DNA of 52,074 nucleotides from contig JAFTOZ010000113.1 of NCBI GenBank assembly GCA_017463565.1, forward strand, positions 1 to 52,074, given 5' to 3'. Each line of letters begins with the position of its first letter. Within the stretch, counting starts at the first letter, position 1. Positions 1 to 52,074 of this stretch are shown piece by piece. This stretch comes from Clostridia bacterium. Lineage in GTDB: Bacteria > Bacillota > Clostridia > Christensenellales > CAG-1252. The position numbers and the translations under genes were made by a program. Below the pieces are notes generated by a model that saw nothing but the letters and a program-made list of their open reading frames with translations, was not told the origin of the DNA and made no database searches.

Positions 1-774
1 GACATGGACGGTACCGTCTACGTGGGTCCTAATCCCATTGAAGGTGCCTTTGAAGCGTTGGAAACTCTGCGCCAAAACGGGCGCAAGGTGTGCTTTTTGA
101 CAAACAATAGTTCCCGCTCGATTGAGCAATATCTGCACCACCTGACACGCTACGGATTTGTGGCGAGCCGTGAGGAAATGTTTTCTTCTACCCTGGCTAC
201 CTGTGGATATCTGCGCCATCATCACGAGGGGGCGCGCGTATATGCGGTGGCTACCGATGAGGTGCGCGAGGAAATGCGTAGAGAAGGGGTGAACGTGTTG
301 GACTATGACCCGACCGACCCCAAGGATTATCCCGACGTGGTGGTGGTGGCGTTTGATACGACCTTGACCTATCAAAAGGTGTATGCCGCTTGCCGTTATA
401 TCCACGCAGGTGCGACCTATATTGCCACCCATCCCGACAATTTCTGCCCGGCGGTAGAGTGTCCTATGCCGGATTTGGGCGGATTTATTGCGCTGATTGA
501 GAAAACAATCGACAAAAAGCCGGACGTGATCGTGGGTAAGCCCTATCTGCCTATGGCAGAAGAGGTTGCTGCACGCTTTGGTTTGGCGCCCGACGAGATT
601 GCCATGGTAGGCGACAGACTGTATACCGATATTCGATTTGCGGTGGATCACGGTATGTGCGGTATTTTGGTATTGACAGGAGAAACCACAAAGGAAATGC
701 TGGCTGATAGCCCCGTCAAACCTACGCTTGTACTGGATACTTTTGCTGACGTTTTGCCTTTGTTGGGATTGTAA
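1..774 (+). CDS. HAD-superfamily subfamily IIA phosphatase (NagD-like), 5' end cut by window edge
   Basis: The frame is open from base 1. The first residues D-M-D-G-T match HAD motif I (DxDGT). LTNNS, GKP and MVGDRLYTDI motifs are typical of HAD-IIA. A hairpin plus T-run follows at 821-846. Confidence 0.8.
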   Translation, partial: DMDGTVYVGPNPIEGAFEALETLRQNGRKVCFLTNNSSRSIEQYLHHLTRYGFVASREEMFSSTLATCGYLRHHHEGARVYAVATDEVREEMRREGVNVLDYDPTDPKDYPDVVVVAFDTTLTYQKVYAACRYIHAGATYIATHPDNFCPAVECPMPDLGGFIALIEKTIDKKPDVIVGKPYLPMAEEVAARFGLAPDEIAMVGDRLYTDIRFAVDHGMCGILVLTGETTKEMLADSPVKPTLVLDTFADVLPLLGL

Positions 775-820
775 TATCTTTTGATATAGAAAAGCAACTG
801 TCCAAATATATGGACAGAAG

Positions 821-846
821 TCCGAGCTAAAATGCTCGGATTTTTG
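821..846 (+). terminator. Rho-independent terminator after the HAD gene
   Basis: Stem TCCGAGC (821-827) / GCTCGGA (834-840) with a 6-nt loop, followed by TTTTT. Confidence 0.7.
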
Positions 847-968
847 CTAAATTTTGCAATTTTTCCCATTTTTACCTTATTTTTGAAAGATGTTTTTTTG
901 AGAGGTAGAGGAAGGAGTATGTGACTCAGTTTCTCCGATTTCTCTATTGCGTTTTCTCTGTTTTGGGG

Positions 969-1000
969 ATAAAAAATCGCCCCATTTTTGTGGGGCGATT
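969..1000 (-). terminator. Rho-independent terminator after the PAP2 gene
   Basis: 10-bp stem AATCGCCCCA / TGGGGCGATT. On the minus strand it is followed by a T-run (the complement of the A-run at 971-976), 40 nt downstream of the stop at 1040. Confidence 0.7.
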
Positions 1001-1039
1001 GATTGTGTTGAGAATGAGGATTCTTCGTTGTCCTCGGGA

Positions 1040-2755
1040 TTATTCGTTGTCCTCGGTGGGAGTGGAGTGGCAACAACAAGAGTGCTCGTCGGGGTTGTCC
1101 TTGTCGTGACAACAACAGGAGCGCTCTTCGGAATTTTCTTCGGAGTGGCAATGGCACTCGTGGTCGTCGTCGTGGCAATGGCACTCGTGATCCTCGGAGT
1201 GGCAACAACAGGAGTGCTCGTCGGGGTTGTCCTTATCGTGGCAACAACAGGAGTGATCTTCGTCATGACAATGGCACTCGTGATCTTCATCATGGCAATG
1301 GCACTCGTGATCTTCGGAGTTGCAGCAACAAGAGTTGTCGTCCTCGTGGCAACGGCAGGCGTGCTCATCAGAGGTGTCTTTGGAGTGGCAACAACAGGAG
1401 TTGTCGTCCTCGTGGCAACGGCAGGCGTGCTCAGCGGGGTTGTCCTTGTCATGACAACAGCAGGAGTGCTCTTCATCATGGCAATGGCACTCGTGGTCTT
1501 CGGAGTGGCAACGACAAGAGTGCTCATCGGGGGTATCCTTGTCGTGACAACAACAGGAGTGCTCTTCATCATGACAATGGCATTCGTGGTCTTCGTCGTG
1601 ACAATGGCACTCGTGGTCTTCGGAGTGGCAGCAACAAGAGTTGTCGTCCTCGTGGCAACAACAGGAGTGCTCGTCAGAGGTGGCCTCGGAGTGGCAGCAG
1701 CAACAGCAGGCCTTGGGTGCTTTGGCAAAGAGGGCCTTGAGGTTGGAGCCACGGCAGACGAAGATTTCGCGCATCATGAGGGCGCCGAGGAAAGCGATAG
1801 TGCCACCGAACAAAACGTCGCTCATATAGTGGGCGCCAACGACGATACGGCTAAGGGCAACCAAACCCGTATAGAGAACGGTGAGGCAATAGAGCAATGC
1901 CTTGACCCAGCGCTTGTTGCACTTGGGAGAAAGGTAAGGCAGGGCAAGCAGGGTGTAGACCATACCTGCGGAGAAGGTGTGACCGCTGGGGAAAGATTTG
2001 CAGTTGTCGCTGGCAAGAACGATATTGAAGGTATCTTCCAACAGGTTGCGTTTGCCGTTGATGACGTACCAGGGGGTGTAGTAGGAGAAATCGCCCAGAT
2101 AGTTCATAGTACGGAAGCGCACACGGCCGATGGGAGATTTGACGAAGTGTACCACGAGGTAGCAAGCCATCGTGCCAACGATGGCAAATACCCACCAAAC
2201 CATACGGCGGTTTGTTTCGGGATTGACACGCTTCCACAAGGCGATGACACCGCAAGCAAGACCCAAGCCTACCACTGCGCAGAGTGCGCTGATATAGGGG
2301 GTGGAAGCAAGCTCTTTGGCTACGTGGACGTATTTGCCGTGGTCCGCAGGATAGAGCTCGGCACCGATGAACTCGGCGGTGTATTTGAACAGATCGTGCA
2401 GAATGAAGTAGCAACCCACGGTAGCGCCGACTACGGCAAGGAGAGCCAACCATTTGAGTTTGTCATTTCTTCTCCAAAAAGCCCAAAAGAGAATGGCACA
2501 GGCTACCACGATCATACCGAACATAGGCGCAGAGCCAATGGCCTCGAAGAATAGACCGAATCCGTTATACGAGATATAGTCACCGTGGTCTTTGCCCAAT
2601 GCCTCGCCCTCCAGGGAATCCTTGGTGAGGATTTGGCTGATGGGAAGATCGTAGTAGGTGGCTACCACCACGAGTGCGGTGAACACCACAGCAAAGATAA
2701 GAATCGCGAGAATGATTTTGAGCCGAGGATTGGGACTCAATGCGGTTTTGATCAT
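1040..2755 (-). CDS. PAP2-family membrane lipid phosphatase with a 222-aa Cys/His/Asp/Glu repeat tail
   Basis: The 571-aa ORF has multiple N-terminal TM segments. PAP2 signature motifs are KSFPSGH and SRIVVGAHYMSDV. The C-terminal tail consists of CCCH/CHCH/CRCH clusters. Confidence 0.85.
   Translation of the reverse strand: MIKTALSPNPRLKIILAILIFAVVFTALVVVATYYDLPISQILTKDSLEGEALGKDHGDYISYNGFGLFFEAIGSAPMFGMIVVACAILFWAFWRRNDKLKWLALLAVVGATVGCYFILHDLFKYTAEFIGAELYPADHGKYVHVAKELASTPYISALCAVVGLGLACGVIALWKRVNPETNRRMVWWVFAIVGTMACYLVVHFVKSPIGRVRFRTMNYLGDFSYYTPWYVINGKRNLLEDTFNIVLASDNCKSFPSGHTFSAGMVYTLLALPYLSPKCNKRWVKALLYCLTVLYTGLVALSRIVVGAHYMSDVLFGGTIAFLGALMMREIFVCRGSNLKALFAKAPKACCCCCHSEATSDEHSCCCHEDDNSCCCHSEDHECHCHDEDHECHCHDEEHSCCCHDKDTPDEHSCRCHSEDHECHCHDEEHSCCCHDKDNPAEHACRCHEDDNSCCCHSKDTSDEHACRCHEDDNSCCCNSEDHECHCHDEDHECHCHDEDHSCCCHDKDNPDEHSCCCHSEDHECHCHDDDHECHCHSEENSEERSCCCHDKDNPDEHSCCCHSTPTEDNE
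1043..1708. repeat. Imperfect in-frame tandem repeats encoding the Cys/His-rich tail
   Basis: The peptide pattern ...SCCCHSEDHECHCHDEDHECHCHDEEHSCCCHDKD(N/T)P(D/A)EH... recurs. The repeat symmetry creates long spurious ORFs in other frames (947..2554 +, 877..1752 -). Confidence 0.85.
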
Positions 2756-2803
2756 AGGTACCTCCTGGGAGCACGCTCCAATTTATGTTGGTGGCAGAGC
2801 CAC

Positions 2804-3649
2804 TTAGTCTATGGGTAGAATCTGCAAGGTGGGCGCCACGCAGCGGAAGGAAAGGGAAAAGGAAGAAAGAGTTCTCTTTTCGCCGTCCATACACCAGTCC
2901 AAGTTTTGTGGAGAGGTGAGGGTGAGGGTGGAAACCTCTTGGAAGAGGATTCGTCCGGTGTGAATGGGGCGCCTTATGCCGAGGAAGAAAATGCGGAAGA
3001 AGGGGAAGAATAGGCGCGCACGGGCAATCAAGCCGTCCTTTCCAAAGGAGCGCACCAGAAGCAGGTGGGCACTTTCTTTGGTGGGGTCGTAGAGACGGTT
3101 GAAAGGGAAGCGGAAGCAAACCCTGCTTTTGATGAGCATAGCAAGGGTGTAGTTGCCCTCGATATGCTTCTCGTCTGCCTCGACGGATAGGGGGAAATCG
3201 TAGGCACGGTAGGCAGACAGTACGCGCCGTACGTATGCCCACGCACCCTGCTTTTGTTTGGCGGCAACGGTGGACGTATAGCCAATGGGGGTAAAGGAGC
3301 CTGTTGCTAACACGTAGGTGAAGATTTCTCCGTTGGATAGCTCGCCCACCACCGGGTCGGCAGAAAGCCTGGTGGGGGTATGGGCACGCTCGTTGAGGGT
3401 GCCGCACGGATAGTATTTGAGAAGAAGGGGCACTTCTTTTGCCCATTGCAGTACGGCACGCAAGGTGCCGTCGCCACCTGCTACCAATACCTCGGTGAAT
3501 GCCGCAGGCAGAAAGCAGGAAAGTTGCTCTACCCCAATGACCGTGGGGTTGGGGTCGGATAAAAAGCGTGCAATGAGTTGGTCAATTTGCACGCTTTTGG
3601 CTCGGCCGCTATTCTCGTTGAATACGACCAGACTGTGGGTCATTACCAC
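2804..3649 (-). CDS. Diacylglycerol/lipid kinase family protein (DAGK catalytic domain, YegS/BmrU-like)
   Basis: GGDGT motif (VLVAGGDGTLRAV) at the expected position. Length ~280 aa. Overlaps the upstream gene's stop by 7 nt. Confidence 0.75.
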   Translation of the reverse strand: MVMTHSLVVFNENSGRAKSVQIDQLIARFLSDPNPTVIGVEQLSCFLPAAFTEVLVAGGDGTLRAVLQWAKEVPLLLKYYPCGTLNERAHTPTRLSADPVVGELSNGEIFTYVLATGSFTPIGYTSTVAAKQKQGAWAYVRRVLSAYRAYDFPLSVEADEKHIEGNYTLAMLIKSRVCFRFPFNRLYDPTKESAHLLLVRSFGKDGLIARARLFFPFFRIFFLGIRRPIHTGRILFQEVSTLTLTSPQNLDWCMDGEKRTLSSFSLSFRCVAPTLQILPID

Positions 3650-4692
3650 TTATTGTGGACACGCTCGGCAAATACCGTGGCATCCTTGAGTTCCACCACG
3701 GTGCCATCGTCCAAGACGGCACGGCCGCTCATACGGCCAAAGACTTGGTGGGGAATCATACAGATCACTTTGAGGTCTACGGGGGCTTGGCGATCGATGA
3801 TGGGGGTGAAGTTCATTTCGAAACGGCCGTCGTTGGAGGTGAACTTCCAGGGTTCCATATAGAGGTACTCACCCTTGGGAGAGCGAGGAATATGGAAGGT
3901 GACCTCGTCCAGCTTGTGTGCCTTGCCGTCGTAGAAAAGCATATTTTCGGTGGCGGCAGAGGTGTCGCCAAAGCCGTAGCCTACGTTGAAGCCAAACAGG
4001 TGGCCGTCGGGCAATTCCACTTGGCCACTACCCCAATACCAGGTGTTGTCGTACGTCCAGACGCCGCGACCCCAATCGAGGGTGGCGAGAGATTTGTTTT
4101 CGCGATTGAAGCGGTAGGTGACCCCATCAAACAGGCACCAACCCTCGGCACGCATGCAGTTGATCTTTTGGTTGTAGTAGAAGTGTTTGTCCTTGTGGAA
4201 GGGGGTGGCGATCACCATACTCTCCTCGGGCGCCTCGGAAAGCACCACGTCGAAAGTGATGGGAGAGCCGGACTTGCCAAAGTTGTCCAATCGGCCGTAG
4301 AGACGGCGAGTGGTGCCGTCGTTGAGGAAGTGCATATCCGCACGGCCTACCTTGGCGTGGACGTCACCCTTTTCGCTCGTCCAGGGCATACCCAGAGAAC
4401 CCAAGGGGAGAGCATCCAACACACCGTCGTTGATCTGGAAGGGATATTCGCCAAAGCCCAACAGAGAGACGTTCAGACTGGTGACGAAACCTGCGTCCGA
4501 GATAGTCAGACACAGACCAAACTCATCGTTGCCTATGTAGTAGTAGTCCCACTCCTTGATACGGATTTTGGGGGCTTTGATGTCGGCACGGTCATACTCC
4601 CACAAAAGACGTTTGGCATAGCCGGGACAGGCAATATTGCCCTCGGCATTGAGTAGACGTTGCTTTTCGATAATTTCTGTTTGCTTAGCCAT
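3643..4692 (-). CDS. DUF2804-like protein
   Basis: The start is trimmed to the ATG at 4692 (MAKQTE...), which is preceded by AAGGAGAA. My recollection of the DUF2804 family comes from the IKEWDYYYI... segment. The longer ORF (to 4788) has an Arg/Gln/His-rich non-protein-like N-terminus. Confidence 0.55.
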   Translation of the reverse strand: MAKQTEIIEKQRLLNAEGNIACPGYAKRLLWEYDRADIKAPKIRIKEWDYYYIGNDEFGLCLTISDAGFVTSLNVSLLGFGEYPFQINDGVLDALPLGSLGMPWTSEKGDVHAKVGRADMHFLNDGTTRRLYGRLDNFGKSGSPITFDVVLSEAPEESMVIATPFHKDKHFYYNQKINCMRAEGWCLFDGVTYRFNRENKSLATLDWGRGVWTYDNTWYWGSGQVELPDGHLFGFNVGYGFGDTSAATENMLFYDGKAHKLDEVTFHIPRSPKGEYLYMEPWKFTSNDGRFEMNFTPIIDRQAPVDLKVICMIPHQVFGRMSGRAVLDDGTVVELKDATVFAERVHNKW

Positions 4693-4724
4693 AGTTTTCT
4701 CCTTGTTCTCTTTTTGCGCTTGTT

Positions 4725-5477
4725 TTAGAAATTGATTTCCCACTTGCCTTTGGCGGTGATGAGAAGTACCACCTTGCCCTCGATCCAACTCGACTTGATA
4801 GGACCGTAGTCCTCGCTATCTATGCTGACCGAGCGGTTGTCGCCCATAATGAAATATTCCTCCGCACCCAGGGTGTAGGCATAGTTACGTGAGCCGTTCC
4901 CCGTGAGTTTGAGACCGCCCGGGTAGTCGTAGAGTTCGGCTCTGGCGTCCAACTCGTTGTTGACGTAGAGTTTGCCCTCGATGAAGGCAACCGTATCGCC
5001 CGGGATCCCCACGACACGCTTGATGACCCGTTTATAGCCGTCTGCTACTGCAGACTCGCCTGCGGAGCCTTGGTTGACGAAAGGCATAGAGCGAATGAAG
5101 TCGGTGAAGGTGACGGGGCGAGAGGCAGGACACTCTGCCTCGTCATTGGCGTACATACCCAACAGCGTGCCGTACTGGGTCACGAGAGAGGAATTGGAAT
5201 AGAATTCCTCGGCGCCCACCGGTACGTAGGTGACGATGACGTCTCCCCTTTTGTATTCCTTGGCGGCCTTGTTGATGAAAACCTTGGCGCCTGCTGCATC
5301 GATGGTGGGCGCCATAGAGTTGCCCACAATCTCGATAGAGGTGAGCAGGTAGGCTTGTATGAGGGCAACCGCAACCAATGCGATGATGACGATGAGGATA
5401 ACCTCTACGATGATCACCATCAGTTTCTTGGGGGTGAAGCCCTCTTCGTGTTTTGATTCTTTGTTCATTATACCCAT
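4725..5477 (-). CDS. lepB: Signal peptidase I
   Basis: One N-terminal TM segment, the catalytic Ser box GNSMAPTI, and the GDNRSVSIDS box. The start is ATG 5477 or ATG 5468, and the latter overlaps the upstream TAA as TAATG. Confidence 0.85.
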   Translation of the reverse strand: MGIMNKESKHEEGFTPKKLMVIIVEVILIVIIALVAVALIQAYLLTSIEIVGNSMAPTIDAAGAKVFINKAAKEYKRGDVIVTYVPVGAEEFYSNSSLVTQYGTLLGMYANDEAECPASRPVTFTDFIRSMPFVNQGSAGESAVADGYKRVIKRVVGIPGDTVAFIEGKLYVNNELDARAELYDYPGGLKLTGNGSRNYAYTLGAEEYFIMGDNRSVSIDSEDYGPIKSSWIEGKVVLLITAKGKWEINF

Positions 5478-7084
5478 AGCATATTGTTGAAGAGCACGCC
5501 CTCGGCGCCTCTGAATTCGATCTTCTTCATACCCTGCCAACCGGTCAAAGGCAACATGACCTCGTCGCGGAAATCGTCGGAGGCCAGACGGACACGCTGC
5601 CACGAGCCGTCTCCTTTGAGGTAGACGGACGCGGTGTAGTCACGGTATTTGCCATCCTCTTCCACGGTGAGCACCACGTCGATGGTGCGCTCGCTGGTGC
5701 AGTAGGCGGAAATCTGCAACTCACCCTCGGCAAGCAATCGGTTGCTCTCGCCAACACAGTAGCTGATCAGTCGACCCTCGTGGGTGCATACGCCTGCGAT
5801 ACCGTCGGGAGCGGTGACGATACCAAACACACGCAGGGAGAGGTTGACTACCTTGGTCTCGGCAAAGAATGCAGGCGGCATGGAGGTATCGTAGAGCAGT
5901 TTGTTGGGGGTCATACGGGCGCGCGGAAGTTCGTCGGGCAGTTGAATGGACACGCAGGGAGAGGAGAGTTGAATCCCTCCTTTGTAGTTGACCTGCGTAT
6001 AGGCAACGATGCTGCGGTCACGAACGCCCACCCGTACGGAAACGGGAGAGCCGTCTCCCACCTTGGTGTGCCAGGAGCGGTACTCGGGATTTTCTTCGTT
6101 GAAGGAATAGTGTACGTAAACGCTCTCTACCTCTTGGGAATCGTCTACCCCGACCGAGAAATGCACCTGTCCGTCCGAAAGGGCATAGCTGAGGGTAGGG
6201 ATATGCGGCAGGGGGGCTTTGCTCTTGTATTGAGATTCTATCCATTGCCACAGGGTATTAACCGACGTCAGAGAAATTTGACGGCGAAGACCGTGGGAAA
6301 TGACGGTGGAACAAAGACCTTCCTCGGGCATAAGGGCAACGAGGTCGTGAATCTTGTCGAAAGAACAGCTGTAGTGGTTGGTGGCGGTGACCACCATCAT
6401 GGGGATATGGGTGCGCCTTGCGTAGGTTTGGGGAGAGAGGGCAATCGCCCACTTCCGTTGGTTTTCCTCTGCCTCGGAGGAAACATCCTCCTCCACAAGA
6501 CCCGTACCAAGTACGCTGACGCCTGCTAGCATTGGAACGTTGGCAACGAGCGGCCATACCACCAAAGAGGAAAGGCGCTCGGCAAAGGCTACCACACGGC
6601 AACGGGGGTAGTACGTCTCCAACAAAGTGACGAAGCGTGCAACGATCTTCGTCCACAAAAAGGTGGGGTTGACGAGCGCAGACGGGGTGGCAAGGTAGAG
6701 ATTGTCCTTGGCCTCCTCCCACCGACCGTAGGAGAAACAACCGCTGTATTGGGTGCTTAGATCCCCAATACCACGCAAATCTACGTAGCCAACCTGGTAG
6801 CCCAAGTCTGCCATAGTAGAGGCCTCGTCGAAGGGGTCGATGTCGCTATCGGGGCTGGGCAGGTAGAGAATAAATTTCTCCCCCTCGTAGTCCTGGGGGG
6901 TGAGAATACGTGCGTAGGCGCGAACGGCACCCTCTGCCTCGGAGAGAGCGTCGAAAAACAGAGAGCGCACCGTGATACCGTATTCCTCGGTGCGTTGCTC
7001 CACGTAGGTGACACCCAAGGGATCCTTGGTGCGGTCAAAATCCTGCCAAAGTTGTGCTGAAGTTAGAAATTTGGATTCGATCAT
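5468..7084 (-). CDS. Hypothetical 538-aa protein (function not assignable from sequence)
   Basis: Long ORF with normal composition, translationally coupled to neighbours. No signal peptide and no catalytic motif that I can name. Confidence 0.6.
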   Translation of the reverse strand: MIESKFLTSAQLWQDFDRTKDPLGVTYVEQRTEEYGITVRSLFFDALSEAEGAVRAYARILTPQDYEGEKFILYLPSPDSDIDPFDEASTMADLGYQVGYVDLRGIGDLSTQYSGCFSYGRWEEAKDNLYLATPSALVNPTFLWTKIVARFVTLLETYYPRCRVVAFAERLSSLVVWPLVANVPMLAGVSVLGTGLVEEDVSSEAEENQRKWAIALSPQTYARRTHIPMMVVTATNHYSCSFDKIHDLVALMPEEGLCSTVISHGLRRQISLTSVNTLWQWIESQYKSKAPLPHIPTLSYALSDGQVHFSVGVDDSQEVESVYVHYSFNEENPEYRSWHTKVGDGSPVSVRVGVRDRSIVAYTQVNYKGGIQLSSPCVSIQLPDELPRARMTPNKLLYDTSMPPAFFAETKVVNLSLRVFGIVTAPDGIAGVCTHEGRLISYCVGESNRLLAEGELQISAYCTSERTIDVVLTVEEDGKYRDYTASVYLKGDGSWQRVRLASDDFRDEVMLPLTGWQGMKKIEFRGAEGVLFNNMLWV

Positions 7085-7096
7085 AGTTCCTTTGCC

Positions 7097-7723
7097 TTAT
7101 AGAATGGCTGATTCGATGGCTTGGTCTGTATGTTTGAGTAAGCCTTTTTCTCTGAGTATGGGGGTCATCATACAGATGGCGGTGCGCAACTCTGTGGGGT
7201 CTACCCCTGCTGCTGAAACGAAGGTACGGCAGAAGGACACCACACGGTCCTGGGGAATCTTGGGCTCGCAGAAGACGGACAACACCGCGTCTGCGACCGT
7301 CTCGCAATAGCTGCCCGTGACCATACAGTCGAAGTCGAAGCCGTAGAGCACCGTCCCTGCTACGATATAGGAGCGCAAGTCTACGTTGGCAACCGTCCAA
7401 CCGTCCAAAAGGGCGGCGGCATCTTTGAGAAGTTTGGCAAGCCCTTTTGCCAACAATCCCACCTTGAAAACGGGACCCGTGGCAAGCTCTTCGTAGAGAG
7501 TTTTGCCCTCCACGTACTCCAACAAAATCTCGTGGTCTGCCATTTGAATGATACGGGGTACACGCAAACCGCCGCGGCGTGCCATATGCAGAGTGCGATA
7601 CTCCATCTCTACCGTACTGCGGTTGAGATACGCCAAGAGAATGTAGGGTTGACCCTGCTTCTCGACCATGATCATCTTGCACTTTTTGTTGCGAACACTA
7701 CTGATTTCCTTGCATCCAAGCAT
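7097..7723 (-). CDS. Small protein-kinase-like fold protein (putative)
   Basis: The start is trimmed to ATG 7723 (MLGCKE...), preceded by AAGGAGGT. The ILLEYVEGKTLYE hinge-like segment and a DLRSYIV ... GFDFD segment resemble small RIO/Bud32/APH-like kinases. This is a weak call. Confidence 0.4.
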   Translation of the reverse strand: MLGCKEISSVRNKKCKMIMVEKQGQPYILLAYLNRSTVEMEYRTLHMARRGGLRVPRIIQMADHEILLEYVEGKTLYEELATGPVFKVGLLAKGLAKLLKDAAALLDGWTVANVDLRSYIVAGTVLYGFDFDCMVTGSYCETVADAVLSVFCEPKIPQDRVVSFCRTFVSAAGVDPTELRTAICMMTPILREKGLLKHTDQAIESAIL

Positions 7724-7840
7724 AGTAACCTCCTTCGGGGGGCGAACGAACGTGGGTACCCACGCGCACCTTGCGCGCTGGGAGTGCACACGTGTATTAT
7801 ACCATATTCAACTACTACTGTCAATAGACAACTCGCACGA

Positions 7841-7876
7841 GAGAAAACCCCCGAATTGATTTATCAATCGGGGGTT
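7841..7876 (-). terminator. Terminator after comEC
   Basis: Stem CCCCCGA(A)TTGAT / ATCAATCGGGGG. On the minus strand it is followed by TTTTCTC. Confidence 0.6.
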
Positions 7877-7935
7877 GGGTGTATCGTTGATATGCCGTAG
7901 GGAAACCGTCAAAAGGTGCTTTTATGGGGCGGGAA

Positions 7936-9501
7936 TCAGGCGGATAGACCCAAGCCAAGGGCAAGGGAGAGACCGCAGACGGTACTGCCGATGGGATATT
8001 TGATGCGGCCTCGCCATAGGCAATAGTCGCTGAGCATCCAAAGCCCTGTCCAGAATAGGGGAAGGCAGAAAAGTTGGTAGCCGATACGCAGATACCCCCA
8101 GTTGCCCAAGTGCATAAGGGCAATTTGGATCCATTCCATCAGAACACCCAAACAAGAGAGCAAAATGCCGAGGTTAGGAAGAAGCATAACGACGACGACT
8201 ACGACGAAAAGGGCGAAGTAGAGGAAGGTGAAGATGGGAATAATCAAAAAGTTGATGAGGGGAGAAAGGGCGGAAACCCCACCGAAGAAATAGAGGGAGA
8301 TGGGCGTGACGGCAAGGGTGACCGAAAGGTTGAGCGCAAGTGAGTCGGCAAGAAAGCGAGGGAGCTTACGCAAAAGCTTGGAGAAAACAGGGAAGAGAAA
8401 AACGATACCGAGATAGGCGCCGTAGCTGAGGAGAAAGCTGACGTCGAATAACCAAAGGGGGTTGACGATCAAAAGAAGAATGGCGGATAGGGACACGTTG
8501 CTGGCCGAGTCGGAGCGCGCACCAAGCGCCTGGGCAATTGAGGCACCCACCAATACGAGCGCAGCACGCAAAACGGAGGGAGCAAAGCCGCAAAACCAAC
8601 AGTATAGCCCCAACGTGACGGAGAGGGGAACGAGGCGCAACACGGCAGGCACGCGGCACTTTTTGAGTATCCAGGCAAGCACCACCGCAAAGGCGCTGAC
8701 GTTCATACCGGAGACCGCCAAGAGGTGTGCGGTGCCGGTGAAGCGAAAGCCGTTTACCACTTCGTCGGGCATTCGAGCGGGGTCTCCTGTGAGAAGTCCG
8801 TAGCCAAGGCCTGCAACCTCAATTGGCGCATTAGACACGAGGGCGTAGTAGAGGTCCTCGCGGATCACCTGTACCCCACCGATTGGAAGGGAGCCCAGAA
8901 TATAGAGGGAGGTTGCGTCTACGTGGTAGTATTGGCGGTTGACGATACGGTGCAAAAGATAACTGTCGAAATAGTCCACACGGGTATGGGTGGCCGCACC
9001 GTAGGCAAAGAGTACGTCTCCTACGCCAATGGCAATACCCTCGGCGGTGGAAAGAGCGTCTTTGGACACGTAGACCTGGGGAACCTGCTCGAGGGAAACC
9101 GTGGCTTTGCCTGCAAGGGGGCGGTCAGCCTGGTAGAGATCATCAAAGGTGAGGGAAAGAATGCGCCCCTCGCCGTCGATATTGAAGCCAACGACCCTAC
9201 CACGGAGATAGGTGTTTTCGGGCAGGGGTTGGATACGGCGGTGGACGGCAAGCGCAGAATGGAAGCAGGTGGCGGCACCAAGGACAAACAAAAGCAGACA
9301 GACCACCGCAAGCACCCTGCGCCGTGTGAGGGTGAAGATCATCACAAGGGTGAGGGCTATGACGAAAAGACTGATTAGGAGGGTGATCCACCAAACGTCT
9401 ACGGTAGCTGACAAAATACCTGCCATGAGATAGACAAGGCAGGTAGGCAATACGCGAATATGTGCAAGTTTGTATTTGTTACGCTCGGGCCTCGGTAGCA
9501 T
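7936..9501 (-). CDS. comEC: ComEC/Rec2-family DNA internalisation channel protein, without a metallo-beta-lactamase domain
   Basis: Polytopic membrane protein with the competence-domain signature FRFTGTAHLLAVSGMNVSAF. It is only 521 aa and ends directly in a terminator. Confidence 0.8.
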   Translation of the reverse strand: MLPRPERNKYKLAHIRVLPTCLVYLMAGILSATVDVWWITLLISLFVIALTLVMIFTLTRRRVLAVVCLLLFVLGAATCFHSALAVHRRIQPLPENTYLRGRVVGFNIDGEGRILSLTFDDLYQADRPLAGKATVSLEQVPQVYVSKDALSTAEGIAIGVGDVLFAYGAATHTRVDYFDSYLLHRIVNRQYYHVDATSLYILGSLPIGGVQVIREDLYYALVSNAPIEVAGLGYGLLTGDPARMPDEVVNGFRFTGTAHLLAVSGMNVSAFAVVLAWILKKCRVPAVLRLVPLSVTLGLYCWFCGFAPSVLRAALVLVGASIAQALGARSDSASNVSLSAILLLIVNPLWLFDVSFLLSYGAYLGIVFLFPVFSKLLRKLPRFLADSLALNLSVTLAVTPISLYFFGGVSALSPLINFLIIPIFTFLYFALFVVVVVVMLLPNLGILLSCLGVLMEWIQIALMHLGNWGYLRIGYQLFCLPLFWTGLWMLSDYCLWRGRIKYPIGSTVCGLSLALGLGLSA

Positions 9502-9525
9502 TTTGTCGGGAGTGGAAATTTTTCT

Positions 9526-10437
9526 TTAGAAACCGAATGAACCGGGGGTAATCCAGATATAGGAGATGAGCCCGAGTATGACGGGAATGAGCACTTGGTG
9601 GAGCAAAACCACCCAAATGGTGTTGCGACCCAAGAAACACATAGGACGGTGCCAAGCACGGTCCAGCGTGGGCAAGAGGGTGCGGCGGCGTGGGTAGAGC
9701 AAGGGAACGAGGGCGGAACCCATCAGCACCCGACTGATATAGGGAACGGCAAAGGCAGGGTATTGTTTGGTGATGTCGGCAAGGGAGCCAAAGAGGGGGA
9801 AATAGTCGCCCGGGGAAAAGAGACCGGGCGCACCCATACGCTCGGAGAAAAGACACATCCAAACGGGCGAGCCCGTGAAATCCGCTCGCTGCAACCAAAA
9901 GAGGTTGAGGGTATAGAACAGAAAGGCAAGGCCTCCAAATACGCCTACGGTGAGGGTGCGAGAGCGCTTGGTTGCCGTCCAGACGAGGGCGGCCAACAGA
10001 GAAGACAGCCCCAACATATGTAGGACACCGAAGCGAATGACGATATTGCCCAACCCCCACGAGGCGGCAATCTTGGTACCGTAGGTGAGGGCGATGGCGC
10101 AAAGGGAGATCTTGGCACTATGTAGCCACGGATTGCGTGAGAAGGTGACACTCATACCGCAAAGCAGGAAAAAGCCCCACAAGACCATATCGTGCACCCA
10201 AAGGCGAATGGGGTGGTACCAGTAGAAGTTGGCAAAATCGATGACGGCGGCGGCACCCTCCAGGCCGGAGGCTCGCCAAGCGTCGTCGAACAGGAAATTG
10301 AGATCGAAAAAGGTATGGTCCATGACCATGAGCAGAATGAAAAATCCGCGTAAAAAATCCAGCTCCCAAATGCGACGCCGTTTGGAAGGCGTGGAATGCC
10401 TTACCTCGGGAAAGGGGACGCCGGTGCTATCCATCAT
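9526..10437 (-). CDS. DUF1624 / HGSNAT-like membrane acyltransferase family protein
   Basis: The N-terminal motif RRIWELDFLRGFFILLMVMDH is followed by ~9 TM segments. The start is uncertain: ATG 10437 lies just after the upstream stop, and ATG 10518 is the alternative. Neither has a clear SD. Confidence 0.6.
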   Translation of the reverse strand: MMDSTGVPFPEVRHSTPSKRRRIWELDFLRGFFILLMVMDHTFFDLNFLFDDAWRASGLEGAAAVIDFANFYWYHPIRLWVHDMVLWGFFLLCGMSVTFSRNPWLHSAKISLCAIALTYGTKIAASWGLGNIVIRFGVLHMLGLSSLLAALVWTATKRSRTLTVGVFGGLAFLFYTLNLFWLQRADFTGSPVWMCLFSERMGAPGLFSPGDYFPLFGSLADITKQYPAFAVPYISRVLMGSALVPLLYPRRRTLLPTLDRAWHRPMCFLGRNTIWVVLLHQVLIPVILGLISYIWITPGSFGF

Positions 10438-10438
10438 A

Positions 10439-10966
10439 CTATTCGGACTTTTTGACGGTGCGATCGAACGTGATGGGATTGACACGGTCATCACGGTAGA
10501 GATCGAAACGGTCGGCATACTCGTGCACCAAAATGTCGGGGTGCACCTCGCTGTGGTAGACGAAAAGCGGCTTCTCGGCGGGGGCGGGGTCGGCCTTTAC
10601 CTCGCGGACGCGGGCAGGACGGCGACGGCGTGCGGCACGGATAGCATCGGCAGAGCCTGCCGTGACGCTGGAGATGGGCTTGCGACCGTAGGAGCGAATG
10701 AACAGACCCACCGATACGCCAAAACAGAGGGTCAGACCCACGTAGTAGAGAATGGTGTTGAGAGAAAATACCTCGAACTCAAACTGGCCAAGCGCCACCA
10801 TCACGACACCGAAAATGCCGTAGAAAAAAGGTACGTACAAACCGAAATAGACGATGACGCGGGCTAAAACCTTGACCGTCTCGCGAATGATCGTCCAGAT
10901 CAGACGCAATACTGCCAACAGGGCTAAGCCAACAACTACTTTTGTACCATTGCTTTTTTCTGCCAT
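10439..10966 (-). CDS. Hypothetical membrane protein
   Basis: 175-aa ORF with three predicted TM segments, then an Arg-rich linker and a soluble tail. An SD (AAGGAG) and a consensus promoter lie upstream. Confidence 0.6.
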   Translation of the reverse strand: MAEKSNGTKVVVGLALLAVLRLIWTIIRETVKVLARVIVYFGLYVPFFYGIFGVVMVALGQFEFEVFSLNTILYYVGLTLCFGVSVGLFIRSYGRKPISSVTAGSADAIRAARRRRPARVREVKADPAPAEKPLFVYHSEVHPDILVHEYADRFDLYRDDRVNPITFDRTVKKSE

Positions 10967-10993
10967 CGTATGCTCCTTGTGACGTACGATGCT

Positions 10994-11022
10994 ATTATAG
11001 CATACCTTTTTTTATTTTTCAA
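10994..11022 (-). promoter_or_regulatory. Sigma-A-type promoter (TTGAAA-17-TATAAT)
   Basis: On the minus strand, TTGAAA (11022-11017), a 17-nt spacer, then TATAAT (10999-10994). It lies 28 nt upstream of ATG 10966. Confidence 0.65.
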
Positions 11023-11059
11023 GCATAATTATATCCCTCGTGCGGAAGGCTATGCATAA

Positions 11060-11590
11060 TCAGAGGTAGCGGACGAGAAGACAGCTGACGATGGCACCGA
11101 GGACGGTGGAGACGAGCGCAATGGGGATTCCGTAGCGGAGTTTTTTGTTGGGGACGGTACTGAAATAGACGGCGGAAACGTAGAAAACCGTTTCGCTGCT
11201 GCCCACAAGTACGGAGGCGGCGCGTGCAATAGAGCTGTCGGCGCCGTAGAGGGCGTAGATCTCCTCCAATACCGCAAGGGAGCCTGAGCCGGAGAGGGGA
11301 CGAATGATCATCAGCTCGGTGAGCCCTGCAGGAATGCCCACCCCCTCGAGGACGGGACCGAGGGCGGTGCTGAGATAGCTACCGAGACCGCTGGTGCGGA
11401 AAAGAATGATGCAGACGAAGATGGCGGCGAAGAAGGGGAAAAGCTCGGCAACCAGGCGGAGCGCCTCTACAGCGCCCTGGGTGAAGGCGTCGAAAAGGGG
11501 GACGCGCTTGATGATGCCTGCTACCATCACAAGCAAAAGAAGTATGGGTAATACGTAGTCACTTATTTGGCTCATAGTTGGCTTTTGCAC
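11060..11590 (-). CDS. spmB: Spore maturation protein B (nucleoside-recognition/Gate domain membrane protein)
   Basis: Resembles SpmB in size and sequence, and is paired with and overlaps spmA. The start may instead be the internal MSQISDY at 11575. Confidence 0.75.
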   Translation of the reverse strand: MQKPTMSQISDYVLPILLLLVMVAGIIKRVPLFDAFTQGAVEALRLVAELFPFFAAIFVCIILFRTSGLGSYLSTALGPVLEGVGIPAGLTELMIIRPLSGSGSLAVLEEIYALYGADSSIARAASVLVGSSETVFYVSAVYFSTVPNKKLRYGIPIALVSTVLGAIVSCLLVRYL

Positions 11591-12176
11591 GAGTTTTTGC
11601 TATTTTTCTACTTTCCATTTTGCGCCAGAGAAAACGGAAAACGTAGGTGAGGACGACCGAGATGACACAGGTGATGAGGGTGGAAAGAATGGAGGGGAGA
11701 ATGATGTCGGAGGGGGTGGCGGAGCCTGCGGCGGCTCGCAGGGCGATGATGGTGCCGGGGAGAATTTGCACCGAGGTGAGGTTCAAAACGAAGAACAACA
11801 ACATACTGTCGGTGGCGTGGTCTTCCCCTTTGCTCATACTTTCGATGGCCTTGATTCCAAGGGGTGTGGCGGCGCCGCCCATACCCAGTAGGTTGGCGGT
11901 GAGATTCATACCGATGAGAGTTTGTGTATGCTCGCTCTCGCCCTTGAACATACGGCGCAAAAGGGGGCGAAATAGGCGGGAAACTCCCCTTTCTATCCCC
12001 GATCTTTCTGCGATTTTGAGCATTCCCATCCATAGCGCATAGACCGCTACCAGTTTGAGGGCGAGGTTGACCGCCTCGGACGTGCCCTCGAGTAGATAGC
12101 CCATGGTGGCGGCGGGATTTTGGATACACAGCAGCACCAACGCACAGATGACGATGAGTCCAAACACGATATTCAT
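11559..12176 (-). CDS. spmA: Spore maturation protein A
   Basis: The N-terminus MNIVFGLIV..., the LKIAERSG segment and the GMGGAATPLG motif are typical of SpmA. It sits directly upstream of spmB. Confidence 0.8.
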   Translation of the reverse strand: MNIVFGLIVICALVLLCIQNPAATMGYLLEGTSEAVNLALKLVAVYALWMGMLKIAERSGIERGVSRLFRPLLRRMFKGESEHTQTLIGMNLTANLLGMGGAATPLGIKAIESMSKGEDHATDSMLLFFVLNLTSVQILPGTIIALRAAAGSATPSDIILPSILSTLITCVISVVLTYVFRFLWRKMESRKIAKTRAKANYEPNK

Positions 12177-12266
12177 GGCCTATTTGTATGAGATTTTGGG
12201 GGAGAATATGCGCGATAGACTTGTGGCAAAGAGGGTTTTGTAGTACACTTATAGAAAAAAGCGGAG

Positions 12267-13403
12267 TTGTATATGGTTCCTTTTGAAAAATTGGCTGCGC
12301 TGCTTGCGAAACAGCCCAATAAGTTGGTGTTTAGCCGTCCGTTGCACGAGGATCTGCCCCGTAATTTGGTGCTGCAGAAAATCGAAAAGGGGAAGGCTCC
12401 CTATCAGGCCGTGCGCCAATTTGAGAAAAAGGTGTTTCATACCCCTGTGTGGGATTTGGTGGCGTACGTGCGTGAGGCACTCCCCTTGTGGCGGGAATTG
12501 CACGTGTTTGGCGAGGAGGATTACTCGGCGTTACTGTCCAAGGGGAACGTGGTGAGCTTGAAAAAGTTGCCCAAGCAGAGCAAGGCGGTGGCCGTGGCGC
12601 ATAACCGTGAGAAGAATCGGTTGATCGCGGAGGGGGACGATTTGCCTATCTTCGTGAAGTTGGGTATCTTTACCAAAGAGGGTAAAGTGGTGGCCGCTAA
12701 ACAAGAGAAATTCCGCCAGATCAACCGCTATCTGGAACTGTTGATGGACGTGCTAAAGGAGTACAAACCAGGGGATAGCCTGCGTGTGGCAGACTACGGT
12801 TGTGGGAAAAGTTATCTTTCCTTTGCCGTGTATTACTACCTGACCGTAAAGCGTGGGCTAAAAGTGGACCTGGTGGGAGTTGACCTCAAAGAGGACGTGA
12901 TGGAAGAGTGCAACCGCCTGGCGCAGGAGTATGGCTACGAGGGTATGCGCTTTGTGTGTGCCAATATCCGCGATTATAAGCCGGAGGCGCCGATTGATCT
13001 GGTGATTAGTTTGCACGCTTGTGACGTGGCGACCGATTACGTGTTGGACGGAGCAATTCGGCAGGGGGTCAAGCATATTTTTGCAGCGCCTTGCTGTCAG
13101 CACGAGTTGGCAAAGACGTTGGACGGAGCGTTGATGCCCATGATGATGCGACACGGAATCGTGCGGGAAAGGTTGGCGGCGCTGGCAACCGACAGTTTGC
13201 GCGTGGCGGTACTGGAAACGCACGATTATAGCGTGGATATCGTGGAGTTTGTGGATTTGGCGGATTCCCCGAAAAACCTGCTGATTCGCGCCGTAAAGCA
13301 CACGCAGAGTGTGGGTTTCAAGCAGGCAAGGCAGGCGGAGATTGATAGCCTGGTGGCGCTGTGTGGGAAAAAGCCCACGCTCTTGCGCCTGTTGGAGGAA
13401 TAG
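12267..13403 (+). CDS. Class I SAM-dependent methyltransferase
   Basis: SAM-binding motif I VADYGCGKSYLS. An acidic residue follows beta-2 (VGVDLKED). Length 378 aa. Confidence 0.75.
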   Translation: MYMVPFEKLAALLAKQPNKLVFSRPLHEDLPRNLVLQKIEKGKAPYQAVRQFEKKVFHTPVWDLVAYVREALPLWRELHVFGEEDYSALLSKGNVVSLKKLPKQSKAVAVAHNREKNRLIAEGDDLPIFVKLGIFTKEGKVVAAKQEKFRQINRYLELLMDVLKEYKPGDSLRVADYGCGKSYLSFAVYYYLTVKRGLKVDLVGVDLKEDVMEECNRLAQEYGYEGMRFVCANIRDYKPEAPIDLVISLHACDVATDYVLDGAIRQGVKHIFAAPCCQHELAKTLDGALMPMMMRHGIVRERLAALATDSLRVAVLETHDYSVDIVEFVDLADSPKNLLIRAVKHTQSVGFKQARQAEIDSLVALCGKKPTLLRLLEE

Positions 13404-13441
13404 CGCACACCGCTCTCGCCATACTAAGGGCGGAGGTGTGT

Positions 13442-13588
13442 ATGAAAAAAGGATCGAGAAAAAGAAAAGACAGAGTGCAACAGGCGGTGGCGGCAATGGC
13501 TAACCCTCTCGTTGACCCCATGGGAACGTATACGGGGGTGCCGGCCGAGGAAGGGGAAAGACCTTTGCAGGACGCGGACGATTTGTAA
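13442..13588 (+). CDS. Small hypothetical protein (48 aa)
   Basis: The ATG at 13442 follows a good SD (GGAGGTG). The protein has a basic N-terminus and an acidic C-terminus: MKKGSRKRKD...DPMGTYTGVPAEEGERPLQDADDL. The longer track ORF (13361) overlaps the methyltransferase's end. Confidence 0.4.
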   Translation: MKKGSRKRKDRVQQAVAAMANPLVDPMGTYTGVPAEEGERPLQDADDL

Positions 13589-13680
13589 GACGTTGCAAGC
13601 AAAAGGGCAGGGATCAACCGTGGATTTGTTGGCAAACGGTTTTGCGCTAGGAACTGTCTTGTTTATGTGCCGAATAAAGG

Positions 13681-13709
13681 AAAAGGCAGAGCGTGGCTCT
13701 GCCTTTTTT
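13681..13709. terminator. Bidirectional terminator between convergent genes
   Basis: 12-bp stem AAAAGGCAGAGC / GCTCTGCCTTTT with a 3-nt loop. A-run and T-run flanks give a U-tail on either strand. Confidence 0.75.
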
Positions 13710-13849
13710 GGTGCTTGTCGCAGGGGTTTGCGACAAGTAAGTGATTACCTTTTTGAAAGGATTAGTGCTTGGCGCAGGGGTATGCGACAAGTAAATGGTT
13801 CCCTTTCTGAAAGGATTGGTGCTTGGCGCAGGGAATCCTTATCCGAAGG
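13710..13849. repeat. ~54-bp tandem repeat, about 2.6 copies, in the pullulanase 3' region
   Basis: The units start at 13710, 13765 and 13819. Each contains the hairpin CTTG(T/G)CGCA-N6-TGCGACAAG and CCTTT-N3-AAAGG. Confidence 0.8.
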
Positions 13850-16546
13850 TTATTGGTTGACGTTCATCAAGATAGTGACGGAACGAGCCTCGACCTCTAC
13901 GGTGTCGGTCACGGTGCCGAGAGGCGTGGTGGAGGCAAGGGCGCCCTGTGCGAATACGTTCCAAGTGCCGGGGACGTCGAAGGTGTAGGCAACCGGGTTG
14001 GGGTTGACGATGACGGTGACGTCGGTGCTAGACTCGGGATAGGCAAGGGTGAGCACGATGCAGGTGGCGGTGGCAATCTCTACCGTGGCAACCACCTCGT
14101 GGTCGGTGAAAATGGAATAGCTACGGCGCAGGTTCATAAGCGCTTTGTAGTAGGCAACCATCAGACCCACCGAGTTGTCGGGTTGGAGAGCCTCCCAATC
14201 AATGTTGTTGATAGCGTCCGAGGACATGTAGCTGTTTTCGTCACCGTCCTTGGTGCGGAGCATTTCTTCGCCTGCTTGCATGAAGGGGGTGCCTTGCGAT
14301 ACCATCACGATGGCTGCTGCCATACGGTTCATCGCCAGGCGGGTGGCTTCGTCTGCGGAGGGGCAGGTGAGAAGCAGTTTGTCCCACAGGGTGTTGTTGT
14401 CGTGCGCGGAGACGTAGTTGATGGAACGTTGGTCTTTGAGCATGAAGGGATAGCCGAGGCCGGCGCCGCCTTGCATACCGAATCCAACCGATTTGGCGGT
14501 GGTGGGAGAGGTGTTGCCGTTGACGTAGCCGCCGACTGCCTTGTCGAACACGCTGCCCTTGACACCGTCACGAATGACGTCGTTGAAGACGGAAACGGCA
14601 CCTGCTGCGCCGGGGGTGGCGGTGATTTGGTTGATGTTGGCTTGGTTGGCGGGCTTGAGCGCAAGCTCGGAAGTGCCACCCGTCCAACCCTCACCGTAGA
14701 TGAGTGCCTTGGGGTTGATAGCGTGGACTGCCTTTTCGATCTCTTGCATGGTGGTGAGATCGTGCAGAGCCATCAAGTCGAAACGGAAGCCGTCGAGGTG
14801 GTATTCGCTCATCCAATAGCTGACCGAGTCAACCATAAACTTGCGGTACATAGCACGCTCGGATGCGGTTTCGTTGCCACAACCGGAGCCGCCGCCGTTA
14901 GCGCCAGACGCGGTGTAGCGATAGTAGTAGTAGGGAACGATCTTGTTCAAAGAGGAATTGGCGTCGTGGGTGTGGTTGTAGACAACGTCCATCACTACGC
15001 CGAGACCCTTGCTATGCAGGGCTTGTACCATCTTTTTGAACTCCAGAACACGCACGGCACCGTCGAAGGGGTTGGTGCTGTAGCTGCCCTCGGGTACGTT
15101 GTAGTTCTTGGGATCGTAGCCCCAGTTGAACTCGTCCTCGGGGGTGGATTCGTCTACGGTAGCATAGTCGTAGACGGGCAGCAGGTGTACGTGGGTGACA
15201 CCCAGCTCGGCAACGTAGTCCAAACCGATCTTCATACCGTGGCTGTTGGTGAGGCCGGTCTCGGTGAAGCCGAGGAACTTGCCGGGGTAGGTGGCGGTAG
15301 CGATCTTGTTGGTGAAGTCGCGAACGTGCACTTCCCACAAAATGGCATCCGAATAGGTGGTGATGGAATCCACGAAGGTATCGGTGTCGAAACCGTCGGG
15401 ATCGGTGAGGGACAGGTCGATGACCATACCGCGGTTGCCGTTGACACCTGCGGAACGGGCGTAGGGGTCAACTGCCTCTTGCTCGCCGGCGCTGGTGGTG
15501 ACGGAATAGGTGTAGTAGGTGCCGTGGCCGATACCCTCGGCGAAGTGCTCCCACACACCCTTTTCACCCTTGGTCATAGAGATCTTGGCGATGGCTTCGC
15601 CGCCGTCACCTGCTGCAAACAGGTTGAGGACGACAGCGGACGCTGTGGGTGCCCACAGTTTGAAGGTAGTACCCCCCTCGCCGATGGTTGCTCCCAGATC
15701 GTCGCCATCGTAGACGTAGTTCTCTACGAACTCGGTGGAGTCGAAAATCTTGGTGGGCATAACGGTCTTGATACCGAATCCCTTGATTTCCATCGTGTAG
15801 GTCTTGGAAAGGTCTAATCTTTCGCCAACGGTGACGATACCGGTAGCGGATTTGACGGTGGCGGAGTTCTTGACAAGAGGCAGAACACGGTCGCCGTCAC
15901 GAACGGTGATGTCCTCCAGCGCCAGTTTGGCGGCAGGGGAAATGTTGTATTTGATGGTCGTGAACGAGGTCATTCCGGCCAGGGTGAAATCGGTGATTTG
16001 AATCAAGGTTTTTCCTCCATCGAAGCTTTCATATTGAGCAGGATCGCCCGGTTTGAGATAGATGACGGTGTTGGCACCGGTGAGAGTGATGAAGCGGTCG
16101 CTCTCTACGTCCTTGGTGGCGTTGCCCCAGGAGCTGCCGCCCGGTTCGCTACAGTTTTTGCGGACGATGAAGCCCACTTGGTCTACCGACTCGGGTACGT
16201 TGACCATCGTCTTGACACCGTAGGAACACTCGTGGAACAGATAGCCTTTGCCGGCTACTTCGCCGTACCAAATCCATACGTCACAGGTGGAATAGTCCAC
16301 AGACTTGGAATTCCAATAGATGGTGACTTGGCGCATACCCGGCTCGGGTTCCAACGTCCACTCGTCCTCGGGGGGAGTTTGGCCACCCTCGTCGATTTGT
16401 TCGCCACAGACGTCGCACTTGCCGTTGGAATCGGCGTCTACGTGCGCGGTGCAAGGTTCTTCGGGCGTGCAGGCGGTGAGCGCCATGGTTGCAAACGCCG
16501 TAGAGACCAGAACAACGACTAACAATATAGATAGTAATTTTTTCAT
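13850..16546 (-). CDS. pulA: Type I pullulanase (GH13), lipoprotein
   Basis: GH13 conserved regions are present: DVVYNHT, GFRFDLMALH, YGEGW, YVSAHDN. The start is trimmed to ATG 16546 (MKKLLSILLVV...LTAC lipobox), preceded by GGAGG. Confidence 0.9.
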   Translation of the reverse strand: MKKLLSILLVVVLVSTAFATMALTACTPEEPCTAHVDADSNGKCDVCGEQIDEGGQTPPEDEWTLEPEPGMRQVTIYWNSKSVDYSTCDVWIWYGEVAGKGYLFHECSYGVKTMVNVPESVDQVGFIVRKNCSEPGGSSWGNATKDVESDRFITLTGANTVIYLKPGDPAQYESFDGGKTLIQITDFTLAGMTSFTTIKYNISPAAKLALEDITVRDGDRVLPLVKNSATVKSATGIVTVGERLDLSKTYTMEIKGFGIKTVMPTKIFDSTEFVENYVYDGDDLGATIGEGGTTFKLWAPTASAVVLNLFAAGDGGEAIAKISMTKGEKGVWEHFAEGIGHGTYYTYSVTTSAGEQEAVDPYARSAGVNGNRGMVIDLSLTDPDGFDTDTFVDSITTYSDAILWEVHVRDFTNKIATATYPGKFLGFTETGLTNSHGMKIGLDYVAELGVTHVHLLPVYDYATVDESTPEDEFNWGYDPKNYNVPEGSYSTNPFDGAVRVLEFKKMVQALHSKGLGVVMDVVYNHTHDANSSLNKIVPYYYYRYTASGANGGGSGCGNETASERAMYRKFMVDSVSYWMSEYHLDGFRFDLMALHDLTTMQEIEKAVHAINPKALIYGEGWTGGTSELALKPANQANINQITATPGAAGAVSVFNDVIRDGVKGSVFDKAVGGYVNGNTSPTTAKSVGFGMQGGAGLGYPFMLKDQRSINYVSAHDNNTLWDKLLLTCPSADEATRLAMNRMAAAIVMVSQGTPFMQAGEEMLRTKDGDENSYMSSDAINNIDWEALQPDNSVGLMVAYYKALMNLRRSYSIFTDHEVVATVEIATATCIVLTLAYPESSTDVTVIVNPNPVAYTFDVPGTWNVFAQGALASTTPLGTVTDTVEVEARSVTILMNVNQ

Positions 16547-16597
16547 ACTGCCTCCATTTTGATTTGTTGACGCGCCCACGTGGGTGCGTGCGTATTT

Positions 16598-16626
16598 ATT
16601 ATATCGGGATATGGGCGTATTGTCAA
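16598..16626 (-). promoter_or_regulatory. Consensus sigma-A promoter (TTGACA-17-TATAAT) for the pullulanase gene
   Basis: On the minus strand, TTGACA (16626-16621), a 17-nt spacer, then TATAAT (16603-16598). Confidence 0.7.
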
Positions 16627-16630
16627 TAGC

Positions 16631-16653
16631 AAAAAACCGCCCTGTGGGCGGTT
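16631..16653 (-). terminator. Terminator immediately upstream of the pullulanase promoter
   Basis: Stem AACCGCCC / GGGCGGTT with loop TGT. A T-run follows on the minus strand. Confidence 0.65.
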
Positions 16654-16769
16654 GCAAGGGGGATTGCTTTGGGGACAATACGTAGAAAATGGGGATTGCT
16701 ACCGTTTTCATACCCAAAACAGGATAGCACGCGAGGGGTGGGAGAACAAATGATTTTGGGTTTTGGGAA

Positions 16770-16832
16770 GGGGAAAGTGAGGATAAAAAAAAGAGAGCGT
16801 ATGGAACGCTCTCTTGGGTTTAGTGGGGGTTG
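16770..16832 (-). terminator. 63-bp repeated module containing the terminator of the giant surface-protein gene (copy A)
   Basis: Stem AAGAGAGCGT / ACGCTCTCTT (16791-16815), with a 9-nt T-run on the minus strand. 61 of 63 positions are identical to 23711-23773. Confidence 0.8.
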
Positions 16833-16941
16833 CAACGAGTAGGATTTCCTTGTGGGATTTGGGTGTTCCAGAAAGGAAACTTGCTACTGTTGATATTTGC
16901 CTATTCGGCACCTTTTTAGCCCGAGGAGGAAAATCGGCGGG

Positions 16942-19900
16942 TTATTTCTTTTTGAACAAAGCCACGAGGTCGGCTATGCTCTTTTTCTTGATAACAAACC
17001 AGAAGATGGCAAATCCACCCAATCCTGCCACGACAGCAGAGGCGACTGCGATGCCTGCGATAGCGCCTGCACCAAGACCCTCGTTGTCCTCGTCGGGTTC
17101 GGGGGAGAGGATGCCCACAGCGTAGCCGCAAACGTCACACTTGCCATCTACGTTGCCGTCGGCGTGGGGCGCTTGGTTAGCCTTGTCTCCACAGGTGCAC
17201 TCGTTCCAATGCTCGTTTTCATTGGATATCCACTCGGAGCCGTGGCTATGGGGTGCGGTGGCACCGTATGCGGTAGCGCAGGTGGAGCATACTGCCTTTT
17301 CGGTGCAGGTGGCGGTGCCGCCGGCACAGTTGCCGTTCTCTTTGTGCTCGGGGTTCAAGGTGCAAACTCTCGTATGCGTTCCATCGCCGTTTGAAGTCCA
17401 AGCACCGTAGGTGTGAGCGGTGGGATCGATATCGAGGGTAAGTTCACCTGCGGTCTTGACGGCATAGGCTTCGTCAAACAGAACGTGGCATACCGAGCAC
17501 TCGTAGTGGGCTGCCATACCCGGTGCGGAACAGGTGGGATCTACCTTGGCAATCAGGGTGCCGTAGCTATGGGCGGCTGCGATCTTGCCGTCGCCGTTCT
17601 TCCACTCTTCGAGGGAGAGAATTTCGTTGAGGCAGGCTTCCTCTTGGTAGAGTTTGCCACAGGAACACTTGTAGTAATCTTTCCAACCGTTCAGGGTGCA
17701 GGTGGCAGACTGTCCGTCTTGTTTGGCGGCAGAGCCACAGGTGTGGGGCAGCGTTCTGTCGTAGCCACAACTATTGCAGATCATATCGTCGTTGTCGGTA
17801 TAGTCGTGGGTGGATTCTTCGGCCTTGAGACCGCAAGAGCAAACCTTCCAATGCTTTTCGTTGTCCAACACCCAATCGCCAAAGACGTGTTGGGGAGCAG
17901 GAATGATGAGCGCGTTTTCGGTAGTGGCAACCTTGTTGGCGTCGAAGTAGCCGTGACAAACGGAGCACACGTAGTGCGCTGCCATACCGGCGAGAAGTTG
18001 CGTCTGGGTATGGACGGCATCCTGTTGGGGAATCAACTCGCCGTAGCTATGGGCGGCTGCGATCTTGCCTTCGGCAAGTTTCCATGCCGCAAGGTCGGGA
18101 ATGGGTGTAGTGCGTGCTTCATCAGCAAAGTATTTGCCGCAAGCACATTGATAGTAGTCTTTCCAACCATCGACCGTGCAGGTGGCAGGTTGTCCGTCTT
18201 GCTTGGTTACGGCAACGTCTACGTGCAGGCAAACGTATTCACATTCGGCGCAAACGCCGTTGTTCCACTCGTGGGGCTCGGAAGCTACTACGATTTCGTC
18301 GCAACAGGAGTACTTCTTTTCGTGCGAGGTGGCGGATTGGTGCCACTCGGGAGTACCGCTATGGGCGGCGGCGATTTTGCCGGCGGCGAGCTTCCATGCC
18401 TCAAGGTCGGGAATGGAGACTAGACCATCGGCATCTTCGTAGTTGGCACCGCACGAGCAAGCATAGTAGTCTTTCCAACCATCAACAGTACAGGTGGCAG
18501 GTTGACCGCTCTGGAGAACGGGCTCACACTCGTGGGGAGGATCTTGCCAGATGGCAAAGAATTCTACTGCGGCGGTGACGGAATAGGTATCACCGATGAC
18601 TTCGCCCTGGGCGGAAGTAGCCCAACCTGCAAACATCTTGCCGCTGGGCGCGGTGAAGGTGCAGCCAGGCAGGGTATACGTACCAACGTATTCGGTAGCA
18701 GGCATAGTGCCCGATCCACCGTTTGCGTTGAAAGTGATGGGGTGACCCACAATCTTGAGCTCGAAGGTGGTCTCGAACCCGAGATATTTGACGGTGACGG
18801 TGCGGGTACCGATGAGTTCTACGCCAAATACGTAGTTGATGGGATCTTGAATTTGGCTACCGTCGTACCAGTATTCGCAAAGACCTGCGCAGGGCTGTTC
18901 GGAACCGTCGGAATACTGCAGTCTTACGACAAGGCTGCCGAGATTCAACTTGTTGCCGGCTAAGACGGTGCCGGAGTAGGAAGCGGACAAACCGGTGGGG
19001 ACGGGGATAAGTTCCCATACTGCGTAGATATAAGTTTCTTCCGTGATGGTTATTTCATCGCCGGGCTGCTTCTGTTCGCCACCAAGACCGCCGATAGCCC
19101 AAGCCTTAAACTGCTTGCCCGAAGGAACTTCAAGTCCTTGTTCATCCATCAACGTGTATTGCGATCCTACGGCTACCGTATCACTATCAACCATGTTTCC
19201 TACGGAATAATAGGATACCGTTACGGTAGGAGCGTTTTTCCACATTGCAATAGCATAAACGTTAGAAGTGACAGTAATCGTTTCGCCTGCTTCCTTCTGT
19301 GCAATTTCCGTAGCCTCCATTGCGTTTTCGCCTACACGAATGCTCCAATAGTCAAATATTTTGCCTTCGGGAGCAACGATTGTACCAAAAATTTCGTAAG
19401 AATCCAAGGTGTAATTTGTTCCGTGTTCGATATCATAGTCAGCACCGCCCGAACCTTGACCTTCTCCTACGCCGTAAGAAACATAATAAGTTGGCAAGTC
19501 ATTAGTCCAAGTTACAGTAAATTCGTTACTTTCAATATTTTGCGAATGGCTAATAACTATCTTGTACTTTTCCACTTTTTCTACATCACTTGCAGAAAGA
19601 TCATACCTACCATAATTCGTAACATTCTCAACCTGTATCCAGTTTGCGCCGTCATACCTATACACATAGGTATAACTGTTGTTGCTATACACGTTTGAAA
19701 GATCAATTCTTGCCTTTTCTCCAAGCTTCGCATAAACGTCAGGGATATCTCCGTAGTATCCACGTCCTGCCCATTGAGCATACAAGGTAATGTCCTGTGT
19801 TACGGTATCAGTTTCAAAATTCCAATAAGGCCAATTCCAACCATAGAAAGTATCGCCGGCATAGGTAGGATCATTAGGCTTTGAGATTTTGCCGCCTACC

Positions 19901-21999
19901 GTATCAACTTCAATGGGTTCTGTGGTTGTAGAATGCTCGTTATCAACAAAGGTTACGATGATAGGCAAGAACTCTACCGCGAACGTGTCGCTCTCAATCC
20001 ATTCCGTACCGTTGTAAATCTTATATTTGTACTCTTTGGTGCAAGCGCTGTTTTGTTGCACGGTAAATCCACCGCTCAATGAGTTCCACTCGCTACGCTT
20101 TGCTTCAGCTACTTTTTCCCAATTTTCACCGTTCTTAACTTCAAGAACTATATTATAGCCCTCGTCATTATGCACTTGTGTAAGATCGATTGTTACGGGC
20201 AACTTAACGTTTGCACCGATTTTACCACTCGTATTTGTGGGCTGTGTGGTAAAGTATAGATTTTCCCAAACAGCATAAATGGTTGTATCTGCGTTGATTG
20301 TAATTTCTTCGCTGGGTTGCTTCAGAGGTGTAGCGTCGGGACTGCCGATAGCCCAACCCGCAAATTTCGTACCATCCGGCGTGTAGAAGCTACAATCCTT
20401 GAGCGTGTACGTACCGCCTGCTTCTACCGTTTCTTCTGCCATATAGCCGGAAGCACCGTTGCCGTGATACGTTACGCTAAATTCAGTAGGAATAGCGCGG
20501 AATACAGCAAACAACTGAAGATTGCTTGTTAAATTGAACGTATGGATTGCATTGGTGGAAAGCGTTGCTTCGGTATTTTCGGGGGCGGTTACTCTCCACG
20601 CAACAAACTCGTAGCCGGGATTTGCTTCGGCTTTCACCGTTACCTCGGTATTCTTGATAAAAGTACCGCCGACAGATGTCGAGAAGTCCTGATTGTCGTT
20701 TTCGGTTTCCCAAGACACGTTTCCCGTATTGGGCAAGTTTCCTATTCCGTAAGCAACTACGGTAAGGTTATAAGAGGTCGTTTTTGCAGGGCTTTCTGTC
20801 GCATTACTCGATCTCTTAGCTGTAGACTTACCGTCACCATCTGCTTGAACCTTAAAAGTCCAACCGTCTTGGGGATTATAATCCGAGAAGTCATACCAAT
20901 CGTCCGTCACTGTTACCGTTTTAACTTGCCCATTAAAATCGTACAGAATGACATCATAGGAAGAAGCACCATCCACTGCCGTCCAAGTTGCCTTCGAGCC
21001 GTTCCATTTCAGATTATACGGTGCTTCAAACTGTTCAACGCTACTTGTGTAGTAATAATTCGCAATAAAGGCAACGCTGCCTGCTCCTTTTGGCTCAACC
21101 TCAAACCTATAATGACCTGAGTCAATTTTTAAGTTGTCCATCTCGGATATTATCGAAAGCACTCTCGCATTGTTTGTAAGATCATTGTCCCAACGATAAA
21201 TTTCTACGCCTATCGGATTTTTCAAAACAACTTGATAACCAGTTGCACCGGGAACTTCATCCCATCTGAGAATTTCGTCCTCGGTGATTCTCATATTCAA
21301 AGCATTGCCCGAATCCACGAGATTTACAGTTCTTTCGCCATTGCCTTTTTTAGGGCTTTCCGCCACGTTGCTATCTCTTTTATCGTTGAGAGCCCCGTTC
21401 GTTTCTGCCCGAACAGCGAAAGTCCAACCGTCTTGCGGATTGTATTCCGACAAATCCACAGGGCATTCCGTTACAGTTTTACTTGCAACAAGCCCTTCAA
21501 AATTATGCAAGAACACCGTGTATTTAATAGCGCCGTCAACGTATTCCCAAACGGCTTGATTGCCAAGCCATTGTAATCCATGAGGTTCTTCTAATTTGTC
21601 AACGTTGCTCGTGTAATAATACGACATTGAGGCTTTTTTACTAGTATCTTTTGCTATAACCTCAATTGTATATCGACCTGAATCGTATTTGTTACTGTCC
21701 ATTTCCACAATGAACGGAAGCACTCTGCTATCTGTGAGTGCGTTATCCCACTCCCAGATACTTTGACCCATTGAGTTCAATAACGCAACCTTATAGCCTG
21801 TTGCTCCGACTACCTCATCCCATTTAAGCACACCCTCATCGGAAAGGCGCATATTGAACGAGTTACCCGAATCAACTGCTACGATTTCTCTATCTCTTGC
21901 TGCCGCCATTGCGGTGAGGGGCGTCGCACAGAGGGCGCCGACCAGCATGGATAGTACCAGCAGGAAAACTATCATTATGATTTTCGATTTCGTTTTCAT
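16942..21999 (-). CDS. Giant (1685-aa) cell-surface repeat protein with a C-terminal TM anchor
   Basis: The start is trimmed to ATG 21999 (MKTKSKIIMIVFLLVL signal peptide), preceded by AAGGAGAA. There are two ~180-aa duplicated Fn3-like modules (~20800-21895). Listeria-Bacteroides-type repeats (F.GW...Y.VW) span ~18540-20800. Three Cys-rich modules span ~17075-18535. The C-terminus has a hydrophobic helix plus KKK (~16990-17065). Confidence 0.85.
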   Translation of the reverse strand: MKTKSKIIMIVFLLVLSMLVGALCATPLTAMAAARDREIVAVDSGNSFNMRLSDEGVLKWDEVVGATGYKVALLNSMGQSIWEWDNALTDSRVLPFIVEMDSNKYDSGRYTIEVIAKDTSKKASMSYYYTSNVDKLEEPHGLQWLGNQAVWEYVDGAIKYTVFLHNFEGLVASKTVTECPVDLSEYNPQDGWTFAVRAETNGALNDKRDSNVAESPKKGNGERTVNLVDSGNALNMRITEDEILRWDEVPGATGYQVVLKNPIGVEIYRWDNDLTNNARVLSIISEMDNLKIDSGHYRFEVEPKGAGSVAFIANYYYTSSVEQFEAPYNLKWNGSKATWTAVDGASSYDVILYDFNGQVKTVTVTDDWYDFSDYNPQDGWTFKVQADGDGKSTAKRSSNATESPAKTTSYNLTVVAYGIGNLPNTGNVSWETENDNQDFSTSVGGTFIKNTEVTVKAEANPGYEFVAWRVTAPENTEATLSTNAIHTFNLTSNLQLFAVFRAIPTEFSVTYHGNGASGYMAEETVEAGGTYTLKDCSFYTPDGTKFAGWAIGSPDATPLKQPSEEITINADTTIYAVWENLYFTTQPTNTSGKIGANVKLPVTIDLTQVHNDEGYNIVLEVKNGENWEKVAEAKRSEWNSLSGGFTVQQNSACTKEYKYKIYNGTEWIESDTFAVEFLPIIVTFVDNEHSTTTEPIEVDTVGGKISKPNDPTYAGDTFYGWNWPYWNFETDTVTQDITLYAQWAGRGYYGDIPDVYAKLGEKARIDLSNVYSNNSYTYVYRYDGANWIQVENVTNYGRYDLSASDVEKVEKYKIVISHSQNIESNEFTVTWTNDLPTYYVSYGVGEGQGSGGADYDIEHGTNYTLDSYEIFGTIVAPEGKIFDYWSIRVGENAMEATEIAQKEAGETITVTSNVYAIAMWKNAPTVTVSYYSVGNMVDSDTVAVGSQYTLMDEQGLEVPSGKQFKAWAIGGLGGEQKQPGDEITITEETYIYAVWELIPVPTGLSASYSGTVLAGNKLNLGSLVVRLQYSDGSEQPCAGLCEYWYDGSQIQDPINYVFGVELIGTRTVTVKYLGFETTFELKIVGHPITFNANGGSGTMPATEYVGTYTLPGCTFTAPSGKMFAGWATSAQGEVIGDTYSVTAAVEFFAIWQDPPHECEPVLQSGQPATCTVDGWKDYYACSCGANYEDADGLVSIPDLEAWKLAAGKIAAAHSGTPEWHQSATSHEKKYSCCDEIVVASEPHEWNNGVCAECEYVCLHVDVAVTKQDGQPATCTVDGWKDYYQCACGKYFADEARTTPIPDLAAWKLAEGKIAAAHSYGELIPQQDAVHTQTQLLAGMAAHYVCSVCHGYFDANKVATTENALIIPAPQHVFGDWVLDNEKHWKVCSCGLKAEESTHDYTDNDDMICNSCGYDRTLPHTCGSAAKQDGQSATCTLNGWKDYYKCSCGKLYQEEACLNEILSLEEWKNGDGKIAAAHSYGTLIAKVDPTCSAPGMAAHYECSVCHVLFDEAYAVKTAGELTLDIDPTAHTYGAWTSNGDGTHTRVCTLNPEHKENGNCAGGTATCTEKAVCSTCATAYGATAPHSHGSEWISNENEHWNECTCGDKANQAPHADGNVDGKCDVCGYAVGILSPEPDEDNEGLGAGAIAGIAVASAVVAGLGGFAIFWFVIKKKSIADLVALFKKK

Positions 22000-22010
22000 T
22001 ATTTTCTCCT

Positions 22011-22451
22011 TTACACGGCCTGATCCGTGTTGATTTTGAGCTTGATGCCTTCGAGGATTTCTACGAAGGGGAGTTTGCCACCGACTGTTTTGCGGTAGAC
22101 TTCGTCTGAGTTGACGATGACCTGCCCGGGGAGGACTAGCGATTGGCCGTCGGCACATTTGAACTGGATATTGAAGTACCACAGGGCGTCTTTGCGGCCT
22201 TTTGTGCGAGTGGGGCAGTAGAAGCAGATTTTTCTGTCCGGCATATTCAGCTCGAGCGAACTGCTTTCTTCGCAACCGTCGAATACGTCGGCGCCGAATA
22301 TGGGCATTGAGGAGTCGAAGTAGACCGTGTATATCTCTCGCGGGGCGGTGATAAACAAATACTCGGTGGTTTCATCTTGGTCGGTGAGATTTTCGTGCCC
22401 TTTGAGAATGGGAACTTCGATTTCGCTAAAGTTTAATCTTTTGGCTACCAC
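22011..22451 (-). CDS. Hypothetical 146-aa cytoplasmic protein, first gene of the giant-protein operon
   Basis: GTG start at 22451 with the SD AAGGAGGT 7-8 nt upstream. The stop is 12 nt before the giant gene's ATG. No signal peptide. Confidence 0.6.
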   Translation of the reverse strand: MVAKRLNFSEIEVPILKGHENLTDQDETTEYLFITAPREIYTVYFDSSMPIFGADVFDGCEESSSLELNMPDRKICFYCPTRTKGRKDALWYFNIQFKCADGQSLVLPGQVIVNSDEVYRKTVGGKLPFVEILEGIKLKINTDQAV

Positions 22452-22539
22452 ATACGTTACCTCCTTGCTATGGATTTGCCTATATATACTATGGCATTAT
22501 CATAATACCAAATAGGCGCGCGTTTGCGCCTACCTGTGG

Positions 22540-22572
22540 GGTATGGTTTAGGTATGGGTTGGGTATAGGTTT
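22540..22572. promoter_or_regulatory. Three phased direct repeats (GGTATGG / GGTATGG / GGTATAGG, 11-bp period)
   Basis: The copies start at 22540, 22551 and 22562. They lie ~90-120 bp upstream of the GTG at 22451 and just downstream of the LuxR gene's terminator. Confidence 0.4.
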
Positions 22573-22587
22573 TGGGAAAAAGGGCAT

Positions 22588-22617
22588 AAAAAAGCGGCAG
22601 CAGGAGTGCTACCGCTT
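22588..22617 (-). terminator. Terminator after the LuxR-family gene
   Basis: Stem AAGCGG(C)AGCA / TGCT(A)CCGCTT. A T-run follows on the minus strand. Confidence 0.65.
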
Positions 22618-22629
22618 GGGGAAAACGTT

Positions 22630-23577
22630 TTATTTGAAAAGGGAGAGGATTTCGTCTCTGCCGCTGACGTTTAGCGTGGTGTAGAGAATGCCAAGGTGCC
22701 ACTTGACGGTGTTTTCGGAAATGTGGAGGTCGGCGGCAATTTCTTTTTGGCTCTTGCCGTCGAGGAGACCATCGAGCATTTCCATTTGCCTGGTGGTGAG
22801 GGTTTTGTCCGGGGGGAGGAGTTGGAGAACGCGCTCTATGCGCTCGGCCTTGGGTACGGAGTCGAGTACGATGACCCTCGTTTTGGCGGAGCGCGCCGGG
22901 ACGTCTACCTTGCGGATATAGTCCTGCAACAGTAGATAGACGAAGAAATAGGCTAGCACGCTCATCAAATAGGAGACGGAAAGTAGCTCGAAGTTCCAAT
23001 GGGTGATCTTTTCGATGATCCACATGGCAATGTTGCCGAGAACGATGGCGAGCATGAAGCCAGCGAGCTTTTGTGAGGCATCCTTTTTGCGGACGAGGGA
23101 GATGATGCAGACGACGAGCATTGCCACGCCGTAGGCTACCACGTAGACAAGGTTTGTGGGGTGCATAACTCCGTATTCTTTGACGAGATGGGCGGCGCCG
23201 TTTTCGAATTCGAGGGTGGCGCTCTTGTAGTACCAATCCAACCAACCGGTCGTGAAGACGAGGGCGTACATGAGGATTGCCAAACCGATGAGCACGCCTG
23301 TGACCCACTTTTTGTAGGTGAATCCGCACAGTTTGGAGATGATCATGAACATACACAGGGGGACGAATACCTGGCCGAGGTAGGTGATTTTATTTGCCCA
23401 CAATGCGAATTCTACCGTTTTGGCAAGGGAAAGCAGAAAGTAGCCGAGCGTTGCGACACATACGCAAAGAAATAGGACGAACAGCCAAGGCTCGTTTTGC
23501 CTTTTGCGTATGAAGGCAAAATATAGGGGCGGCATAATGAGTGATAGCGCAAATATGATGCCGTATGCGATTGCCAT
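22630..23577 (-). CDS. Membrane-embedded LuxR/GerE-family transcriptional regulator (7TM-type sensor domain plus C-terminal HTH)
   Basis: About 6-7 TM helices in the first 220 aa. The C-terminal GerE-type HTH reads LTTRQMEMLDGLLDGKSQKEIAADLHISENTVKWHL. SD AAGGAGGA before ATG 23577. Confidence 0.8.
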   Translation of the reverse strand: MAIAYGIIFALSLIMPPLYFAFIRKRQNEPWLFVLFLCVCVATLGYFLLSLAKTVEFALWANKITYLGQVFVPLCMFMIISKLCGFTYKKWVTGVLIGLAILMYALVFTTGWLDWYYKSATLEFENGAAHLVKEYGVMHPTNLVYVVAYGVAMLVVCIISLVRKKDASQKLAGFMLAIVLGNIAMWIIEKITHWNFELLSVSYLMSVLAYFFVYLLLQDYIRKVDVPARSAKTRVIVLDSVPKAERIERVLQLLPPDKTLTTRQMEMLDGLLDGKSQKEIAADLHISENTVKWHLGILYTTLNVSGRDEILSLFK

Positions 23578-23710
23578 AGCTGTCCTCCTTTTGATTTTGC
23601 CGTTACTTTTTTATAACATATTTTGCAAAGAAAAACAAGAGTTGCGGAAGCAATCGGGAAAAATATAGCAGTTTTTTTGTGGAGAAACGGTGCCTCGAGC
23701 GAGGTTGGGT

Positions 23711-23773
23711 GGGGAAAGTGAGGATAAAAAAAAGAGAGCGTTTGGAACGCTCTCTTGGGTTTAGTTGGGGTTG
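23711..23773 (-). terminator. 63-bp repeated terminator module (copy B)
   Basis: Stem AAGAGAGCGT / ACGCTCTCTT (23732-23756) plus a T-run on the minus strand. It follows the lipoprotein gene's stop at 23775 directly. Near-identical to 16770-16832. Confidence 0.8.
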
Positions 23774-23774
23774 A

Positions 23775-24251
23775 TTAGAACAGAATGTCCTTGACTGCAT
23801 CGGGAGTGCCGAAGTAGAGGGCTTTGCCGCTGAGACCGAACTTGCTAGATTCGAGGGCTTCTTCCAGCTTTTTGATTTGCTCGAGGGCTTCTTCTTTCTC
23901 TTCGCCTTCCAACTTCTTGGCTTCTGCTTTCAGCTCTTTGATTTCCTCTTTAGCATCTTCGTACTCTTCCTTCATTTCCTCGTGGGCTTCCTTGGCCTTG
24001 TCGGCATCCTCGTAGTAGACTACGGTGACGGATTGGTCGTCCTTTCTGGCGATGAGGGTGGACGATACGCCGTTGTCGAACAAACCGCCGATGACACCGC
24101 TGAGACCGCTGTCCTCGATGACGGTATAACCTTTCTCTTCCAATTTAGCCTTGAGATCTGCGGGTTCTTCGGGCACACAAGCCACCAGTACGGCAGTCAT
24201 CAGAGCCATTACCAATACTACGCTAATTGCAACGATTAATTTCTTTTTCAT
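23775..24251 (-). CDS. Hypothetical lipoprotein with a Glu/Lys-rich coiled-coil-like tail
   Basis: Signal peptide with lipobox (MKKKLIVAISVVLVMALMTAVLVAC). Confidence 0.7.
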   Translation of the reverse strand: MKKKLIVAISVVLVMALMTAVLVACVPEEPADLKAKLEEKGYTVIEDSGLSGVIGGLFDNGVSSTLIARKDDQSVTVVYYEDADKAKEAHEEMKEEYEDAKEEIKELKAEAKKLEGEEKEEALEQIKKLEEALESSKFGLSGKALYFGTPDAVKDILF

Positions 24252-24315
24252 GTAAGTTCCTCCTTGTCTCCCTCGATAGAGGGTGTCTTATTATACGATG
24301 AAACGGGGGGTGTTG

Positions 24316-25299
24316 TCAAGCCTTCTTTTGGGGGGCGGTGGGTTGATTTTCCTGCCAAACTCTGAGGAAATTGTCCGTCCACATTTTGTCTACTACGCGA
24401 GAGGGCAGGTGCTCAAGTAGGGCGGTGTGGAGCAAGGGCATACGTTGACAGCCCTCCAACGGGGGCAGGGCGTGGATACCGTCGAAGTCGGTGCCGATGG
24501 CAAGGACGTCTTCGCCTGCTACTTGGTGGATATGGAGCACGTGCCGCACGGCAGACTGCAGAAGGTCGTCGGTGGGCGCTGCACGTAGGAAGTCGGGACA
24601 GAGGTTGAGGCCTGTGATACCGCCGTGCTCGGCAAGGGCTACCAACATGGGGTCGGTGAGGTTGCGCGCAACGGGGCAGACGTCGCGTGCGTTGCTATGC
24701 GAGGCAACGATGGGTTTGGTGGAAAGGGAGAGAACGTCCCAAAAGCCACCGTCTGAGAGGTGGGAGACGTCGACCATCATACCGAGGGCGTTCATTTCTG
24801 CAACGACCTGTCTGCCAAACTCGGTGAGGGGTCGGGGGTCGGTGCGGTAGAGGGATTCCAGGCGGTTTTGGGAATATTCGTTGATGTCCAGGTTGGGATA
24901 GCCGATTTCGTTGGGATAGTTCCAGGTGAGGGTCATCATACGGACACCGCGCGAGTAGAGGTGGCGAAGTTTGGCAATATCCCCCTCGATAGTGGCGCCC
25001 TCTTCGATGGTGAGCATGGCGGCAAGGCGCCCTTTTTCGACCGCAATACGGTAGTCCTCGGGGGTGCGCACTGCCATGACAAGGTCGGCGTTTTCGGCCA
25101 CCATACGGTCGAAAAGGTCGGCAAAGGTGAGGGTGCGTTGGTAGAGATCGCCAAGCCGCTTGGGAAGAAAGATGGCGAAGCATTGGAGCGCGCCGGGGGC
25201 TTGGAGTCGGGTGAGGTCGAGTTGACCCTCTCCCGAACGGAGTTGGGGGTAGGACAGCGCGGTGAGGCTGTCGCAATGCATATCGATATATCCTTTCAT
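24316..25299 (-). CDS. Membrane dipeptidase family M19 (renal dipeptidase-like)
   Basis: IDMHCDSL near the N-terminus, then MVDVSHLSD and IVASHSNAR motifs. Length ~327 aa. Confidence 0.85.
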   Translation of the reverse strand: MKGYIDMHCDSLTALSYPQLRSGEGQLDLTRLQAPGALQCFAIFLPKRLGDLYQRTLTFADLFDRMVAENADLVMAVRTPEDYRIAVEKGRLAAMLTIEEGATIEGDIAKLRHLYSRGVRMMTLTWNYPNEIGYPNLDINEYSQNRLESLYRTDPRPLTEFGRQVVAEMNALGMMVDVSHLSDGGFWDVLSLSTKPIVASHSNARDVCPVARNLTDPMLVALAEHGGITGLNLCPDFLRAAPTDDLLQSAVRHVLHIHQVAGEDVLAIGTDFDGIHALPPLEGCQRMPLLHTALLEHLPSRVVDKMWTDNFLRVWQENQPTAPQKKA

Positions 25300-25302
25300 A
25301 CT

Positions 25303-25329
25303 GAGAGAAAACCGCCCAAAAGGGCGGTT
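25303..25329 (-). terminator. Hairpin/terminator after the 725-aa membrane protein gene
   Basis: Stem AACCGCCC / GGGCGGTT with loop AAAA. On the minus strand it is followed by TTTCTCTC. Confidence 0.5.
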
Positions 25330-25332
25330 TGT

Positions 25333-27510
25333 TTAGTAGATGACGTCCTCCTCGATGGTGATATGGAGGGGGAGAGAGTCGTTGTAGTAGCCTGTGCCGA
25401 GGCAGGTGACGGTGACCATTTGGTAGGCGTTGCCACTATCCTCTAGCTCGAGGGTCAGGGTGTAGGTGCCGTCCCCGTTGGGGGTGAGCAGGCTGACGTT
25501 GTATTGGGTGGTGTATTTGCTATCCTCAAGGCCGCGCACCACAACCTCTACGTAGTAGGCGTTGGGGTCAAGTTGGAGATTGAGAATGAGGGTGAGGGTG
25601 CCTTCGGAATTCTCTGCCTCAAGGGTACCCGTGGGGGTAGCGAGGGTATCGGTATGGACGTAGCTGTCGAGGGCAGGTTGGCTCTGGGTGTAGTGGCCTT
25701 GGGTGGAAGTTGCGACCACACGGAAGTCTACCGTGCCAACTGCAGACAAGTGCTCAGTGACGTCGACGCGAGTGTTGCCCTCGGCGGCGGCAGATACGCT
25801 GATCTCGGTATTTCCAATCCACACGCGGAAACCGTCTGCGTGCGCTACGGGAGGGATCTCCAACCAGTAGGTGCGACCGCTCTCGCTATTCTCTACCGTG
25901 ATGAGGAAAGAGGGGGTGTCCAATTGGACGTAGTAGCTGACGGTGGCGGTGGCGGCATTGCCCTTGAGGTAGACGTCTTCGTTTGTGGAGGCGGCAACCA
26001 CGGAGAGGTTGTAGTCTCCGGGTAACATTTCGGGGAGAATATACTCTGTATATTCGCTGCCTTTGTCGACGGGAAGAATGACCTCTTGCAGATCACCGAA
26101 GTTGATGAGGAAATGGTCTGCCTCGTAGACCTCGGAGATGAGAAGTTTGTAGCCCTTGGTGAGTTCTTGGACGACGAGGGTGGGGGTTTCGAGCTGGCGC
26201 ACGAAGAAGCAGGATTCTACGTTTTCGTAGCGCGCTAAGGCACAACCCGGGAGCAGGTAGAGTTTGCGACTGCCGGTGACGAGGTCTACGGTAGAGGTGG
26301 ACTCTGCGTAGACTACGCCGCCCCGTAGGGTATCGGCGTGGCCGAAGATATGCAGGGTGGCGGTGGGCGCAAGTTGGGTGGTACCGGAGATACTGTCGGT
26401 GACACGTACGGTGATATCTTCGTCCAACGCGCTATGCTCGGCAGAGACGGACGTCAGGGTGGCGTCGCAGGAAAGGGTGAGGGTGGTGAGTTGGAGATCG
26501 GCTCCTACGTACCAATGCTCGCCCGAAAGATAGAGATCCTCGCAGGCGATCCTGCCGCCCACCTCGGGGTCTGTCCACAAATAGGCACGGTTGCCAACGA
26601 AGGCTTTGCCGTCCGCGCCTTTGAGGGTGAGTGCGCCCTCTACCGTGAGGGTGTGGCCGTTGAGGTCCAGCACGTAGCCGTCCAGGGTGAGAGAGCCGTC
26701 TACCGTGATATCATCTTTGAAGAGAAGCTCGGTGCGGTTGCCCTTTTCGAGCGCCTTGGTGAGATCCTCTACGGTATGTATAAAGGCGACGTTGCGCGTG
26801 GTGACGAAGTGGCCAACCGTAAGGCCGATGGCGACTGCAAGCACGACTGACGTGATGATGACGAACAGTTTGTGCTTTTTGAACCAGGCTTTGGTCTTTT
26901 CCTTTCGTTCTGCCTTTTTGCGTGCCTTTTCCAATTCCTCGGGGGTGGGCTCCTTTTTGTCGGAGGGCTCCTCGGTGCTTTCGGCAGGCGTTTCTTCCTC
27001 CGGAGTTTCCTCTGCGGTGGGGATATCCTCGGCAGGGGTTTCTGCAGTAGGTGCGTCCTCACAAGGGATATCCTCGGCAGGGGTTTCTGCTACGGCAGGG
27101 GTCTCCTCCTCGCAAGGGATCTCTTCTGCAATAGGTGCTTCCTCTACGGCAGGGGTCTCTTCCTCGGCAGGGGCTACTTCTTCACAGGGGGTTTCCTCTA
27201 CGATAGGCGTTTCCTCAGCAATAGGCTCTTCCACGCAGGGGGTTTCCTCACAAGGAGTTTCCTCGGCAATAGACTCTTCCTCGGCAGGTACTTCCTCTGC
27301 GATAGGTGCTTCCTCGGCAGGTGTTTCCTCTGCGATAGGTGATTCCTCGACGGCAGGGATTTCTGCAATAGGCGCGACTTCCAAGGTGGGAGTATCTATC
27401 TCTGCATTTTCTTCGATAGGGGTGGGCTCGGTGGCGGTCTCGCTCTCTACGGTGAGAGTGGGCGCGTCGACGAGGGGACGAAATTTATTCTTCTTCTTTT
27501 TCTTGCTCAT
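25333..27510 (-). CDS. Single-pass membrane protein: acidic Pro/Glu/Cys repeat N-terminal region, TM helix, ~500-aa extracytoplasmic beta-rich region
   Basis: The start is trimmed to ATG 27510 (MSKKKKKNKF), preceded by AAGGAGGT. The repeats read EETP(A/C)EE..PIAEE. The TM helix is LFVIITSVVLAVAIGLTVGHFV. Confidence 0.75.
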   Translation of the reverse strand: MSKKKKKNKFRPLVDAPTLTVESETATEPTPIEENAEIDTPTLEVAPIAEIPAVEESPIAEETPAEEAPIAEEVPAEEESIAEETPCEETPCVEEPIAEETPIVEETPCEEVAPAEEETPAVEEAPIAEEIPCEEETPAVAETPAEDIPCEDAPTAETPAEDIPTAEETPEEETPAESTEEPSDKKEPTPEELEKARKKAERKEKTKAWFKKHKLFVIITSVVLAVAIGLTVGHFVTTRNVAFIHTVEDLTKALEKGNRTELLFKDDITVDGSLTLDGYVLDLNGHTLTVEGALTLKGADGKAFVGNRAYLWTDPEVGGRIACEDLYLSGEHWYVGADLQLTTLTLSCDATLTSVSAEHSALDEDITVRVTDSISGTTQLAPTATLHIFGHADTLRGGVVYAESTSTVDLVTGSRKLYLLPGCALARYENVESCFFVRQLETPTLVVQELTKGYKLLISEVYEADHFLINFGDLQEVILPVDKGSEYTEYILPEMLPGDYNLSVVAASTNEDVYLKGNAATATVSYYVQLDTPSFLITVENSESGRTYWLEIPPVAHADGFRVWIGNTEISVSAAAEGNTRVDVTEHLSAVGTVDFRVVATSTQGHYTQSQPALDSYVHTDTLATPTGTLEAENSEGTLTLILNLQLDPNAYYVEVVVRGLEDSKYTTQYNVSLLTPNGDGTYTLTLELEDSGNAYQMVTVTCLGTGYYNDSLPLHITIEEDVIY

Positions 27511-27571
27511 GGTTACCTCCTTGGGCAATCGAATTCACTACGTTTATTATATGGGACGGAGAGGGGAATTG

Positions 27572-28570
27572 TCAATGCCCATCTGCGATGGGCGCAAGAA
27601 GTGCAATCTGCTCGATGACCGCACGAACGTCGGCGGTGGTGCGAGCAGAGCCGATTTGAACACGAAGTTCTTTGGCACCTACCCGTCCGTTGACGGCGGC
27701 AATCAGGTGGGGCTTGAGAATGTTGCAAACGATACGGTCCTCGTATGTTTGCGCAAGCACTTGCATTTGGTAGAGGAAATCCGCACGATAGTCCACCTGT
27801 GGGTCAAGGCCGTTGATCCGGGCGAAAATAGCGGTATTGCCGATAGCACCGCGTGCGATCATAACGCCTGCGGCGCCTGTGACCTCTTTGATACGGTGGT
27901 AGTCGGCGACCGTATGGACGTCTCCGTTGGCGATGACGGGAATGCTGACACTCTCCACCACCCTGCGAATGACCTGCCAGTCGGCAGAGCCTGCGTAGGC
28001 TTGGGCACGGGTGCGACCGTGGACGGTAATGGCAGAGGCGCCTGCCTCTTGGAGCCGCAGGGCAAACTCGGGGGCGGTGACGGAATCCCACCCGGAGCGA
28101 ATTTTGACGGTGACGGGTCGACCGCCTGCTGCGGAGACCACTGCACGCACGATGGCTGAGGCACGGTCGGGGTCTTTCATGAGGGCACTACCCTCGCCAC
28201 GGCTGACCACTTTGTGCACGGGACAACCCATATTGATGTCGATGATCTCGAAGGGGAGAATGCAGGGGTGGGTGACGGCACGTGCGAAAATGTCGGGGTC
28301 GGAGCCAAACAGTTGGACACACGAGGGGGTCTCGAGGGGGCCAACCTTGGTGAGAAGTTCGGTTTGGCGGTTGCGATATTGCAGACCGCAGACCGAGATC
28401 ATTTCGGTGCAGGTGAGGCCGGCGCCGTAGTGACGGGCAAGTCCGCGAAAACCAAGATCGCTGACTCCTGCCATAGGACCCAAAAAGGTGTCGGCGGAAA
28501 GGTGTACCGACCCGATAGAGAGGGGTGTGGCGCTGCCCCCTTGCACGACGGTTTCGTAGGGGTTGGTCAT
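27572..28570 (-). CDS. dus: tRNA-dihydrouridine synthase
   Basis: Motifs LGPMAGVSDLGFR, TEMIS, IDINMGCPV and the TVHGRT region are typical of DusB-type enzymes. Confidence 0.9.
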   Translation of the reverse strand: MTNPYETVVQGGSATPLSIGSVHLSADTFLGPMAGVSDLGFRGLARHYGAGLTCTEMISVCGLQYRNRQTELLTKVGPLETPSCVQLFGSDPDIFARAVTHPCILPFEIIDINMGCPVHKVVSRGEGSALMKDPDRASAIVRAVVSAAGGRPVTVKIRSGWDSVTAPEFALRLQEAGASAITVHGRTRAQAYAGSADWQVIRRVVESVSIPVIANGDVHTVADYHRIKEVTGAAGVMIARGAIGNTAIFARINGLDPQVDYRADFLYQMQVLAQTYEDRIVCNILKPHLIAAVNGRVGAKELRVQIGSARTTADVRAVIEQIALLAPIADGH

Positions 28571-29964
28571 ACTTCCTCTGCTTTGATTTGTTGGTAGATC
28601 TCCTCGAGCTCGTCGAGGGAAAGGGCGGTCATTTGTTTGCCGAGGGAAAGAACACGCTCCTCAACGGCAATGAAACGGCGCTCGAATTTTTGGCAACTCT
28701 TGAGCAGGGCTTCTTCGGAGCCGACACCTGCCAAGCGCAGGGTGTTGACGACGGCAAAGAGCAGGTCGCCGCCCTCGAGTTCTCTTTCTTCGGGGGTGGT
28801 GGCGGACCAAAGTTCCTCTAATTCCTCGGCTATCTTTTGACTTGCGAGGCGGGCATCGTGCCAATCGAAACCTGCTTTTGAGGCGATCTTTTGCACCTTG
28901 TGGGCACGCATAAGGGCGGCTTGGGGGGCAACTTGGCGCATACGGTCGGCAAAGGTGCCTTGCTTCTTTTCTTTGGCCTTGGCGGCATCCCACGCGGCAA
29001 GCGCTTCCTCTTGGCCGTGGGCGACCACGTCTCCAAATACGTGGGGGTGGCGCGTGAGCATTTTTTGACAAATGGCGGTGACCATGTCGGTGGTGCTGAA
29101 TTCGCCTGCGTCCTCGGCAAGAGAGGCGTGGAAAATGGCCTGCAGGAGGACGTCGCCCGTTTCTTCGAGTATCATATCGATATCGTCACGGTCGATGGCC
29201 TCCACCAGCTCGTATGCCTCTTCTACGGCGCAGGCACGGATACTTTGGTGGGTCTGTACCTTGTCCCAATCGCAACCGTCGGGGTCACGCAGGCGGAAGA
29301 TGATACGAATGAGGTCGGTGACGGTGAAACGTTGGCGGTGGCGAAGTTCCTCGGAGGGAAGGACGTAGGCACAGTCGGCGCCGTAGGCACCTTGTCTGTC
29401 CAGATCCTCGACCAAGCAGGGAGAGGCCTTGCCCTCGCGGTACCAATAGCCCTCTACGTTGCCGTAGGCATCCAATAGGCGCAGTTTGACTTCGCCCGCG
29501 AGATAGGGGTCGTCAATCTCGGTGATGACGAGGACTCCCTCGGCACGGTAGAAAACACGCTCGATGGCAAGCGCAGTTGCGGATAGGGTGGAGAAAGCGG
29601 GGGCGGAGATGCCTGCGGCGGCAAGCGCGCCTACGGCAGGGCTGACACCGGGAATGACGGAAACCTCACAAGCGGCCTTGAGCAAGGGCAAAATGGGGTC
29701 GTCCGTACCGCTACCGTCTACGCAATAGACGGCGCCCTGTTGCGAGGAAAGGCGCTCGACAATGGCAGATTGGAGCGCATCAAAATCGGGCGCTGACTCG
29801 TAGAGGTCGTCCATAGTAGAAAAGGGTATGCCAAGACCCCTGAGGGTGGCCGCCGCAGAAAGGCGGTCGGTGCGTAGCCATACGGACGTGGCAGAGCGCA
29901 CCGCAGAAAGCGCACGCAAACTGACGTCATCTTTGTTCGTTCCCATTCCTACCAACGTGATCAT
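28567..29964 (-). CDS. yabN: YabN-type fusion: tetrapyrrole-methylase-like domain plus MazG nucleotide pyrophosphohydrolase
   Basis: The N-terminus MITLVGMG is methylase-like. The C-terminal half has MazG EEAYE/EE.GD.L motifs. There is a 4-nt ATGA overlap with dus. The gene follows yabM as in Bacillus subtilis. Confidence 0.85.
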   Translation of the reverse strand: MITLVGMGTNKDDVSLRALSAVRSATSVWLRTDRLSAAATLRGLGIPFSTMDDLYESAPDFDALQSAIVERLSSQQGAVYCVDGSGTDDPILPLLKAACEVSVIPGVSPAVGALAAAGISAPAFSTLSATALAIERVFYRAEGVLVITEIDDPYLAGEVKLRLLDAYGNVEGYWYREGKASPCLVEDLDRQGAYGADCAYVLPSEELRHRQRFTVTDLIRIIFRLRDPDGCDWDKVQTHQSIRACAVEEAYELVEAIDRDDIDMILEETGDVLLQAIFHASLAEDAGEFSTTDMVTAICQKMLTRHPHVFGDVVAHGQEEALAAWDAAKAKEKKQGTFADRMRQVAPQAALMRAHKVQKIASKAGFDWHDARLASQKIAEELEELWSATTPEERELEGGDLLFAVVNTLRLAGVGSEEALLKSCQKFERRFIAVEERVLSLGKQMTALSLDELEEIYQQIKAEEV

Positions 29965-31456
29965 GTGTTTTCTCCTTGTCGGCGTGTCTTATAGACACAC
30001 CGCTTATCTTCAACAGTATAGCATAGACCGCGCCTGCAAGCAAGACGTTGAGGGCAACACATAATAAATTGTTGGGGATAAATCGCACGGATAGGCTGAC
30101 GACAAGCGCCATGACGAGGGTGCTGAGCGTACAAAAGAGCATGGGCTTGGAGAGGGAGAGGGCGCCTGCTCGGTGGCGGTAGGAAAGGTAGCCCGAGCAA
30201 AGGTAGACGGCGTGGCAAACGAGCTGTGCGGCCACCGCACCGTACAGCCCCAGTAGGGGAATGAGGGCAAGGCTTGCGAGAAGTTTGGCACCGCCTGCGA
30301 GGGCTTGGTTGCGTGCGCTCTGTCCTGCTCGGTCCACCGCACCCAATAGGGCGGCATAGACCTGGCCGAGAGAGGTGAGGGGGACGGTGGCGGCGGATAG
30401 GGCGAGAAGAAAACTGCCCAGGCGGTGGGCGGAGGGGGAAAGAGAGGGATAGAGCAGAGGGAGAAGACGTGGCGCAAGCAGGGCAAGCAGGACGGAGGAG
30501 GGCAGGGAAAGGCAGAGGACGGACAAAAGGGTGCGGCTACTGTTGGAGCGGACACCCTCGAGGGAGCGCGAGGATAGGGCGCGTGCGACGAGGGGAATGA
30601 CGGTAGTGACGAAAGCAAGGGTGAGGACGACGGGGAGATTGACGAGGGTGCCGACGGCGCCTGTGAGCAGACCGTAGCCGGAAACCGCACTCTCAAGCGG
30701 CATAGTGAGGGAGAAAAGGCGCACCAGCAAAAGGCTATCGAAAAAGCCCACCACCGGCATGACGGCGGAGGAAAGGGTGTAGGGCAGGGTGGCTTTGAGG
30801 ACGGGGCGAATGGGTAGGAGGACGGAGGGAGTGGAAAGACGGTAGCCGAGGGCGCGGTAGGCAACGAGCACCCACAGAAAACACAAGAGTTCGGAAAGGG
30901 TTACCCCAAAAAGCGCACCTGCGACCGCAAGGGCGAGGGAGCGGGTACGCAACAGATAGGCAAAGCCCAGGCCGCATAGTTTGGTGAGTTGCTCGACAAG
31001 CACCGCACCCGAGAGCGCGCCTGTGTGGAGATTGGCTTGGAGCCAACCGCGAAAGGGAGCGGCAAGGGCGACGAAAAGAAGCGCAGGGGCAAGGGCAAGG
31101 TAGCCTCGCCACATGGCAGGATAGCCCTGCGCAGAGGATAGGGGGACGGCGAGGGCAGACAAAAGCAGGGTGGCGCCAAGGCCTATCCACAGCATAAGCG
31201 TGAGCGCTCGGCGAAAGACGGCGTAGCCAAAAGATGGAGAACGCACGATTTGTCGGGAGAGCATGGTGGGGACCGCCGTAGAGGATAGGGCAAGCAAAAG
31301 GGCATAGACGGGGAATACCAGTTGGTAGCCGCCCATGCCCTCGGTGCCCAAAAGGTTGGTGAGGGGCAGACGGTATGCTGCGCCAATACCCTTGGCCACC
31401 ACCATGGCGACCATCAGCCATAGGCTACGCGCGGATAGGGAGCGAGTGCGCTTCAC
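29927..31456 (-). CDS. yabM: MOP-superfamily polysaccharide/lipid II flippase-like protein (YabM/SpoVB-like)
   Basis: Polytopic membrane protein with KGIGAAYRLPLTNLLGTEGMGGYQLVFPVY near the N-terminus. The GTG at 31456 is the preferred start (a GTGA overlap with the spoVT stop). The track ORF's extra 100 aa are Arg/Pro/His-rich. Confidence 0.7.
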   Translation of the reverse strand: MKRTRSLSARSLWLMVAMVVAKGIGAAYRLPLTNLLGTEGMGGYQLVFPVYALLLALSSTAVPTMLSRQIVRSPSFGYAVFRRALTLMLWIGLGATLLLSALAVPLSSAQGYPAMWRGYLALAPALLFVALAAPFRGWLQANLHTGALSGAVLVEQLTKLCGLGFAYLLRTRSLALAVAGALFGVTLSELLCFLWVLVAYRALGYRLSTPSVLLPIRPVLKATLPYTLSSAVMPVVGFFDSLLLVRLFSLTMPLESAVSGYGLLTGAVGTLVNLPVVLTLAFVTTVIPLVARALSSRSLEGVRSNSSRTLLSVLCLSLPSSVLLALLAPRLLPLLYPSLSPSAHRLGSFLLALSAATVPLTSLGQVYAALLGAVDRAGQSARNQALAGGAKLLASLALIPLLGLYGAVAAQLVCHAVYLCSGYLSYRHRAGALSLSKPMLFCTLSTLVMALVVSLSVRFIPNNLLCVALNVLLAGAVYAILLKISGVSIRHADKEKTHDHVGRNGNEQR

Positions 31457-31974
31457 ACGCCTTGGAGTCGGTAGCAAAGAAGGGTGGCGGTAACTTGGAG
31501 AAGGGAGTGGGCAGAGGCGGTGATTTCTTCGCCGCCAAGAAGCACCGCACCGTAGAGATCCCCCTCGATGAGAAGGGGGTAGAGGGAAACCTGGGGATAG
31601 GGGCAGGGAGTGGACTCTACGATAGAGGAAAGCTCGCCCATACGGGGTTTGCGCATGGCGCACCATTCCTCCACGGCGGTGGAGAGGGGCAGACCGCCCA
31701 CCCCCTCGGTGTGGGGACCTGTGGCGGCCACGACACGGTGGGTGTCCACCACCCACACCGCAAGACCCGTGTGGTGGTGCAGGGTGCGCACGTAGGGCTC
31801 GACCTTAGCGCCCAAATTGAGGACGGCGGAATACTTTTTGAGAATAAGTCCGTCTCCTTCGGTGTAGATTTCCAGAGGTTCGCCCTCGGCGATGCGCATG
31901 GTGCGCCGAATTTCTTTGGGAATGACGACTCTGCCAAGCTCGTCTACTCGCCGTATCATACCTGTTGCTTTCAC
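31453..31974 (-). CDS. spoVT: Stage V sporulation protein T (AbrB-type N-terminal domain plus GAF-like domain)
   Basis: The N-terminus (M)KATGMIRRVDELGRVVIPKEIRRTMRIAEGEPLEIY is nearly colinear with B. subtilis SpoVT. GTG start with the AAAGGAG SD. Length 173 aa. Confidence 0.9.
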   Translation of the reverse strand: MKATGMIRRVDELGRVVIPKEIRRTMRIAEGEPLEIYTEGDGLILKKYSAVLNLGAKVEPYVRTLHHHTGLAVWVVDTHRVVAATGPHTEGVGGLPLSTAVEEWCAMRKPRMGELSSIVESTPCPYPQVSLYPLLIEGDLYGAVLLGGEEITASAHSLLQVTATLLCYRLQGV

Positions 31975-32047
31975 ACTAAATTCTCCTTTGACGTGGGTTT
32001 GCCGTTAGTGTTTGTAGTTTTTGGAAATTCATACCAGGCATTTGTGC

Positions 32048-32117
32048 GTGACGGTGAGGGCGAAGCAAATGCTATTCAACGGAAATAAAAAAGCCTCGCA
32101 AAACTGCGAGGCTTTTG
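32048..32117 (-). terminator. ~70-bp repeated module with terminator hairpin (copy 1)
   Basis: Stem AAGCCTCGCA / TGCGAGGCTT (32091-32114). A TTTTTTATTT tail follows on the minus strand. The hairpin-containing ~42 bp are identical to copy 2 (33034-33104), and the rest is similar. Confidence 0.75.
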
Positions 32118-32187
32118 CTTGGTTATTTTCTAATTTTTCAGTTAAAGTTCACCTCGTTCTTTAAGGTCATCCAGTATAACAATAAAC

Positions 32188-32832
32188 CTAATACCAGCCC
32201 CCGCCATGTTCGTAAAAATCGATATCTACGACAACGTCCAAATTCATCAGGATATCCAACATCCGCATAAACTCATCTACCACAAGGGGATCATGCTCGA
32301 TAAACGTGAGGTTAGCTTGGATATCGATCGTGCGGTAGTATATGCTCAAATCAATCTTCTCTCCACTTTGCAATTTTTCTCTGACGGTGGCGAGCCGAAT
32401 ATTATTTACGGGGGTAATATGCAAATAATCGTATATGACTTTTGTTCCGCGATCGGGTAAACCATCTACCAATACGTTGTAAACTCCAAAATCTTCCGGC
32501 TGATAGTCGTAGAACAAGTTATTGATGGTTTCGGAATTGGAGAGCGTGACTACAACCGTGGGCAGGGTTCGGGAATCGAGCAGACAGGGGTCGCTCAACA
32601 ATGCTTCTTTGTCGTATCTCTTTTGGTCGAGAGGGTTGTTGGGGTCGGGCGCGGCAAACATTCTGCGCGCGGTGCTATTCACATCCAAGCCCCAATCGGC
32701 GGCTGTTTTGCTATTGTCTACGGGGGGTTGGTTGGACTCTGTATCGGGTACCTCGGGAGCGCAGGCCGTCATGGATAGCACGAAACCAATCGCAAACACC
32801 ACCAGGACAACCGTCCAAAATATCTTTTTCAT
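32188..32832 (-). CDS. Hypothetical lipoprotein (214 aa)
   Basis: The start is trimmed to ATG 32832 (MKKIFWTVVLVVFAIGFVLSMTAC lipobox), preceded by GGAGGAG. Confidence 0.65.
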   Translation of the reverse strand: MKKIFWTVVLVVFAIGFVLSMTACAPEVPDTESNQPPVDNSKTAADWGLDVNSTARRMFAAPDPNNPLDQKRYDKEALLSDPCLLDSRTLPTVVVTLSNSETINNLFYDYQPEDFGVYNVLVDGLPDRGTKVIYDYLHITPVNNIRLATVREKLQSGEKIDLSIYYRTIDIQANLTFIEHDPLVVDEFMRMLDILMNLDVVVDIDFYEHGGGWY

Positions 32833-33033
32833 ATACTCCTCCTTTCTGTCCGGGATTGGGGCACAATAGGGCGTGCCTATGTATAGTATATTATATATAC
32901 ATAGGGTTGTCAATAGCGAATTATGCAGGGCGATATTGGGGGTTGCGGTAGAGGAAAACTGCACATTTGCTTTTGGGTGGAAATGCTTGTTTCGTGGAAT
33001 GGCGACAACACAAAGAATTGCTCCTTGCGGTAT

Positions 33034-33104
33034 GTGACGGTAAGAGCGAAACAAATGCCACGCAAACGGAAATAAAAAAGCCTCGCAAAACTGCGAGGCT
33101 TTTG
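33034..33104 (-). terminator. ~70-bp repeated module with terminator hairpin (copy 2)
   Basis: The same hairpin as copy 1 at 33078-33101, 16 nt downstream of the secG-like stop. Confidence 0.75.
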
Positions 33105-33119
33105 TCCTCTTACGCTAGA

Positions 33120-33431
33120 TTATGCAGCAGGTGCTACGGCTACGGTGGGGGCTACTACGAAGAATACGATAGCCAACACTGCGGCAAGAGATGCGAACAC
33201 GATGGTGAGGATACGCAACAGACGAGAGGTGCGGTCACCTTTGTTCTTCGCAAAAAAGCTCTCGCTAGAGCCACCAGTAATAGCGCTGGCGCCTTCGTTA
33301 GCGCTCTTTTGGAGCATAACAACAACGACTACTGCAATGCACAGCAGGGCGATCAGACAAGCGATTACGCTTGCAGCAACGGTACGAGCATCAGTCACGC
33401 TCAAAGCGGCCAATAAATTGATTCCTAACAA
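33120..33431 (-). CDS. secG: Preprotein translocase subunit SecG-like protein
   Basis: Two TM helices flank a Gly/Ser-rich loop (MLQKSANEGASAITGGSSESFFAKNKG). TTG start with the SD AAAGGAGGG 8 nt upstream. Confidence 0.55.
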   Translation of the reverse strand: MLGINLLAALSVTDARTVAASVIACLIALLCIAVVVVVMLQKSANEGASAITGGSSESFFAKNKGDRTSRLLRILTIVFASLAAVLAIVFFVVAPTVAVAPAA

Positions 33432-33595
33432 GGGTCTAACCCTCCTTTGTATAAATTGCTATCCTATTCTATCACAACAATTTCAAAATAACAAGCGTTT
33501 TTTACTATTTTTTGCGCGGTGCGAAAAGCAAATACACGGCGCGCACGGATAGGGGGAGTTTTTTTGGAAGATATGGGCTTGTGGGACGGCAGGTG

Positions 33596-33625
33596 TTGAC
33601 TTTGGAAAGAGGGTTGGTGTATAAT
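33596..33625 (+). promoter_or_regulatory. Promoter TTGACT-18-TATAAT, placed 6 nt before ATG 33632
   Basis: TTGACT at 33596-33601 and TATAAT at 33620-33625. There is no SD between the -10 element and the ATG. Confidence 0.6.
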
Positions 33626-33631
33626 GGGCGC

Positions 33632-35326
33632 ATGAAAAAGTTGATCGTTGCTTTGTGTATCCTATGTTTGTGCTGTGGACTGGTCGCAGGTTGTACGACC
33701 AAAGCGCCCACCGTGGGGGAAATGAGCCCCGTGAGGCTCGCGGACACGCACAGTTTGGAGTGGGACGCCGTAGAGGGCGCAGAGTTTTATGGCGTGCGCG
33801 TGATGTTTGACGGCGTGAACGGCTATGAAGAACCCACCGAAAATACCTATTACCGTTTGAAGCTCTTCCGCGCGGGCACCTATACCTTGTCTGTGCGTGC
33901 GAAAACTGCAGCAGGCTATACCGATTATTCGCCTGCGGTGACCTACGTGGTGGAGGAAAACGTGACCACGACGCCCGTGCAGCCCGACGACCCCAATAAG
34001 CCTGTGGTGGTACTGCGTGGATCGGGTACGGCGGAAGACCCCTTGTTGATCTTTGACGAGGAGGATCTGGCGGTGATCGGTAGCGGTATGCGTGAGGTGA
34101 AAGAGGACGGCGTGACCGTACGCTATCAGAACTATTATGCGCTGATGGCGGATATCGACCTGGGCGGTGCAGAGTGGACCCCCATTGGCTCGAACTCGGT
34201 GCCTTTCCGTGGATTGTTTGACGGTAGAGGACATACCATTTCGAATTTTACACACACCAAAACCTACGGCTCGAGCTACGTGCGAAACGGTTTGTTCTCG
34301 ACGACGCAGGACGCAACCATCGTCAACTTGAATATCAAGGGATATACCGCTGATTTGAAACAGTTGAAGCGTGGCTTGGCGCTGGGCGCGCTGATAGGTA
34401 TGAGCAAAAATACCGTGATTGATAACGTCCACGTAGAGGGCAATATCACCGTGTATGCGCCGATTGAGGATTCTGAGGCGGCTTATATCGGTATGATCGT
34501 GGGACAAAGCACGGGTACAGACCTGCGCCATTGCTCTGCGGCGGGTAAGATTGACGTGACCTTTGCGAAGGCGTATGCCGGCGGTCTGGTGGGTCATATG
34601 CAAAACAAAACCGATTATTTGCGTGCGTGTTTGAGCCTGGTGGACGTGAAGACGATGGCGACTGCGATGGAGTCGGTGCCGGACGTGGCAGGCAGCATCA
34701 GCAAGCGACCCAACGGTTATTCCTTTGCGGGAGGCTTGGTGGGCTATGCGTCGAGCGTGGGCGGTATCTACGACTGCGTGGTGCTGGGCAATATTGAGGC
34801 GGCGGCCTTTGACGGCACACCTGCTGAGCGTGTGGGTCAGGGTATGCTGGGCGGTGGCTCGGTGAGCGCGACGGGTGTGTGCCGATTGGTGATTGGCGAT
34901 TGCTACGTGAGATTGGCAGGCATTGGCCGTGGGTTGAGTGAGGAATATCCCACGGGCACAGCAGCAGGCGCACGCTACGCCGTGGGTAACTGTACCTCGC
35001 TTGGCTCTAATAATACCGCATACGGCTTGACGGAAGACGAGGTGGGCAAGATGGACACGTATGCCGCACTCGATATGGAAAACACCTGGAAGATGGGAGA
35101 AAACGGCCCTGTGCTGGAGGAGAAAGTGCTCGCTTGGCACAAGGTTACCTATCAGGTGGAGGGAGAAACGGTGGATACGGCGTACGTGCTGCACGGACAC
35201 GTGGCACACCTGAGCCCCGATTATCAACCCCCCGAGGGATATGCCGTACGCTCTTGGGATTATAGCTATGCGCCCATTACCGAGGATACGGTGATCGTGG
35301 GTACTTTGCGCGTGCTGGAAGAATAA
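33632..35326 (+). CDS. Surface lipoprotein with an Fn3-like module, GLUG-type repeats and a C-terminal Listeria-Bacteroides-type repeat
   Basis: MKKLIVALCILCLCCGLVAGC lipobox. LEWDAVEGAEFYGVRV is Fn3-like. FRGLFDGRGHTISNF and repeated GGLVG motifs are GLUG-like. Confidence 0.75.
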   Translation: MKKLIVALCILCLCCGLVAGCTTKAPTVGEMSPVRLADTHSLEWDAVEGAEFYGVRVMFDGVNGYEEPTENTYYRLKLFRAGTYTLSVRAKTAAGYTDYSPAVTYVVEENVTTTPVQPDDPNKPVVVLRGSGTAEDPLLIFDEEDLAVIGSGMREVKEDGVTVRYQNYYALMADIDLGGAEWTPIGSNSVPFRGLFDGRGHTISNFTHTKTYGSSYVRNGLFSTTQDATIVNLNIKGYTADLKQLKRGLALGALIGMSKNTVIDNVHVEGNITVYAPIEDSEAAYIGMIVGQSTGTDLRHCSAAGKIDVTFAKAYAGGLVGHMQNKTDYLRACLSLVDVKTMATAMESVPDVAGSISKRPNGYSFAGGLVGYASSVGGIYDCVVLGNIEAAAFDGTPAERVGQGMLGGGSVSATGVCRLVIGDCYVRLAGIGRGLSEEYPTGTAAGARYAVGNCTSLGSNNTAYGLTEDEVGKMDTYAALDMENTWKMGENGPVLEEKVLAWHKVTYQVEGETVDTAYVLHGHVAHLSPDYQPPEGYAVRSWDYSYAPITEDTVIVGTLRVLEE

Positions 35327-35364
35327 AAAAATTACGGGGCAAACCCGATACAAAGGAGAAAACT

Positions 35365-36198
35365 ATGAGTTATGCCGACCAAGTGTTTATCGACAATATC
35401 CGCCATATTTTGGAAAATGGCACAAGCGACGAGGGTATGAACGTGCGTCCCTATTGGGCGGACGACCATTCTCCTGCGCATACGGTGAAAGCTTTTGGTA
35501 TCGTGAATCGCTACGACCTGTCGAAAGAGTTTCCTATCACCACCCTGCGCCAAACTAACTTCCGCGCGGCGGTAGACGAGATCTTGTGGATCTGGCAGAA
35601 AAAGAGCAATAACGTGCACGAGTTGGGTAGCCATATCTGGGACGCTTGGGCGGACGAGAGTGGCTCTATCGGCAAGGCGTACGGCTATCAGTTGGGCGTG
35701 AAGCACCAATATAAAGAGGGTATGTTTGACCAGGTGGACAGAGTGCTGTACGACCTGAAGCACAATCCGCAGTCTCGCCGTATTATGACGAATATCTTTG
35801 TGCATCAGGACCTGCACGAAATGGCGCTGTACCCCTGTGCTTATTCCATGACCTTTAACGTGGTGGACGGCAAGTTGAACGCTATTTTGAATCAACGCTC
35901 CAACGATATGTTGGTGGCGAATAACTGGAACGTGGTGCAGTATGCCGTACTGGTGCATATGATGGCGCAGGTGAGCGGTTTGCAGGTGGGCGAGTTGGTG
36001 CACGTGATTGCAGACGCACATATCTACGACCGCCATATCCCCATTGTGAAAGAGGTGATTGAGCGCACCCCCATGGAAGCACCTAAGTTGATTATTGATC
36101 CTAACGTGAAGGATTTCTATGACTTTACGGTGGATAGTTTCCGCCTGGAGGGATATGACGCACCCAAGTTGGGTAAGCGTCTGCCGGTAGCGGTGTAG
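35365..36198 (+). CDS. thyA: Thymidylate synthase (ThyA, Bacillus ThyA-type)
   Basis: Colinear with B. subtilis ThyA from recall: ...PAHT..., EILWIWQKKSN, NPQSRR, ALYPCAY, RSNDM, EAPKLIIDPNVKDFYDFTVDSF. SD AAGGAG. Confidence 0.95.
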   Translation: MSYADQVFIDNIRHILENGTSDEGMNVRPYWADDHSPAHTVKAFGIVNRYDLSKEFPITTLRQTNFRAAVDEILWIWQKKSNNVHELGSHIWDAWADESGSIGKAYGYQLGVKHQYKEGMFDQVDRVLYDLKHNPQSRRIMTNIFVHQDLHEMALYPCAYSMTFNVVDGKLNAILNQRSNDMLVANNWNVVQYAVLVHMMAQVSGLQVGELVHVIADAHIYDRHIPIVKEVIERTPMEAPKLIIDPNVKDFYDFTVDSFRLEGYDAPKLGKRLPVAV

Positions 36199-36543
36199 CG
36201 AGAAGTCCGCGGGGAACTTCTCGCAGTGAAATCCGTCTTTGACGGGTGAAATCCACCTGCGGTGGGTGAAATCGCTTTCGCGGTGAAATCCTGCTACGCA
36301 GGGTTGCGGTGATACGTTAATTTCATCTAAACAAATTAAAGAACAAATAAAAGAAAAGAGCAGAGCGAAGCAAGAAAGTCCGCGGGGAACTTCTCGCAGT
36401 GAAATCCGTCTTTGACGGGGGAAATCCACCTGCGGTGGGTGAAATCGCTTTCGCGGTGAAATCCTGCTACGCAGGGTTGCGGTGGTACGTTTAGTTTCAT
36501 CTGAACAAATTCAAGAATAAATAAAAGAAAAGAGCAGGAAGTT
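36198..36543. repeat. Two tandem ~173-bp units, each with GTGAAATC x4 alternating with mini-hairpins
   Basis: The unit offset is 173-174 bp (for example GTCCGC at 36205 and 36378). See the findings for hairpin coordinates. Confidence 0.9.
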
Positions 36544-36559
36544 GTCCTGCTCTTTTTGT
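36524..36559. terminator. Bidirectional terminator between thyA and the CotH gene
   Basis: Stem AGAGCAGGA (36531-36539) / TCCTGCTCT (36545-36553), flanked by an A-rich run and a T-run. Confidence 0.75.
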
Positions 36560-36622
36560 TTGCTGATTTTCATTTGCAAGTCTTTCTTGCCGAGCCTAAA
36601 GGAGAAAATCGCAAACCCTGCC

Positions 36623-38407
36623 TTATTTGAAGAAGTTCTCCAAGGCAGACTGGGCGGTGAGGCGCTTGGCACTCATATAGTCGGCGGTGGAGATATTTTG
36701 GTCGGTGCGGCCAAAGTCGGAGGCGCCACCTTCGGAGAAGGCAAGGCAGTCGGTGCGGACGTGGTCACGCACGGCTTGGACGATAGCGGAATCGGGGGTG
36801 GCGACTGCCTGGTAGTTAGCGGCGTATTTGAGGTAGATAGCACGGAAATGCTCATAGGTGAACCACTCGCCCTCCAGAATCTTGGAAATTGCGTTCATAT
36901 AGAGGGTTTGGTAGCTCTTGTCCCCCGGGGAAAGAATGGTCTTGGTGTAGAGGGGGCAGGAGACGTCTCCGTTGGGAGAGCGCGTGGAAAGGGGAGCGGC
37001 GGTCGTCATACCGTTGCCGGAGGGGTTCCAGTCCATATTGATGCCCAAACAGCGGTCGTAGTCGTAGGGAATGAAGATGGCTTGGCCGGTGGTGGGCAGG
37101 AAGTAGAGGTAGTAGTTGTTGCTGTTGTTGCGAATGCAATCGGGATTGCCCAACAGATAGTTGACCGCCTCGAAACGTGCGAAATAGTCCATATCCACTA
37201 AAGCCTCCAAATTTGTTTTGAAGGTGGGGGAGGTGGGGGATGCGGCAAGGGCATCCATCAGGGCACGGAGATATTTGTTGTGGTTGTAGTCGGGGTCGGA
37301 ACGGTCGTCGTTGGTCTTGAGAGAATAGTTGAAGCGTTGGGTGGGCGTTTCTACACCGTAGTTGTGCATACCGTTGAGGTCTGCTCTGCCGTTGGTGTAG
37401 GTGCATTTGTAGAGATCTCCGCTACGCTCCTCTTTGGAGAAGTGGCGTTTGAGGAAATGCTTGTCGATGGTTTCGTAGAGGTTGCCGACGCCAAGAGAAC
37501 GCATTTCGCCACCTTGTTTCATAGAGATTTGGGTGACGGTGATATGGGGGGCCAAGATACCGTAGGCTTGGAACATACGGTTGGCGTAGACCTCGCGCAT
37601 ATAGGTGTTGTCGTAGTTTTTGTTCCACTTGTAGTAGAACTTTTCCAGAGTGGCAAAGGTGCGGTCCTTGCGCGCGGAACGTGCCTCGTCGTCCGTCCAC
37701 TCGTGGCGGATATCTGCGCCCCAAGCGCCATCTTCGTACTCCTCGCCGTCGAAGGTTTCGCCAAGGTCGAAACGCAGGTGGACGTAGGCGTAGATATTGC
37801 CGTCCTGGTCGCAGAAGTCTCGGCGAGAGGTGTTGCCACGCATGCGCACACCCACCTCTTCGTAGTAGTAGCGCACGCCGTCTACAATGACGGTGAGGTT
37901 GCAACGGCGGTAGGTGTCGGCTTTGGCGCTGTTGCCGGTAGAAACGTAGTCGCAGTATGCTTCCTGTATTTTGAGAAGCTCGGAGGGTTCGATATCAATC
38001 TCCAAAGAGATTTGGGTGTCCTCGCTCCACAGACGGTAGTAGAGCGCCTTTTCTTCCTCGGAATAGTCCTTGTAGAAAGCGGTGTTTTGCGCCGACTTTT
38101 CGTCCGAGAAAAAGAAGGTGTCGGTGGGGGTGGGATCTACCGGATCATCGGGATCGATAGGATCGTCAGGGTCTACGGGGTCATCGGGATTGATAGGATC
38201 ATCAGGGTCTACCGGATCATCGGGGTCGATGGGGTCTTCGGGGTCGTCGGGCGTGATGGGACCGTCGGGATCGACCGGGTCGGTGGGGGTTTGCCCCGTG
38301 CCGCCGCCTGCGCCCGGCAGGGAATTCAAAAACTCGCAACCTGCAAAGGTTAGGAGCAAAATGCAGACGAGCAAAATGGGGAGTAGACGTTTGAAAAACT
38401 TGGTCAT
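36623..38407 (-). CDS. cotH: CotH-family (atypical kinase) lipoprotein with an Asp-Pro repeat linker
   Basis: The start is trimmed to ATG 38407 (MTKFFKRLLPILLVCILLLTFAGC). The linker is (DPxDPD)n. The CotH-like core includes VRMRGNTSRR and YYLYFLPTTGQAIFIPYDYD. Confidence 0.8.
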   Translation of the reverse strand: MTKFFKRLLPILLVCILLLTFAGCEFLNSLPGAGGGTGQTPTDPVDPDGPITPDDPEDPIDPDDPVDPDDPINPDDPVDPDDPIDPDDPVDPTPTDTFFFSDEKSAQNTAFYKDYSEEEKALYYRLWSEDTQISLEIDIEPSELLKIQEAYCDYVSTGNSAKADTYRRCNLTVIVDGVRYYYEEVGVRMRGNTSRRDFCDQDGNIYAYVHLRFDLGETFDGEEYEDGAWGADIRHEWTDDEARSARKDRTFATLEKFYYKWNKNYDNTYMREVYANRMFQAYGILAPHITVTQISMKQGGEMRSLGVGNLYETIDKHFLKRHFSKEERSGDLYKCTYTNGRADLNGMHNYGVETPTQRFNYSLKTNDDRSDPDYNHNKYLRALMDALAASPTSPTFKTNLEALVDMDYFARFEAVNYLLGNPDCIRNNSNNYYLYFLPTTGQAIFIPYDYDRCLGINMDWNPSGNGMTTAAPLSTRSPNGDVSCPLYTKTILSPGDKSYQTLYMNAISKILEGEWFTYEHFRAIYLKYAANYQAVATPDSAIVQAVRDHVRTDCLAFSEGGASDFGRTDQNISTADYMSAKRLTAQSALENFFK

Positions 38408-38469
38408 AGTTACCTCTCTTTTTCGTGCGCACATAGCCGCCGCGGACTATGCAATAAAAAGGGCGTACG

Positions 38470-39099
38470 TTAGACGCCCATAAGCCGTGCCGCAAGCTCG
38501 GGGCTACTGTCGCACCCGCGCCTGAGGGCAAGGAACATTTTGACTGTATCGTGGCGCGCATCGTGCGCGTCCTTGGTGGTATCGTAGAGCCAACGCATTT
38601 CGTTGAGAATATCCTCGTTGGTAACGCCAAAGTGGTGGGCAAGCTCCTCCAAAGAGGGGTACTTGATACCCTTGCCGTTTTTGGCAGGAATATTCAGAAG
38701 ACTGCGCGTGCCACGCATAGAGCAGAAGCCACGACCTGCGAGTTGGAAATCGTAGCCGCAACGCCGCATTTCTGCCTGCATAAAACTCTCGTCAAAGTTG
38801 AGATTGTGCGCAACGATGACGTCGGCAGAGTCGAAGTCCTGCTTGATTTCCTCTACGTCGTCGGCAAAAACACGTCCGCCCGACAAATAGCGGCAAAGCT
38901 CGGGGGTGAGACCGGTGACCTTGGCGGCACCCGGCTCGATATAACTCACCGTCCAATAGAAGTTCTTGGGAATCTGTACCTCGCCTGTGTCGATGATATA
39001 GGCAAGCTGACAAATCTGTCCGCCGACGAGGCACCCGTTGACCCAACTGCCCAAAGGACTGAGGCCTGTTGTTTCTGTATCAAAATAGATAATGCGCAT
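38470..39099 (-). CDS. DEDDh 3'-5' exonuclease (DnaQ/PolC-exonuclease-like)
   Basis: Exo I FDTETTG, Exo II VAHNLNFD and Exo III HDARHD motifs. Confidence 0.85.
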   Translation of the reverse strand: MRIIYFDTETTGLSPLGSWVNGCLVGGQICQLAYIIDTGEVQIPKNFYWTVSYIEPGAAKVTGLTPELCRYLSGGRVFADDVEEIKQDFDSADVIVAHNLNFDESFMQAEMRRCGYDFQLAGRGFCSMRGTRSLLNIPAKNGKGIKYPSLEELAHHFGVTNEDILNEMRWLYDTTKDAHDARHDTVKMFLALRRGCDSSPELAARLMGV

Positions 39100-39208
39100 A
39101 TTGCTATTATACGTGATGCGCGTGAGTTTGTCAATTATTGTCTTTCTATGGTGGGTATTTCATAGCGGAGGGGGCTTTTTCATACATTTAGCCATAAAGG
39201 AGGCGCGT

Positions 39209-39952
39209 ATGAATTTGACAGAATTGTTGGCATTGCCTGTGATTCAGCTGAACGCTGCCCGTAGATTGGGCGTGGTTAGCGGTTTTTTGGCGGACGAGAG
39301 GCTACGGCGAGTGAGCCATTGGGTGGTTTTGAATGAGGATACCTATATCGAAAACGTCCTGCCGTGGCAAAAGGCGACGGTGGGAAGCGAGGGGGTGTTT
39401 TGCACGGCAGGATTGCAACCCCTACCCCGAGATAAAAGACCCATTCCTTTGCACACGGCGGTGTATGATAGCGACGGCCGTGCTTGGGGTATGATGGAGG
39501 AAATTGAGGTGGACGAAACGGGGCGCACCGTGGCGCTACGCGTGGGGGAAAATCGCATAGACCCAGGCGGTGTGTTTTGCTACGGTGAGTTGGTGATTCT
39601 TCGTGGGAAAAGACGGCTACGGAGAGAGCGAGAGCAAAGGCAAGAGGTGCAAATAGAGAAGCATATGCAGGCGGTGCAAAAGGCGCCTGTTCCCGAGGAA
39701 GAAGGGGCGCCAACCTGGCGTGTGATCGAAAGGCCGCAGGAGAGGGAAACGGCACCCACCGAGGAAACGGAGGGGAGTGTGTACCGCGTGCGCGGTGATT
39801 ATGATTTTTTGGTGGGAAGACGGCTGGTGGCCGACCTGGTGCAGGCAGGGAGGTTGGTGGCAAAGCAAGGGCAAGTGATTGATAGAAGTTTGATCCAAGC
39901 CGCCAGAGAGTGGGGGTTGTTGGTTGCCCTGACCGCCCTCTCGAGAGGATAA
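39209..39952 (+). CDS. PRC-barrel-like domain protein (hypothetical)
   Basis: The start is trimmed to ATG 39209, preceded by AAGGAGG. The N-terminus MNLTELLALPVI...G.V...V resembles PRC-barrel/YlmC-type proteins. This is a weak functional call. Confidence 0.5.
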   Translation: MNLTELLALPVIQLNAARRLGVVSGFLADERLRRVSHWVVLNEDTYIENVLPWQKATVGSEGVFCTAGLQPLPRDKRPIPLHTAVYDSDGRAWGMMEEIEVDETGRTVALRVGENRIDPGGVFCYGELVILRGKRRLRREREQRQEVQIEKHMQAVQKAPVPEEEGAPTWRVIERPQERETAPTEETEGSVYRVRGDYDFLVGRRLVADLVQAGRLVAKQGQVIDRSLIQAAREWGLLVALTALSRG

Positions 39953-39984
39953 AAAGAAAACTGCCGTTTGGCAGTTTTTTCTTT
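39951..39984. terminator. Bidirectional terminator
   Basis: Stem AAAACTGCC / GGCAGTTTT with loop GTTT, flanked by an A-run and a T-run. Confidence 0.75.
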
Positions 39985-40061
39985 GCACTCCGTATGATTT
40001 GAAAGTACTTTATGTTTCTCTATCTATTCTCTTTTTCTTACTCGCTTTTTCCGTTCCATCG

Positions 40062-40919
40062 CTATTGCTTGCGGAAACCTTTTTTGAGGCGAGCAAGAAA
40101 ACCGCGGAATCCGTGGGGAAGGGGGGACTGTGGGGGTGTGGCGGTTTCGACCACCGAGGCAAAGGTAAGGCCGTAGACGTGGACGGCGCCTGCCTTTTTG
40201 AGGGTGTGGGCTACCTCGTCCATCGTTTGGCCTGTGGTGAGTACGTCGTCGATGACGAGGATTCGCTTGCCACGCACCTGGTCACGGTCTGCGGTGAAGG
40301 CTCCTTTGAGGTTGAGTTTGCGCTCCTCACGGCCCAGCCGTGTTTGGGGCGGCGTCTTTTTGCATTTAAGAACCGATTGGACGTAGGGGATATGCAGTTT
40401 TTGGGAAAAGGCGGTGGCGATGAGGGCGGATTGGTTGTAGCCGCGCGCACGCTGACGGGATTTGTGCAGGGGGACGGCGGTGACGTAGTCTACCTCGATG
40501 GGGTCCTGTAGATAGCGGTCTACCATATACGCTGCCATATACGGCGCAAGGTAGGCGGCAGAGGCATATTTGATTTTGTGGACGAGCCGTGTGGCCTCTC
40601 CTTGGTAGGCAAGGGCAGACAGTACGCGGTCGAAGTGGCGAGGTTCCTTTTTGCACAAACTGCAATAGACACCAAACCGATCTTCCTCTGCTACCTCGGG
40701 CTCGAGAGGATTGGGAGTGGGGGCTTGTATGGGTTTGCCACACTTGAGACAGTAGGGGTAGCGGACAAAAGAAAGCCGTGAAAGGCAATCGGGGCAGGTG
40801 CCCAATCGATGCTCGCTCCACAGCTCTCTGTTGCAACATATGCAGTTGTAGCGGTCGGGAAAGAAACTGTCCATCAGAAGACGGCGAATTTCTTTGCCCG
40901 AGGTTTTCTTTGGGGTCAT
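40062..40919 (-). CDS. comFC: ComF family protein (ComFC, phosphoribosyltransferase-like)
   Basis: N-terminal CxxC...CxxC zinc-finger pairs and the PRTase motif ILVIDDVLTTGQT. Confidence 0.85.
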   Translation of the reverse strand: MTPKKTSGKEIRRLLMDSFFPDRYNCICCNRELWSEHRLGTCPDCLSRLSFVRYPYCLKCGKPIQAPTPNPLEPEVAEEDRFGVYCSLCKKEPRHFDRVLSALAYQGEATRLVHKIKYASAAYLAPYMAAYMVDRYLQDPIEVDYVTAVPLHKSRQRARGYNQSALIATAFSQKLHIPYVQSVLKCKKTPPQTRLGREERKLNLKGAFTADRDQVRGKRILVIDDVLTTGQTMDEVAHTLKKAGAVHVYGLTFASVVETATPPQSPLPHGFRGFLARLKKGFRKQ

Positions 40920-43427
40920 TTAGGCCTTGTCCTCCAAGCGAAGGGCTTTCATCATACGCTTGCCCGACAGAATGTTGTACTTGCGCATCAGCCACGAGAA
41001 GAGCAAGTACATCAGCAAACAGAAGGCAATGGACGCGCCGATATAGATGCCCATATTGGGGGTGATGGAGGAGATGGGATCCATATTGAAGAGGTTGATA
41101 TCCTTGAGGGGAAGTACCAAGTCGGAGGCAATATGGATATTGATGGAACAGAACATCCAGCCGATGAAGAAGATGGCGACCATACCCACGAAGATGAGGG
41201 TGTGCTTCCAATCGAAGGGGATACAGACGTGGAATAGCACGAAGAATCCGCCGGCTGCAAGCAGTAGTACGGATACCATATCCTGTTGGGTTTCGCTGAG
41301 GGCGTACGCCTCGGGCAGGAAGAAAAACAGTACCTGTAGGAAAGCAAAACTGAGTAGTATGGTGACCGCACCCGGCAGGGATTTGGATATGGCGTTTTGG
41401 AGGAAGTGCCCTTTGACACGCTCCTTGTTGGACTCCAAGGCAAGGAAGAAACTGGGGATACCGATGGTGGCAGAGCCAACCAACGTGATGTTGTTGCTGG
41501 AGAAGGGATAGCGCCCGATGAACAGGAACAACAGGGTCAGAAGCACCGAGTACATAGTCTTGACCAGGTAGAGGCTGGCGGTGCGCTGGAGGTTGTTGAT
41601 GGAGCGGCGACCCTCGGCAACGATACGGGGCATAGAGGCGAAGTTGCTGTCCAACAAAACGAGCTGTGCTACGTTCATAGCGGCATCTGATCCGCCTGCC
41701 ATTGCGATAGAGCAGTCTGCCTCTTTGAGGGCAAGCACGTCGTTTACACCGTCACCTGTCATCGCTACGGTGTGGCGGTCGGCCTTGAGCGCCTTGACGA
41801 GTTTGAGTTTTTGCTCGGGGGTGACACGGCCAAACACCTTGTAGCGGCGAGAGGCGTCTACCAATTCTTCGTCGGTGGAGATGGTGGTCATATCCACGGC
41901 CTCACAGTTGGCAAGACCTGCCTGTTTGGCAATGGCGGCTACCGTGACGGGATTGTCGCCCGAGATGATACGGATATCCACACCTTCCTCGGCAAAGTAG
42001 CGCAGGGTGTCGGGGGCTTCCTTGCGGATCTTGTCGCTGATGAGCACAAAGGCAATGAGTTCCAATTCGGAAGGCAGGGCGTGCTCGGTGAGAATTTGGC
42101 CGGAGCGTGCGACTACCAACACACGGTTGCCCATTTGGGCGTAGACCTCGAGTTGCTCACGGTAGGGGTCCAAACCCTCTTTGAGAACGAATTCACCTGC
42201 GCCCATCACGTAGGTGGCACCCTCGACGGAGACGGCGCTCCACTTGCGGTCGCTACTGAAAGGCGCAACGTAGAGGGGGGCTTTTTCGCTACGGGGAGCA
42301 AGACGGTAGAATTCTTTGATGGCGTTGTAGGTGGGGTTCGTGTCGGGCAACAGATCCACGAGCGTGATGAGGGCTTGGTCGATATGCTGTCTGTCTACAC
42401 CGCCCACGGGGACTACGTCGTTGACCTGCATACTGCCCTCGGTGATGGTACCCGTTTTGTCCAAACACAGCACGTCTACGCGAGCAAGCGTTTCGATACA
42501 GTAGAGATCGCGGGATAGGGTTTTGTGGCGGGACAGGCGCATAATGCCCACCGCAAACACGGCAGAGGATAGCGCCATCAGTCCCTGGGGAATCATACTG
42601 GACATAGAGGCCACCATAGAGCTGACCGAGTCGGCTACGCCGATACCGTTCCACAAAAACTCTTTGAGGAAAAGCAAAACACCCAACGGTACCACAACCC
42701 AACTCATCAGTTTGATGACGGTGCGCAGGGCACGGAGAATTTCGCTATTGGAAGATTTGATATATTTGGCACCTGCGGAAATTTTGCTGGCGTAGTTGTC
42801 TGCGCCTACGTGGACGACGCGAGCCAAAACACGGCCGCTAACGAGAAAACTGCCCGAGAGAAGTTGGTCCCCTTGGCTCTTGATGATGGGATCGGATTCA
42901 CCCGTGATAAGGCTTTCGTTGACCTCGCAACCGCCCTCGATGATCACGCAGTCGGAGCAGACTTGTTTGCCACCCGAAAGTACCATCAGATCGTCCATCA
43001 CGATTTCGTGGACGGCAATTTCCTTTTCTTCGCCGTCTCGAAGGACGGTGACGCGGGGGGCGGAGATGAGGGAGAGTTTGTCGATAGTGCGCTTGGCGCG
43101 GATCTCCTGGATAATACCAATCAGCCAGTTGATGACACAGGGACCAGCGAAAGCGGCCTCCATAGGCTTTTGGCCAACTGCTACCACGAGAATGACGAGC
43201 ACCAAAACCAAGAGGTTGAACAGCGTGAAGGTGTTGGTGCGGAAAATTTGGCCGTAGGTCTTGGTCGTGACCTCACCGCCGGAGTTGCCGTATCCTGCGG
43301 CAAGACGTTCCTCTACCTGGGTGGTGGTGAGGCCTTGCCCCTCGGCAACGGGGGAAAGTTCTGTTGCTTTGAGAGCGATCTCCTCCGAGGCAGGCTCGAG
43401 GGGAATCTCTTTTCTTCTTCTTTTCAT
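40920..43427 (-). CDS. Cation-transporting P-type ATPase
   Basis: The start is trimmed to ATG 43427 (MKRRRKEI), preceded by GAGGT. Motifs are TGES, CLDKTGTITEG and MTGDGVNDVLALKEAD. About 10 TM segments. Confidence 0.9.
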   Translation of the reverse strand: MKRRRKEIPLEPASEEIALKATELSPVAEGQGLTTTQVEERLAAGYGNSGGEVTTKTYGQIFRTNTFTLFNLLVLVLVILVVAVGQKPMEAAFAGPCVINWLIGIIQEIRAKRTIDKLSLISAPRVTVLRDGEEKEIAVHEIVMDDLMVLSGGKQVCSDCVIIEGGCEVNESLITGESDPIIKSQGDQLLSGSFLVSGRVLARVVHVGADNYASKISAGAKYIKSSNSEILRALRTVIKLMSWVVVPLGVLLFLKEFLWNGIGVADSVSSMVASMSSMIPQGLMALSSAVFAVGIMRLSRHKTLSRDLYCIETLARVDVLCLDKTGTITEGSMQVNDVVPVGGVDRQHIDQALITLVDLLPDTNPTYNAIKEFYRLAPRSEKAPLYVAPFSSDRKWSAVSVEGATYVMGAGEFVLKEGLDPYREQLEVYAQMGNRVLVVARSGQILTEHALPSELELIAFVLISDKIRKEAPDTLRYFAEEGVDIRIISGDNPVTVAAIAKQAGLANCEAVDMTTISTDEELVDASRRYKVFGRVTPEQKLKLVKALKADRHTVAMTGDGVNDVLALKEADCSIAMAGGSDAAMNVAQLVLLDSNFASMPRIVAEGRRSINNLQRTASLYLVKTMYSVLLTLLFLFIGRYPFSSNNITLVGSATIGIPSFFLALESNKERVKGHFLQNAISKSLPGAVTILLSFAFLQVLFFFLPEAYALSETQQDMVSVLLLAAGGFFVLFHVCIPFDWKHTLIFVGMVAIFFIGWMFCSINIHIASDLVLPLKDINLFNMDPISSITPNMGIYIGASIAFCLLMYLLFSWLMRKYNILSGKRMMKALRLEDKA

Positions 43428-43429
43428 AG

Positions 43430-43960
43430 TTACCTCAATTTCTTGCGAACTCTGCAAAGAGCGTTGTTGACACACTTGACGTCGATGGGACGGTCGGGTC
43501 GGGAAAGCACCTCGGCGATTTCCTCGTAGCGGTAGCCGTCGATACGCAACCGCCAAACCGCATATTCCAAACTGCTGAGACGTTTTTTGGCCGCCGCGGT
43601 GGCCTCGGCAAGCGCCTCTTGGGAGAGAAGTTTGTCCTCGGGACCTGCTGCCTCGTCCTCCACAAGAGGGGAATCGGCGGCGGTGGGGGCGGTGCGGCGC
43701 TGTCTTTGGGCAAGGGCGCGCATACGGTTGCGTACGCACACGCCTGCATAGGAAGCAAAGCTGACACCCTTGGTGGCGTCGTAGTGGTGAATGGCACTCA
43801 CGAGCGCGATACGCGCCTCTTGGAGACAGTCGTCCAACGGTACGTCGGCAACACGCTTGGCAAGGGACAGAAGCATAGGCTCGTAGGACACGAGCAGGGC
43901 ATCAACCGCCTCGGGAGTTTTGGCTTGGAGCCATAGGGCCTCTTGGTCGGAAGTCCTCAT
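43430..43960 (-). CDS. sigH: Sigma-70 family sigma factor, SigH-like, short (176 aa)
   Basis: The ATG at 43960 overlaps the rlmB stop (ATGA). Region 2 reads DCLQEARIALVSAIHHYD...FASYA. Region 4 reads LSSLEYAVWRLRIDGYRYEEIAEVL...NALCRVRKKL. Its position after rlmB matches Bacillus. Confidence 0.75.
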   Translation of the reverse strand: MRTSDQEALWLQAKTPEAVDALLVSYEPMLLSLAKRVADVPLDDCLQEARIALVSAIHHYDATKGVSFASYAGVCVRNRMRALAQRQRRTAPTAADSPLVEDEAAGPEDKLLSQEALAEATAAAKKRLSSLEYAVWRLRIDGYRYEEIAEVLSRPDRPIDVKCVNNALCRVRKKLR

Positions 43961-44673
43961 TTGCCTTGGCGTGTGATTTCGTACAAGGCGATGCCGGTGG
44001 CTACCGACGCATTGAGAGAGTCGATTTGACCCACCATAGGAATGCGGACGGCACCGTCGCACAGTTTTTTGGTGAGGGCGTGGACGCCGCTACCTTCGTT
44101 GCCGACCACAAGGGCGAGGTCGCCGTCCAGATGGGACTCGGCAAGGGGTTTGCCGTCCATATCCAAAGCGAGCACGGGAATGAACTGGTCCTTGAGGTAG
44201 CGAATGGCATCGTTGATATTGCCGACCTTGGCTACCTTCATATATTGGGTGGCACCTGCGGAGGTACGAATCACCGTTTCGTTGACGGTGGCTTGGCGAC
44301 GGGAGGGAATGACGATACAGTCTACACCCATACACTCGGCAACACGAATGATACTGCCGAAGTTGTGGGGATCCTCGATCTCGTCCAACAAAAGAATGAG
44401 GTGGCGGGACCCACGCCGGGCGGACAGAATATCCTCTATTGAGCAATAGGAAAACTCGGTGGTGTATGCCATGACACCCTGGTGGTGCTTGGTGACCGAT
44501 TGCTTGTCGAGAATGCTCTTGTCTACGAAACGGACGGGAATACCCCTATCCTTTGCCATACCGATGATGACGGACACGCCGCCGTCTACACTCCCTTTGG
44601 TGACGACGAGTTTTTCGATAGTGGCGTTACCTTTGAGCGCCTCTTTGACTGCATTTCTTCCTTCGATGATCAT
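43957..44673 (-). CDS. rlmB: 23S rRNA 2'-O-ribose G methyltransferase (SpoU/TrmH family, RlmB)
   Basis: An N-terminal substrate-binding domain (GRNAVKEAL), then SpoU motifs (DEIEDPHNFGSIIR, LVVGNEG.G, IPM.G..DSLN). Confidence 0.9.
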   Translation of the reverse strand: MIIEGRNAVKEALKGNATIEKLVVTKGSVDGGVSVIIGMAKDRGIPVRFVDKSILDKQSVTKHHQGVMAYTTEFSYCSIEDILSARRGSRHLILLLDEIEDPHNFGSIIRVAECMGVDCIVIPSRRQATVNETVIRTSAGATQYMKVAKVGNINDAIRYLKDQFIPVLALDMDGKPLAESHLDGDLALVVGNEGSGVHALTKKLCDGAVRIPMVGQIDSLNASVATGIALYEITRQGK

Positions 44674-45074
44674 AACGACTCCTTGGTTTGTGCAAGCAGA
44701 TAGACGAGTCTATCCTGCTGACCTGTGAGATAGAGATAGCCCCACACCGCCTCGAGCCCCGTGGCTTTGTGATATTCGCCCGTGGAGGCATTCTTGGCGG
44801 AGGACTTGGTTTTGTGGTTACGCGCGGTGCGGTAGACGTCCTCCTCCTCGGGGGTGAACAAAGCACGCACACGAGAAAGTTCCTCTGCTTGGGCGGACGC
44901 AGACACCTGCTGGATAGCGAGCCTGTGCAACTTGCCTGCGGCACCCCCTTGGGTGAGCGCAAGGGTGGCGCGCACGTAGAGAGACTGCACCGCATCACCT
45001 ACGTAGGCGAGGGTGAGTGGATCCAGGGCGCGTGCCTCGACGGGGGATAGGGGTTGGGCAAGATTGGGAAACAT
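44670..45074 (-). CDS. mrnC: Mini-ribonuclease 3
   Basis: LTLAYVGDAV RNase III-like signature. Length ~134 aa. Sits upstream of rlmB as in Bacillus. SD AAAGGAGAG. Confidence 0.85.
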   Translation of the reverse strand: MFPNLAQPLSPVEARALDPLTLAYVGDAVQSLYVRATLALTQGGAAGKLHRLAIQQVSASAQAEELSRVRALFTPEEEDVYRTARNHKTKSSAKNASTGEYHKATGLEAVWGYLYLTGQQDRLVYLLAQTKESL

Positions 45075-45245
45075 AGCTCTCCTTTTGCGCGTGGGCGCAG
45101 AATGATAATTCTATTATATACCATTCTAAGTAAGTGTGCAATCGCTTGGCGGATTTTCGGCAAAATATCTTGAAAAAGGCGGTTTTTTGGGGAAGGGGGC
45201 ATATCTTTTTTGCTGTCACATATATTCTTTTGGCAGGGTGCAGGT

Positions 45246-45266
45246 TGTGGATAACTTTGTGGATAA
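45246..45266 (+). promoter_or_regulatory. Two perfect DnaA boxes (TGTGGATAA) in direct orientation
   Basis: TGTGGATAA at 45246-45254 and 45258-45266, which is the reverse complement of the consensus TTATCCACA. They lie in the mrnC/cwlD divergent intergenic region. Confidence 0.6.
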
Positions 45267-45341
45267 GTGGGTTACTGTATGAATTGTATGGTGAAAAACC
45301 GTGTAATATCGGGGATTTTGTCGAAATAGGGGGAAGAAGAT

Positions 45342-46046
45342 ATGTTTTTGGTAGCAAAGGCAAGGAACGTGGTGGTTGCCATCGTGGCGATCGTGGTCCT
45401 GGTGGCGGGCGGCGTGTGTATTGGGCTGGGCGCAGCGAAAGGGACGGGCATGGCAGAGGGGAAAACGGTGGCAATCGACCCCGGCCACGGCGGATATGAC
45501 GCAGGCGTGTCGGGCAAAATGGGGACGAGGGAAAGCGACGTGAACCTGTCGGTGGGGCAGTATCTGGCCGCTTATTTGCGCGGGGCAGGATACGAGGTGG
45601 TGATGACACGTACCACCGACCGCGCGTGCTTGCCTGTGGGGAGCCTGAAACGGCAGGATATGGACGAAAGGGTGGGATTGATTAACCGCGCGAAACCCGA
45701 TTTGGTGGTGAGCCTGCATTGTAATTCTTATCCTTCCGTCTACCGCCGCGGTGTGCAGACCTTTTATAGCAAGGGGGAGGACGAGGCCCCTGCACGTGGG
45801 CTGATGGAGCATTTGAACCGCACCGTGAACGCCCCTCTCGGCAGGGGGTTTGAGGCGGTGTGGGGGGAGTATTATCTGCTCCAAAAGGTGAGGGCTCCGG
45901 GGGTGATCGTGGAGTGTGGATTTTTGTCGAATGCGGAGGACGAGGCTCTGCTACGGGATAGGCACTACCATATGCTGCTTGCCTATCAGATCTACTGTGG
46001 GATAGAGGCGTATTGGGGGGTGCAAGAGACGGGTATGTGGTTTTAG
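45342..46046 (+). CDS. cwlD: N-acetylmuramoyl-L-alanine amidase (Amidase_3, CwlD-like)
   Basis: One N-terminal TM segment, then IDPGHGGYDAG, ESDVNL and LVVSLHCNS motifs. Confidence 0.85.
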   Translation: MFLVAKARNVVVAIVAIVVLVAGGVCIGLGAAKGTGMAEGKTVAIDPGHGGYDAGVSGKMGTRESDVNLSVGQYLAAYLRGAGYEVVMTRTTDRACLPVGSLKRQDMDERVGLINRAKPDLVVSLHCNSYPSVYRRGVQTFYSKGEDEAPARGLMEHLNRTVNAPLGRGFEAVWGEYYLLQKVRAPGVIVECGFLSNAEDEALLRDRHYHMLLAYQIYCGIEAYWGVQETGMWF

Positions 46047-46222
46047 GGGAAATCCGACGTAACCCCCACCGAAGAAGCACTCAAATCAACACTTTGGGGT
46101 GCGTTTGTCCTTCCTTTTGTCGAATTTTCTTGGTACGCTTTAAAAAGAGAATTCGATAGGAGGCTACAAGATGAACAAAAACCGCGTGTGCAGCCACACG
46201 GGCGGGCGCGCAAGAAAAAAAC

Positions 46223-46251
46223 TTGACAAAAGAGCCGTTATCCCCCATAAT
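46223..46251 (+). promoter_or_regulatory. Promoter TTGACA-17-CATAAT, placed 6 nt before ATG 46258
   Basis: TTGACA at 46223-46228 and CATAAT at 46246-46251. The geometry matches 33596-33632. Confidence 0.55.
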
Positions 46252-46257
46252 GGGGCT

Positions 46258-47724
46258 ATGAGTAATTATTTCTATAATCTGATTTCAAGGGAGGAGCGCT
46301 TGGCATTGCCTTTTGTGTCTACCACAAACAAGATGCTGGCGCGCTCTTTTTTTCAATTTGCTGACCGTGTTGCGCTACGTGACGGTGAGCGTGTATATAC
46401 CTATCAACAACTGGCGGAGGTGCTGGCGAATAAGCGTCATACCCTGTATAGCGCAGGGGTGCGCAAGGGAGATACCGTGGGCGTGCTGCTGCGCCCGAGC
46501 CTGGAGCAGGCTGTGTGGGTTTTGGCGGTATTGAGCGCAGGGGCTACCCTGGTGACCTTTCCGTCGATGACGGACGAGGCGCACCTGTTGGCGGGCGTGC
46601 GTAAGTTTGAGATGCGCCTGTTGGTTTCCTCTAAGGATTATCCTTTTGCTCGCGAGGCGGCTCCCTTGTACTTGGACGTATTGGCAAAGAGCGAGGGTAG
46701 TGCGCCTATGGCAAAGCAGAGGGGCAGGGATCGCGCGGTGATTATCTTCACAGGCGGCACGACCGGAGACCCCAAGGGGGCGGTGTTGAGCCATCACGCC
46801 TTGATGCGCGGTGCTTTGAACGGTATCTTTGTGCCACACGGAGAGCAAACCGTATTTGCGACGGCGTTGCCCTTTTCGCACGTGCTTGGGTTGGTGCGCT
46901 CGCTACTGACGCCCCTGTTTATGGGCGCAGAGAATTATATCAGTAATCCTTTTGCGCTGTTGCGTGATTGCAGTAAGGCAAGACCCACCATTATGGTGCT
47001 GGTGCCCGGGCTTGCGGACGTTTTGTTGGCGGCGGCAGGCAGAACCCCTGCGGTGCTGGGGGATCGCTTGGAATGTATTTTGTGTGGCGGTGCGCCCGTA
47101 CCTCGCCGTATCTCGGAGGGATTTGAGGGGATTGGCGTGCATATGTATACCGGCTACGGTATGACGGAATCGGCAAACTCTATCTCGGCAGGGTTGACAC
47201 CTTTGCTGAATAATAACTCGGTGGGACGGTTGTACCCCAAGCAGAGATTGCGCTTCCGCAACGGAGAAATTCAACTGAAGGGCGATAACCTGTTTGAGGG
47301 GTATTATCGGGACAAGGAAGCCACCAAGAAGTCCTTTACACGCGGCGGTTGGTTCCGCACCGGGGACGTGGGATATATGGATAAAGACGGCCATTTGCAT
47401 ATCACCGGCCGTATCAAGAATATCATTCTTCTGCCGAATGGAGAGAATATCTACCCTGAGGAAATCGAGGAAAGCTTTAATGAGAATCCGTCGGTGCGCG
47501 ACTGTATGGCTTGTGAGGATACCGTGAACGGCGAGCCTGTGATTGCGTTGGAGATTTTGCCGGCGGCGGTGATGGCGGACAAGACCCTCGAGGAGTTGTA
47601 CGCGATCTATTCCTCTATGATTGACCGCTTTAACCGCAGTCAGCCCTCCACCAAAAAGATTGGGAAGTTGAAGATCCGCACAGAGGACTTTGAACGCTCC
47701 ATCAGTATGAAGATCAAGAGGTAA
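46258..47724 (+). CDS. AMP-dependent synthetase/ligase (acyl-CoA/acyl-ACP synthetase-like)
   Basis: Motifs IIFTGGTTGDPKGAVLSH, TGYGMTES and GWFRTGDVGYMDKDGHLHITGRIKN. The alternative in-frame start ATG 46171 has an AGGAGG SD but adds 29 Arg/Lys/His-rich residues. Confidence 0.85.
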   Translation: MSNYFYNLISREERLALPFVSTTNKMLARSFFQFADRVALRDGERVYTYQQLAEVLANKRHTLYSAGVRKGDTVGVLLRPSLEQAVWVLAVLSAGATLVTFPSMTDEAHLLAGVRKFEMRLLVSSKDYPFAREAAPLYLDVLAKSEGSAPMAKQRGRDRAVIIFTGGTTGDPKGAVLSHHALMRGALNGIFVPHGEQTVFATALPFSHVLGLVRSLLTPLFMGAENYISNPFALLRDCSKARPTIMVLVPGLADVLLAAAGRTPAVLGDRLECILCGGAPVPRRISEGFEGIGVHMYTGYGMTESANSISAGLTPLLNNNSVGRLYPKQRLRFRNGEIQLKGDNLFEGYYRDKEATKKSFTRGGWFRTGDVGYMDKDGHLHITGRIKNIILLPNGENIYPEEIEESFNENPSVRDCMACEDTVNGEPVIALEILPAAVMADKTLEELYAIYSSMIDRFNRSQPSTKKIGKLKIRTEDFERSISMKIKR

Positions 47725-47728
47725 GAAC

Positions 47729-47956
47729 ATGGATACGTTGGCGAAATTGAAGGAAATACTGTCGGGCATTTTGCCTGAGACCAACTTGGATTCCGTTTGT
47801 GCGGAAACGAGATTGGACAAAATCGAGGGGTTGTCCTCGCTGAATTTGGTACTGGCTCTGTATGAGGTGGAGGCCGTGTTTGGGATTGTGATTGATCATC
47901 CTGAGGATTTGGTGACGGTGGGCGACGTGATGCGCTTGGTGCCCGAGAATGAGTAA
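47729..47956 (+). CDS. Acyl carrier protein-like
   Basis: 75 aa and acidic. The LDKIEGLSSLNLVLAL segment fits a phosphopantetheine attachment (DSL-like) site. Confidence 0.65.
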   Translation: MDTLAKLKEILSGILPETNLDSVCAETRLDKIEGLSSLNLVLALYEVEAVFGIVIDHPEDLVTVGDVMRLVPENE

Positions 47957-48764
47957 GGAGAAGGGTGCAAAATGGGAGAAAGTTTGGGCGCGCTTTGCCT
48001 TGTGGTTGGTGAAGCACTGCATTATGCCCAAACGTGAGGTGGTGCGTGACCTGCCAAGAGAGGAAGACGAGGTGGCGGTGTACGTATGCAACCATAGCGG
48101 TGCGGTTGGACCTTTGGCGACGGCTATGTATATGGACTGCAAGGCAAGAAGCTGGATGAGCTATTGCGTGACCGATAGAAAAATTGCTCCCAACTATATC
48201 TTCCACGACTTTTTCTTTGGCAGACAGTACCGCTGCCCTGCCTTTGCAAGAGGGTTGGCGAAACTGGTGGCAACGCTTTTGATTCCTTTGTTGGAAACGC
48301 AAAACTGCGTGCGAGTGTATCGCAACGACGCGAGAATCTTCAAAACCTTTAAGGAGAGCGTAGACGCGCTACGTGCAGGAAATAACCTGGTGATTTTTGC
48401 CGAAAGTCCCAAGCCGCACGGCAAGTACGTGAATACCCTGTACGAGGGAATTGCCGACCTGGGTGCGTTTGTGTGGAAGGTGTTGAAGCTGAAACTCAAC
48501 TTTTACCCCGTGTATATTCCGCCAAAGGAGAGAATATTGCGCGTGGGGAAACCCGTGCAGTACAACCCCGATTGGAGTACGGACGAGGCAAGAAAAGAGT
48601 TGCCCAAGCAGATTGCCGAGCGAATTGAGGCGCTGGGTGACTTGGTGAAGAAGCATACGCCCATACCCTTTTTGCCAAAAGCATACTACCGCCATTACGC
48701 GGCGGAATTTATGGAGTGTCCCGAGGCGTATTGGCAGTTTGTGGCGCAAGAGTATAGCAAGTAG
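47949..48764 (+). CDS. PlsC/LPLAT-like acyltransferase (degenerate motif)
   Basis: CNHSGAVGP occupies the NHxxxxD position, but without the Asp. An FAESPKP block sits at the FPEGT position. Overlaps the ACP stop by 8 nt. Confidence 0.5.
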   Translation: MSKEKGAKWEKVWARFALWLVKHCIMPKREVVRDLPREEDEVAVYVCNHSGAVGPLATAMYMDCKARSWMSYCVTDRKIAPNYIFHDFFFGRQYRCPAFARGLAKLVATLLIPLLETQNCVRVYRNDARIFKTFKESVDALRAGNNLVIFAESPKPHGKYVNTLYEGIADLGAFVWKVLKLKLNFYPVYIPPKERILRVGKPVQYNPDWSTDEARKELPKQIAERIEALGDLVKKHTPIPFLPKAYYRHYAAEFMECPEAYWQFVAQEYSK

Positions 48765-48813
48765 GAGTGTATCGGGTACGAATGAATTGCAGCATTGCGG
48801 TGCATGCACGTAC

Positions 48814-48865
48814 AAAAAAGAGCAAGAACAGAAGGAAGAGCGTCCTTTTGCACTTGCTCTTTTTT
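48814..48865. terminator. Bidirectional terminator (extended hairpin)
   Basis: Outer stem AAAAAAGAGCAAG / CTTGCTCTTTTTT and inner stem AAGGA / TCCTT. Confidence 0.6.
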
Positions 48866-48970
48866 GTTTGACCGCCCCTCACGATTTAGAGAAGGTAAAG
48901 GTATATGATAATGGGGGAATGAGCGGTTTTCTGCCCGTTTGGGAGGGTTTTGGGGAGAAAGTGAGTAAGT

Positions 48971-50062
48971 TTATAGCACCTTGGACAAAAACTCGCGGAA
49001 ACGGGGCGTTTGGGGGTTAGAAAAGAGTTCTTCGGGAGTGCCTTCCTCGGTGATTTTGCCAGAGGACATAAACACGAGGCGGGTGGCGACTTCTTTGGCG
49101 AATTCCATTTCGTGGGTGACGATGATCATGGTCATTCCGCTGGCGGCTACCTCGCGAATGAGATCTAAAACCTCGCCCACCATTTCGGGGTCGAGGGCGG
49201 AGGTGGGCTCGTCGAAAAGCATGACCTTGGGCTGCATAGCTAAGGCGCGAATGATGGCGATACGCTGTTGCTGACCGCCCGAGAGGGTGGAGGGATAGCT
49301 GGCGGCCTTGTCGAGAAGGTCGATACGCGCAAGCAATTGCAGGGCACGCTCTTTTTCTTGCACTTTGATTTGTTTACTGCTCTGCCCGGAAAGGTCCACT
49401 TGCTCGATAGGTTGGGGCAGGGTGTTGCGGTCCAGGCGGCGTTGGGCCTGGCGGATAGCGTGCTCTATGCGCTGATAGCGGCGGTTGAGCTTTTTGTTGT
49501 AGGTGACCTTGCGCTTGCCGGCGGTTTCTTCTACCTTGGCGGTGGCCTCTCGCGCCTCGGCGATGGGGGCAAGGCGAGAAGTCAGTAGGTCAATACGGGC
49601 AGAAAGGTGGGGGGCAGTCTTTTGCACCTTGCGTTGGTAGTAGGCGGAAAAGAGTCGGATATGCGCGTTGTAGAGGGGCGCAAACGCATTGCGCAGGTGG
49701 CACAGGCGCAGGGCTGCTATGCGCAACTTGACGGGGGCGAGCATAATGTTTTGCAACACGGTGAGGTTGGCAAACAGGTTGAAGGATTGGAATACCATAC
49801 CGATATTCTCTCGCTGACGGTTGATATTCACCCCAAGGTCGGTGAGGTCGGTATCTCCGAAAAAGATACGGCCCGAGGTGGGGTCTTCCAAAACGTTCAG
49901 GCAACGCAAAAAAGTGGATTTGCCGCCGCCCGAGGGACCGATGATGGCAACACGCTCTCCTTCGTAGACGGTGGTGGAGATGTCGTCCAAAACCAAGAGG
50001 TCACCAAAAGATTTGGTGAGGTGGTCGATACGTAGAATGGGCTTTTTGGTTGAAGTTTCCAT
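48971..50062 (-). CDS. Polar amino-acid ABC transporter ATP-binding protein with a ~115-120 aa insertion
   Basis: Walker [11 protein letters not shown]-loop MVFQSFNLF, signature LSGGQQQR, Walker [12 protein letters not shown] and H-loop THEM. It is 363 aa, whereas I recall ~240 aa as typical. Confidence 0.9.
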
Positions 50063-50071
50063 ATTGTCCTC

Positions 50072-50776
50072 CTATGCGCGCTTGCGCAGTTGCTTTTCGA
50101 GCAACTTCAAAAGGGCGGTGATGACCAAGATGAGCACAAGATAGATGACCGCCAGGAAAAGATAGGGGATCATAAATTCGTAGTGTTCGCTGCCGACCTT
50201 GGTGACTGCGTTGTAGAGGTCAAGGGCACCCACGAAGGAGACTACGGAAGTTTCCTTGACGAGGGAGATGAGTTCGTTGCCGAGGGTGGGCAGGGTGTTG
50301 CGAAAGGCTTGGGGAAGAATGACACGCCCCATAGTGCCTGCGTAGCTAAGACCCAGCGCACGGCCCGCCTCCAGTTGTCCTTTGGGGACGGAGAGAATGC
50401 CACCTCGCATAATTTCGGCAACGTAGGCACCGCTGTTTAGACCGAAAATGATAATGCAGGAGGTTTCGGCGGTAAGCGCATCCAAGCCCAACAGAGGCTT
50501 GAGGAAGTACCAACCAATCAAGAGTTGTGCGACGATGGGGGTGCCACGGAAAAGGGCAATATAGGCATCGGCAAGACGAGAAAGGACACGTTGCCACATA
50601 CGGTAGGGGGGCAACAGTTTGGCAAGCGCCAAAAGGGCGCCGATGGCTAAACCCAAAAGAAAGCCGAATCCGGCTATCTGGAGGGTGTTGAGAAGTCCTT
50701 GGACAACGTCCTGTCCGTAGGAGGGCAGGGTTTCCCAAAAGACGTTCCATTTGGCGGTGAGAATTTCTATGGTCAT
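50072..50776 (-). CDS. Amino-acid ABC transporter permease (His/Glu/Gln/Arg/opine family)
   Basis: Five TM segments and an EAA-like loop (EAGRALGLSYAGTMGRVILPQA). The start is ATG 50776. The TTG at 50794 lies inside a hairpin. Confidence 0.85.
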   Translation of the reverse strand: MTIEILTAKWNVFWETLPSYGQDVVQGLLNTLQIAGFGFLLGLAIGALLALAKLLPPYRMWQRVLSRLADAYIALFRGTPIVAQLLIGWYFLKPLLGLDALTAETSCIIIFGLNSGAYVAEIMRGGILSVPKGQLEAGRALGLSYAGTMGRVILPQAFRNTLPTLGNELISLVKETSVVSFVGALDLYNAVTKVGSEHYEFMIPYLFLAVIYLVLILVITALLKLLEKQLRKRA

Positions 50777-50788
50777 ATGCAGTAGATG

Positions 50789-50809
50789 GGGCAACCACTT
50801 GGGTTGCCC
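50789..50809 (-). promoter_or_regulatory. Intercistronic stem-loop between the binding-protein and permease genes
   Basis: GGGCAACC / GGTTGCCC with a 5-nt loop and no U-tail. Confidence 0.4.
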
Positions 50810-50840
50810 TCGAACGAACGGTTATTCTGTTTCCCTGGGA

Positions 50841-51695
50841 TTATGCAAGATACTCAAAGGGAGAGAAGGGTACGTTGGTGAGTACGACCAGTTGCTTTTT
50901 GGTGGGGTCGTAGGTGCCGCCTGCCACACCCGTGGGGGTGCCTTTGCCCTCGAAGTACTTTGCCATGAGGGTGGCGAAGGTGCCGTTTTCTTTGATCTTG
51001 GCAAGATAGTCGTTGACGGCGGTGAGCAACTCGGTGTTGTTGGGATTGACGGCGTAGGCATACTCCTCGCTGGTGAGGGGTACGTCGATCAGTTTGAGGG
51101 CATTGCCGTTGAGTTTGTTGATATTCTTGACGATGGCCTCGGCAGGAGCGGCGTCAACCACCACGGCAGATAGGGTACCGTTGATGAGGTCTTGGGCGGC
51201 AAGGGCTGCGGTGTTGTATTCGTGGCAGGAGGTGGGGAAGCCGGTGAAGCCCCAATCTGCTGACCCTTCTACGTACAGGGTGCCGGTGGTGCCCTTTTGG
51301 GTGCCAATCTTGTAGGAAGAGGTTTTACCGTTCAGAATGGCCTCCACCTCGGCGGCGGTGGTGCAGGCGTCAAAGGTGGTGTCGCTTGCTTTGACGATGA
51401 TTTTTTGGCTGGCGGAATAGTAGGTGGAACTGAAATTGACGATTTCGGCACGCTTTTCGCTATAGGTCAGACCTGCCATCACGATGCCGTTGGTGTAGTT
51501 GGAAACCTCGGTGCAGATGGTGTCGAAGTTGAGCCAGTTGATGATGACGAGTTCCATACCAAGCTCTTGTGCCAAACCTTGGGCAATCTCCATATCCAAG
51601 CCGTAGTAGAGAGGCTCGTTCTCTTGGTTGCAAGCGGTAAGACTGCAAGTTAATACCAATAATACGCAGATGATAATAATACTGATTTTTTTCAT
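50841..51695 (-). CDS. Amino-acid ABC transporter substrate-binding lipoprotein
   Basis: The start is trimmed to ATG 51695 (MKKISIIIICVLLVLTCSLTAC), preceded by AAGGAG. The sequence looks like a type 3 periplasmic binding-protein fold. Confidence 0.85.
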   Translation of the reverse strand: MKKISIIIICVLLVLTCSLTACNQENEPLYYGLDMEIAQGLAQELGMELVIINWLNFDTICTEVSNYTNGIVMAGLTYSEKRAEIVNFSSTYYSASQKIIVKASDTTFDACTTAAEVEAILNGKTSSYKIGTQKGTTGTLYVEGSADWGFTGFPTSCHEYNTAALAAQDLINGTLSAVVVDAAPAEAIVKNINKLNGNALKLIDVPLTSEEYAYAVNPNNTELLTAVNDYLAKIKENGTFATLMAKYFEGKGTPTGVAGGTYDPTKKQLVVLTNVPFSPFEYLA

Positions 51696-51734
51696 AATAT
51701 CTCCTTTGGGTTTCCCCAGAACAATCCACATAAA

Positions 51735-51763
51735 GTTATATCGCAGTTTTGCATATTTGACAA
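51735..51763 (-). promoter_or_regulatory. Promoter TTGTCA-17-TATAAC for the ABC operon
   Basis: On the minus strand, TTGTCA (51763-51758), a 17-nt spacer, then TATAAC (51740-51735). Confidence 0.55.
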
Positions 51764-51865
51764 ATGTTTTTGGGGTGATTTTGTATATTCTTTTATTTTT
51801 GTGTGTATATTTGCAGGTATTATGAATATTTATACAATAATTATTCAAAAAAAATAATCTATGCA

Positions 51866-51898
51866 TTAGCGTGTTATCCATAACGGAGAACACGCTAA
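51866..51898 (-). terminator. 10-bp stem hairpin, possible minus-strand terminator closing the upstream array
   Basis: TTAGCGTGTT / AACACGCTAA with a 13-nt loop. The minus-strand T8 run begins 11 nt after the stem, which is atypically far. Confidence 0.35.
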
Positions 51899-51900
51899 AC

Positions 51901-52074
51901 TAAGTTTGCCCTTTGGGCAAGTGAAGTTATCTACGATAGTGAAGTTCACTTTGTGAGTGAAGTTTCGCCTGACGGCGAAGTGATGGGCAAACTTAACTTC
52001 ACTTGTGCGTAGCACAAACTTCACTGCGTAGCAACTTCACTTTTGCGATAGCAAAAACTTCACTAACAGAAAAA
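51901..52074. repeat. Array of AGTGAAGTT (x3, plus one degenerate copy) and its complement AACTTCACT (x4) alternating with mini-hairpins, truncated by the window end
   Basis: Forward octamers GTGAAGTT are at 51921, 51939 and 51957, with a degenerate copy at 51980. Reverse octamers AACTTCAC are at 51995, 52017, 52033 and 52056. Palindromic spacers lie between them. Confidence 0.85.

Follow-up and report, generated by a model that had tools for sequence, protein, structure and literature searches.

A Cys/His-rich tail on a bacterial PAP2 phosphatase as a putative membrane-tethered metal store

The protein discussed here, a putative lipid-phosphate phosphatase of the PAP2 type from an uncultured gut Clostridia species, ends in a long tail in which clusters of Cys and His alternate with acidic linkers. 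This tail is probably a membrane-tethered, high-capacity store or buffer for metals, which would have been rebuilt in one species from an acidic tail on an intact PAP2 enzyme; the reading draws on the sequence, on structural models and on analogy with known metal-binding proteins. The tail is most likely a metal sponge because it is built of a short unit that is also found in the tails of known metal chaperones. The gene lies in a window of 52,074 nucleotides (the whole stretch of DNA that was analysed), and the positions of its features are collected in Table 1.

Table 1. Positions in the window of the gene, its parts and its immediate surroundings.
Feature	Position	Strand	Basis or detail
Whole gene, PAP2 phosphatase with Cys/His tail	1040..2755	(-)	ORF list and translation; 571 aa plus stop
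PAP2 core, residues 1-349, about 8 predicted TM helices	1709..2755	(-)	Pfam PF01569, AF2, hydropathy, positive-inside rule
Cys/His cluster tail, residues 350-571	1043..1708	(-)	Composition, segmentation, codon analysis
PAP2 motif C1, K206-SPIGRV-R213-F214	2114..2140	(-)	K206, G210, R211 and R213 invariant in 55 aligned family members
PAP2 motif C2, K253-SFPSGH259	1979..1999	(-)	S254, F255, P256, S257, G258 and H259 invariant in 55 aligned members
PAP2 motif C3, S302-RIVVGAH309-YMSD313	1817..1852	(-)	S302, R303, H309 and D313 invariant in 55 aligned members
Shine-Dalgarno AGGAGG, 5 nt upstream of the start codon (ATG, 2755)	2761..2766	(-)	Sequence reading
Intrinsic terminator, 40 nt past the stop codon	975..1000	(-)	10-bp G+C-rich stem and T-run
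19-nt direct duplication across the stop codon	1018..1056		TRF: period 19, 2.1 copies
Upstream neighbour, divergent DAGK_cat-type lipid kinase, 48 nt from the PAP2 start	2804..3649	(-)	Pfam DAGK_cat, 28.3 bits vs cutoff 23.6

The composition of the tail is extremely biased (55 Cys, 43 His, 36 Asp, 34 Glu, 22 Ser, 9 Asn, 5 Thr, 5 Lys, 5 Pro, 4 Ala and 4 Arg), with Ala as the only aliphatic residue and not a single Phe, Trp or Tyr among the 222 positions. Cys amounts to 24.8% and His to 19%, while Asp and Glu together contribute 70 residues (approximately 32%). The Cys residues form 21 C-x-C-[H/N] clusters, namely 10 CCCH (the first extended to CCCCCH), 7 CHCH, 3 CRCH and 1 CCCN, which are separated by 20 acidic linkers, 13 of five residues and 7 of nine; the extended unit can be written as H-x-C-x-C-H followed by an acidic triplet. 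An earlier note on this DNA had given the length of the tail, about 55 Cys and linkers of five or nine residues, all of which agree exactly with the translation of the gene; its account of about 21 CCCH, CHCH and CRCH clusters and one CCCCCH holds for the count and the types, but missed the CCCN cluster. The density of Cys plus His stays between 0.30 and 0.57 per 30 residues all along the tail, and no other real reading frame within the 52-kb window reaches a comparable value. The underlying DNA contains tandem repeats with periods of 27, 66 and 93 nt, and AlphaFold2 (AF2) models the tail mostly as coil, with pLDDT mostly between 28 and 70.

The gene has an AGGAGG ribosome-binding site, and its terminator, with a fold of -22.3 kcal/mol (z = -4.6), is kept in contigs L120, L121 and L125. 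The 19-nt direct repeat across the stop codon, also present in the other alleles described below, is probably a relic of slippage. Two overlapping reading frames, one antisense (947-2554, plus strand) and one in an alternative frame (877-1752, minus strand), were rejected as genes and are regarded as by-products of the repeat.

The core of the protein corresponds to the ordinary polytopic PAP2 phosphatase of about 350 residues that the earlier note had recognized. Pfam PAP2 (PF01569) matches residues 232-328 with 50.2 bits (cutoff 27.2, E=2.9e-13), and is the single domain recognized by Pfam in the whole carrier, to which no metal-delivery domain (FKBP/IF chaperone or G3E GTPase) is attached. 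The three PAP2 signatures, C1 (KX6RP), C2 (PSGH) and C3 (SRX5HX3D), are all present, C1 with Phe in place of Pro (K206-x6-R213-F); KSFPSGH occupies residues 253-259, and residues 302-313 of the C3 motif read SRIVVGAHYMSD. AF2 gives pLDDT values above 90 over core residues 10-345, and the top match of a sequence search against the PDB is PgpB of B. subtilis (5jki, E=1.5e-6). The top PDB matches of Foldseek are likewise PAP2 enzymes (5jki, PgpB, LpxE, PhoN and LPP1), although with the full model the E-values are weak (best 1.7e-3) since the disordered tail makes up 39% of the chain, and they count as consistency evidence only. None of the NCBIfam PAP2 equivalogs PgpB, LpxF, undecaprenyl-diphosphatase and SepP reaches its cutoff (16-24 bits vs 229-400). 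The gene is intact, and its product is a putative PAP2 lipid-phosphate phosphatase with eight predicted transmembrane helices. It shares with the bacterial lipid phosphatases PgpB, BcrC/YbjG and LpxE/F the three signature motifs, the PAP2 fold and an outward active site, and differs from them in having eight helices rather than six, in belonging to a family that bears an acidic cytoplasmic tail and in matching no curated equivalog.

The eight helices were assigned by hydropathy and the positive-inside rule, the short loops being rich in Lys and Arg and the loops that carry C1-C3 long and acidic. After C3 there is one transmembrane helix (residues 314-332), followed by a Lys/Arg-rich juxtamembrane segment (residues 333-349, with four Lys/Arg and no Asp/Glu), so that the tail starts 17 residues past the last helix. 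Because of the eight helices, the positive-inside rule and the position of the catalytic motifs outside, the tail is placed in the cytoplasm, and the catalytic motifs are predicted to lie on the outer face, as in PAP2 enzymes whose active sites face the periplasm (PMC7413402). The cytoplasmic C-terminus that the earlier note had taken from the usual PAP2 topology is thus also what the prediction gives here, both by the positive-inside rule and in the AF2 model.

In another reading the tail would be a metal or redox sensor whose loading or oxidation alters the activity, oligomerization or localization of the PAP2 enzyme, so that the recycling of phospholipids or of lipid carriers of the envelope would be tied to the metal or redox state. 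The tail is indeed covalently attached close to the last helix, the binding of Ni to the tail of SlyD reversibly inhibits its PPIase activity (PMC7055735), which is a precedent for a tail that regulates its carrier, and the gene lies in an operon-like arrangement with a neighbour that resembles lipid kinases. The latter had been called a DAG/lipid kinase in the earlier note, and its DAGK_cat match is above the cutoff, though the protein is divergent and scores far under the cutoff of the NCBIfam 'putative lipid kinase' model. This neighbour is present in the contigs of all three alleles but is not conserved in orthologues, whose loci have a DUF1292 gene in its place. Moreover, the catalytic motifs are predicted to lie on the opposite membrane face (PMC7413402), the AF2 model has no contact between tail and core, and 21 near-equivalent sites, with a copy number that ranges from 15 to 21, fit a capacity rather than a defined switch. 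A sensor is therefore unlikely, and the coupling to lipid-phosphate turnover put forward in the earlier note is left without support, given that the catalytic site lies across the membrane from the tail. No metal transporter, metalloregulator or riboswitch was found within 12 kb of the gene, a point that weighs against the metal-store reading.

Repeats are often collapsed or mis-joined by short-read assemblies, and a tail of this kind could in principle be an assembly artefact or a frameshifted fusion, or else an extracytoplasmic, oxidized segment. Four independent contigs from different samples carry the array, in three in-frame alleles; in all four the tail is joined in frame between KAPKA and CCCCCH, at the point where the acidic tails of the orthologues begin, and all alleles end in STPTEDNE followed by the stop codon and the terminator. 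An independent 19-kb ENA scaffold (L125) encodes an identical protein, with differences at 7 of 12,755 nt. The question of how the copy number varies, raised in the earlier note, is answered by tails of 222, 177 and 160 residues with 21, 16 and 15 clusters respectively, where the exact number per allele could still be off. Between alleles the DNA identity of the PAP2 cores is 97.3-98.6%, their codon differences are 14-26 synonymous vs 1-2 non-synonymous, and the indels in the tail are all multiples of 3 nt (7/7). Synonymous variation also makes the repeats distinct enough to assemble, and the topology prediction (C-in) speaks against an extracytoplasmic tail. Taken together, these alternatives are extremely unlikely: because of the four independent contigs, the in-frame alleles, the Cys residues kept despite mixed TGC/TGT codons, the AGGAGG site and the terminator, the fusion described in the earlier note is real, in frame and not an artefact.

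Among 230 members of the PAP2 family the Cys/His tail is confined to one species, in keeping with the earlier note, to whose author no such tail on a PAP2 enzyme was known. The positional orthologues have a plain, acidic, Cys-free tail with approximately 32% Asp/Glu, a share equal to that found here, and the tails of the family vary strongly in length and sequence. Being restricted to one species, the Cys/His tail is not needed for the function of the family, and since acidic tails without Cys serve the orthologues well, this region may tolerate almost any low-complexity sequence. These facts raise the notion that replication slippage simply inflated a tolerant low-complexity tail, in which Cys and His would be incidental and without function, and slippage itself is evident in the 27-, 66- and 93-nt periods, in the 19-nt repeat across the stop codon and in the whole-unit indels between strains. 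Against this stands the pattern of the ligands. Cys occupies positions 1 and 3 in 52/52 clusters (not 52 independent observations, as the units are related by recent duplication), with synonymous sites that are well mixed (TGC/TGT 25/27 at position 1 and 36/16 at position 3); position 2 is limited to Cys, His or Arg, position 4 is His in 47 clusters and Asn in 5, and in the codon analysis a His stands two residues ahead of most clusters. At the level of the codons, selection is shown to maintain Cys at positions 1 and 3. Every allele is in frame with the same ends, 55 Cys and 43 His come at a cost and are reactive, and the H-x-C-x-C-H unit has been independently recruited by many metal-handling proteins, all of which makes a functionless expansion improbable.

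Searches with the tail alone (phmmer/hmmscan) gave no match among 5.8 billion proteins, nor at E<=10 in the PDB or in Pfam, and they missed the 526-residue allele too; the composition-bias correction of HMMER suppresses such sequences, so these blanks are not evidence of absence, and scans with degenerate DNA patterns were used instead. The pattern CxCH-x5-CxCH-x5-CxCH occurred in at least 119 stretches of genome contigs; among the matches listed, which do not include the window's own species, most are wrong-frame translations of G+C-rich repeats ('ORFs' rich in Arg, Pro and Gly) and about 20 are real acidic Cys/His arrays. In the matches listed, HECHCH[DE][DE][GDE] is found in the tails of SlyD-type FKBP proteins (Pfam FKBP_C) of Bacteroides and Rikenellaceae, in the linkers of COG0523 cobW GTPases (Pfam cobW and CobW_C) of Christensenellaceae, Clostridiales, Ornithomonoglobus and Bacilli, and in ArsP_1-HMA permeases of Prevotellaceae; the pattern scans also found it in phosphomannose isomerase, a Zn enzyme, of Bacteroidales. 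The scan of metagenome contigs yielded no PAP2 relative, only SlyD and phosphomannose isomerase genes with the unit. Among the matches listed, carriers in other gut anaerobes have 3-8 copies of the H-x-C-x-C-H/acidic-spacer unit, and all these other carriers are cytoplasmic or have it on the cytoplasmic side. The scans suggest that the nonapeptide is a module common in animal-gut bacteria. Literature searches on the motif strings returned nothing relevant, the H-x-C-x-C-H nonapeptide not being described in the searchable literature, and no precedent was found for PAP2 combined with metallothionein. The H-x-C-x-C-H building block is in itself not novel, and what is new is only its partner protein and the length of the array.

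The closest functional parallels are the tails of metallochaperones. In E. coli the SlyD tail, rich in His, Cys, Asp and Glu, takes up as many as seven Ni(II), and SlyD of H. pylori binds Ni and Zn (PMC7055735, PMC3292732), and the SlyD tails tested so far, which bind several Ni or Zn ions, are regarded as metal stores (PMC7055735, PMC12284835). Like the present tail, they are unstructured, cytoplasmic and rich in the same residues, and SlyD of gut Bacteroidales (loci L065, L005, L104, L131-133) uses HECHCH[DE][DE]G; in contrast, they measure approximately 40-90 residues with 3-4 units on a soluble FKBP chaperone, whereas here 15-21 units (160-222 residues) are attached to an integral membrane phosphatase. 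The His stretches of HypB and COG0523 proteins have been interpreted as metallochaperone or storage elements, with 18 Ni per HypB dimer (PMC2770081), and in the matches listed COG0523/CobW-like G3E GTPases have 3-8 copies of the unit between cobW and CobW_C; theirs are linkers inside GTPases dedicated to metal delivery, unlike the PAP2 carrier, which has no known metal role. In short, the tail has the unstructured His/Cys/Asp/Glu-rich segment and the repeat unit of the SlyD, HypB, COG0523 and UreE group, but it is attached to a PAP2 phosphatase and not to a metal-delivery domain.

Metallothioneins (SmtA/BmtA, MymT and those of snails) resemble the tail in Cys content (25% here), CxC and CC motifs (21 CxC clusters), lack of aromatics and disorder in the apo state, and the duplication of modules appears to scale its capacity, as it does for multi-domain metallothioneins of snails (PMC11513058). 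Nevertheless, the tail has no sequence relationship with them (no Pfam or PDB match to SmtA/BmtA-type families at E<=10, with a sensitivity lowered by the composition filters of HMMER), contains 19% His and 32% acidic residues, is fused to a membrane enzyme of 349 residues instead of being a small free-standing protein, and is four times as long as bacterial metallothioneins, which have approximately 60 residues and 16% Cys (PMC13578184, Table 1). A thioredoxin-metallothionein chimera has been reported, with an N-terminus 96% identical to enterobacterial TrxA and a C-terminus 98% identical to Synechococcus SmtA (PMC13578184); given these identities, it is not relied on as a precedent for a natural fusion. 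Other analogies are partial. Hpn and Hpn-like of H. pylori, which serve in Ni storage or detoxification (PMC5312948, PMC8704837), are also of low complexity, His-rich and made of short Cys-containing repeats, but they are small, soluble, dominated by His (and Gln) and built on another repeat unit. CDF/ZnT proteins, P1B-ATPases and ArsP_1-HMA permeases (L055, L076) lie in the membrane and have a His/Cys-rich segment on the cytoplasmic side, such as the Cys-containing C-terminal tail of ZnT8 (PMC8000985) or the HCHCH/ECHCH clusters of the Prevotellaceae permeases, clusters that also occur in the present tail; these carriers move metals, whereas here the carrier is a PAP2 enzyme. The best reading is that the tail is metallothionein-like in function, by analogy, and stands outside the metallothionein family.

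A tail with 25% Cys in a strict-anaerobe lineage might also serve as a thiol buffer or sacrificial redox sink (for oxygen, electrophiles or sulfane sulfur) or bind Fe-S clusters, rather than metals, and metallothioneins do double as redox buffers. This is very unlikely: His is co-selected beside Cys in H-x-C-x-C-H, acidic spacers typically belong to metal sites and not to thiol sinks, and metallochaperone and HMA domains are found together with the unit; an Fe-S scaffold was rejected for its wrong Cys spacing, the CxxCxxCxxxC type being absent. Other identities were also rejected: a RiPP or ranthipeptide precursor, as a maturase is lacking and an enzyme with eight transmembrane helices carries the array, and an S-acylation site, cytoplasmic palmitoylation in bacteria not being known to us.

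To return to the storage or buffering of metals, the unit shared by SlyD, COG0523 and the HMA-domain permeases strengthens the case for metal binding made in the earlier note; metal binding itself, its stoichiometry, the identity of the metals and the physiological role are inferred. The acidic, disordered, cytoplasmic C-terminal tail ancestral to the family would have been rebuilt in this one species as units of 9 and 13 residues were duplicated in tandem and in frame, giving 15-21 H-x-C-x-C-H sites with acidic spacers. The resulting tail most likely binds soft or borderline metals, the candidates being Zn, Ni, Co, Cd and possibly Cu(I), with an estimated capacity of roughly 20-35 ions per chain (from 98 Cys plus His ligands), and, in an anaerobe with its reducing cytoplasm, may store or buffer these ions or serve as a sink for detoxification. 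Enzymes of the PAP2 type are histidine phosphatases that need no metal, and the core would be mainly a membrane anchor that continues its usual work on the outer side of the membrane.

A bolder and rather doubtful version would make the tail the largest bacterial metallothionein-like element yet, a reservoir tethered to the membrane for tens of metal ions, with a copy number adaptively tuned to the metal load of the animal gut (e.g., feed supplemented with Zn/Cu, or scarcity driven by sulfide), a loading that feeds back on PAP2 or nearby transporters, and a nonapeptide that gut anaerobes graft as a portable 'metal tag' onto unrelated cytoplasmic proteins. To our knowledge, bacteria have few metallothionein-like proteins, all of them small, and His/Cys metal tails have so far been known on dedicated chaperones or transporters. 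If the tail binds metals, H-x-C-x-C-H with its acidic spacer would be a compact, genetically encodable module, of interest for bioremediation or the engineering of metal capture as well as for metal homeostasis in gut anaerobes. The protein would then be a metal-independent membrane enzyme co-opted as the anchor of a very high-capacity store, and a natural case in which capacity is scaled through repeat copy number inside one species.

The Cys/His-tailed PAP2 gene is robustly real and striking, yet restricted to a single uncultured species. As the earlier note had stated, its core is a PAP2 enzyme with signature motifs: residues 1–349 match PF01569 at 50.2 bits (gathering score 27.2; Pfam), C1, C2 and C3 are all present, and their key residues are unchanged across an alignment of 55 family members; the core fits no curated equivalog. 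The tail that follows is made up of 55 Cys, 43 His, 36 Asp, 34 Glu and 22 Ser, the remainder being only N, T, K, P, A and R; it is devoid of aromatics, Ala is its sole aliphatic residue and its net charge is approximately –61. Segmentation of the translation yields 21 clusters of the form C-x-C-[H/N] (10 CCCH, the first of them lengthened to CCCCCH, 7 CHCH, 3 CRCH and 1 CCCN), with acidic linkers between them, 13 of five residues and 7 of nine. The description read earlier from the sequence (222 residues, 55 Cys, about 21 clusters, linkers of 5 or 9 residues) proved exact, and its CCCH, CHCH, CRCH and CCCCCH types are all present, the single CCCN having been overlooked. Periodicities of 27, 66 and 93 nt underlie the array (Tandem Repeats Finder), and no genuine reading frame elsewhere in the 52-kb window comes near this density of Cys and His. 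Two overlapping frames, an antisense ORF (947–2554, +) and an alternative-frame ORF (877–1752, –), were rejected as genes, being by-products of the repeat.

Features of the tailed PAP2 gene, its alleles (L120, L121 and L125 are contigs of the same species) and other carriers of the Cys/His unit (L numbers are loci found in database searches)
Feature	Location	Strand	Details
PAP2 + Cys/His tail ORF	window 1040–2755	–	571 residues by translation
C1 motif	PAP2 core		K206-x6-R213-F
C2 motif	PAP2 core		P256-S-G-H259
C3 motif	PAP2 core		S302-R-x5-H309-x3-D313
Cys/His tail	residues 350–571, window 1708 to 1043	–	222 aa
Shine-Dalgarno AGGAGG	5 nt 5' of PAP2 ATG
Intrinsic terminator	40 nt 3' of PAP2 stop		10-bp stem + T-run; –22.3 kcal/mol, z = –4.6
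Allele	window / L125		tail 222 aa, 21 clusters
Allele	L120		tail 177 aa, 16 clusters
Allele	L121		tail 160 aa, 15 clusters
Gut-1 RNA motifs (RF01706), two in tandem	window 36224–36294, 36397–36467	+, +	60.2, 52.2 bits; gathering score 50
SlyD-type FKBP isomerases	L065, L005, L104, L131–133		Bacteroides, Rikenellaceae; C-terminal tail (Pfam)
COG0523 cobW/CobW_C GTPases	L056, L051, L030, L091		Christensenellaceae, Clostridiales, Ornithomonoglobus, Bacilli; linker, up to 8 clusters (Pfam)
ArsP_1 permeases + HMA domain	L055, L076		Prevotellaceae, Bacteroidales (Pfam)
Type I phosphomannose isomerases	L039 1057–2424, L072 1694–3049, L109 5286–6803, L126–L130		Bacteroidales; insert at catalytic/cupin boundary (Pfam)
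GrpE	L036 5708–6343		unit at N-terminus
MinD/ParA-like ATPase	L071 1–744		unit at N-terminus
Anticodon-binding-domain protein	L118 1–459		unit at C-terminus
TPR protein	L062 2306–3622		Bullifex porci, 3 copies
TPR protein	L099 5857–7242		Spirochaetales MAG, 6 copies

The possibility that the tail is an assembly artefact or a frameshifted fusion, which the earlier note had raised, is unlikely, since the tail stands in frame, with common ends, on L125, L120 and L121. The identical 571-aa protein is encoded on L125, an independent 19-kb ENA scaffold with 7 differences from the window over 12,755 positions, and the 90%-identity cluster of the protein adds two alleles, one of 526 aa (L120) and one of 509 aa (L121), both from other samples. 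In the three alleles the tail starts at the same junction (…KALFAKAPKA followed by CCCCCH) and ends with STPTEDNE, after which come the stop codon and a terminator hairpin that all three share. Their PAP2 cores are 97.3–98.6% identical in DNA and differ in 14–26 synonymous versus 1–2 non-synonymous codons, so the alleles represent strains of a single species, and the purifying selection on them is strong. Variation in copy number, about which the earlier note had asked, does exist among them: alignment of the tail DNA takes seven indels (12, 120, 27, 54, 27, 78 and 39 nt), all multiples of three and the majority whole 27- or 39-nt units, and the aligned parts are only 85–89% identical. The stop codon is spanned by a direct duplication of 19 nt, GGATTATTCGTTGTCCTCG (2.1 copies, window 1018–1056), so that the last codons, (P)EDNE, recur out of frame right after the stop; L120, L121 and L125 all keep this duplication, which slippage at the array's 3' end probably left behind.

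The ligand positions were tallied over 52 clusters pooled from the three alleles, which are related by duplication and are therefore not independent observations. Cys occupies positions 1 (TGC 25, TGT 27) and 3 (TGC 36, TGT 16) in 52/52 cases, that is, synonymous sites have diverged freely and Cys has been replaced in none; the Cys codons of the core are TGC 8 and TGT 1. Position 2 is C in 29 clusters, H in 14 and R in 9 (CGY, the one-step intermediate from TGY to CAY), and position 4 is H in 47 and N in 5. Another His lies two residues ahead of most clusters, at position 4 of the five-residue linkers (21/30) and position 8 of the nine-residue linkers (16/19), so the functional unit is taken to be H-x-C-x-C-H followed by an acidic triplet. 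Selection at the protein level for metal ligands would produce such a pattern, and neutral slippage would not. The notion that a functionless runaway repeat built the tail fits in part, given that the tails of the PAP2 family are generally variable and that the Cys/His tail is restricted to one species, but it has to contend with invariant Cys positions, constrained substitutions, a preserved frame and the independent recruitment of the H-x-C-x-C-H/acidic unit by metal-handling proteins. A role purely as a thiol or redox sink, or in Fe-S binding, would leave the co-selected His and the acidic spacers unaccounted for.

Tail-alone profile searches were defeated by composition filters, and for this reason a degenerate DNA pattern (CxCH-x5-CxCH-x5-CxCH) was scanned over one genome per species, giving at least 119 stretches; a metagenome scan used tail peptides as queries. 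The majority of the listed scan matches are wrong-frame translations of G+C-rich repeats, and genuine acidic Cys/His arrays with the unit HECHCH[DE][DE][GDE] number approximately 20 among the matches listed. Metal-binding segments rich in His and Cys are classically found on SlyD and the G3E GTPases, and type I phosphomannose isomerases are a Zn enzyme family; the insert in the latter consists of 3–5 copies of ECHCH[DE]EGH, in numbers that differ between species. Among the matches listed, none of the recovered arrays has a PAP2 carrier, and the most CxCH clusters on an identified carrier is 8, against 21 in the window. The longest CxCH array after the window's tail, again among the matches listed, belongs to a 325-aa protein without a Pfam domain (L032 5669–6646, –, from a goat-omasum 'Proteobacteria' MAG), whose N-terminus is formed by 13 tandem decapeptides HSH[DE]GECSCH (CSCH clusters). 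Going by record titles, the great majority of the array carriers come from MAGs of animal guts (human, chicken, pig, goat, cattle, roe deer). The presence of the unit on GrpE, the MinD/ParA-like ATPase, the anticodon-binding-domain protein and the TPR protein suggests that it is a portable module in animal-gut bacteria. The pair of Gut-1 RNA motifs would fit a contig that comes from the gut, and to judge by their sample labels the allele contigs (XIEF21, LIUQ22) and the orthologue contigs (WILK20) may stem from ruminant-gut studies.

The 396 homologues returned by the whole-protein search come from Clostridia or Clostridiales MAGs and bear no other name than 'PAP2 family protein', and an exhaustive search of 1.84 billion representatives gave 55 clusters at E<1e-30. 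The question of whether orthologues carry the tail, posed in the earlier note, is answered by the 230 retrieved members with C3, among which only the three alleles of the window's species have it. Tails of at least 15 aa past the juxtamembrane segment are present in 100 of the 230; they are low-complexity, acidic (median 33% Asp+Glu and 6% Lys+Arg; the window's tail has 32% Asp+Glu) and rich in E/A/P/T/V, and the longest reach about 100 aa. Four other lineages (homologues P0025, P0041, P0106 and P0112/P0115) have small CxC motifs within acidic C-terminal tails, for example CTCGEEGCECPFDC and CECKIC, which may be minimal or incipient metal-binding tails. Relatives are regarded as positional orthologues because they share a gene order (window 2804–4788, L121–L125) of ComEC, a 205-aa gene, a 540-aa unknown gene, signal peptidase S26, DUF2804, a variable gene and PAP2; the tailed gene probably sits in an operon. 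The variable gene is a divergent DAGK_cat lipid-kinase-like gene in the window's species and DUF1292 in the orthologues P0004 and P0016; the lipid-kinase neighbour of the earlier note is thus real here but not a conserved partner, the conserved linkage at the locus being DUF2804-PAP2. Given the acidic tails of positional orthologues, the ancestral tail was acidic, disordered and cytoplasmic, and the window's species has interleaved it with Cys/His clusters and expanded it.

Hydropathy indicates eight membrane helices in the core, one of them weaker. The N-terminus, loops 91–101 and 174–185 and pre-tail residues 333–349 carry 3–4 Lys/Arg each and almost no acidic residues, and the long loops 33–71, 121–154 and 205–259 (the last holding C1 and C2) are acidic, so that by the positive-inside rule both termini are predicted inside and the catalytic motifs outside. 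AlphaFold2, with a 55-sequence alignment, models residues 10–345 at pLDDT >90, places one helix (311–333) between C3 and the tail, and leaves the tail mostly as coil (pLDDT 28–70). Short beta-hairpins are predicted over adjacent CHCH-x5-CHCH pairs at residues 390–405, 492–507 and 532–559 (approximately window 1079–1588; pLDDT 60–72), and could point to knuckle-like metal sites or be a modelling artefact. Among solved structures, B. subtilis PgpB/YodM (5jki, E=1.5e-6) is closest in sequence, and the best fold matches are all PAP2 enzymes (5jki, E. coli PgpB, LpxE, PhoN, LPP1, G6PC1). The active sites of bacterial PAP2 enzymes face the periplasm (PMC7413402); together with the loop charges and the modelled helix, this places the tail, by prediction, in the reducing cytoplasm, on the face opposite catalysis. 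The cytoplasmic C-terminus of the earlier note agrees with both predictions, which make an extracytoplasmic tail unlikely. It is possible that the tail is a sensor that gates the phosphatase, much as the PPIase activity of SlyD is inhibited by Ni binding (PMC7055735), but the many equivalent sites, the variable copy number, the separation of tail and catalysis on opposite faces and the unconserved kinase neighbour fit this role poorly.

The element is of a kind already known. The tail would work like a metallothionein or a metal tail of the SlyD/HypB type, and it shares its unit with classes of metal-binding tails that have been validated by experiment: the tail of E. coli SlyD binds as many as 7 Ni(II) and H. 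pylori SlyD 2.4 Ni or 3.3 Zn (PMC7055735; see also PMC3292732), Ni storage has been ascribed to SlyD (PMC12284835), the His stretch of HypB binds 18 Ni per dimer, and His stretches in about 40% of COG0523 proteins are read as metallochaperone elements (PMC2770081). However, the tail belongs to no metallothionein sequence family, is not free-standing, is about four times as long as a bacterial metallothionein and, unlike those of SlyD, HypB or transporters, sits on neither a chaperone nor a transporter. A reported natural thioredoxin-metallothionein chimera, 96% identical to enterobacterial TrxA and 98% to Synechococcus SmtA (PMC13578184), was discarded as a precedent because with these identities it resembles an expression construct. 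Neither a Cys/His-tailed PAP2 enzyme nor the HECHCH unit turned up in the literature search; what is new is the PAP2 carrier, the tethering to a metal-independent membrane enzyme, the tail length and the within-species copy-number series.

That the tail as such binds metal is likely. Every H-x-C-x-C-H unit would offer a site of the Cys2His2 type, to which cluster position 2 could add a third Cys or His as a bridging ligand, and the 98 Cys+His ligands of each chain could hold roughly 20–35 divalent ions (each taking four ligands if none bridges, or about three if they bridge as in metallothionein), while the acidic spacers would keep the apo chain soluble and draw cations. The active site is predicted to lie on the opposite side of the membrane, and for this reason the PAP2 core would serve mainly as an anchor. 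It is moderately probable that, with the core in this part, the tail is a metal store, buffer or sequestering site at the inner membrane face, where it would store or buffer Zn, Ni or Co, or sequester Cd or Cu.

What the first reader, a model, noticed from the sequence alone, without database searches (positions are those of the whole stretch)
36198..36559. thyA 3' region: tandem 173-bp units built from a constant octamer alternating with four different, always-pairing mini-hairpins
Two direct ~173-174 bp copies (about 36198-36370 and 36371-36543) lie between the thyA stop (36196-36198) and the only convincing terminator (36531-36558). By eye they differ by a few substitutions and one indel. 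Each copy opens with a 9-bp stem hairpin (GCGAGAAGT / ACTTCTCGC, 36198-36224 in copy 1). GTGAAATC then occurs four times, at 36226, 36246, 36266 and 36283 (spacing 20/20/17). Each octamer is followed by a short perfect hairpin with a different stem sequence: CCGTC-TTT-GACGG, CCACC-TGC-GGTGG, CGC-TTTC-GCG and CCTGC-TAC-GCAGG. On the minus strand the loops read AAA, GCA, GAAA and GTA. These are G-N-A triloops and a GNRA tetraloop closed by C-G, loop types known to be unusually stable in RNA and in single-stranded DNA. On that strand the constant part reads GATTTCAC. Unrelated stems with a fixed geometry argue for selection on structure. The layout is the inverse of CRISPR, with a short constant part and a structured variable part. 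It is reminiscent of REP/BIME-type clustered palindromes, which as far as I know are poorly documented in Firmicutes. A related array lies at 51901-52074.
Basis: partly seen in the sequence, partly recalled or inferred. Interest (0 to 1): 0.75.

Follow-up and report, generated by a model that had tools for sequence, protein, structure and literature searches.

The report
Orphan Gut-1 hairpin array after thyA
The repeat after thyA is two tandem copies of the known but unexplained "Gut-1" RNA motif, and complete relatives of this motif turn out to sit next to a small ring-forming protein gene at the ends of tRNA operons, which gives the motif a testable partner for the first time.

Summary
Both thyA-3' units match Rfam RF01706 (Gut-1 RNA; 60.2 and 52.2 bits, cut-off 50). 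That family's consensus is exactly "UGAAAU linkers between variable hairpins". It was described in 2010 from human-gut metagenomes with no organism or function.

New here:
- **Bipartite element.** Gut-1 is the left (S) half of a ~180-nt element. The right (L) half is an inverted array, ATTTCAC plus hairpins.
- **Position.** The S side abuts the 3' end of a co-oriented gene, very often a tRNA operon.
- **Partner gene.** Complete elements lie ~50 nt upstream of, or flank, a 113-119-aa PF05635/TIGR02436 gene (S23p, "23S rRNA intervening-sequence protein", Avd-like homopentamer).
- **Covariation.** The heptamer tracks the protein clade: GTGAAAT, GTGATAT, GTGAAGT or ATGATG.
- **Distant relatives.** Their PF05635 genes carry contiguous inverted heptads that form one long hairpin, as in 23S IVS elements.

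The window holds two gene-less orphans. The thyA copy is truncated: an S half plus one anti-heptamer. It has one or two units in different strains and is absent from sister species, so it is probably a decaying relic transcribed as the thyA 3' UTR. Protein binding and RNase III-type processing are inferred, not shown.

The parts
35365..36198 (+). thyA (thymidylate synthase). Its stop codon overlaps the first base of the element.
   Evidence: ORF. PF00303 on homologues.
36198..36224 (+). P0, a 9-bp entry hairpin of unit 1 with no T-run, so thyA transcription runs into the array.
   Evidence: Sequence. Fold.
36224..36294 (+). Gut-1 (S-half) array of unit 1: GTGAAATC x4 with hairpins hpA-hpC.
   Evidence: RF01706 at 60.2 bits against a cut-off of 50. 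Octamer positions.
36290..36309 (+). hpD (CCTGC-TAC-GCAGG) plus a degenerate fifth heptamer, GTTGCGG.
   Evidence: Sequence. Same position as GTGAC/GTGAG/GTTAAGG in relatives.
36320..36327 (+). ATTTCATC, the single surviving anti-heptamer and a remnant of the L half. It can pair with GUGAAAU with one G.U pair.
   Evidence: Sequence. Largely retained, as TTTCATC, in the strains (one strain reads TTTTATT). Aligns with the first ATTTCAC of L027/L263-type full elements.
36328..36370 (+). A-rich tail of unit 1 and the duplication junction. Unit 1 has no terminator.
36371..36543 (+). Unit 2, a tandem copy: P0', S array and GTTTCATC (36494-36501).
   Evidence: RF01706 at 52.2 bits over 36397-36467. 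Alignment.
36528..36558 (.). Two-way intrinsic terminator shared with the convergent cotH gene (36623-38434, minus strand).
51810..51838 (+). Candidate sigma-70-type promoter (TTTGCA-17-TACAAT) about 30 nt upstream of the second element.
   Evidence: Consensus scan only, in an AT-rich region: 6 sites against 1.7 expected.
51867..51897 (+). P0 hairpin of the second element (TAGCGTGTT / AACACGCTA). It is homologous to the P0 of the secG-linked element in L027.
51898..51985 (+). S half of the second element: x0 AAGTT, hpA, GTGAAGTT x3 with hairpins, and a degenerate GTGATG.
   Evidence: RF01706 at 43.5 bits, below the cut-off. Positions.
51986..51994 (+). GGCAAACTT, the 3' strand of long-range helix P1. 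It pairs with AAGTTTGCC at 51902-51910.
   Evidence: Sequence. The same helix covaries in six or more sequence types across relatives.
51995..52074 (+). L half: AACTTCAC x4 with GTA/GATA-loop hairpins, cut by the end of the window.
   Evidence: The only other contig with the neighbouring gene ends at the same base.

Best explanation
**Shown.**
- The thyA-3' repeat is two tandem copies of a Gut-1 (RF01706) array.
- Gut-1 arrays are the left (S) half of a bipartite element: [entry hairpin or terminator] - [about 5 heptamers separated by variable hairpins] - [centre complementary to the start of the S half] - [inverted array of 4-5 anti-heptamers with hairpins].
- Complete elements sit at the 3' ends of tRNA operons or genes.
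- They are physically coupled to a PF05635 (S23p, Avd-like) gene, either about 50 nt upstream of it or flanking it.
- The heptamer sequence differs between protein clades.
- The window's two elements lack the gene. The thyA copy has also lost the L half apart from one ATTTCATC. It varies between one and two units among strains and is absent from the same site in related species.

**Inferred.**
- The family is an IVS-like selfish cassette whose gene-less copies are orphans.
- It acts as a folded single strand, most likely RNA made by transcription from the upstream gene. At thyA no terminator intervenes.
- The clamp hairpins bring the heptamers side by side, so that S pairs with L into a segmented 4 x 7-bp helix. 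This would be the counterpart of the 28-bp RNase III stem of 23S rRNA intervening sequences.
- The heptamers may also be read by the pentameric protein.
- At thyA the element is probably a decaying relic. At most it acts as a structured 3' UTR.
For: **Membership**
-.

**Architecture and covariation**
- Architecture.
- Hairpins pair at 97% against 50-69% when arms are permuted.
- The long-range P1 helix occurs in six or more sequence types.
- Heptamer and anti-heptamer types match: GTGAAAT/ATTTCAC, GTGAAGTT/AACTTCAC, GTGATAT/ATATCAC and ATGAAAT/ATTTCAT.
- L059 shows a compensatory GTGAAGT/ACTTCAC pair within one element.

**Strand and position**
- G.T 18 against A.C 7, and G.A 17 against C.T 6.
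- The upstream gene is co-oriented in about 38 of 46 cases. 20 of 51 elements follow a tRNA.

**Gene link**
- PF05635/TIGR02436 genes lie 15-59 nt downstream in L009, L027, L041, L057, L058 and L069.
- Reverse search: 12 of 13 homologues at 60% identity or more carry S and L arrays upstream.
- Rfam Gut-1 hits lie on the gene strand in 12 of the 20 such loci scanned, tRNAs precede many of them, and 28 of 80 loci have a co-oriented tRNA within 450 nt upstream.
- Heptamer by clade: 18/18, 6/7, 3/3 and 3-4/4.
- The gene is flanked by S and L in L275, L295 and L297.
- Distant PF05635 genes have contiguous inverted heptads.

**Link to the window**
- The thyA S half is 87-89% identical to gene-linked L263, L260 and L301, with the same four hairpins in the same order.

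**Orphan or relic status**
- No PF05635 gene in the window.
- One or two units among strains with an identical ThyA protein, heptamers mutating (GTG to GGG, GCG or ATG) while stems hold.
- Sister species have plain terminators at this site.

**Background from papers**
- S23p forms a homopentameric toroid. The 23S IVS has a 28-bp RNase III stem and strain-variable heptamer repeats (PMC4990558). Structures 2rld and 2gsc each have 5 chains.
Against: - No expression, processing or binding data exist.
- In the commonest arrangement the S-L element lies between a strong-looking terminator and the PF05635 promoter, so it would be transcribed only by read-through.
- The strand asymmetry fits equally well with folding of the lagging-strand template as ssDNA.
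- Heptamer/protein-clade covariation could come from linkage plus selection for S:L pairing, without any protein contact.
- The clade-A proteins are not basic, judged by eye from the sequence.
- Some single heptamer changes are not compensated (L025, L058, L069).
- In L002, L008 and L038 the downstream array uses a non-complementary heptamer.
- How copies spread is unknown. No recombinase or transposase is consistently nearby.
Confidence: 0.6

Rival explanations
1. Free-standing trans-acting small RNA, which is Rfam's class for Gut-1. In this reading the single-stranded GUGAAAU linkers displayed between hairpins titrate a protein or pair with target RNAs, in the manner of CsrB/RsmZ.
For: - Linkers between clamp hairpins suit a sponge design.
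- S-only copies end in an A/U-rich tract plus a terminator.
- The window-end copy and other exceptions have promoter-like sites upstream.
- Weinberg 2010 classed it as a noncoding RNA.
Against: - No promoter is conserved at a fixed distance.
- Paralogous copies share sequence only from the entry hairpin to the last heptamer.
- The element is usually fused to the 3' end of another gene.
- There are many divergent copies, presence varies between species and copy number between strains.
- In full elements the motif is matched by its own complement.
Confidence: 0.12
2. REP/BIME- or MITE-like mobile DNA that folds as single-stranded DNA during replication and is moved by an enzyme encoded elsewhere, such as a Y1 HUH transposase that recognises a hairpin plus ATTTCAC.
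For: - Element pairs 85-92% identical lie in different species with unrelated flanks.
- L027, whose SecG is only 30% identical, carries an S half 83-88% identical to the window's.
- Copy boundaries are sharp.
- Contigs end in the arrays.
- The strand bias is compatible with the lagging-strand template.
- GNA/GNNA loops closed by C-G are very stable in DNA (own knowledge).
Against: - No HUH or other transposase is in the window or recurrently near elements.
- The only recurrent neighbour is a non-enzymatic-looking four-helix bundle.
- Copies within one genome differ in their stems (L073, L075, L076), unlike a recent burst.
- No target-site duplications were seen.
- In L275 and L297 the arrays are clearly inside a transcript.
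Confidence: 0.13
3. Double-stranded DNA operator arrays. In this reading the PF05635 protein is a DNA-binding autoregulator that binds heptads in both orientations upstream of its own promoter, and orphans are decoy or regulon sites.
For: - The last ATTTCAC abuts the -35 box of the PF05635 promoter at a fixed distance.
- Contiguous heptads occur in distant relatives and next to L023's gene.
- This resembles heptad operators of plasmid omega/ParR-type repressors (own knowledge).
Against: - Heptamer spacing in duplex DNA varies from about 16 to 26 bp because hairpin lengths vary. Only folding makes the spacing constant.
- This does not explain compensatory stem evolution or the G.T and G.A strand bias.
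- In arrangement 2 the arrays lie in the 5' and 3' untranslated parts of the gene's own transcript.
Confidence: 0.1
4. A purely local slippage duplication with chance palindromes.
For: The 173-nt unit is tandemly duplicated, and the duplication is polymorphic.
Against: - The single unit is itself a member of a large family with covarying stems.
- Slippage explains only the second copy.
Confidence: 0.01

Closest known systems
Gut-1 RNA motif (Rfam RF01706; Weinberg et al. 2010, PMC2864571)
   Same: Both thyA units score above the family cut-off. The consensus is the same: UGAAAU linkers and three covarying hairpins. The habitat is also the same, gut metagenomes.
   Different: - The published motif is 77 nt with no context or function.
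- Here it is one half of a bipartite element tied to tRNA or gene 3' ends and to PF05635 genes.
- The window-end copy, a GTGAAGTT variant, falls below the cut-off.
23S rRNA intervening sequences (IVS) encoding S23p (PF05635), for example in Coxiella and Leptospira
   Same: - Same protein family.
- The ORF is bounded or preceded by inverted repeats with 7-nt periodicity. Coxiella has a 28-bp stem (4 x 7) and strain-variable heptamer repeats.
- Both are attached to stable-RNA operons and behave as selfish elements prone to decay.
   Different: - The elements here are not inside rRNA. They lie after tRNA operons and protein genes.
- In the Gut-1 lineage, hairpins interrupt the heptads.
- Many copies lack the gene.
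- RNase III cleavage has not been tested.
REP/BIME elements with RAYT transposases
   Same: - Clustered palindromes after genes, between convergent genes, in many copies.
- A mosaic of units in both orientations, with copy-number variation.
- A protein gene flanked by its own repeats, plus many orphans.
   Different: - REP stems are conserved sequences with a 5' GTAG. Here the stems vary and the linkers are constant.
- The associated gene is not a Y1 HUH enzyme.
Avd of diversity-generating retroelements
   Same: Avd is a homologous or similar pentameric four-helix-bundle protein that works with a structured RNA (PMC10053308).
   Different: No reverse transcriptase and no template or variable repeats lie near these elements.
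CsrB/RsmZ-type protein-sponge RNAs
   Same: A short constant motif repeated between or on variable stem-loops.
   Different: - The motif and the partner protein differ.
- Full elements carry the motif's own complement.
- These are not free-standing genes.
CRISPR arrays
   Same: Regular alternation of constant and variable segments.
   Different: - The constant part is 7-8 nt, not 23-55 nt.
- The variable parts are palindromes of 9-19 nt.
- There are only 3-5 units and no cas genes.

Membership tests
Gut-1 RNA (RF01706) | Covariance-model score at or above the curated cut-off of 50 bits. | tested here: met
   60.2 bits (36224-36294) and 52.2 bits (36397-36467). The window-end copy scores 43.5 bits and does not meet it.
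Gut-1 RNA (RF01706) | Three hairpins supported by covariation, separated by conserved GUGAAAU. | tested here: met
   Model alignment. Pairing at 97% against 50-69% when arms are permuted.
Gut-1 RNA (RF01706) | Expressed as a noncoding RNA on the modelled strand. | not testable with these tools
   Only indirect evidence: G.T over A.C and G.A over C.T on that strand, co-orientation with the upstream gene, and no terminator between thyA and the array.
S23p-encoding intervening sequence (IVS) | Contains a PF05635 ORF. | tested here: not met
   None in the window. It is met by close relatives of both window elements: L263, L260, L301 and L277.
S23p-encoding intervening sequence (IVS) | Inserted in helix 25 or 45 of 23S rRNA. 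| tested here: not met
   The elements lie after thyA, secG and tRNA genes. No rRNA match appeared in the Rfam scans.
S23p-encoding intervening sequence (IVS) | Terminal inverted repeats that form a long stem. | tested here: inconclusive
   - Full relatives can form a segmented stem of 4 x 7 bp, seen in minimum-free-energy folds.
- Distant relatives form one continuous stem.
- The thyA copy keeps only one anti-heptamer.
S23p-encoding intervening sequence (IVS) | Excised by RNase III. | not testable with these tools
   Needs an enzyme assay or RNA end mapping.
REP/BIME | Palindromic units whose sequence is conserved within a genome, with a 5' GTAG. | tested here: not met
   Stems differ between positions and between copies, and there is no GTAG.
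REP/BIME | A cognate RAYT (Y1 HUH) gene flanked by the repeats. | tested here: inconclusive
   None in the 52-kb window or next to the elements examined. Whole genomes were not available.
REP/BIME | Many intergenic copies lying after genes. | tested here: met
   - Two loci in 52 kb of the window.
- Extra copies in the flanks of about 10 of 75 loci.
- The S side abuts a gene's 3' end.
CRISPR | Direct repeats of 23-55 nt with unique non-palindromic spacers, plus cas genes. | tested here: not met
   Constant parts are 7-8 nt, spacers are palindromic, and no cas domains were found.
Type III toxin-antitoxin RNA array | Identical tandem RNA repeats directly upstream of an endoribonuclease toxin gene. 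| tested here: not met
   The downstream gene is the convergent cotH. Units inside an array are not identical.

The most novel reading that the evidence does not exclude
Gut-1 arrays would be the cis-acting ends of a previously unrecognised, widespread family of IVS-like selfish cassettes in gut Clostridia.

- The cassettes settle at the 3' ends of tRNA operons and genes.
- They encode an S23p/Avd-like pentamer.
- They use lineage-specific heptamers, held side by side by clamp hairpins, as the pentamer's recognition code and as a segmented processing stem.

If so, one experiment could address two old orphans: the Gut-1 RNA (2010) and the S23p protein family (1993).
Probability: 0.35. Interest if true: 0.8.

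Novelty: new member of a known kind. Interest (0 to 1): 0.58.

Why it matters
Gut-1 has sat in Rfam since 2010 with one sentence of description. The S23p/PF05635 family has had no function since 1993, despite crystal structures, apart from its Avd relatives in retroelements.

The tight physical link found here has three parts: the heptamer changes with the protein clade, the pentamer matches about five heptamers per half, and the setting is the tRNA-operon counterpart of the rRNA setting of IVS elements. Together these turn both orphans into one testable system. The tests are binding assays with swapped heptamers, RNase III assays, and counts of orphan copies against gene-linked copies in complete genomes.

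There is also a practical point. These arrays break metagenome assemblies and differ in copy number between strains of one species.

For the thyA locus itself the message is modest. It is most likely a decaying passenger in the 3' UTR.

Tried and rejected
- **Alignment and model building.** A MAFFT alignment of S halves and full elements, meant for a covariance model, mis-registered units with different hairpin numbers. I dropped it and parsed modules with my own scripts.
- **Folding either strand of the thyA unit.** Both strands fold far better than shuffles (z = -3.7 and -5.0), so folding does not pick a strand.
- **Conserved promoter on either side of full elements.** None was found at a fixed distance, except the outward-facing PF05635 promoter.
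- **Phage link.** Only about 6 of 120 viral-contig pattern hits are true elements.
- **Literature.** Searches for GTGAAAT/ATTTCAC found nothing relevant. Searches for Gut-1 found only the 2010 paper.
- **Resemblances considered from memory and set aside:**
  - Rex/CRP boxes (TGTGA..TCACA) and parS half-sites (GTGAAAC): these need inverted half-sites at fixed spacing in duplex DNA.
  - Integron attC (no R'/R'' cores).
  - T-loop or K-turn mimicry (no test was possible).
  - Integrase arm-type sites: only L070 has a recombinase nearby, and L057 shows the element lies on the chromosomal side of an old tRNA integration scar.
- **Extending the window-end element.** The only other contig stops at the same base.
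Full report
**1. What is there**

thyA ends at 36198. Its stop codon overlaps a 9-bp hairpin, P0 (36198-36224). After P0 come four GTGAAATC octamers at 36226, 36246, 36266 and 36283, each followed by a short perfect hairpin. Next are a degenerate fifth heptamer GTTGCGG, an ATTTCATC at 36320-36327 and an A-rich tail.

The 173-nt unit is repeated at 36371-36543, with 7 substitutions and 1 indel. Only the second unit keeps the two-way terminator at 36528-36558. GTGAARTY occurs 19 times in the window against 6.6 expected.

**2. Identity**

Both units match Rfam RF01706, Gut-1 RNA, above the curated cut-off: 60.2 and 52.2 bits against 50.

The array at 51897-51968 is a sub-threshold match (43.5 bits) that uses GTGAAGTT. 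It is followed by four inverted AACTTCAC units.

The only paper in the library says that Gut-1 is found only in human-gut metagenomes, in no sequenced organism. It gives no function (PMC2864571).

**3. The family is larger than the Rfam motif**

Most are gut or rumen Clostridia MAGs. About 35 of them show a forward GTGAAAT array followed about 30 nt later by an inverted ATTTCAC array. The two arrays are always convergent.

The two halves differ:
- **S half** (this is Rfam Gut-1): short stems and U-N-C loops.
- **L half**: stems of about 7 bp and GNA/GNNA loops.

Evidence for folding:
- Hairpins pair at 97% of positions, against 50-69% when arms are swapped between elements. 0 of 500 permutations reach this.
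- A long-range helix joins the start of the S half to the centre. It covaries in at least six sequence types. In the window it is 51902-51910 with 51986-51994.
- Heptamer and anti-heptamer always match within an element. L059 shows a compensatory pair.
- Minimum-free-energy folds stack four heptamer helices with hairpins branching off.

**4. Strand and position**

On the Rfam strand, stems show G.T 18 against A.C 7, and tandem G.A 17 against C.T 6. The S side abuts the 3' end of a co-oriented gene in about 38 of 46 cases. 20 of 51 elements directly follow a tRNA gene of many different anticodons.

GNA loops lie on the same strand, but in the L half.

These data cannot separate RNA from the lagging-strand template, because both have the sense-strand sequence.

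**5. Dynamics**

Ten contigs encode an identical ThyA protein. Six carry one unit (spacer 245-255 nt), and three plus the window carry two (422-425 nt). One contig ends inside the array.

thyA differs at 0-8 of 834 sites, all at third codon positions. The element differs several-fold more. Changes fall in the first bases of the heptamers (GTG to GGG, GCG, ACG or ATG) and in the tail, while the stems hold.

Species with 81-88% identical ThyA have plain terminators at this site. Many element pairs from different species are 85-92% identical with unrelated flanks. L027, whose SecG is only 30% identical, carries an 83-88% identical S half after secG. Paralogues share sequence exactly from the entry hairpin to the last heptamer.

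**6. The partner gene**

In L009, L027, L041, L057, L058 and L069 the last ATTTCAC lies 15-59 nt upstream of a 113-119-aa gene. That gene belongs to PF05635/TIGR02436, the "23S rRNA intervening sequence protein" or four-helix-bundle family.

The reverse test started from the protein and searched metagenome contigs:
- 12 of 13 homologues at 60% identity or more have S and L arrays upstream.
- Rfam Gut-1 hits lie on the gene strand in 12 of the 20 such loci scanned, and tRNAs precede many of them.
- 28 of 80 loci have a co-oriented tRNA within 450 nt upstream.

On a neighbour-joining tree the heptamer follows the protein clade:

| Heptamer | Loci in clade |
|---|---|
| [G/A]TGAAAT | 18/18 |
| GTGATAT | 6/7 |
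| ATGATG | 3/3 |
| GTGAAG | 3-4/4 |

In L275, L295 and L297 the gene sits between the S and L arrays. More distant PF05635 genes are preceded by contiguous heptads and their inverted copies, which form one long hairpin.

The window's thyA S half is 87-89% identical to the gene-linked L263, L260 and L301 elements, with the same four hairpins in the same order. The window-end element is 73% identical to the gene-linked L277. The window has no PF05635 gene and no transposase.

**7. Comparison with what is known**

S23p is a homopentameric toroid. The Coxiella IVS has a 28-bp terminal stem cut by RNase III and strain-variable heptamer repeats before the ORF (PMC4990558). Structures 2rld and 2gsc each have five chains. 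PF05635 resembles the Avd protein of retroelements.

The Gut-1 elements therefore look like IVS-type cassettes placed after tRNA operons and genes rather than inside rRNA, with hairpins inserted between the heptads.

**8. Verdict**

Shown:
- family membership;
- the bipartite architecture;
- structural selection on the stems;
- placement after genes and tRNA operons;
- strain polymorphism;
- the link to PF05635 genes, with clade-specific heptamers.

Inferred:
- action as RNA;
- S:L pairing as a processing stem;
- heptamers as protein sites;
- the thyA copy as a decaying orphan.

Unknown: how copies spread.

Noticed in passing
window 13700-13835: Tandem 54-nt units (2.3 copies, 89% match) lie just past the 3' end of the minus-strand pullulanase-like gene (13850-16717). 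Each unit holds two small hairpins (TTGTCGC..GCGACAA and CCTTT..AAAGG). This is a different repeat from Gut-1.
   Followed up: partly
window 38132-38288 (inside cotH, 36623-38434 minus strand): In-frame 9/18/27/36-nt repeats (GGATCATCG-type). The CotH product is 588 or 594 aa in different strains, so this repeat also varies in length.
   Followed up: no
window 27071-27349 and 1018-1622: Long in-frame tandem repeats (15-72 nt and 27-93 nt) inside ORFs 25333-27528 (no Pfam hit) and 1040-2755 (PAP2 domain).
   Followed up: no
L057 808-881 and 1218-1233: The last 16 nt of tRNA-Gln (CCTTATACCTCTGCCA) are repeated about 340 nt downstream, directly before the element's entry terminator. This is the scar of an integration into the tRNA 3' end, which pushed the original tRNA-element junction away.
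   Followed up: partly
L070, about 297 nt downstream of the element (580-737): A tyrosine-recombinase-like gene follows a tRNA-Asn/tRNA-Glu/Gut-1 element. It is the only such case seen.
   Followed up: no
L264 928-1262; L008 3475-3849; Weinberg's BAAZ01000130 (four copies 240 nt apart): Other loci also carry tandemly repeated whole elements, so unit duplication like that at thyA recurs in the family.
   Followed up: partly
L023 972-1130 and L048 9-71: Contiguous GTGAAAT-type heptad runs without hairpins. The L023 run lies 46 nt from a PF05635 gene.
   Followed up: partly
L008 3324-3372 and 3603-3651; L002 4907-4962: Arrays of hairpins with GNA/GNNA loops, linked by CATCAT or ATATCATCA, sit after the terminator of GTGAAAT-type S arrays. 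Two heptamer classes can therefore be adjacent.
   Followed up: no
P0001: A 419-aa thymidylate-synthase product, against 277 aa in the window, is on record on two contigs. It may be a fusion or a different start call.
   Followed up: no
L255 10840-10900: The plain thyA terminator in a related species reads AAATCCGTCCC..GGGACGGATTT. This is the same sequence type as the first hairpin and long-range helix of GTGAAATC-class elements.
   Followed up: no

What the first reader, a model, noticed from the sequence alone, without database searches (positions are those of the whole stretch)
51901..52074. Window-edge array: four GTGAAGTT-type octamers facing four complementary AACTTCAC octamers, interleaved with mini-palindromes
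A(A)GTGAAGTT occurs at 51920, 51938 and 51956 (18-bp spacing), with a degenerate copy at 51979. Its exact reverse complement AACTTCACT occurs at 51995, 52017, 52033 and 52056. Every spacer is itself a small palindrome. The spacers are TTGCCC-TTT-GGGCAA, (T)ATC-TAC-GAT(A), (T)CAC-TTT-GTG(A), TCGCC-TGAC-GGCGA, TGTGC-GTA-GCACA, (T)GC-GTA-GC(A) and TTTGC-GATA-GCAAA. So two arrays converge on about 51985-51995. In the orientation where the constant reads AACTTCAC, the loops are GTA, GTA and GATA on the plus strand. For the left half on the minus strand they are GTCA, AAA, GTA and AAA. Across this array and the thyA array, 8 of 11 loops are G...A type by my count. The GCGTAGC core recurs, as it does on the minus strand of the thyA array. 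An 11-nt long-range complement exists (TAAGTTTGCCC at 51901-51911 with GGGCAAACTTA at 51985-51995). It competes with the first local hairpin, so alternative folds are possible. A 10-bp hairpin (51866-51898) and a T8 run on the minus strand separate the array from the ABC-operon promoter. The element is cut by the window end, so its full extent and neighbouring gene are unknown.
Basis: partly seen in the sequence, partly recalled or inferred. Interest (0 to 1): 0.7.

Follow-up and report, generated by a model that had tools for sequence, protein, structure and literature searches.

The report
Hairpin-array repeat module inside a terminator
The window-edge array is real: it is the left part of a roughly 350-base non-coding, multi-copy repeat module of uncultured gut Clostridia that sits inside a gene's terminator hairpin. 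One arm of it is what the Rfam database calls the "Gut-1 RNA" motif, so that motif may be part of a mobile-looking DNA element and not a simple small-RNA gene.

Summary
Seven exact AGTGAAGTT/AACTTCACT nonamers lie in 51920-52064 and none lie elsewhere in the 52 kb. Every spacer is a perfect mini-hairpin.

It is one polar element, not two converging arrays. A covariance model built from 25 relatives scores it 178 bits on the + strand and 64 on the - strand. About 57 such composites turned up in gut and rumen Clostridia MAGs. Each has a 5' hairpin, three left constants, four complementary right constants and a three-way complementary A/B/C set.

The left arm is a sub-threshold Rfam Gut-1 match (43.5 bits against a cut-off of 50). 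A relative in the same framework passes at 53.4 bits.

The hairpin at 51866-51898 holds the left terminal inverted repeat of a 342-416 nt framework. This framework is found at unrelated loci, twice in one genome. It is usually bracketed by a split host terminator; here the left arm of that terminator is 51848-51865.

The same framework carries cassettes with at least six different constants, and the left and right constants always co-vary. A sister strain carries a different cassette at this very locus.

I found no transposase, target duplication or empty site, and I had no RNA data. The best reading is a MITE/BIME-like fold-back module; an sRNA reading remains open.

The parts
51829..51858 (+). 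Sigma-70-like promoter candidate (TTTATA, 18 nt, AATAAT). It would start + strand transcription at about 51865, the first base of the P0 hairpin.
   Evidence: consensus scan only. Analogous own promoters lie just upstream of relatives L098, L044 and L027. Not shown to be active.
51848..51865 (.). Left arm of a host intrinsic terminator split by the module (A8 + TAATCTATGCA). On the minus strand it is the 3' arm plus the T8 tail of the terminator of the gene to the right.
   Evidence: The sister-strain contigs L197/L198 carry the matching right arm CATAGATTATTT about 390 nt away, 45 nt from the stop codon of a minus-strand gene. The arms pair in the MFE fold of either strand. Equivalent split terminators occur at 7 of 9 complete relatives.
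51866..51898 (+). P0 hairpin (TTAGCGTGTTATCC-ATAAC-GGAGAACACGCTAA). It contains the left terminal inverted repeat of the framework (about 51871-51890).
   Evidence: The inverted-repeat consensus hits at 51871 with 3 mismatches. The left end and the reverse complement of the right end match in complete relatives, 21/22 in L201.
51900..51920 (+). A segment (CTAAGTTTGCCC, a degenerate constant L0 plus the 5' arm of P1), loop TTT, and B (GGGCAA, the 3' arm of P1).
   Evidence: P1 is 5/5 pairs in at least 96% of relatives.
51920..51964 (+). Left array: three AGTGAAGTT constants (51920, 51938, 51956) with hairpins P2 (ATC-TAC-GAT) and P3 (CAC-TTT-GTG). Together with P1 this is the Rfam Gut-1-like arm.
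   Evidence: Gut-1 43.5 bits over 51897-51968; double compensatory changes in 4/4 pairs of P2 and 2/4 pairs of P3.
51964..51995 (+). P4 hairpin (TTCGCC-TGAC-GGCGAA), degenerate constant AGTGATGG, and C segment GGGCAAACTTA (51985-51995). C is complementary to A and competes with B.
   Evidence: The A:C helix is 96.4% paired in 25 relatives. It is re-created with different sequence in every cassette type.
51995..52064 (+). Right array: four AACTTCACT constants (51995, 52017, 52033, 52056), exact complements of the left constant, with hairpins P5 (TTGTGC-GTA-GCACAA), P6 (TGC-GTA-GCA) and P7 (TTTTGC-GATA-GCAAAA).
   Evidence: The family model matches 51899-52065 + at 178.4 bits.
52064..52074 (+). 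TAACAGAAAAA: the conserved junction and 5' A-run of the module's internal bidirectional terminator. The remaining roughly 150-165 nt of the module lie beyond the window and contig end.
   Evidence: Relatives L052, L088, L105, L106, L109, L114, L205 and L208 continue with AGAGAGGACA...TGTTCTCTCTTTCTG and then the conserved extension. An independent contig, L001, breaks at the same base.

Best explanation
Window 51848-52074 holds the left ~60% of a ~350-nt non-coding, multi-copy, inverted-repeat-bounded module. It is MITE/BIME-like, found in uncultured gut Clostridia, and lies inside the loop of the intrinsic terminator of the minus-strand gene to its right.

The module has two parts:
- A moderately conserved framework: the P0 hairpin holding the left inverted repeat, an internal bidirectional terminator, a ~110-nt extension and the right inverted repeat.
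- A hypervariable cassette: three left constants and four exactly complementary right constants, separated by perfect mini-hairpins of free sequence, plus an A/B/C set in which A can pair locally with B or distally with C.

Proposed mechanism (inferred): the cassette works through its fold, not its sequence. In a single strand (a transcript or ssDNA), the left constants pair with the right constants to form a ladder of short helices with the mini-hairpins as side branches. This brings the two module ends and the two halves of the host terminator together. Because the module also carries its own two-way terminator, the insertion does not disturb neighbouring genes.

Because the arms share only 8-9-bp segments, the DNA is not a long perfect palindrome. 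The repeated constants homogenise by slippage and inverted-repeat templated repair, so all copies in one module change together. Whole cassettes are also swapped between strains by recombination through the framework.

Shown: the anatomy, family membership, dispersal to unrelated loci, split terminators, co-variation of left and right constants, and the strain-level cassette swap.
Inferred: mobility, how insertion into hairpin loops happens, and any RNA-level role.
For: - **Family and polarity.** The genome scan found at least 120 stretches, and convergent pairs outnumber divergent ones 50 to 4. I parsed 45 composites, typically with 3 + 4 units. Model R1, built without the window, scores 178.4 bits on the + strand and 63.7 on the - strand. 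It recovers about 57 composites.
- **Link to Gut-1.** The window scores 43.5 bits, L106 48.2, and L207 (same framework) 53.4, above the gathering cut-off of 50.
- **Dispersal.** Ten species carry modules 88-96% identical to the window's, with no flank homology. L105 and L106 are two copies in one genome.
- **Inverted-repeat ends and size.** Modules are 342-416 nt. The ends match 21/22 in L201 and about 15-17/20 elsewhere. Paired ends are always 320-400 nt apart.
- **Split host terminators.** Exact flanking inverted repeats of 11-20 bp with A/T runs occur in L105, L034, L065, L052, L106 and L078. Only 20 of 1480 non-cognate control pairs reach 11 bp. L201 has a 17-bp one, and L210 and L197 also have them.
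- **Fold-back.** The MFE of the window's + strand pairs GUGAAGUU with AACUUCAC (-81 kcal/mol, z -7.5). The complete L197 module closes through the host arms on either strand (z -9.6 and -9.2).
- **Sequence-free structure.** 86.5% of 155 distinct spacers are hairpins. Covariation is 0.257 against 0.105 for shuffles, reached by 0 of 500 shuffles.
- **Interchangeable constants.** The framework carries GTGAAGTT, RTGAATTG, TCGATAT, GTGAAATCC, GTGATGTT and GTTATGA. Each has its exact complement on the right and its own A/B/C set.
- **Strain-level swap.** L197 and L198 share the window's flank and P0 but carry the RTGAATTG cassette.
- **No wobble asymmetry.** G.U and A.C mismatches are about equal (roughly 24 to 20), as expected for DNA-level palindromes.
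Against: - I found no empty site, no target-site duplication and no autonomous copy or transposase. None lay between neighbouring copies. There was no match on plasmids or phages, and no composite among 75 viral stretches.
- One subgroup stays at the same locus in four species, downstream of a RumA/RlmCD-like gene, with diverged hairpins. Its coding sequence runs into P0. That looks like long vertical inheritance under structural constraint, as expected for a functional RNA.
- In 30 of 40 loci the upstream gene is co-directional and ends at P0.
- Some copies have their own promoter and terminator, and the window has a promoter-like site placed correctly.
- The tandem G.A mismatches are strand-specific, 27 against 0.
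- Only about a fifth of the non-framework composites show a split terminator.
- Rfam's curators classed Gut-1 as an sRNA because of covariation (PMC2864571).
Confidence: 0.55

Rival explanations
1. It is a structured small RNA or 3'-UTR-derived RNA gene, as Rfam files Gut-1. It would be transcribed on the + strand from about 51865 and ended by the internal terminator. The single-stranded constants or the ladder would act in trans, for example as a multivalent binding platform or sponge for a protein or for complementary arrays on other RNAs. On this reading the framework's 'inverted repeats' are simply the closing helix of the RNA.
For: - It matches Rfam Gut-1.
- A promoter-like site lies at 51829-51858, and relatives L098, L044 and L027 have their own promoters.
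- A terminator follows the array.
- The upstream gene is co-directional in 30 of 40 loci, with the coding sequence abutting P0.
- Compensatory changes occur in the stems.
- The tandem G.A motifs are strand-specific.
- The element is retained at the same locus in four species.
Against: - G.U is not preferred over A.C.
- The constant differs between copies in one genome, so no single binding partner fits.
- There is no conserved promoter upstream of P0 among the 10 closest relatives.
- In some loci P0 is itself a complete terminator with no room for a promoter.
- The module sits in either orientation relative to host genes: W and L083 are antisense.
- Split host terminators bracket the module.
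Confidence: 0.22
2. It is a cis-acting transcription insulator or mRNA 3'-end stabiliser kept by the host. A very stable two-way structured block plus terminator would shield the ABC-operon promoter from read-through of the upstream gene, and would protect the 3' ends of neighbouring transcripts from exonucleases, as shown for REP elements in E. coli.
For: - 33 of 35 scored contexts place it at the 3' end of at least one gene.
- It carries an internal bidirectional terminator.
- Both strands fold about equally well.
- The near-perfect palindromic hairpins work on both strands.
Against: - An ordinary terminator was already present at the site, namely the split outer stem, so there was no need for an added 350 nt.
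- This reading does not explain the complementary constants, the A/B/C design or the inverted-repeat ends.
- It overlaps with the best explanation as a possible host-level effect and is not a true alternative to it.
Confidence: 0.12
3. It is two separate convergent Gut-1-type sRNA genes, one on each strand, that happen to abut. This is the most literal reading of the first-stage note.
For: - The minus strand of the right half reads AGUGAAGUU-hairpin four times.
- L076 does hold two convergent single arrays, each with its own terminator, about 160 nt apart.
Against: - There is no room for terminators or promoters between or beside the halves.
- The family model is strongly polar, 178 against 64 bits.
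- cmscan lists no Gut-1 match for the minus strand of the right half.
- The A:C complement ties the two halves together.
- The right-half tandem G.A mismatches read on the + strand.
- The fixed 3 + 4 stoichiometry is kept across cassette types.
Confidence: 0.03
4. It is a double-stranded DNA protein-binding array, with the octamers acting as iterons, operators or subterminal transposase sites in inverted orientation.
For: - The constants have an 18-22-bp period and a direct-plus-inverted arrangement.
- The 3 + 4 layout recalls the ends of Tn7-type elements (from my own knowledge, not tested).
Against: - The same framework and inverted-repeat ends carry at least six unrelated octamers, so the octamers cannot be the recognition sites of the framework's mobilising or binding protein.
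- The spacers are under hairpin constraint, which a duplex-binding site does not need.
- The octamer is not enriched elsewhere in the window.
Confidence: 0.03

Closest known systems
Gut-1 RNA motif (Rfam RF01706; Weinberg et al. 2010, PMC2864571)
   Same: It has the same unit design: short variable hairpins joined by a constant UGAA-type linker, with a long 5' hairpin. It comes from the same habitat and the same gut Clostridia. The window's left arm aligns end to end with the model. A cassette in the same framework passes the curated cut-off (L207, 53.4 bits). Weinberg's own flanked alignment already contains a GUGAUAUU copy followed by four AAUAUCAC units.
   Different: The constant here is GUGAAGUU, not GUGAAAU, and the score of 43.5 is below the gathering score of 50. 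The Rfam model covers only three hairpins. It does not describe the complementary right array, the A/B/C complement, the inverted-repeat-bounded framework, the split host terminators or the interchangeability of the constant. Function is unknown in both cases.
REP / BIME elements and REPINs of proteobacteria
   Same: Both are multi-copy extragenic palindromic units clustered in opposite orientations at the 3' ends of genes. Both vary between strains, break short-read assemblies, are transcribed as part of neighbouring mRNAs, and are targets for IS insertion. An IS3-family orfA sits inside one module in L209.
   Different: REP units have a conserved sequence within a genome and a conserved 5' tetranucleotide. 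Here the hairpins are free in sequence and only the linkers are constant. Those linkers also differ from copy to copy. I did not look for an association with a RAYT transposase.
Bacterial MITEs with modular or fold-back structure (Correia elements of Neisseria; BOX and RUP of Streptococcus pneumoniae)
   Same: Both are small (under 600 bp), non-coding, bounded by inverted repeats, dispersed at unrelated intergenic sites and able to fold into long hairpins. Both are co-transcribed with neighbours. BOX elements are likewise modular, with a variable number of internal units.
   Different: I saw no target-site duplication and found no parent IS. Insertion is into, or directly after, terminator hairpins. 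The interior is an array of variable hairpins with co-varying left and right constants, which I do not know from any described MITE (from my own knowledge).
IS1397 / ISKpn1 insertion into loops of palindromic units; group IIC introns after terminator hairpins
   Same: Both use hairpins, in loops or directly 3' of terminator stems, as landing sites. This matches the two placements seen here: split terminators and an intact terminator immediately followed by the element (L120, L043, L035).
   Different: Those are autonomous elements that encode their own enzyme. This module encodes nothing and shows no intron or IS3 hallmarks.
Integron attC sites
   Same: Both are conserved in structure but variable in sequence, act as folded single strands and lie at the 3' ends of genes. 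In L083, arrays separate successive co-oriented accessory genes.
   Different: It has no RYYYAAC / GTTRRRY core sites, no single long imperfect hairpin with extrahelical bases, and no integrase nearby in the loci I inspected.

Membership tests
Rfam Gut-1 (RF01706) | Full-length match to the covariance model: three consecutive hairpins joined by UGAAAU-type linkers. | tested here: met
   51897-51968 on the + strand aligns to model positions 1-77 of 77, E 1.8e-7 in a local search.
Rfam Gut-1 (RF01706) | Bit score at or above the curated gathering score (50 bits). | tested here: not met
   43.5 bits. It was not listed in the gathering-threshold scan of the window. The closest relatives score 46.8-48.2.
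Rfam Gut-1 (RF01706) | Homology to sequences that do pass the threshold. | tested here: met
   L207 carries a GTGAAATCC cassette in the same P0/terminator/extension framework and scores 53.4 bits. The window's own thyA copies score 60.2 and 52.2.
Rfam Gut-1 (RF01706) | Expressed as a stable non-coding RNA. | not testable with these tools
   No transcript data were available. The only evidence is a promoter-like site and the terminator seen in relatives.
   178.4 bits, E 8e-43, model positions 1-172 of 172 on the + strand against 63.7 bits on the - strand. The model was built without the window. The window ranks 4th of about 57 members.
MITE (miniature inverted-repeat transposable element) | Terminal inverted repeats. 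| tested here: inconclusive
   Complete relatives have imperfect 20-22-bp inverted-repeat ends (L201 21/22; others about 15-17/20). The window holds only the left one (51871-51890, 3 mismatches to consensus), because the right end lies beyond the window.
MITE (miniature inverted-repeat transposable element) | Small, non-coding, multi-copy, at non-homologous sites. | tested here: met
   Modules are 342-416 nt. Ten species carry modules 88-96% identical with unrelated flanks. Two copies lie in one genome (L105/L106). The only ORF across it is a 52-aa mechanical one.
MITE (miniature inverted-repeat transposable element) | Target-site duplication. | tested here: not met
   The junctions of L052, L105, L106, L109, L197 and L201 show residual loop bases but no direct duplication.
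MITE (miniature inverted-repeat transposable element) | Cognate autonomous element or transposase with the same ends. | tested here: not met
   None was found in about 1.8 Mb of held DNA, where inverted-repeat pairs are always 320-400 nt apart. There was no transposase between neighbouring copies and no plasmid or phage match. The search space was small, so this is weak negative evidence.
MITE (miniature inverted-repeat transposable element) | Presence/absence polymorphism (an empty site). | tested here: inconclusive
   A scan for the window's flank in metagenomes found nothing. The sister strain shows cassette replacement, not an empty site. The 70%-identity orthologous locus L199 has a plain terminator but no alignable flank.
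REP / BIME | A conserved ~35-nt imperfect palindrome unit repeated through the genome. | tested here: not met
   The hairpins differ in every unit (155 distinct spacers). Only the 8-9-nt linkers are constant, and they differ between copies.
REP / BIME | Association with a RAYT (Y1 HUH) transposase. | not tested
   I did not screen the genomes for RAYT genes.
Integron attC | RYYYAAC and GTTRRRY core sites at the two ends of one imperfect hairpin. | tested here: not met
   Direct reading of the sequence: the constants are GTGAAGTT/AACTTCAC and neither core is present.
CRISPR array | Direct repeats of at least ~23 nt with non-palindromic spacers of ~30 nt. | tested here: not met
   The repeats are 8-9 nt, the spacers are 9-16-nt palindromes, and complementary repeats lie on the same strand.

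The most novel reading that the evidence does not exclude
The module may be a previously undescribed kind of mobile or recombining element that targets hairpins. It would be non-autonomous, landing in the loops of terminator hairpins or directly after them. It would carry a hypervariable cassette whose left and right octamers act as private, mutually orthogonal self-pairing addresses. A genome could then hold many copies, each folding only on itself into a ladder of four-way junctions. On this reading, what Rfam lists as the Gut-1 sRNA is one arm of that element. The concerted switching of seven or eight octamer copies at once (GTGAAGTT to GTGATGTT, RTGAATTG, TCGATAT and others) would reflect an active homogenising or cassette-exchange process and not slow drift.
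Probability: 0.2. Interest if true: 0.85.

Novelty: new variant of a known kind. Interest (0 to 1): 0.64.

Why it matters
- **Re-reading of Gut-1.** Gut-1 has been in Rfam since 2010 as an orphan 'sRNA' of unknown function. Here its hits are one arm of a larger, polar element bounded by inverted repeats. That element disperses to unrelated loci, sits in split terminators and swaps its interior between strains.
- **What experiments should ask.** Mobility and cis effects on termination become as important as trans-acting RNA function.
- **A caution on covariation.** Covariation alone can make palindromic DNA repeats look like RNA genes.
- **Assembly breaks.** Metagenome assemblies of these Clostridia break at such sites. 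Two independent contigs end at the same base here.
- **Strain typing.** The cassette polymorphism could be used as a strain marker.
- **An unusual design.** A fold specified by interchangeable complementary octamers plus free hairpins would be of interest for RNA and DNA structural biology if it proves functional.

Tried and rejected
- **Coding sequence.** The only ORF over the array is a 52-aa mechanical ORF on the minus strand. Unit spacing is not kept in multiples of three in relatives. Rejected.
- **Phage or plasmid origin.** The octamer pattern gave 75 viral stretches, but they are ordinary tandem or coding repeats, and none met my composite definition. L146, filed as a viral contig, does hold two composite-like copies with a longer centre. 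blastn of complete modules against PLSDB and INPHARED found nothing.
- **Extending the contig directly.** The exact protein look-up returned a contig that ends at the same base. A metagenome scan for the 45-nt left flank found nothing. Extension came instead from sister-strain contigs and from relatives.
- **Conserved neighbour gene or transposase.** All-against-all BLAST of flanking ORFs gave only one syntenic group. Pfam scans of genes lying between neighbouring copies gave RecO, Mrr, HTH-T5orf172, DUF3885, Mn-catalase and unknowns, with no transposase.
- **Uptake-sequence or genome-wide signal.** The octamer is not enriched outside the arrays.
- **Other known RNA families.** There was no other Rfam hit for the array or for the conserved extension.
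- **Literature.** Nothing beyond the 2010 description of Gut-1 was found.
- **G.U against A.C strand test.** It came out balanced and so did not settle which strand, or whether RNA, matters.
- **Loop-sequence preference.** The G...A preference is not conserved.
Full report
**1. The observation**

The sequence is as described. On the + strand, AGTGAAGTT occurs at 51920, 51938 and 51956. Its exact complement AACTTCACT occurs at 51995, 52017, 52033 and 52056. All seven exact copies in the 52-kb window lie within these 145 nt; about 0.4 would be expected by chance on both strands of the whole window.

Every spacer is a flush perfect hairpin (for the window's own spacers). The complement TAAGTTTGCCC / GGGCAAACTTA, the hairpin at 51866-51898 and the A8 run at 51848-51855 are also present. 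A de novo scan of the window for 'constant plus hairpin' chains finds only this site and the thyA site at 36226-36289.

**2. What it matches**

At curated thresholds Rfam reports only two hits in the window. Both are Gut-1 RNA (RF01706), at 36224-36294 and 36397-36467, which is the thyA array. With relaxed thresholds, the left half of the edge array (51897-51968, +) aligns to the whole Gut-1 model at 43.5 bits. That is below the gathering score of 50.

Gut-1 was described in 2010 from human-gut metagenomes with 43 examples, called a likely non-coding RNA, and given no function (PMC2864571). I found no later work on it.

**3. A widespread polar composite**

Most are gut or rumen Clostridia MAGs: Oscillospiraceae, Acutalibacteraceae, Christensenellaceae, Ca. 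Scatosoma and Faecousia. In these stretches a + array followed by a - array occurs 50 times, and the opposite order 4 times.

Reading the stretches shows one polar design:
- a long hairpin P0 ending 0-2 nt before the element;
- the A segment aCTAAGTTTGCC(C);
- P1, whose 3' arm is B;
- three GTGAAGTT units;
- P4;
- the C segment GGGCAAACTTA;
- four AACTTCAC units.

A covariance model built from 25 of them, without the window, scores window 51899-52065 at 178.4 bits (E 8e-43) on the + strand and 63.7 bits on the - strand. It recovers about 57 composites in the held loci.

Stems co-vary. On the 25-sequence alignment, 93.6% of cells pair, against 84.8% for shuffles. The covariation score is 0.257 against 0.105, reached by 0 of 500 shuffles. 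All four P2 pairs and two P3 pairs show double changes. Of 155 distinct spacers, 86.5% are flush hairpins, against 2.3% of shuffles.

**4. One strand or two**

The right-half hairpins carry 27 tandem G.A/A.G mismatches on the strand that reads AACUUCAC, and no C.U equivalents. The A:C complement ties the halves together. The family model is strongly polar. The feature is therefore one unit on the + strand of the window, not two convergent Gut-1 genes.

However, G.U and A.C mismatches are about equally rare over all helices, roughly 24 to 20. The usual signature of RNA-level selection is therefore missing. The stems behave like near-perfect DNA palindromes.

**5. Context**

In canonical orientation the left neighbour is co-directional in 30 of 40 loci and often ends at P0. 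The right neighbour can be in either orientation. In one syntenic group (L028, L032, L063, L102), a RumA/RlmCD-like coding sequence runs through the 5' arm of P0 and stops at the TAA inside the A segment.

Some copies have their own promoter directly upstream: L098, L044, and the single array L027. The window has a promoter-like site that would start transcription at P0. In L035, L043 and L120, P0 is a complete bidirectional terminator after a tRNA gene, and the element follows at once.

**6. The window's subfamily is a module bounded by inverted repeats**

Ten species carry elements 88-96% identical to the window's over about 210 nt, but their 3-kb flanks share no homology. L105 and L106 are two such copies in one genome.

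Homology runs on past the window end. It continues through a bidirectional terminator and about 110 further conserved nt, ending in AATTCTCCGCTAAGAACATCACCC. The reverse complement of that end matches the 5' arm plus loop of P0. Complete modules are 342-416 nt with imperfect 20-22-bp inverted-repeat ends, 21/22 in L201. The end pairs are always 320-400 nt apart.

**7. Split host terminators**

The modules are bracketed by locus-specific inverted repeats flanked by an A-run and a T-run:
- L105: 20 bp
- L201: 17 bp
- L034: 15 bp
- L065: 14 bp
- L052: 12 bp
- L106: 11 bp
- L078: 11 bp
- L210 and L197 also have them.

Only 20 of 1480 non-cognate flank pairs reach 11 bp. The few residual loop bases lie mostly on the right side, and there is no target duplication.

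For the window, the left arm is aaaaaaaaTAATCTATGca (51848-51865). The sister-strain contigs L197 and L198 show the right arm CATAGATTATTT about 390 nt away, 45 nt from the stop codon of a minus-strand gene. The complete L197 module folds on either strand with the host arms paired.

**8. The constant is interchangeable**

L197 and L198 share the window's flank and P0, and their neighbouring gene is 98% identical. Yet they carry a cassette with constants (A/G)TGAATTG and CAATTCAT, and their own A/B/C set: AATGAATTGCAACC, CGGTTGC and GGTTGCAATTCA.

A metagenome scan for the conserved extension found 15 more framework copies. Their cassettes use:
- GTGAAGTT/AACTTCAC
- TCGATAT/ATATCGA
- GTGAAATCC/GATTTCAT (L207, which passes Rfam Gut-1 at 53.4 bits)
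- GTGATGTT/AACATCAC
- GTTATGA/TCATAAC
- a 1 + 1 GTGATAT/ATATCAC form
- a copy with no array.

Weinberg's own flanked alignment holds GUGAUAUU x3 followed by AAUAUCAC x4. Other loci hold GCTAAAT/ATTTAGC. The roughly 3 + 4 stoichiometry and the A/B/C logic persist throughout.

L211 shares hairpins P2, P3, P4 and P7 with L032 but has GTGATGTT where L032 has GTGAAGTT. The compensating change is present in all its right units. So left and right constants co-vary as a set, and the actual octamer does not matter.

**9. Mechanism**

The MFE fold of the window's + strand pairs the left constants with the right constants. This gives a ladder with the mini-hairpins as branches (-81 kcal/mol, z -7.5). The minus strand does the same.

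The data fit a fold-back module. Its interior is constrained only to pair with itself, and it carries its own two-way terminator. It sits where it does least harm, and it evolves by concerted homogenisation and cassette exchange. That it is or was mobile is inferred from five things: dispersal, two copies in one genome, the inverted-repeat ends, the split terminators and the assembly breaks.

It is not proven. I found no empty site, no duplication and no transposase. The syntenic subgroup, the gene-end orientation bias, the own promoters and the strand-specific G.A motifs keep a functional-RNA reading alive.

**10. Comparison and verdict**

It works most like REP/BIME clusters and fold-back MITEs (Correia, BOX). 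Its landing sites recall IS1397 or group IIC introns. It fails several defining tests for each of these, as listed in the membership table.

By the curated score it is not a member of Rfam Gut-1, but it is clearly homologous to sequences that are. I rate it a new variant of known kinds, with real interest. It re-frames an orphan Rfam family and shows an unusual design: free hairpins plus interchangeable complementary linkers.

Noticed in passing
window 36198-36560: The thyA-downstream array is a tandem duplication of a ~173-nt unit. Each unit has a long P0 hairpin and four GTGAAATCC-hairpin units, and each passes Rfam Gut-1 (60.2 and 52.2 bits). The array starts right after the thyA stop codon and ends in a bidirectional terminator at about 36526-36560. 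It lacks a full complementary right array; only a single degenerate AATTTCAT follows each copy.
   Followed up: partly
beyond the window end; L052 2600-2700, L105, L106, L109, L114, L197 228-330: A conserved ~110-nt extension follows the module's terminator (GGGCTTAGCCC hairpin, TTGACnnGTCAA palindrome, ATGCGATGCT, then AATTCTCCGCTAAGAACATCACCC). It has no Rfam match. On the minus strand it would form a ~130-nt RNA ending at the strong side of the shared terminator. It also exists without any array (L214) or with a 1 + 1 array (L213).
   Followed up: partly
L209 1-640: An IS3-family orfA (MSKRGKQKKYSKELKLEAIHAYL...) lies inside a framework module, with the junction in the loop region of the module's internal terminator. 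This recalls IS1397-type insertion into palindromic units.
   Followed up: no
L049 2490-2960: A giant array of more than 20 ATATCAC units cycles through three hairpins (gttgcgcagcaac / gaagcccctcgtggcctcc / gcttgcatagcaagc). This shows that the arrays can amplify in blocks of units.
   Followed up: no
L083 690-3930: Four arrays (ATGAATT units, some followed by GTGAAGT units) separate successive co-oriented small genes (unknowns, DUF3885, Mn-catalase). The layout resembles gene cassettes separated by structured sites. Here the arrays are antisense to the genes.
   Followed up: partly
window 48971-50062 (-): The ABC ATPase of the amino-acid transporter operon is 363 aa. It appears to carry a ~100-aa charged insertion between the Walker A/Q-loop region and the LSGGQ signature. 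The 70%-identity ortholog locus L199 has a 359-aa version.
   Followed up: no
window 52074 / L001 position 1: The window and an independent ENA contig (ERZ27256818 k141_384998) end at exactly the same base, just where the module's terminator begins. L055 and L029 also break inside the module. These repeats are assembly breakpoints in short-read metagenomes.
   Followed up: yes
L199 1-150: The 70%-identity syntenic locus has no module next to the ABC promoter. It has a canonical GTGAAAT Gut-1 array about 650 nt upstream on the operon strand, and a plain intrinsic terminator at the position equivalent to the split one.
   Followed up: partly
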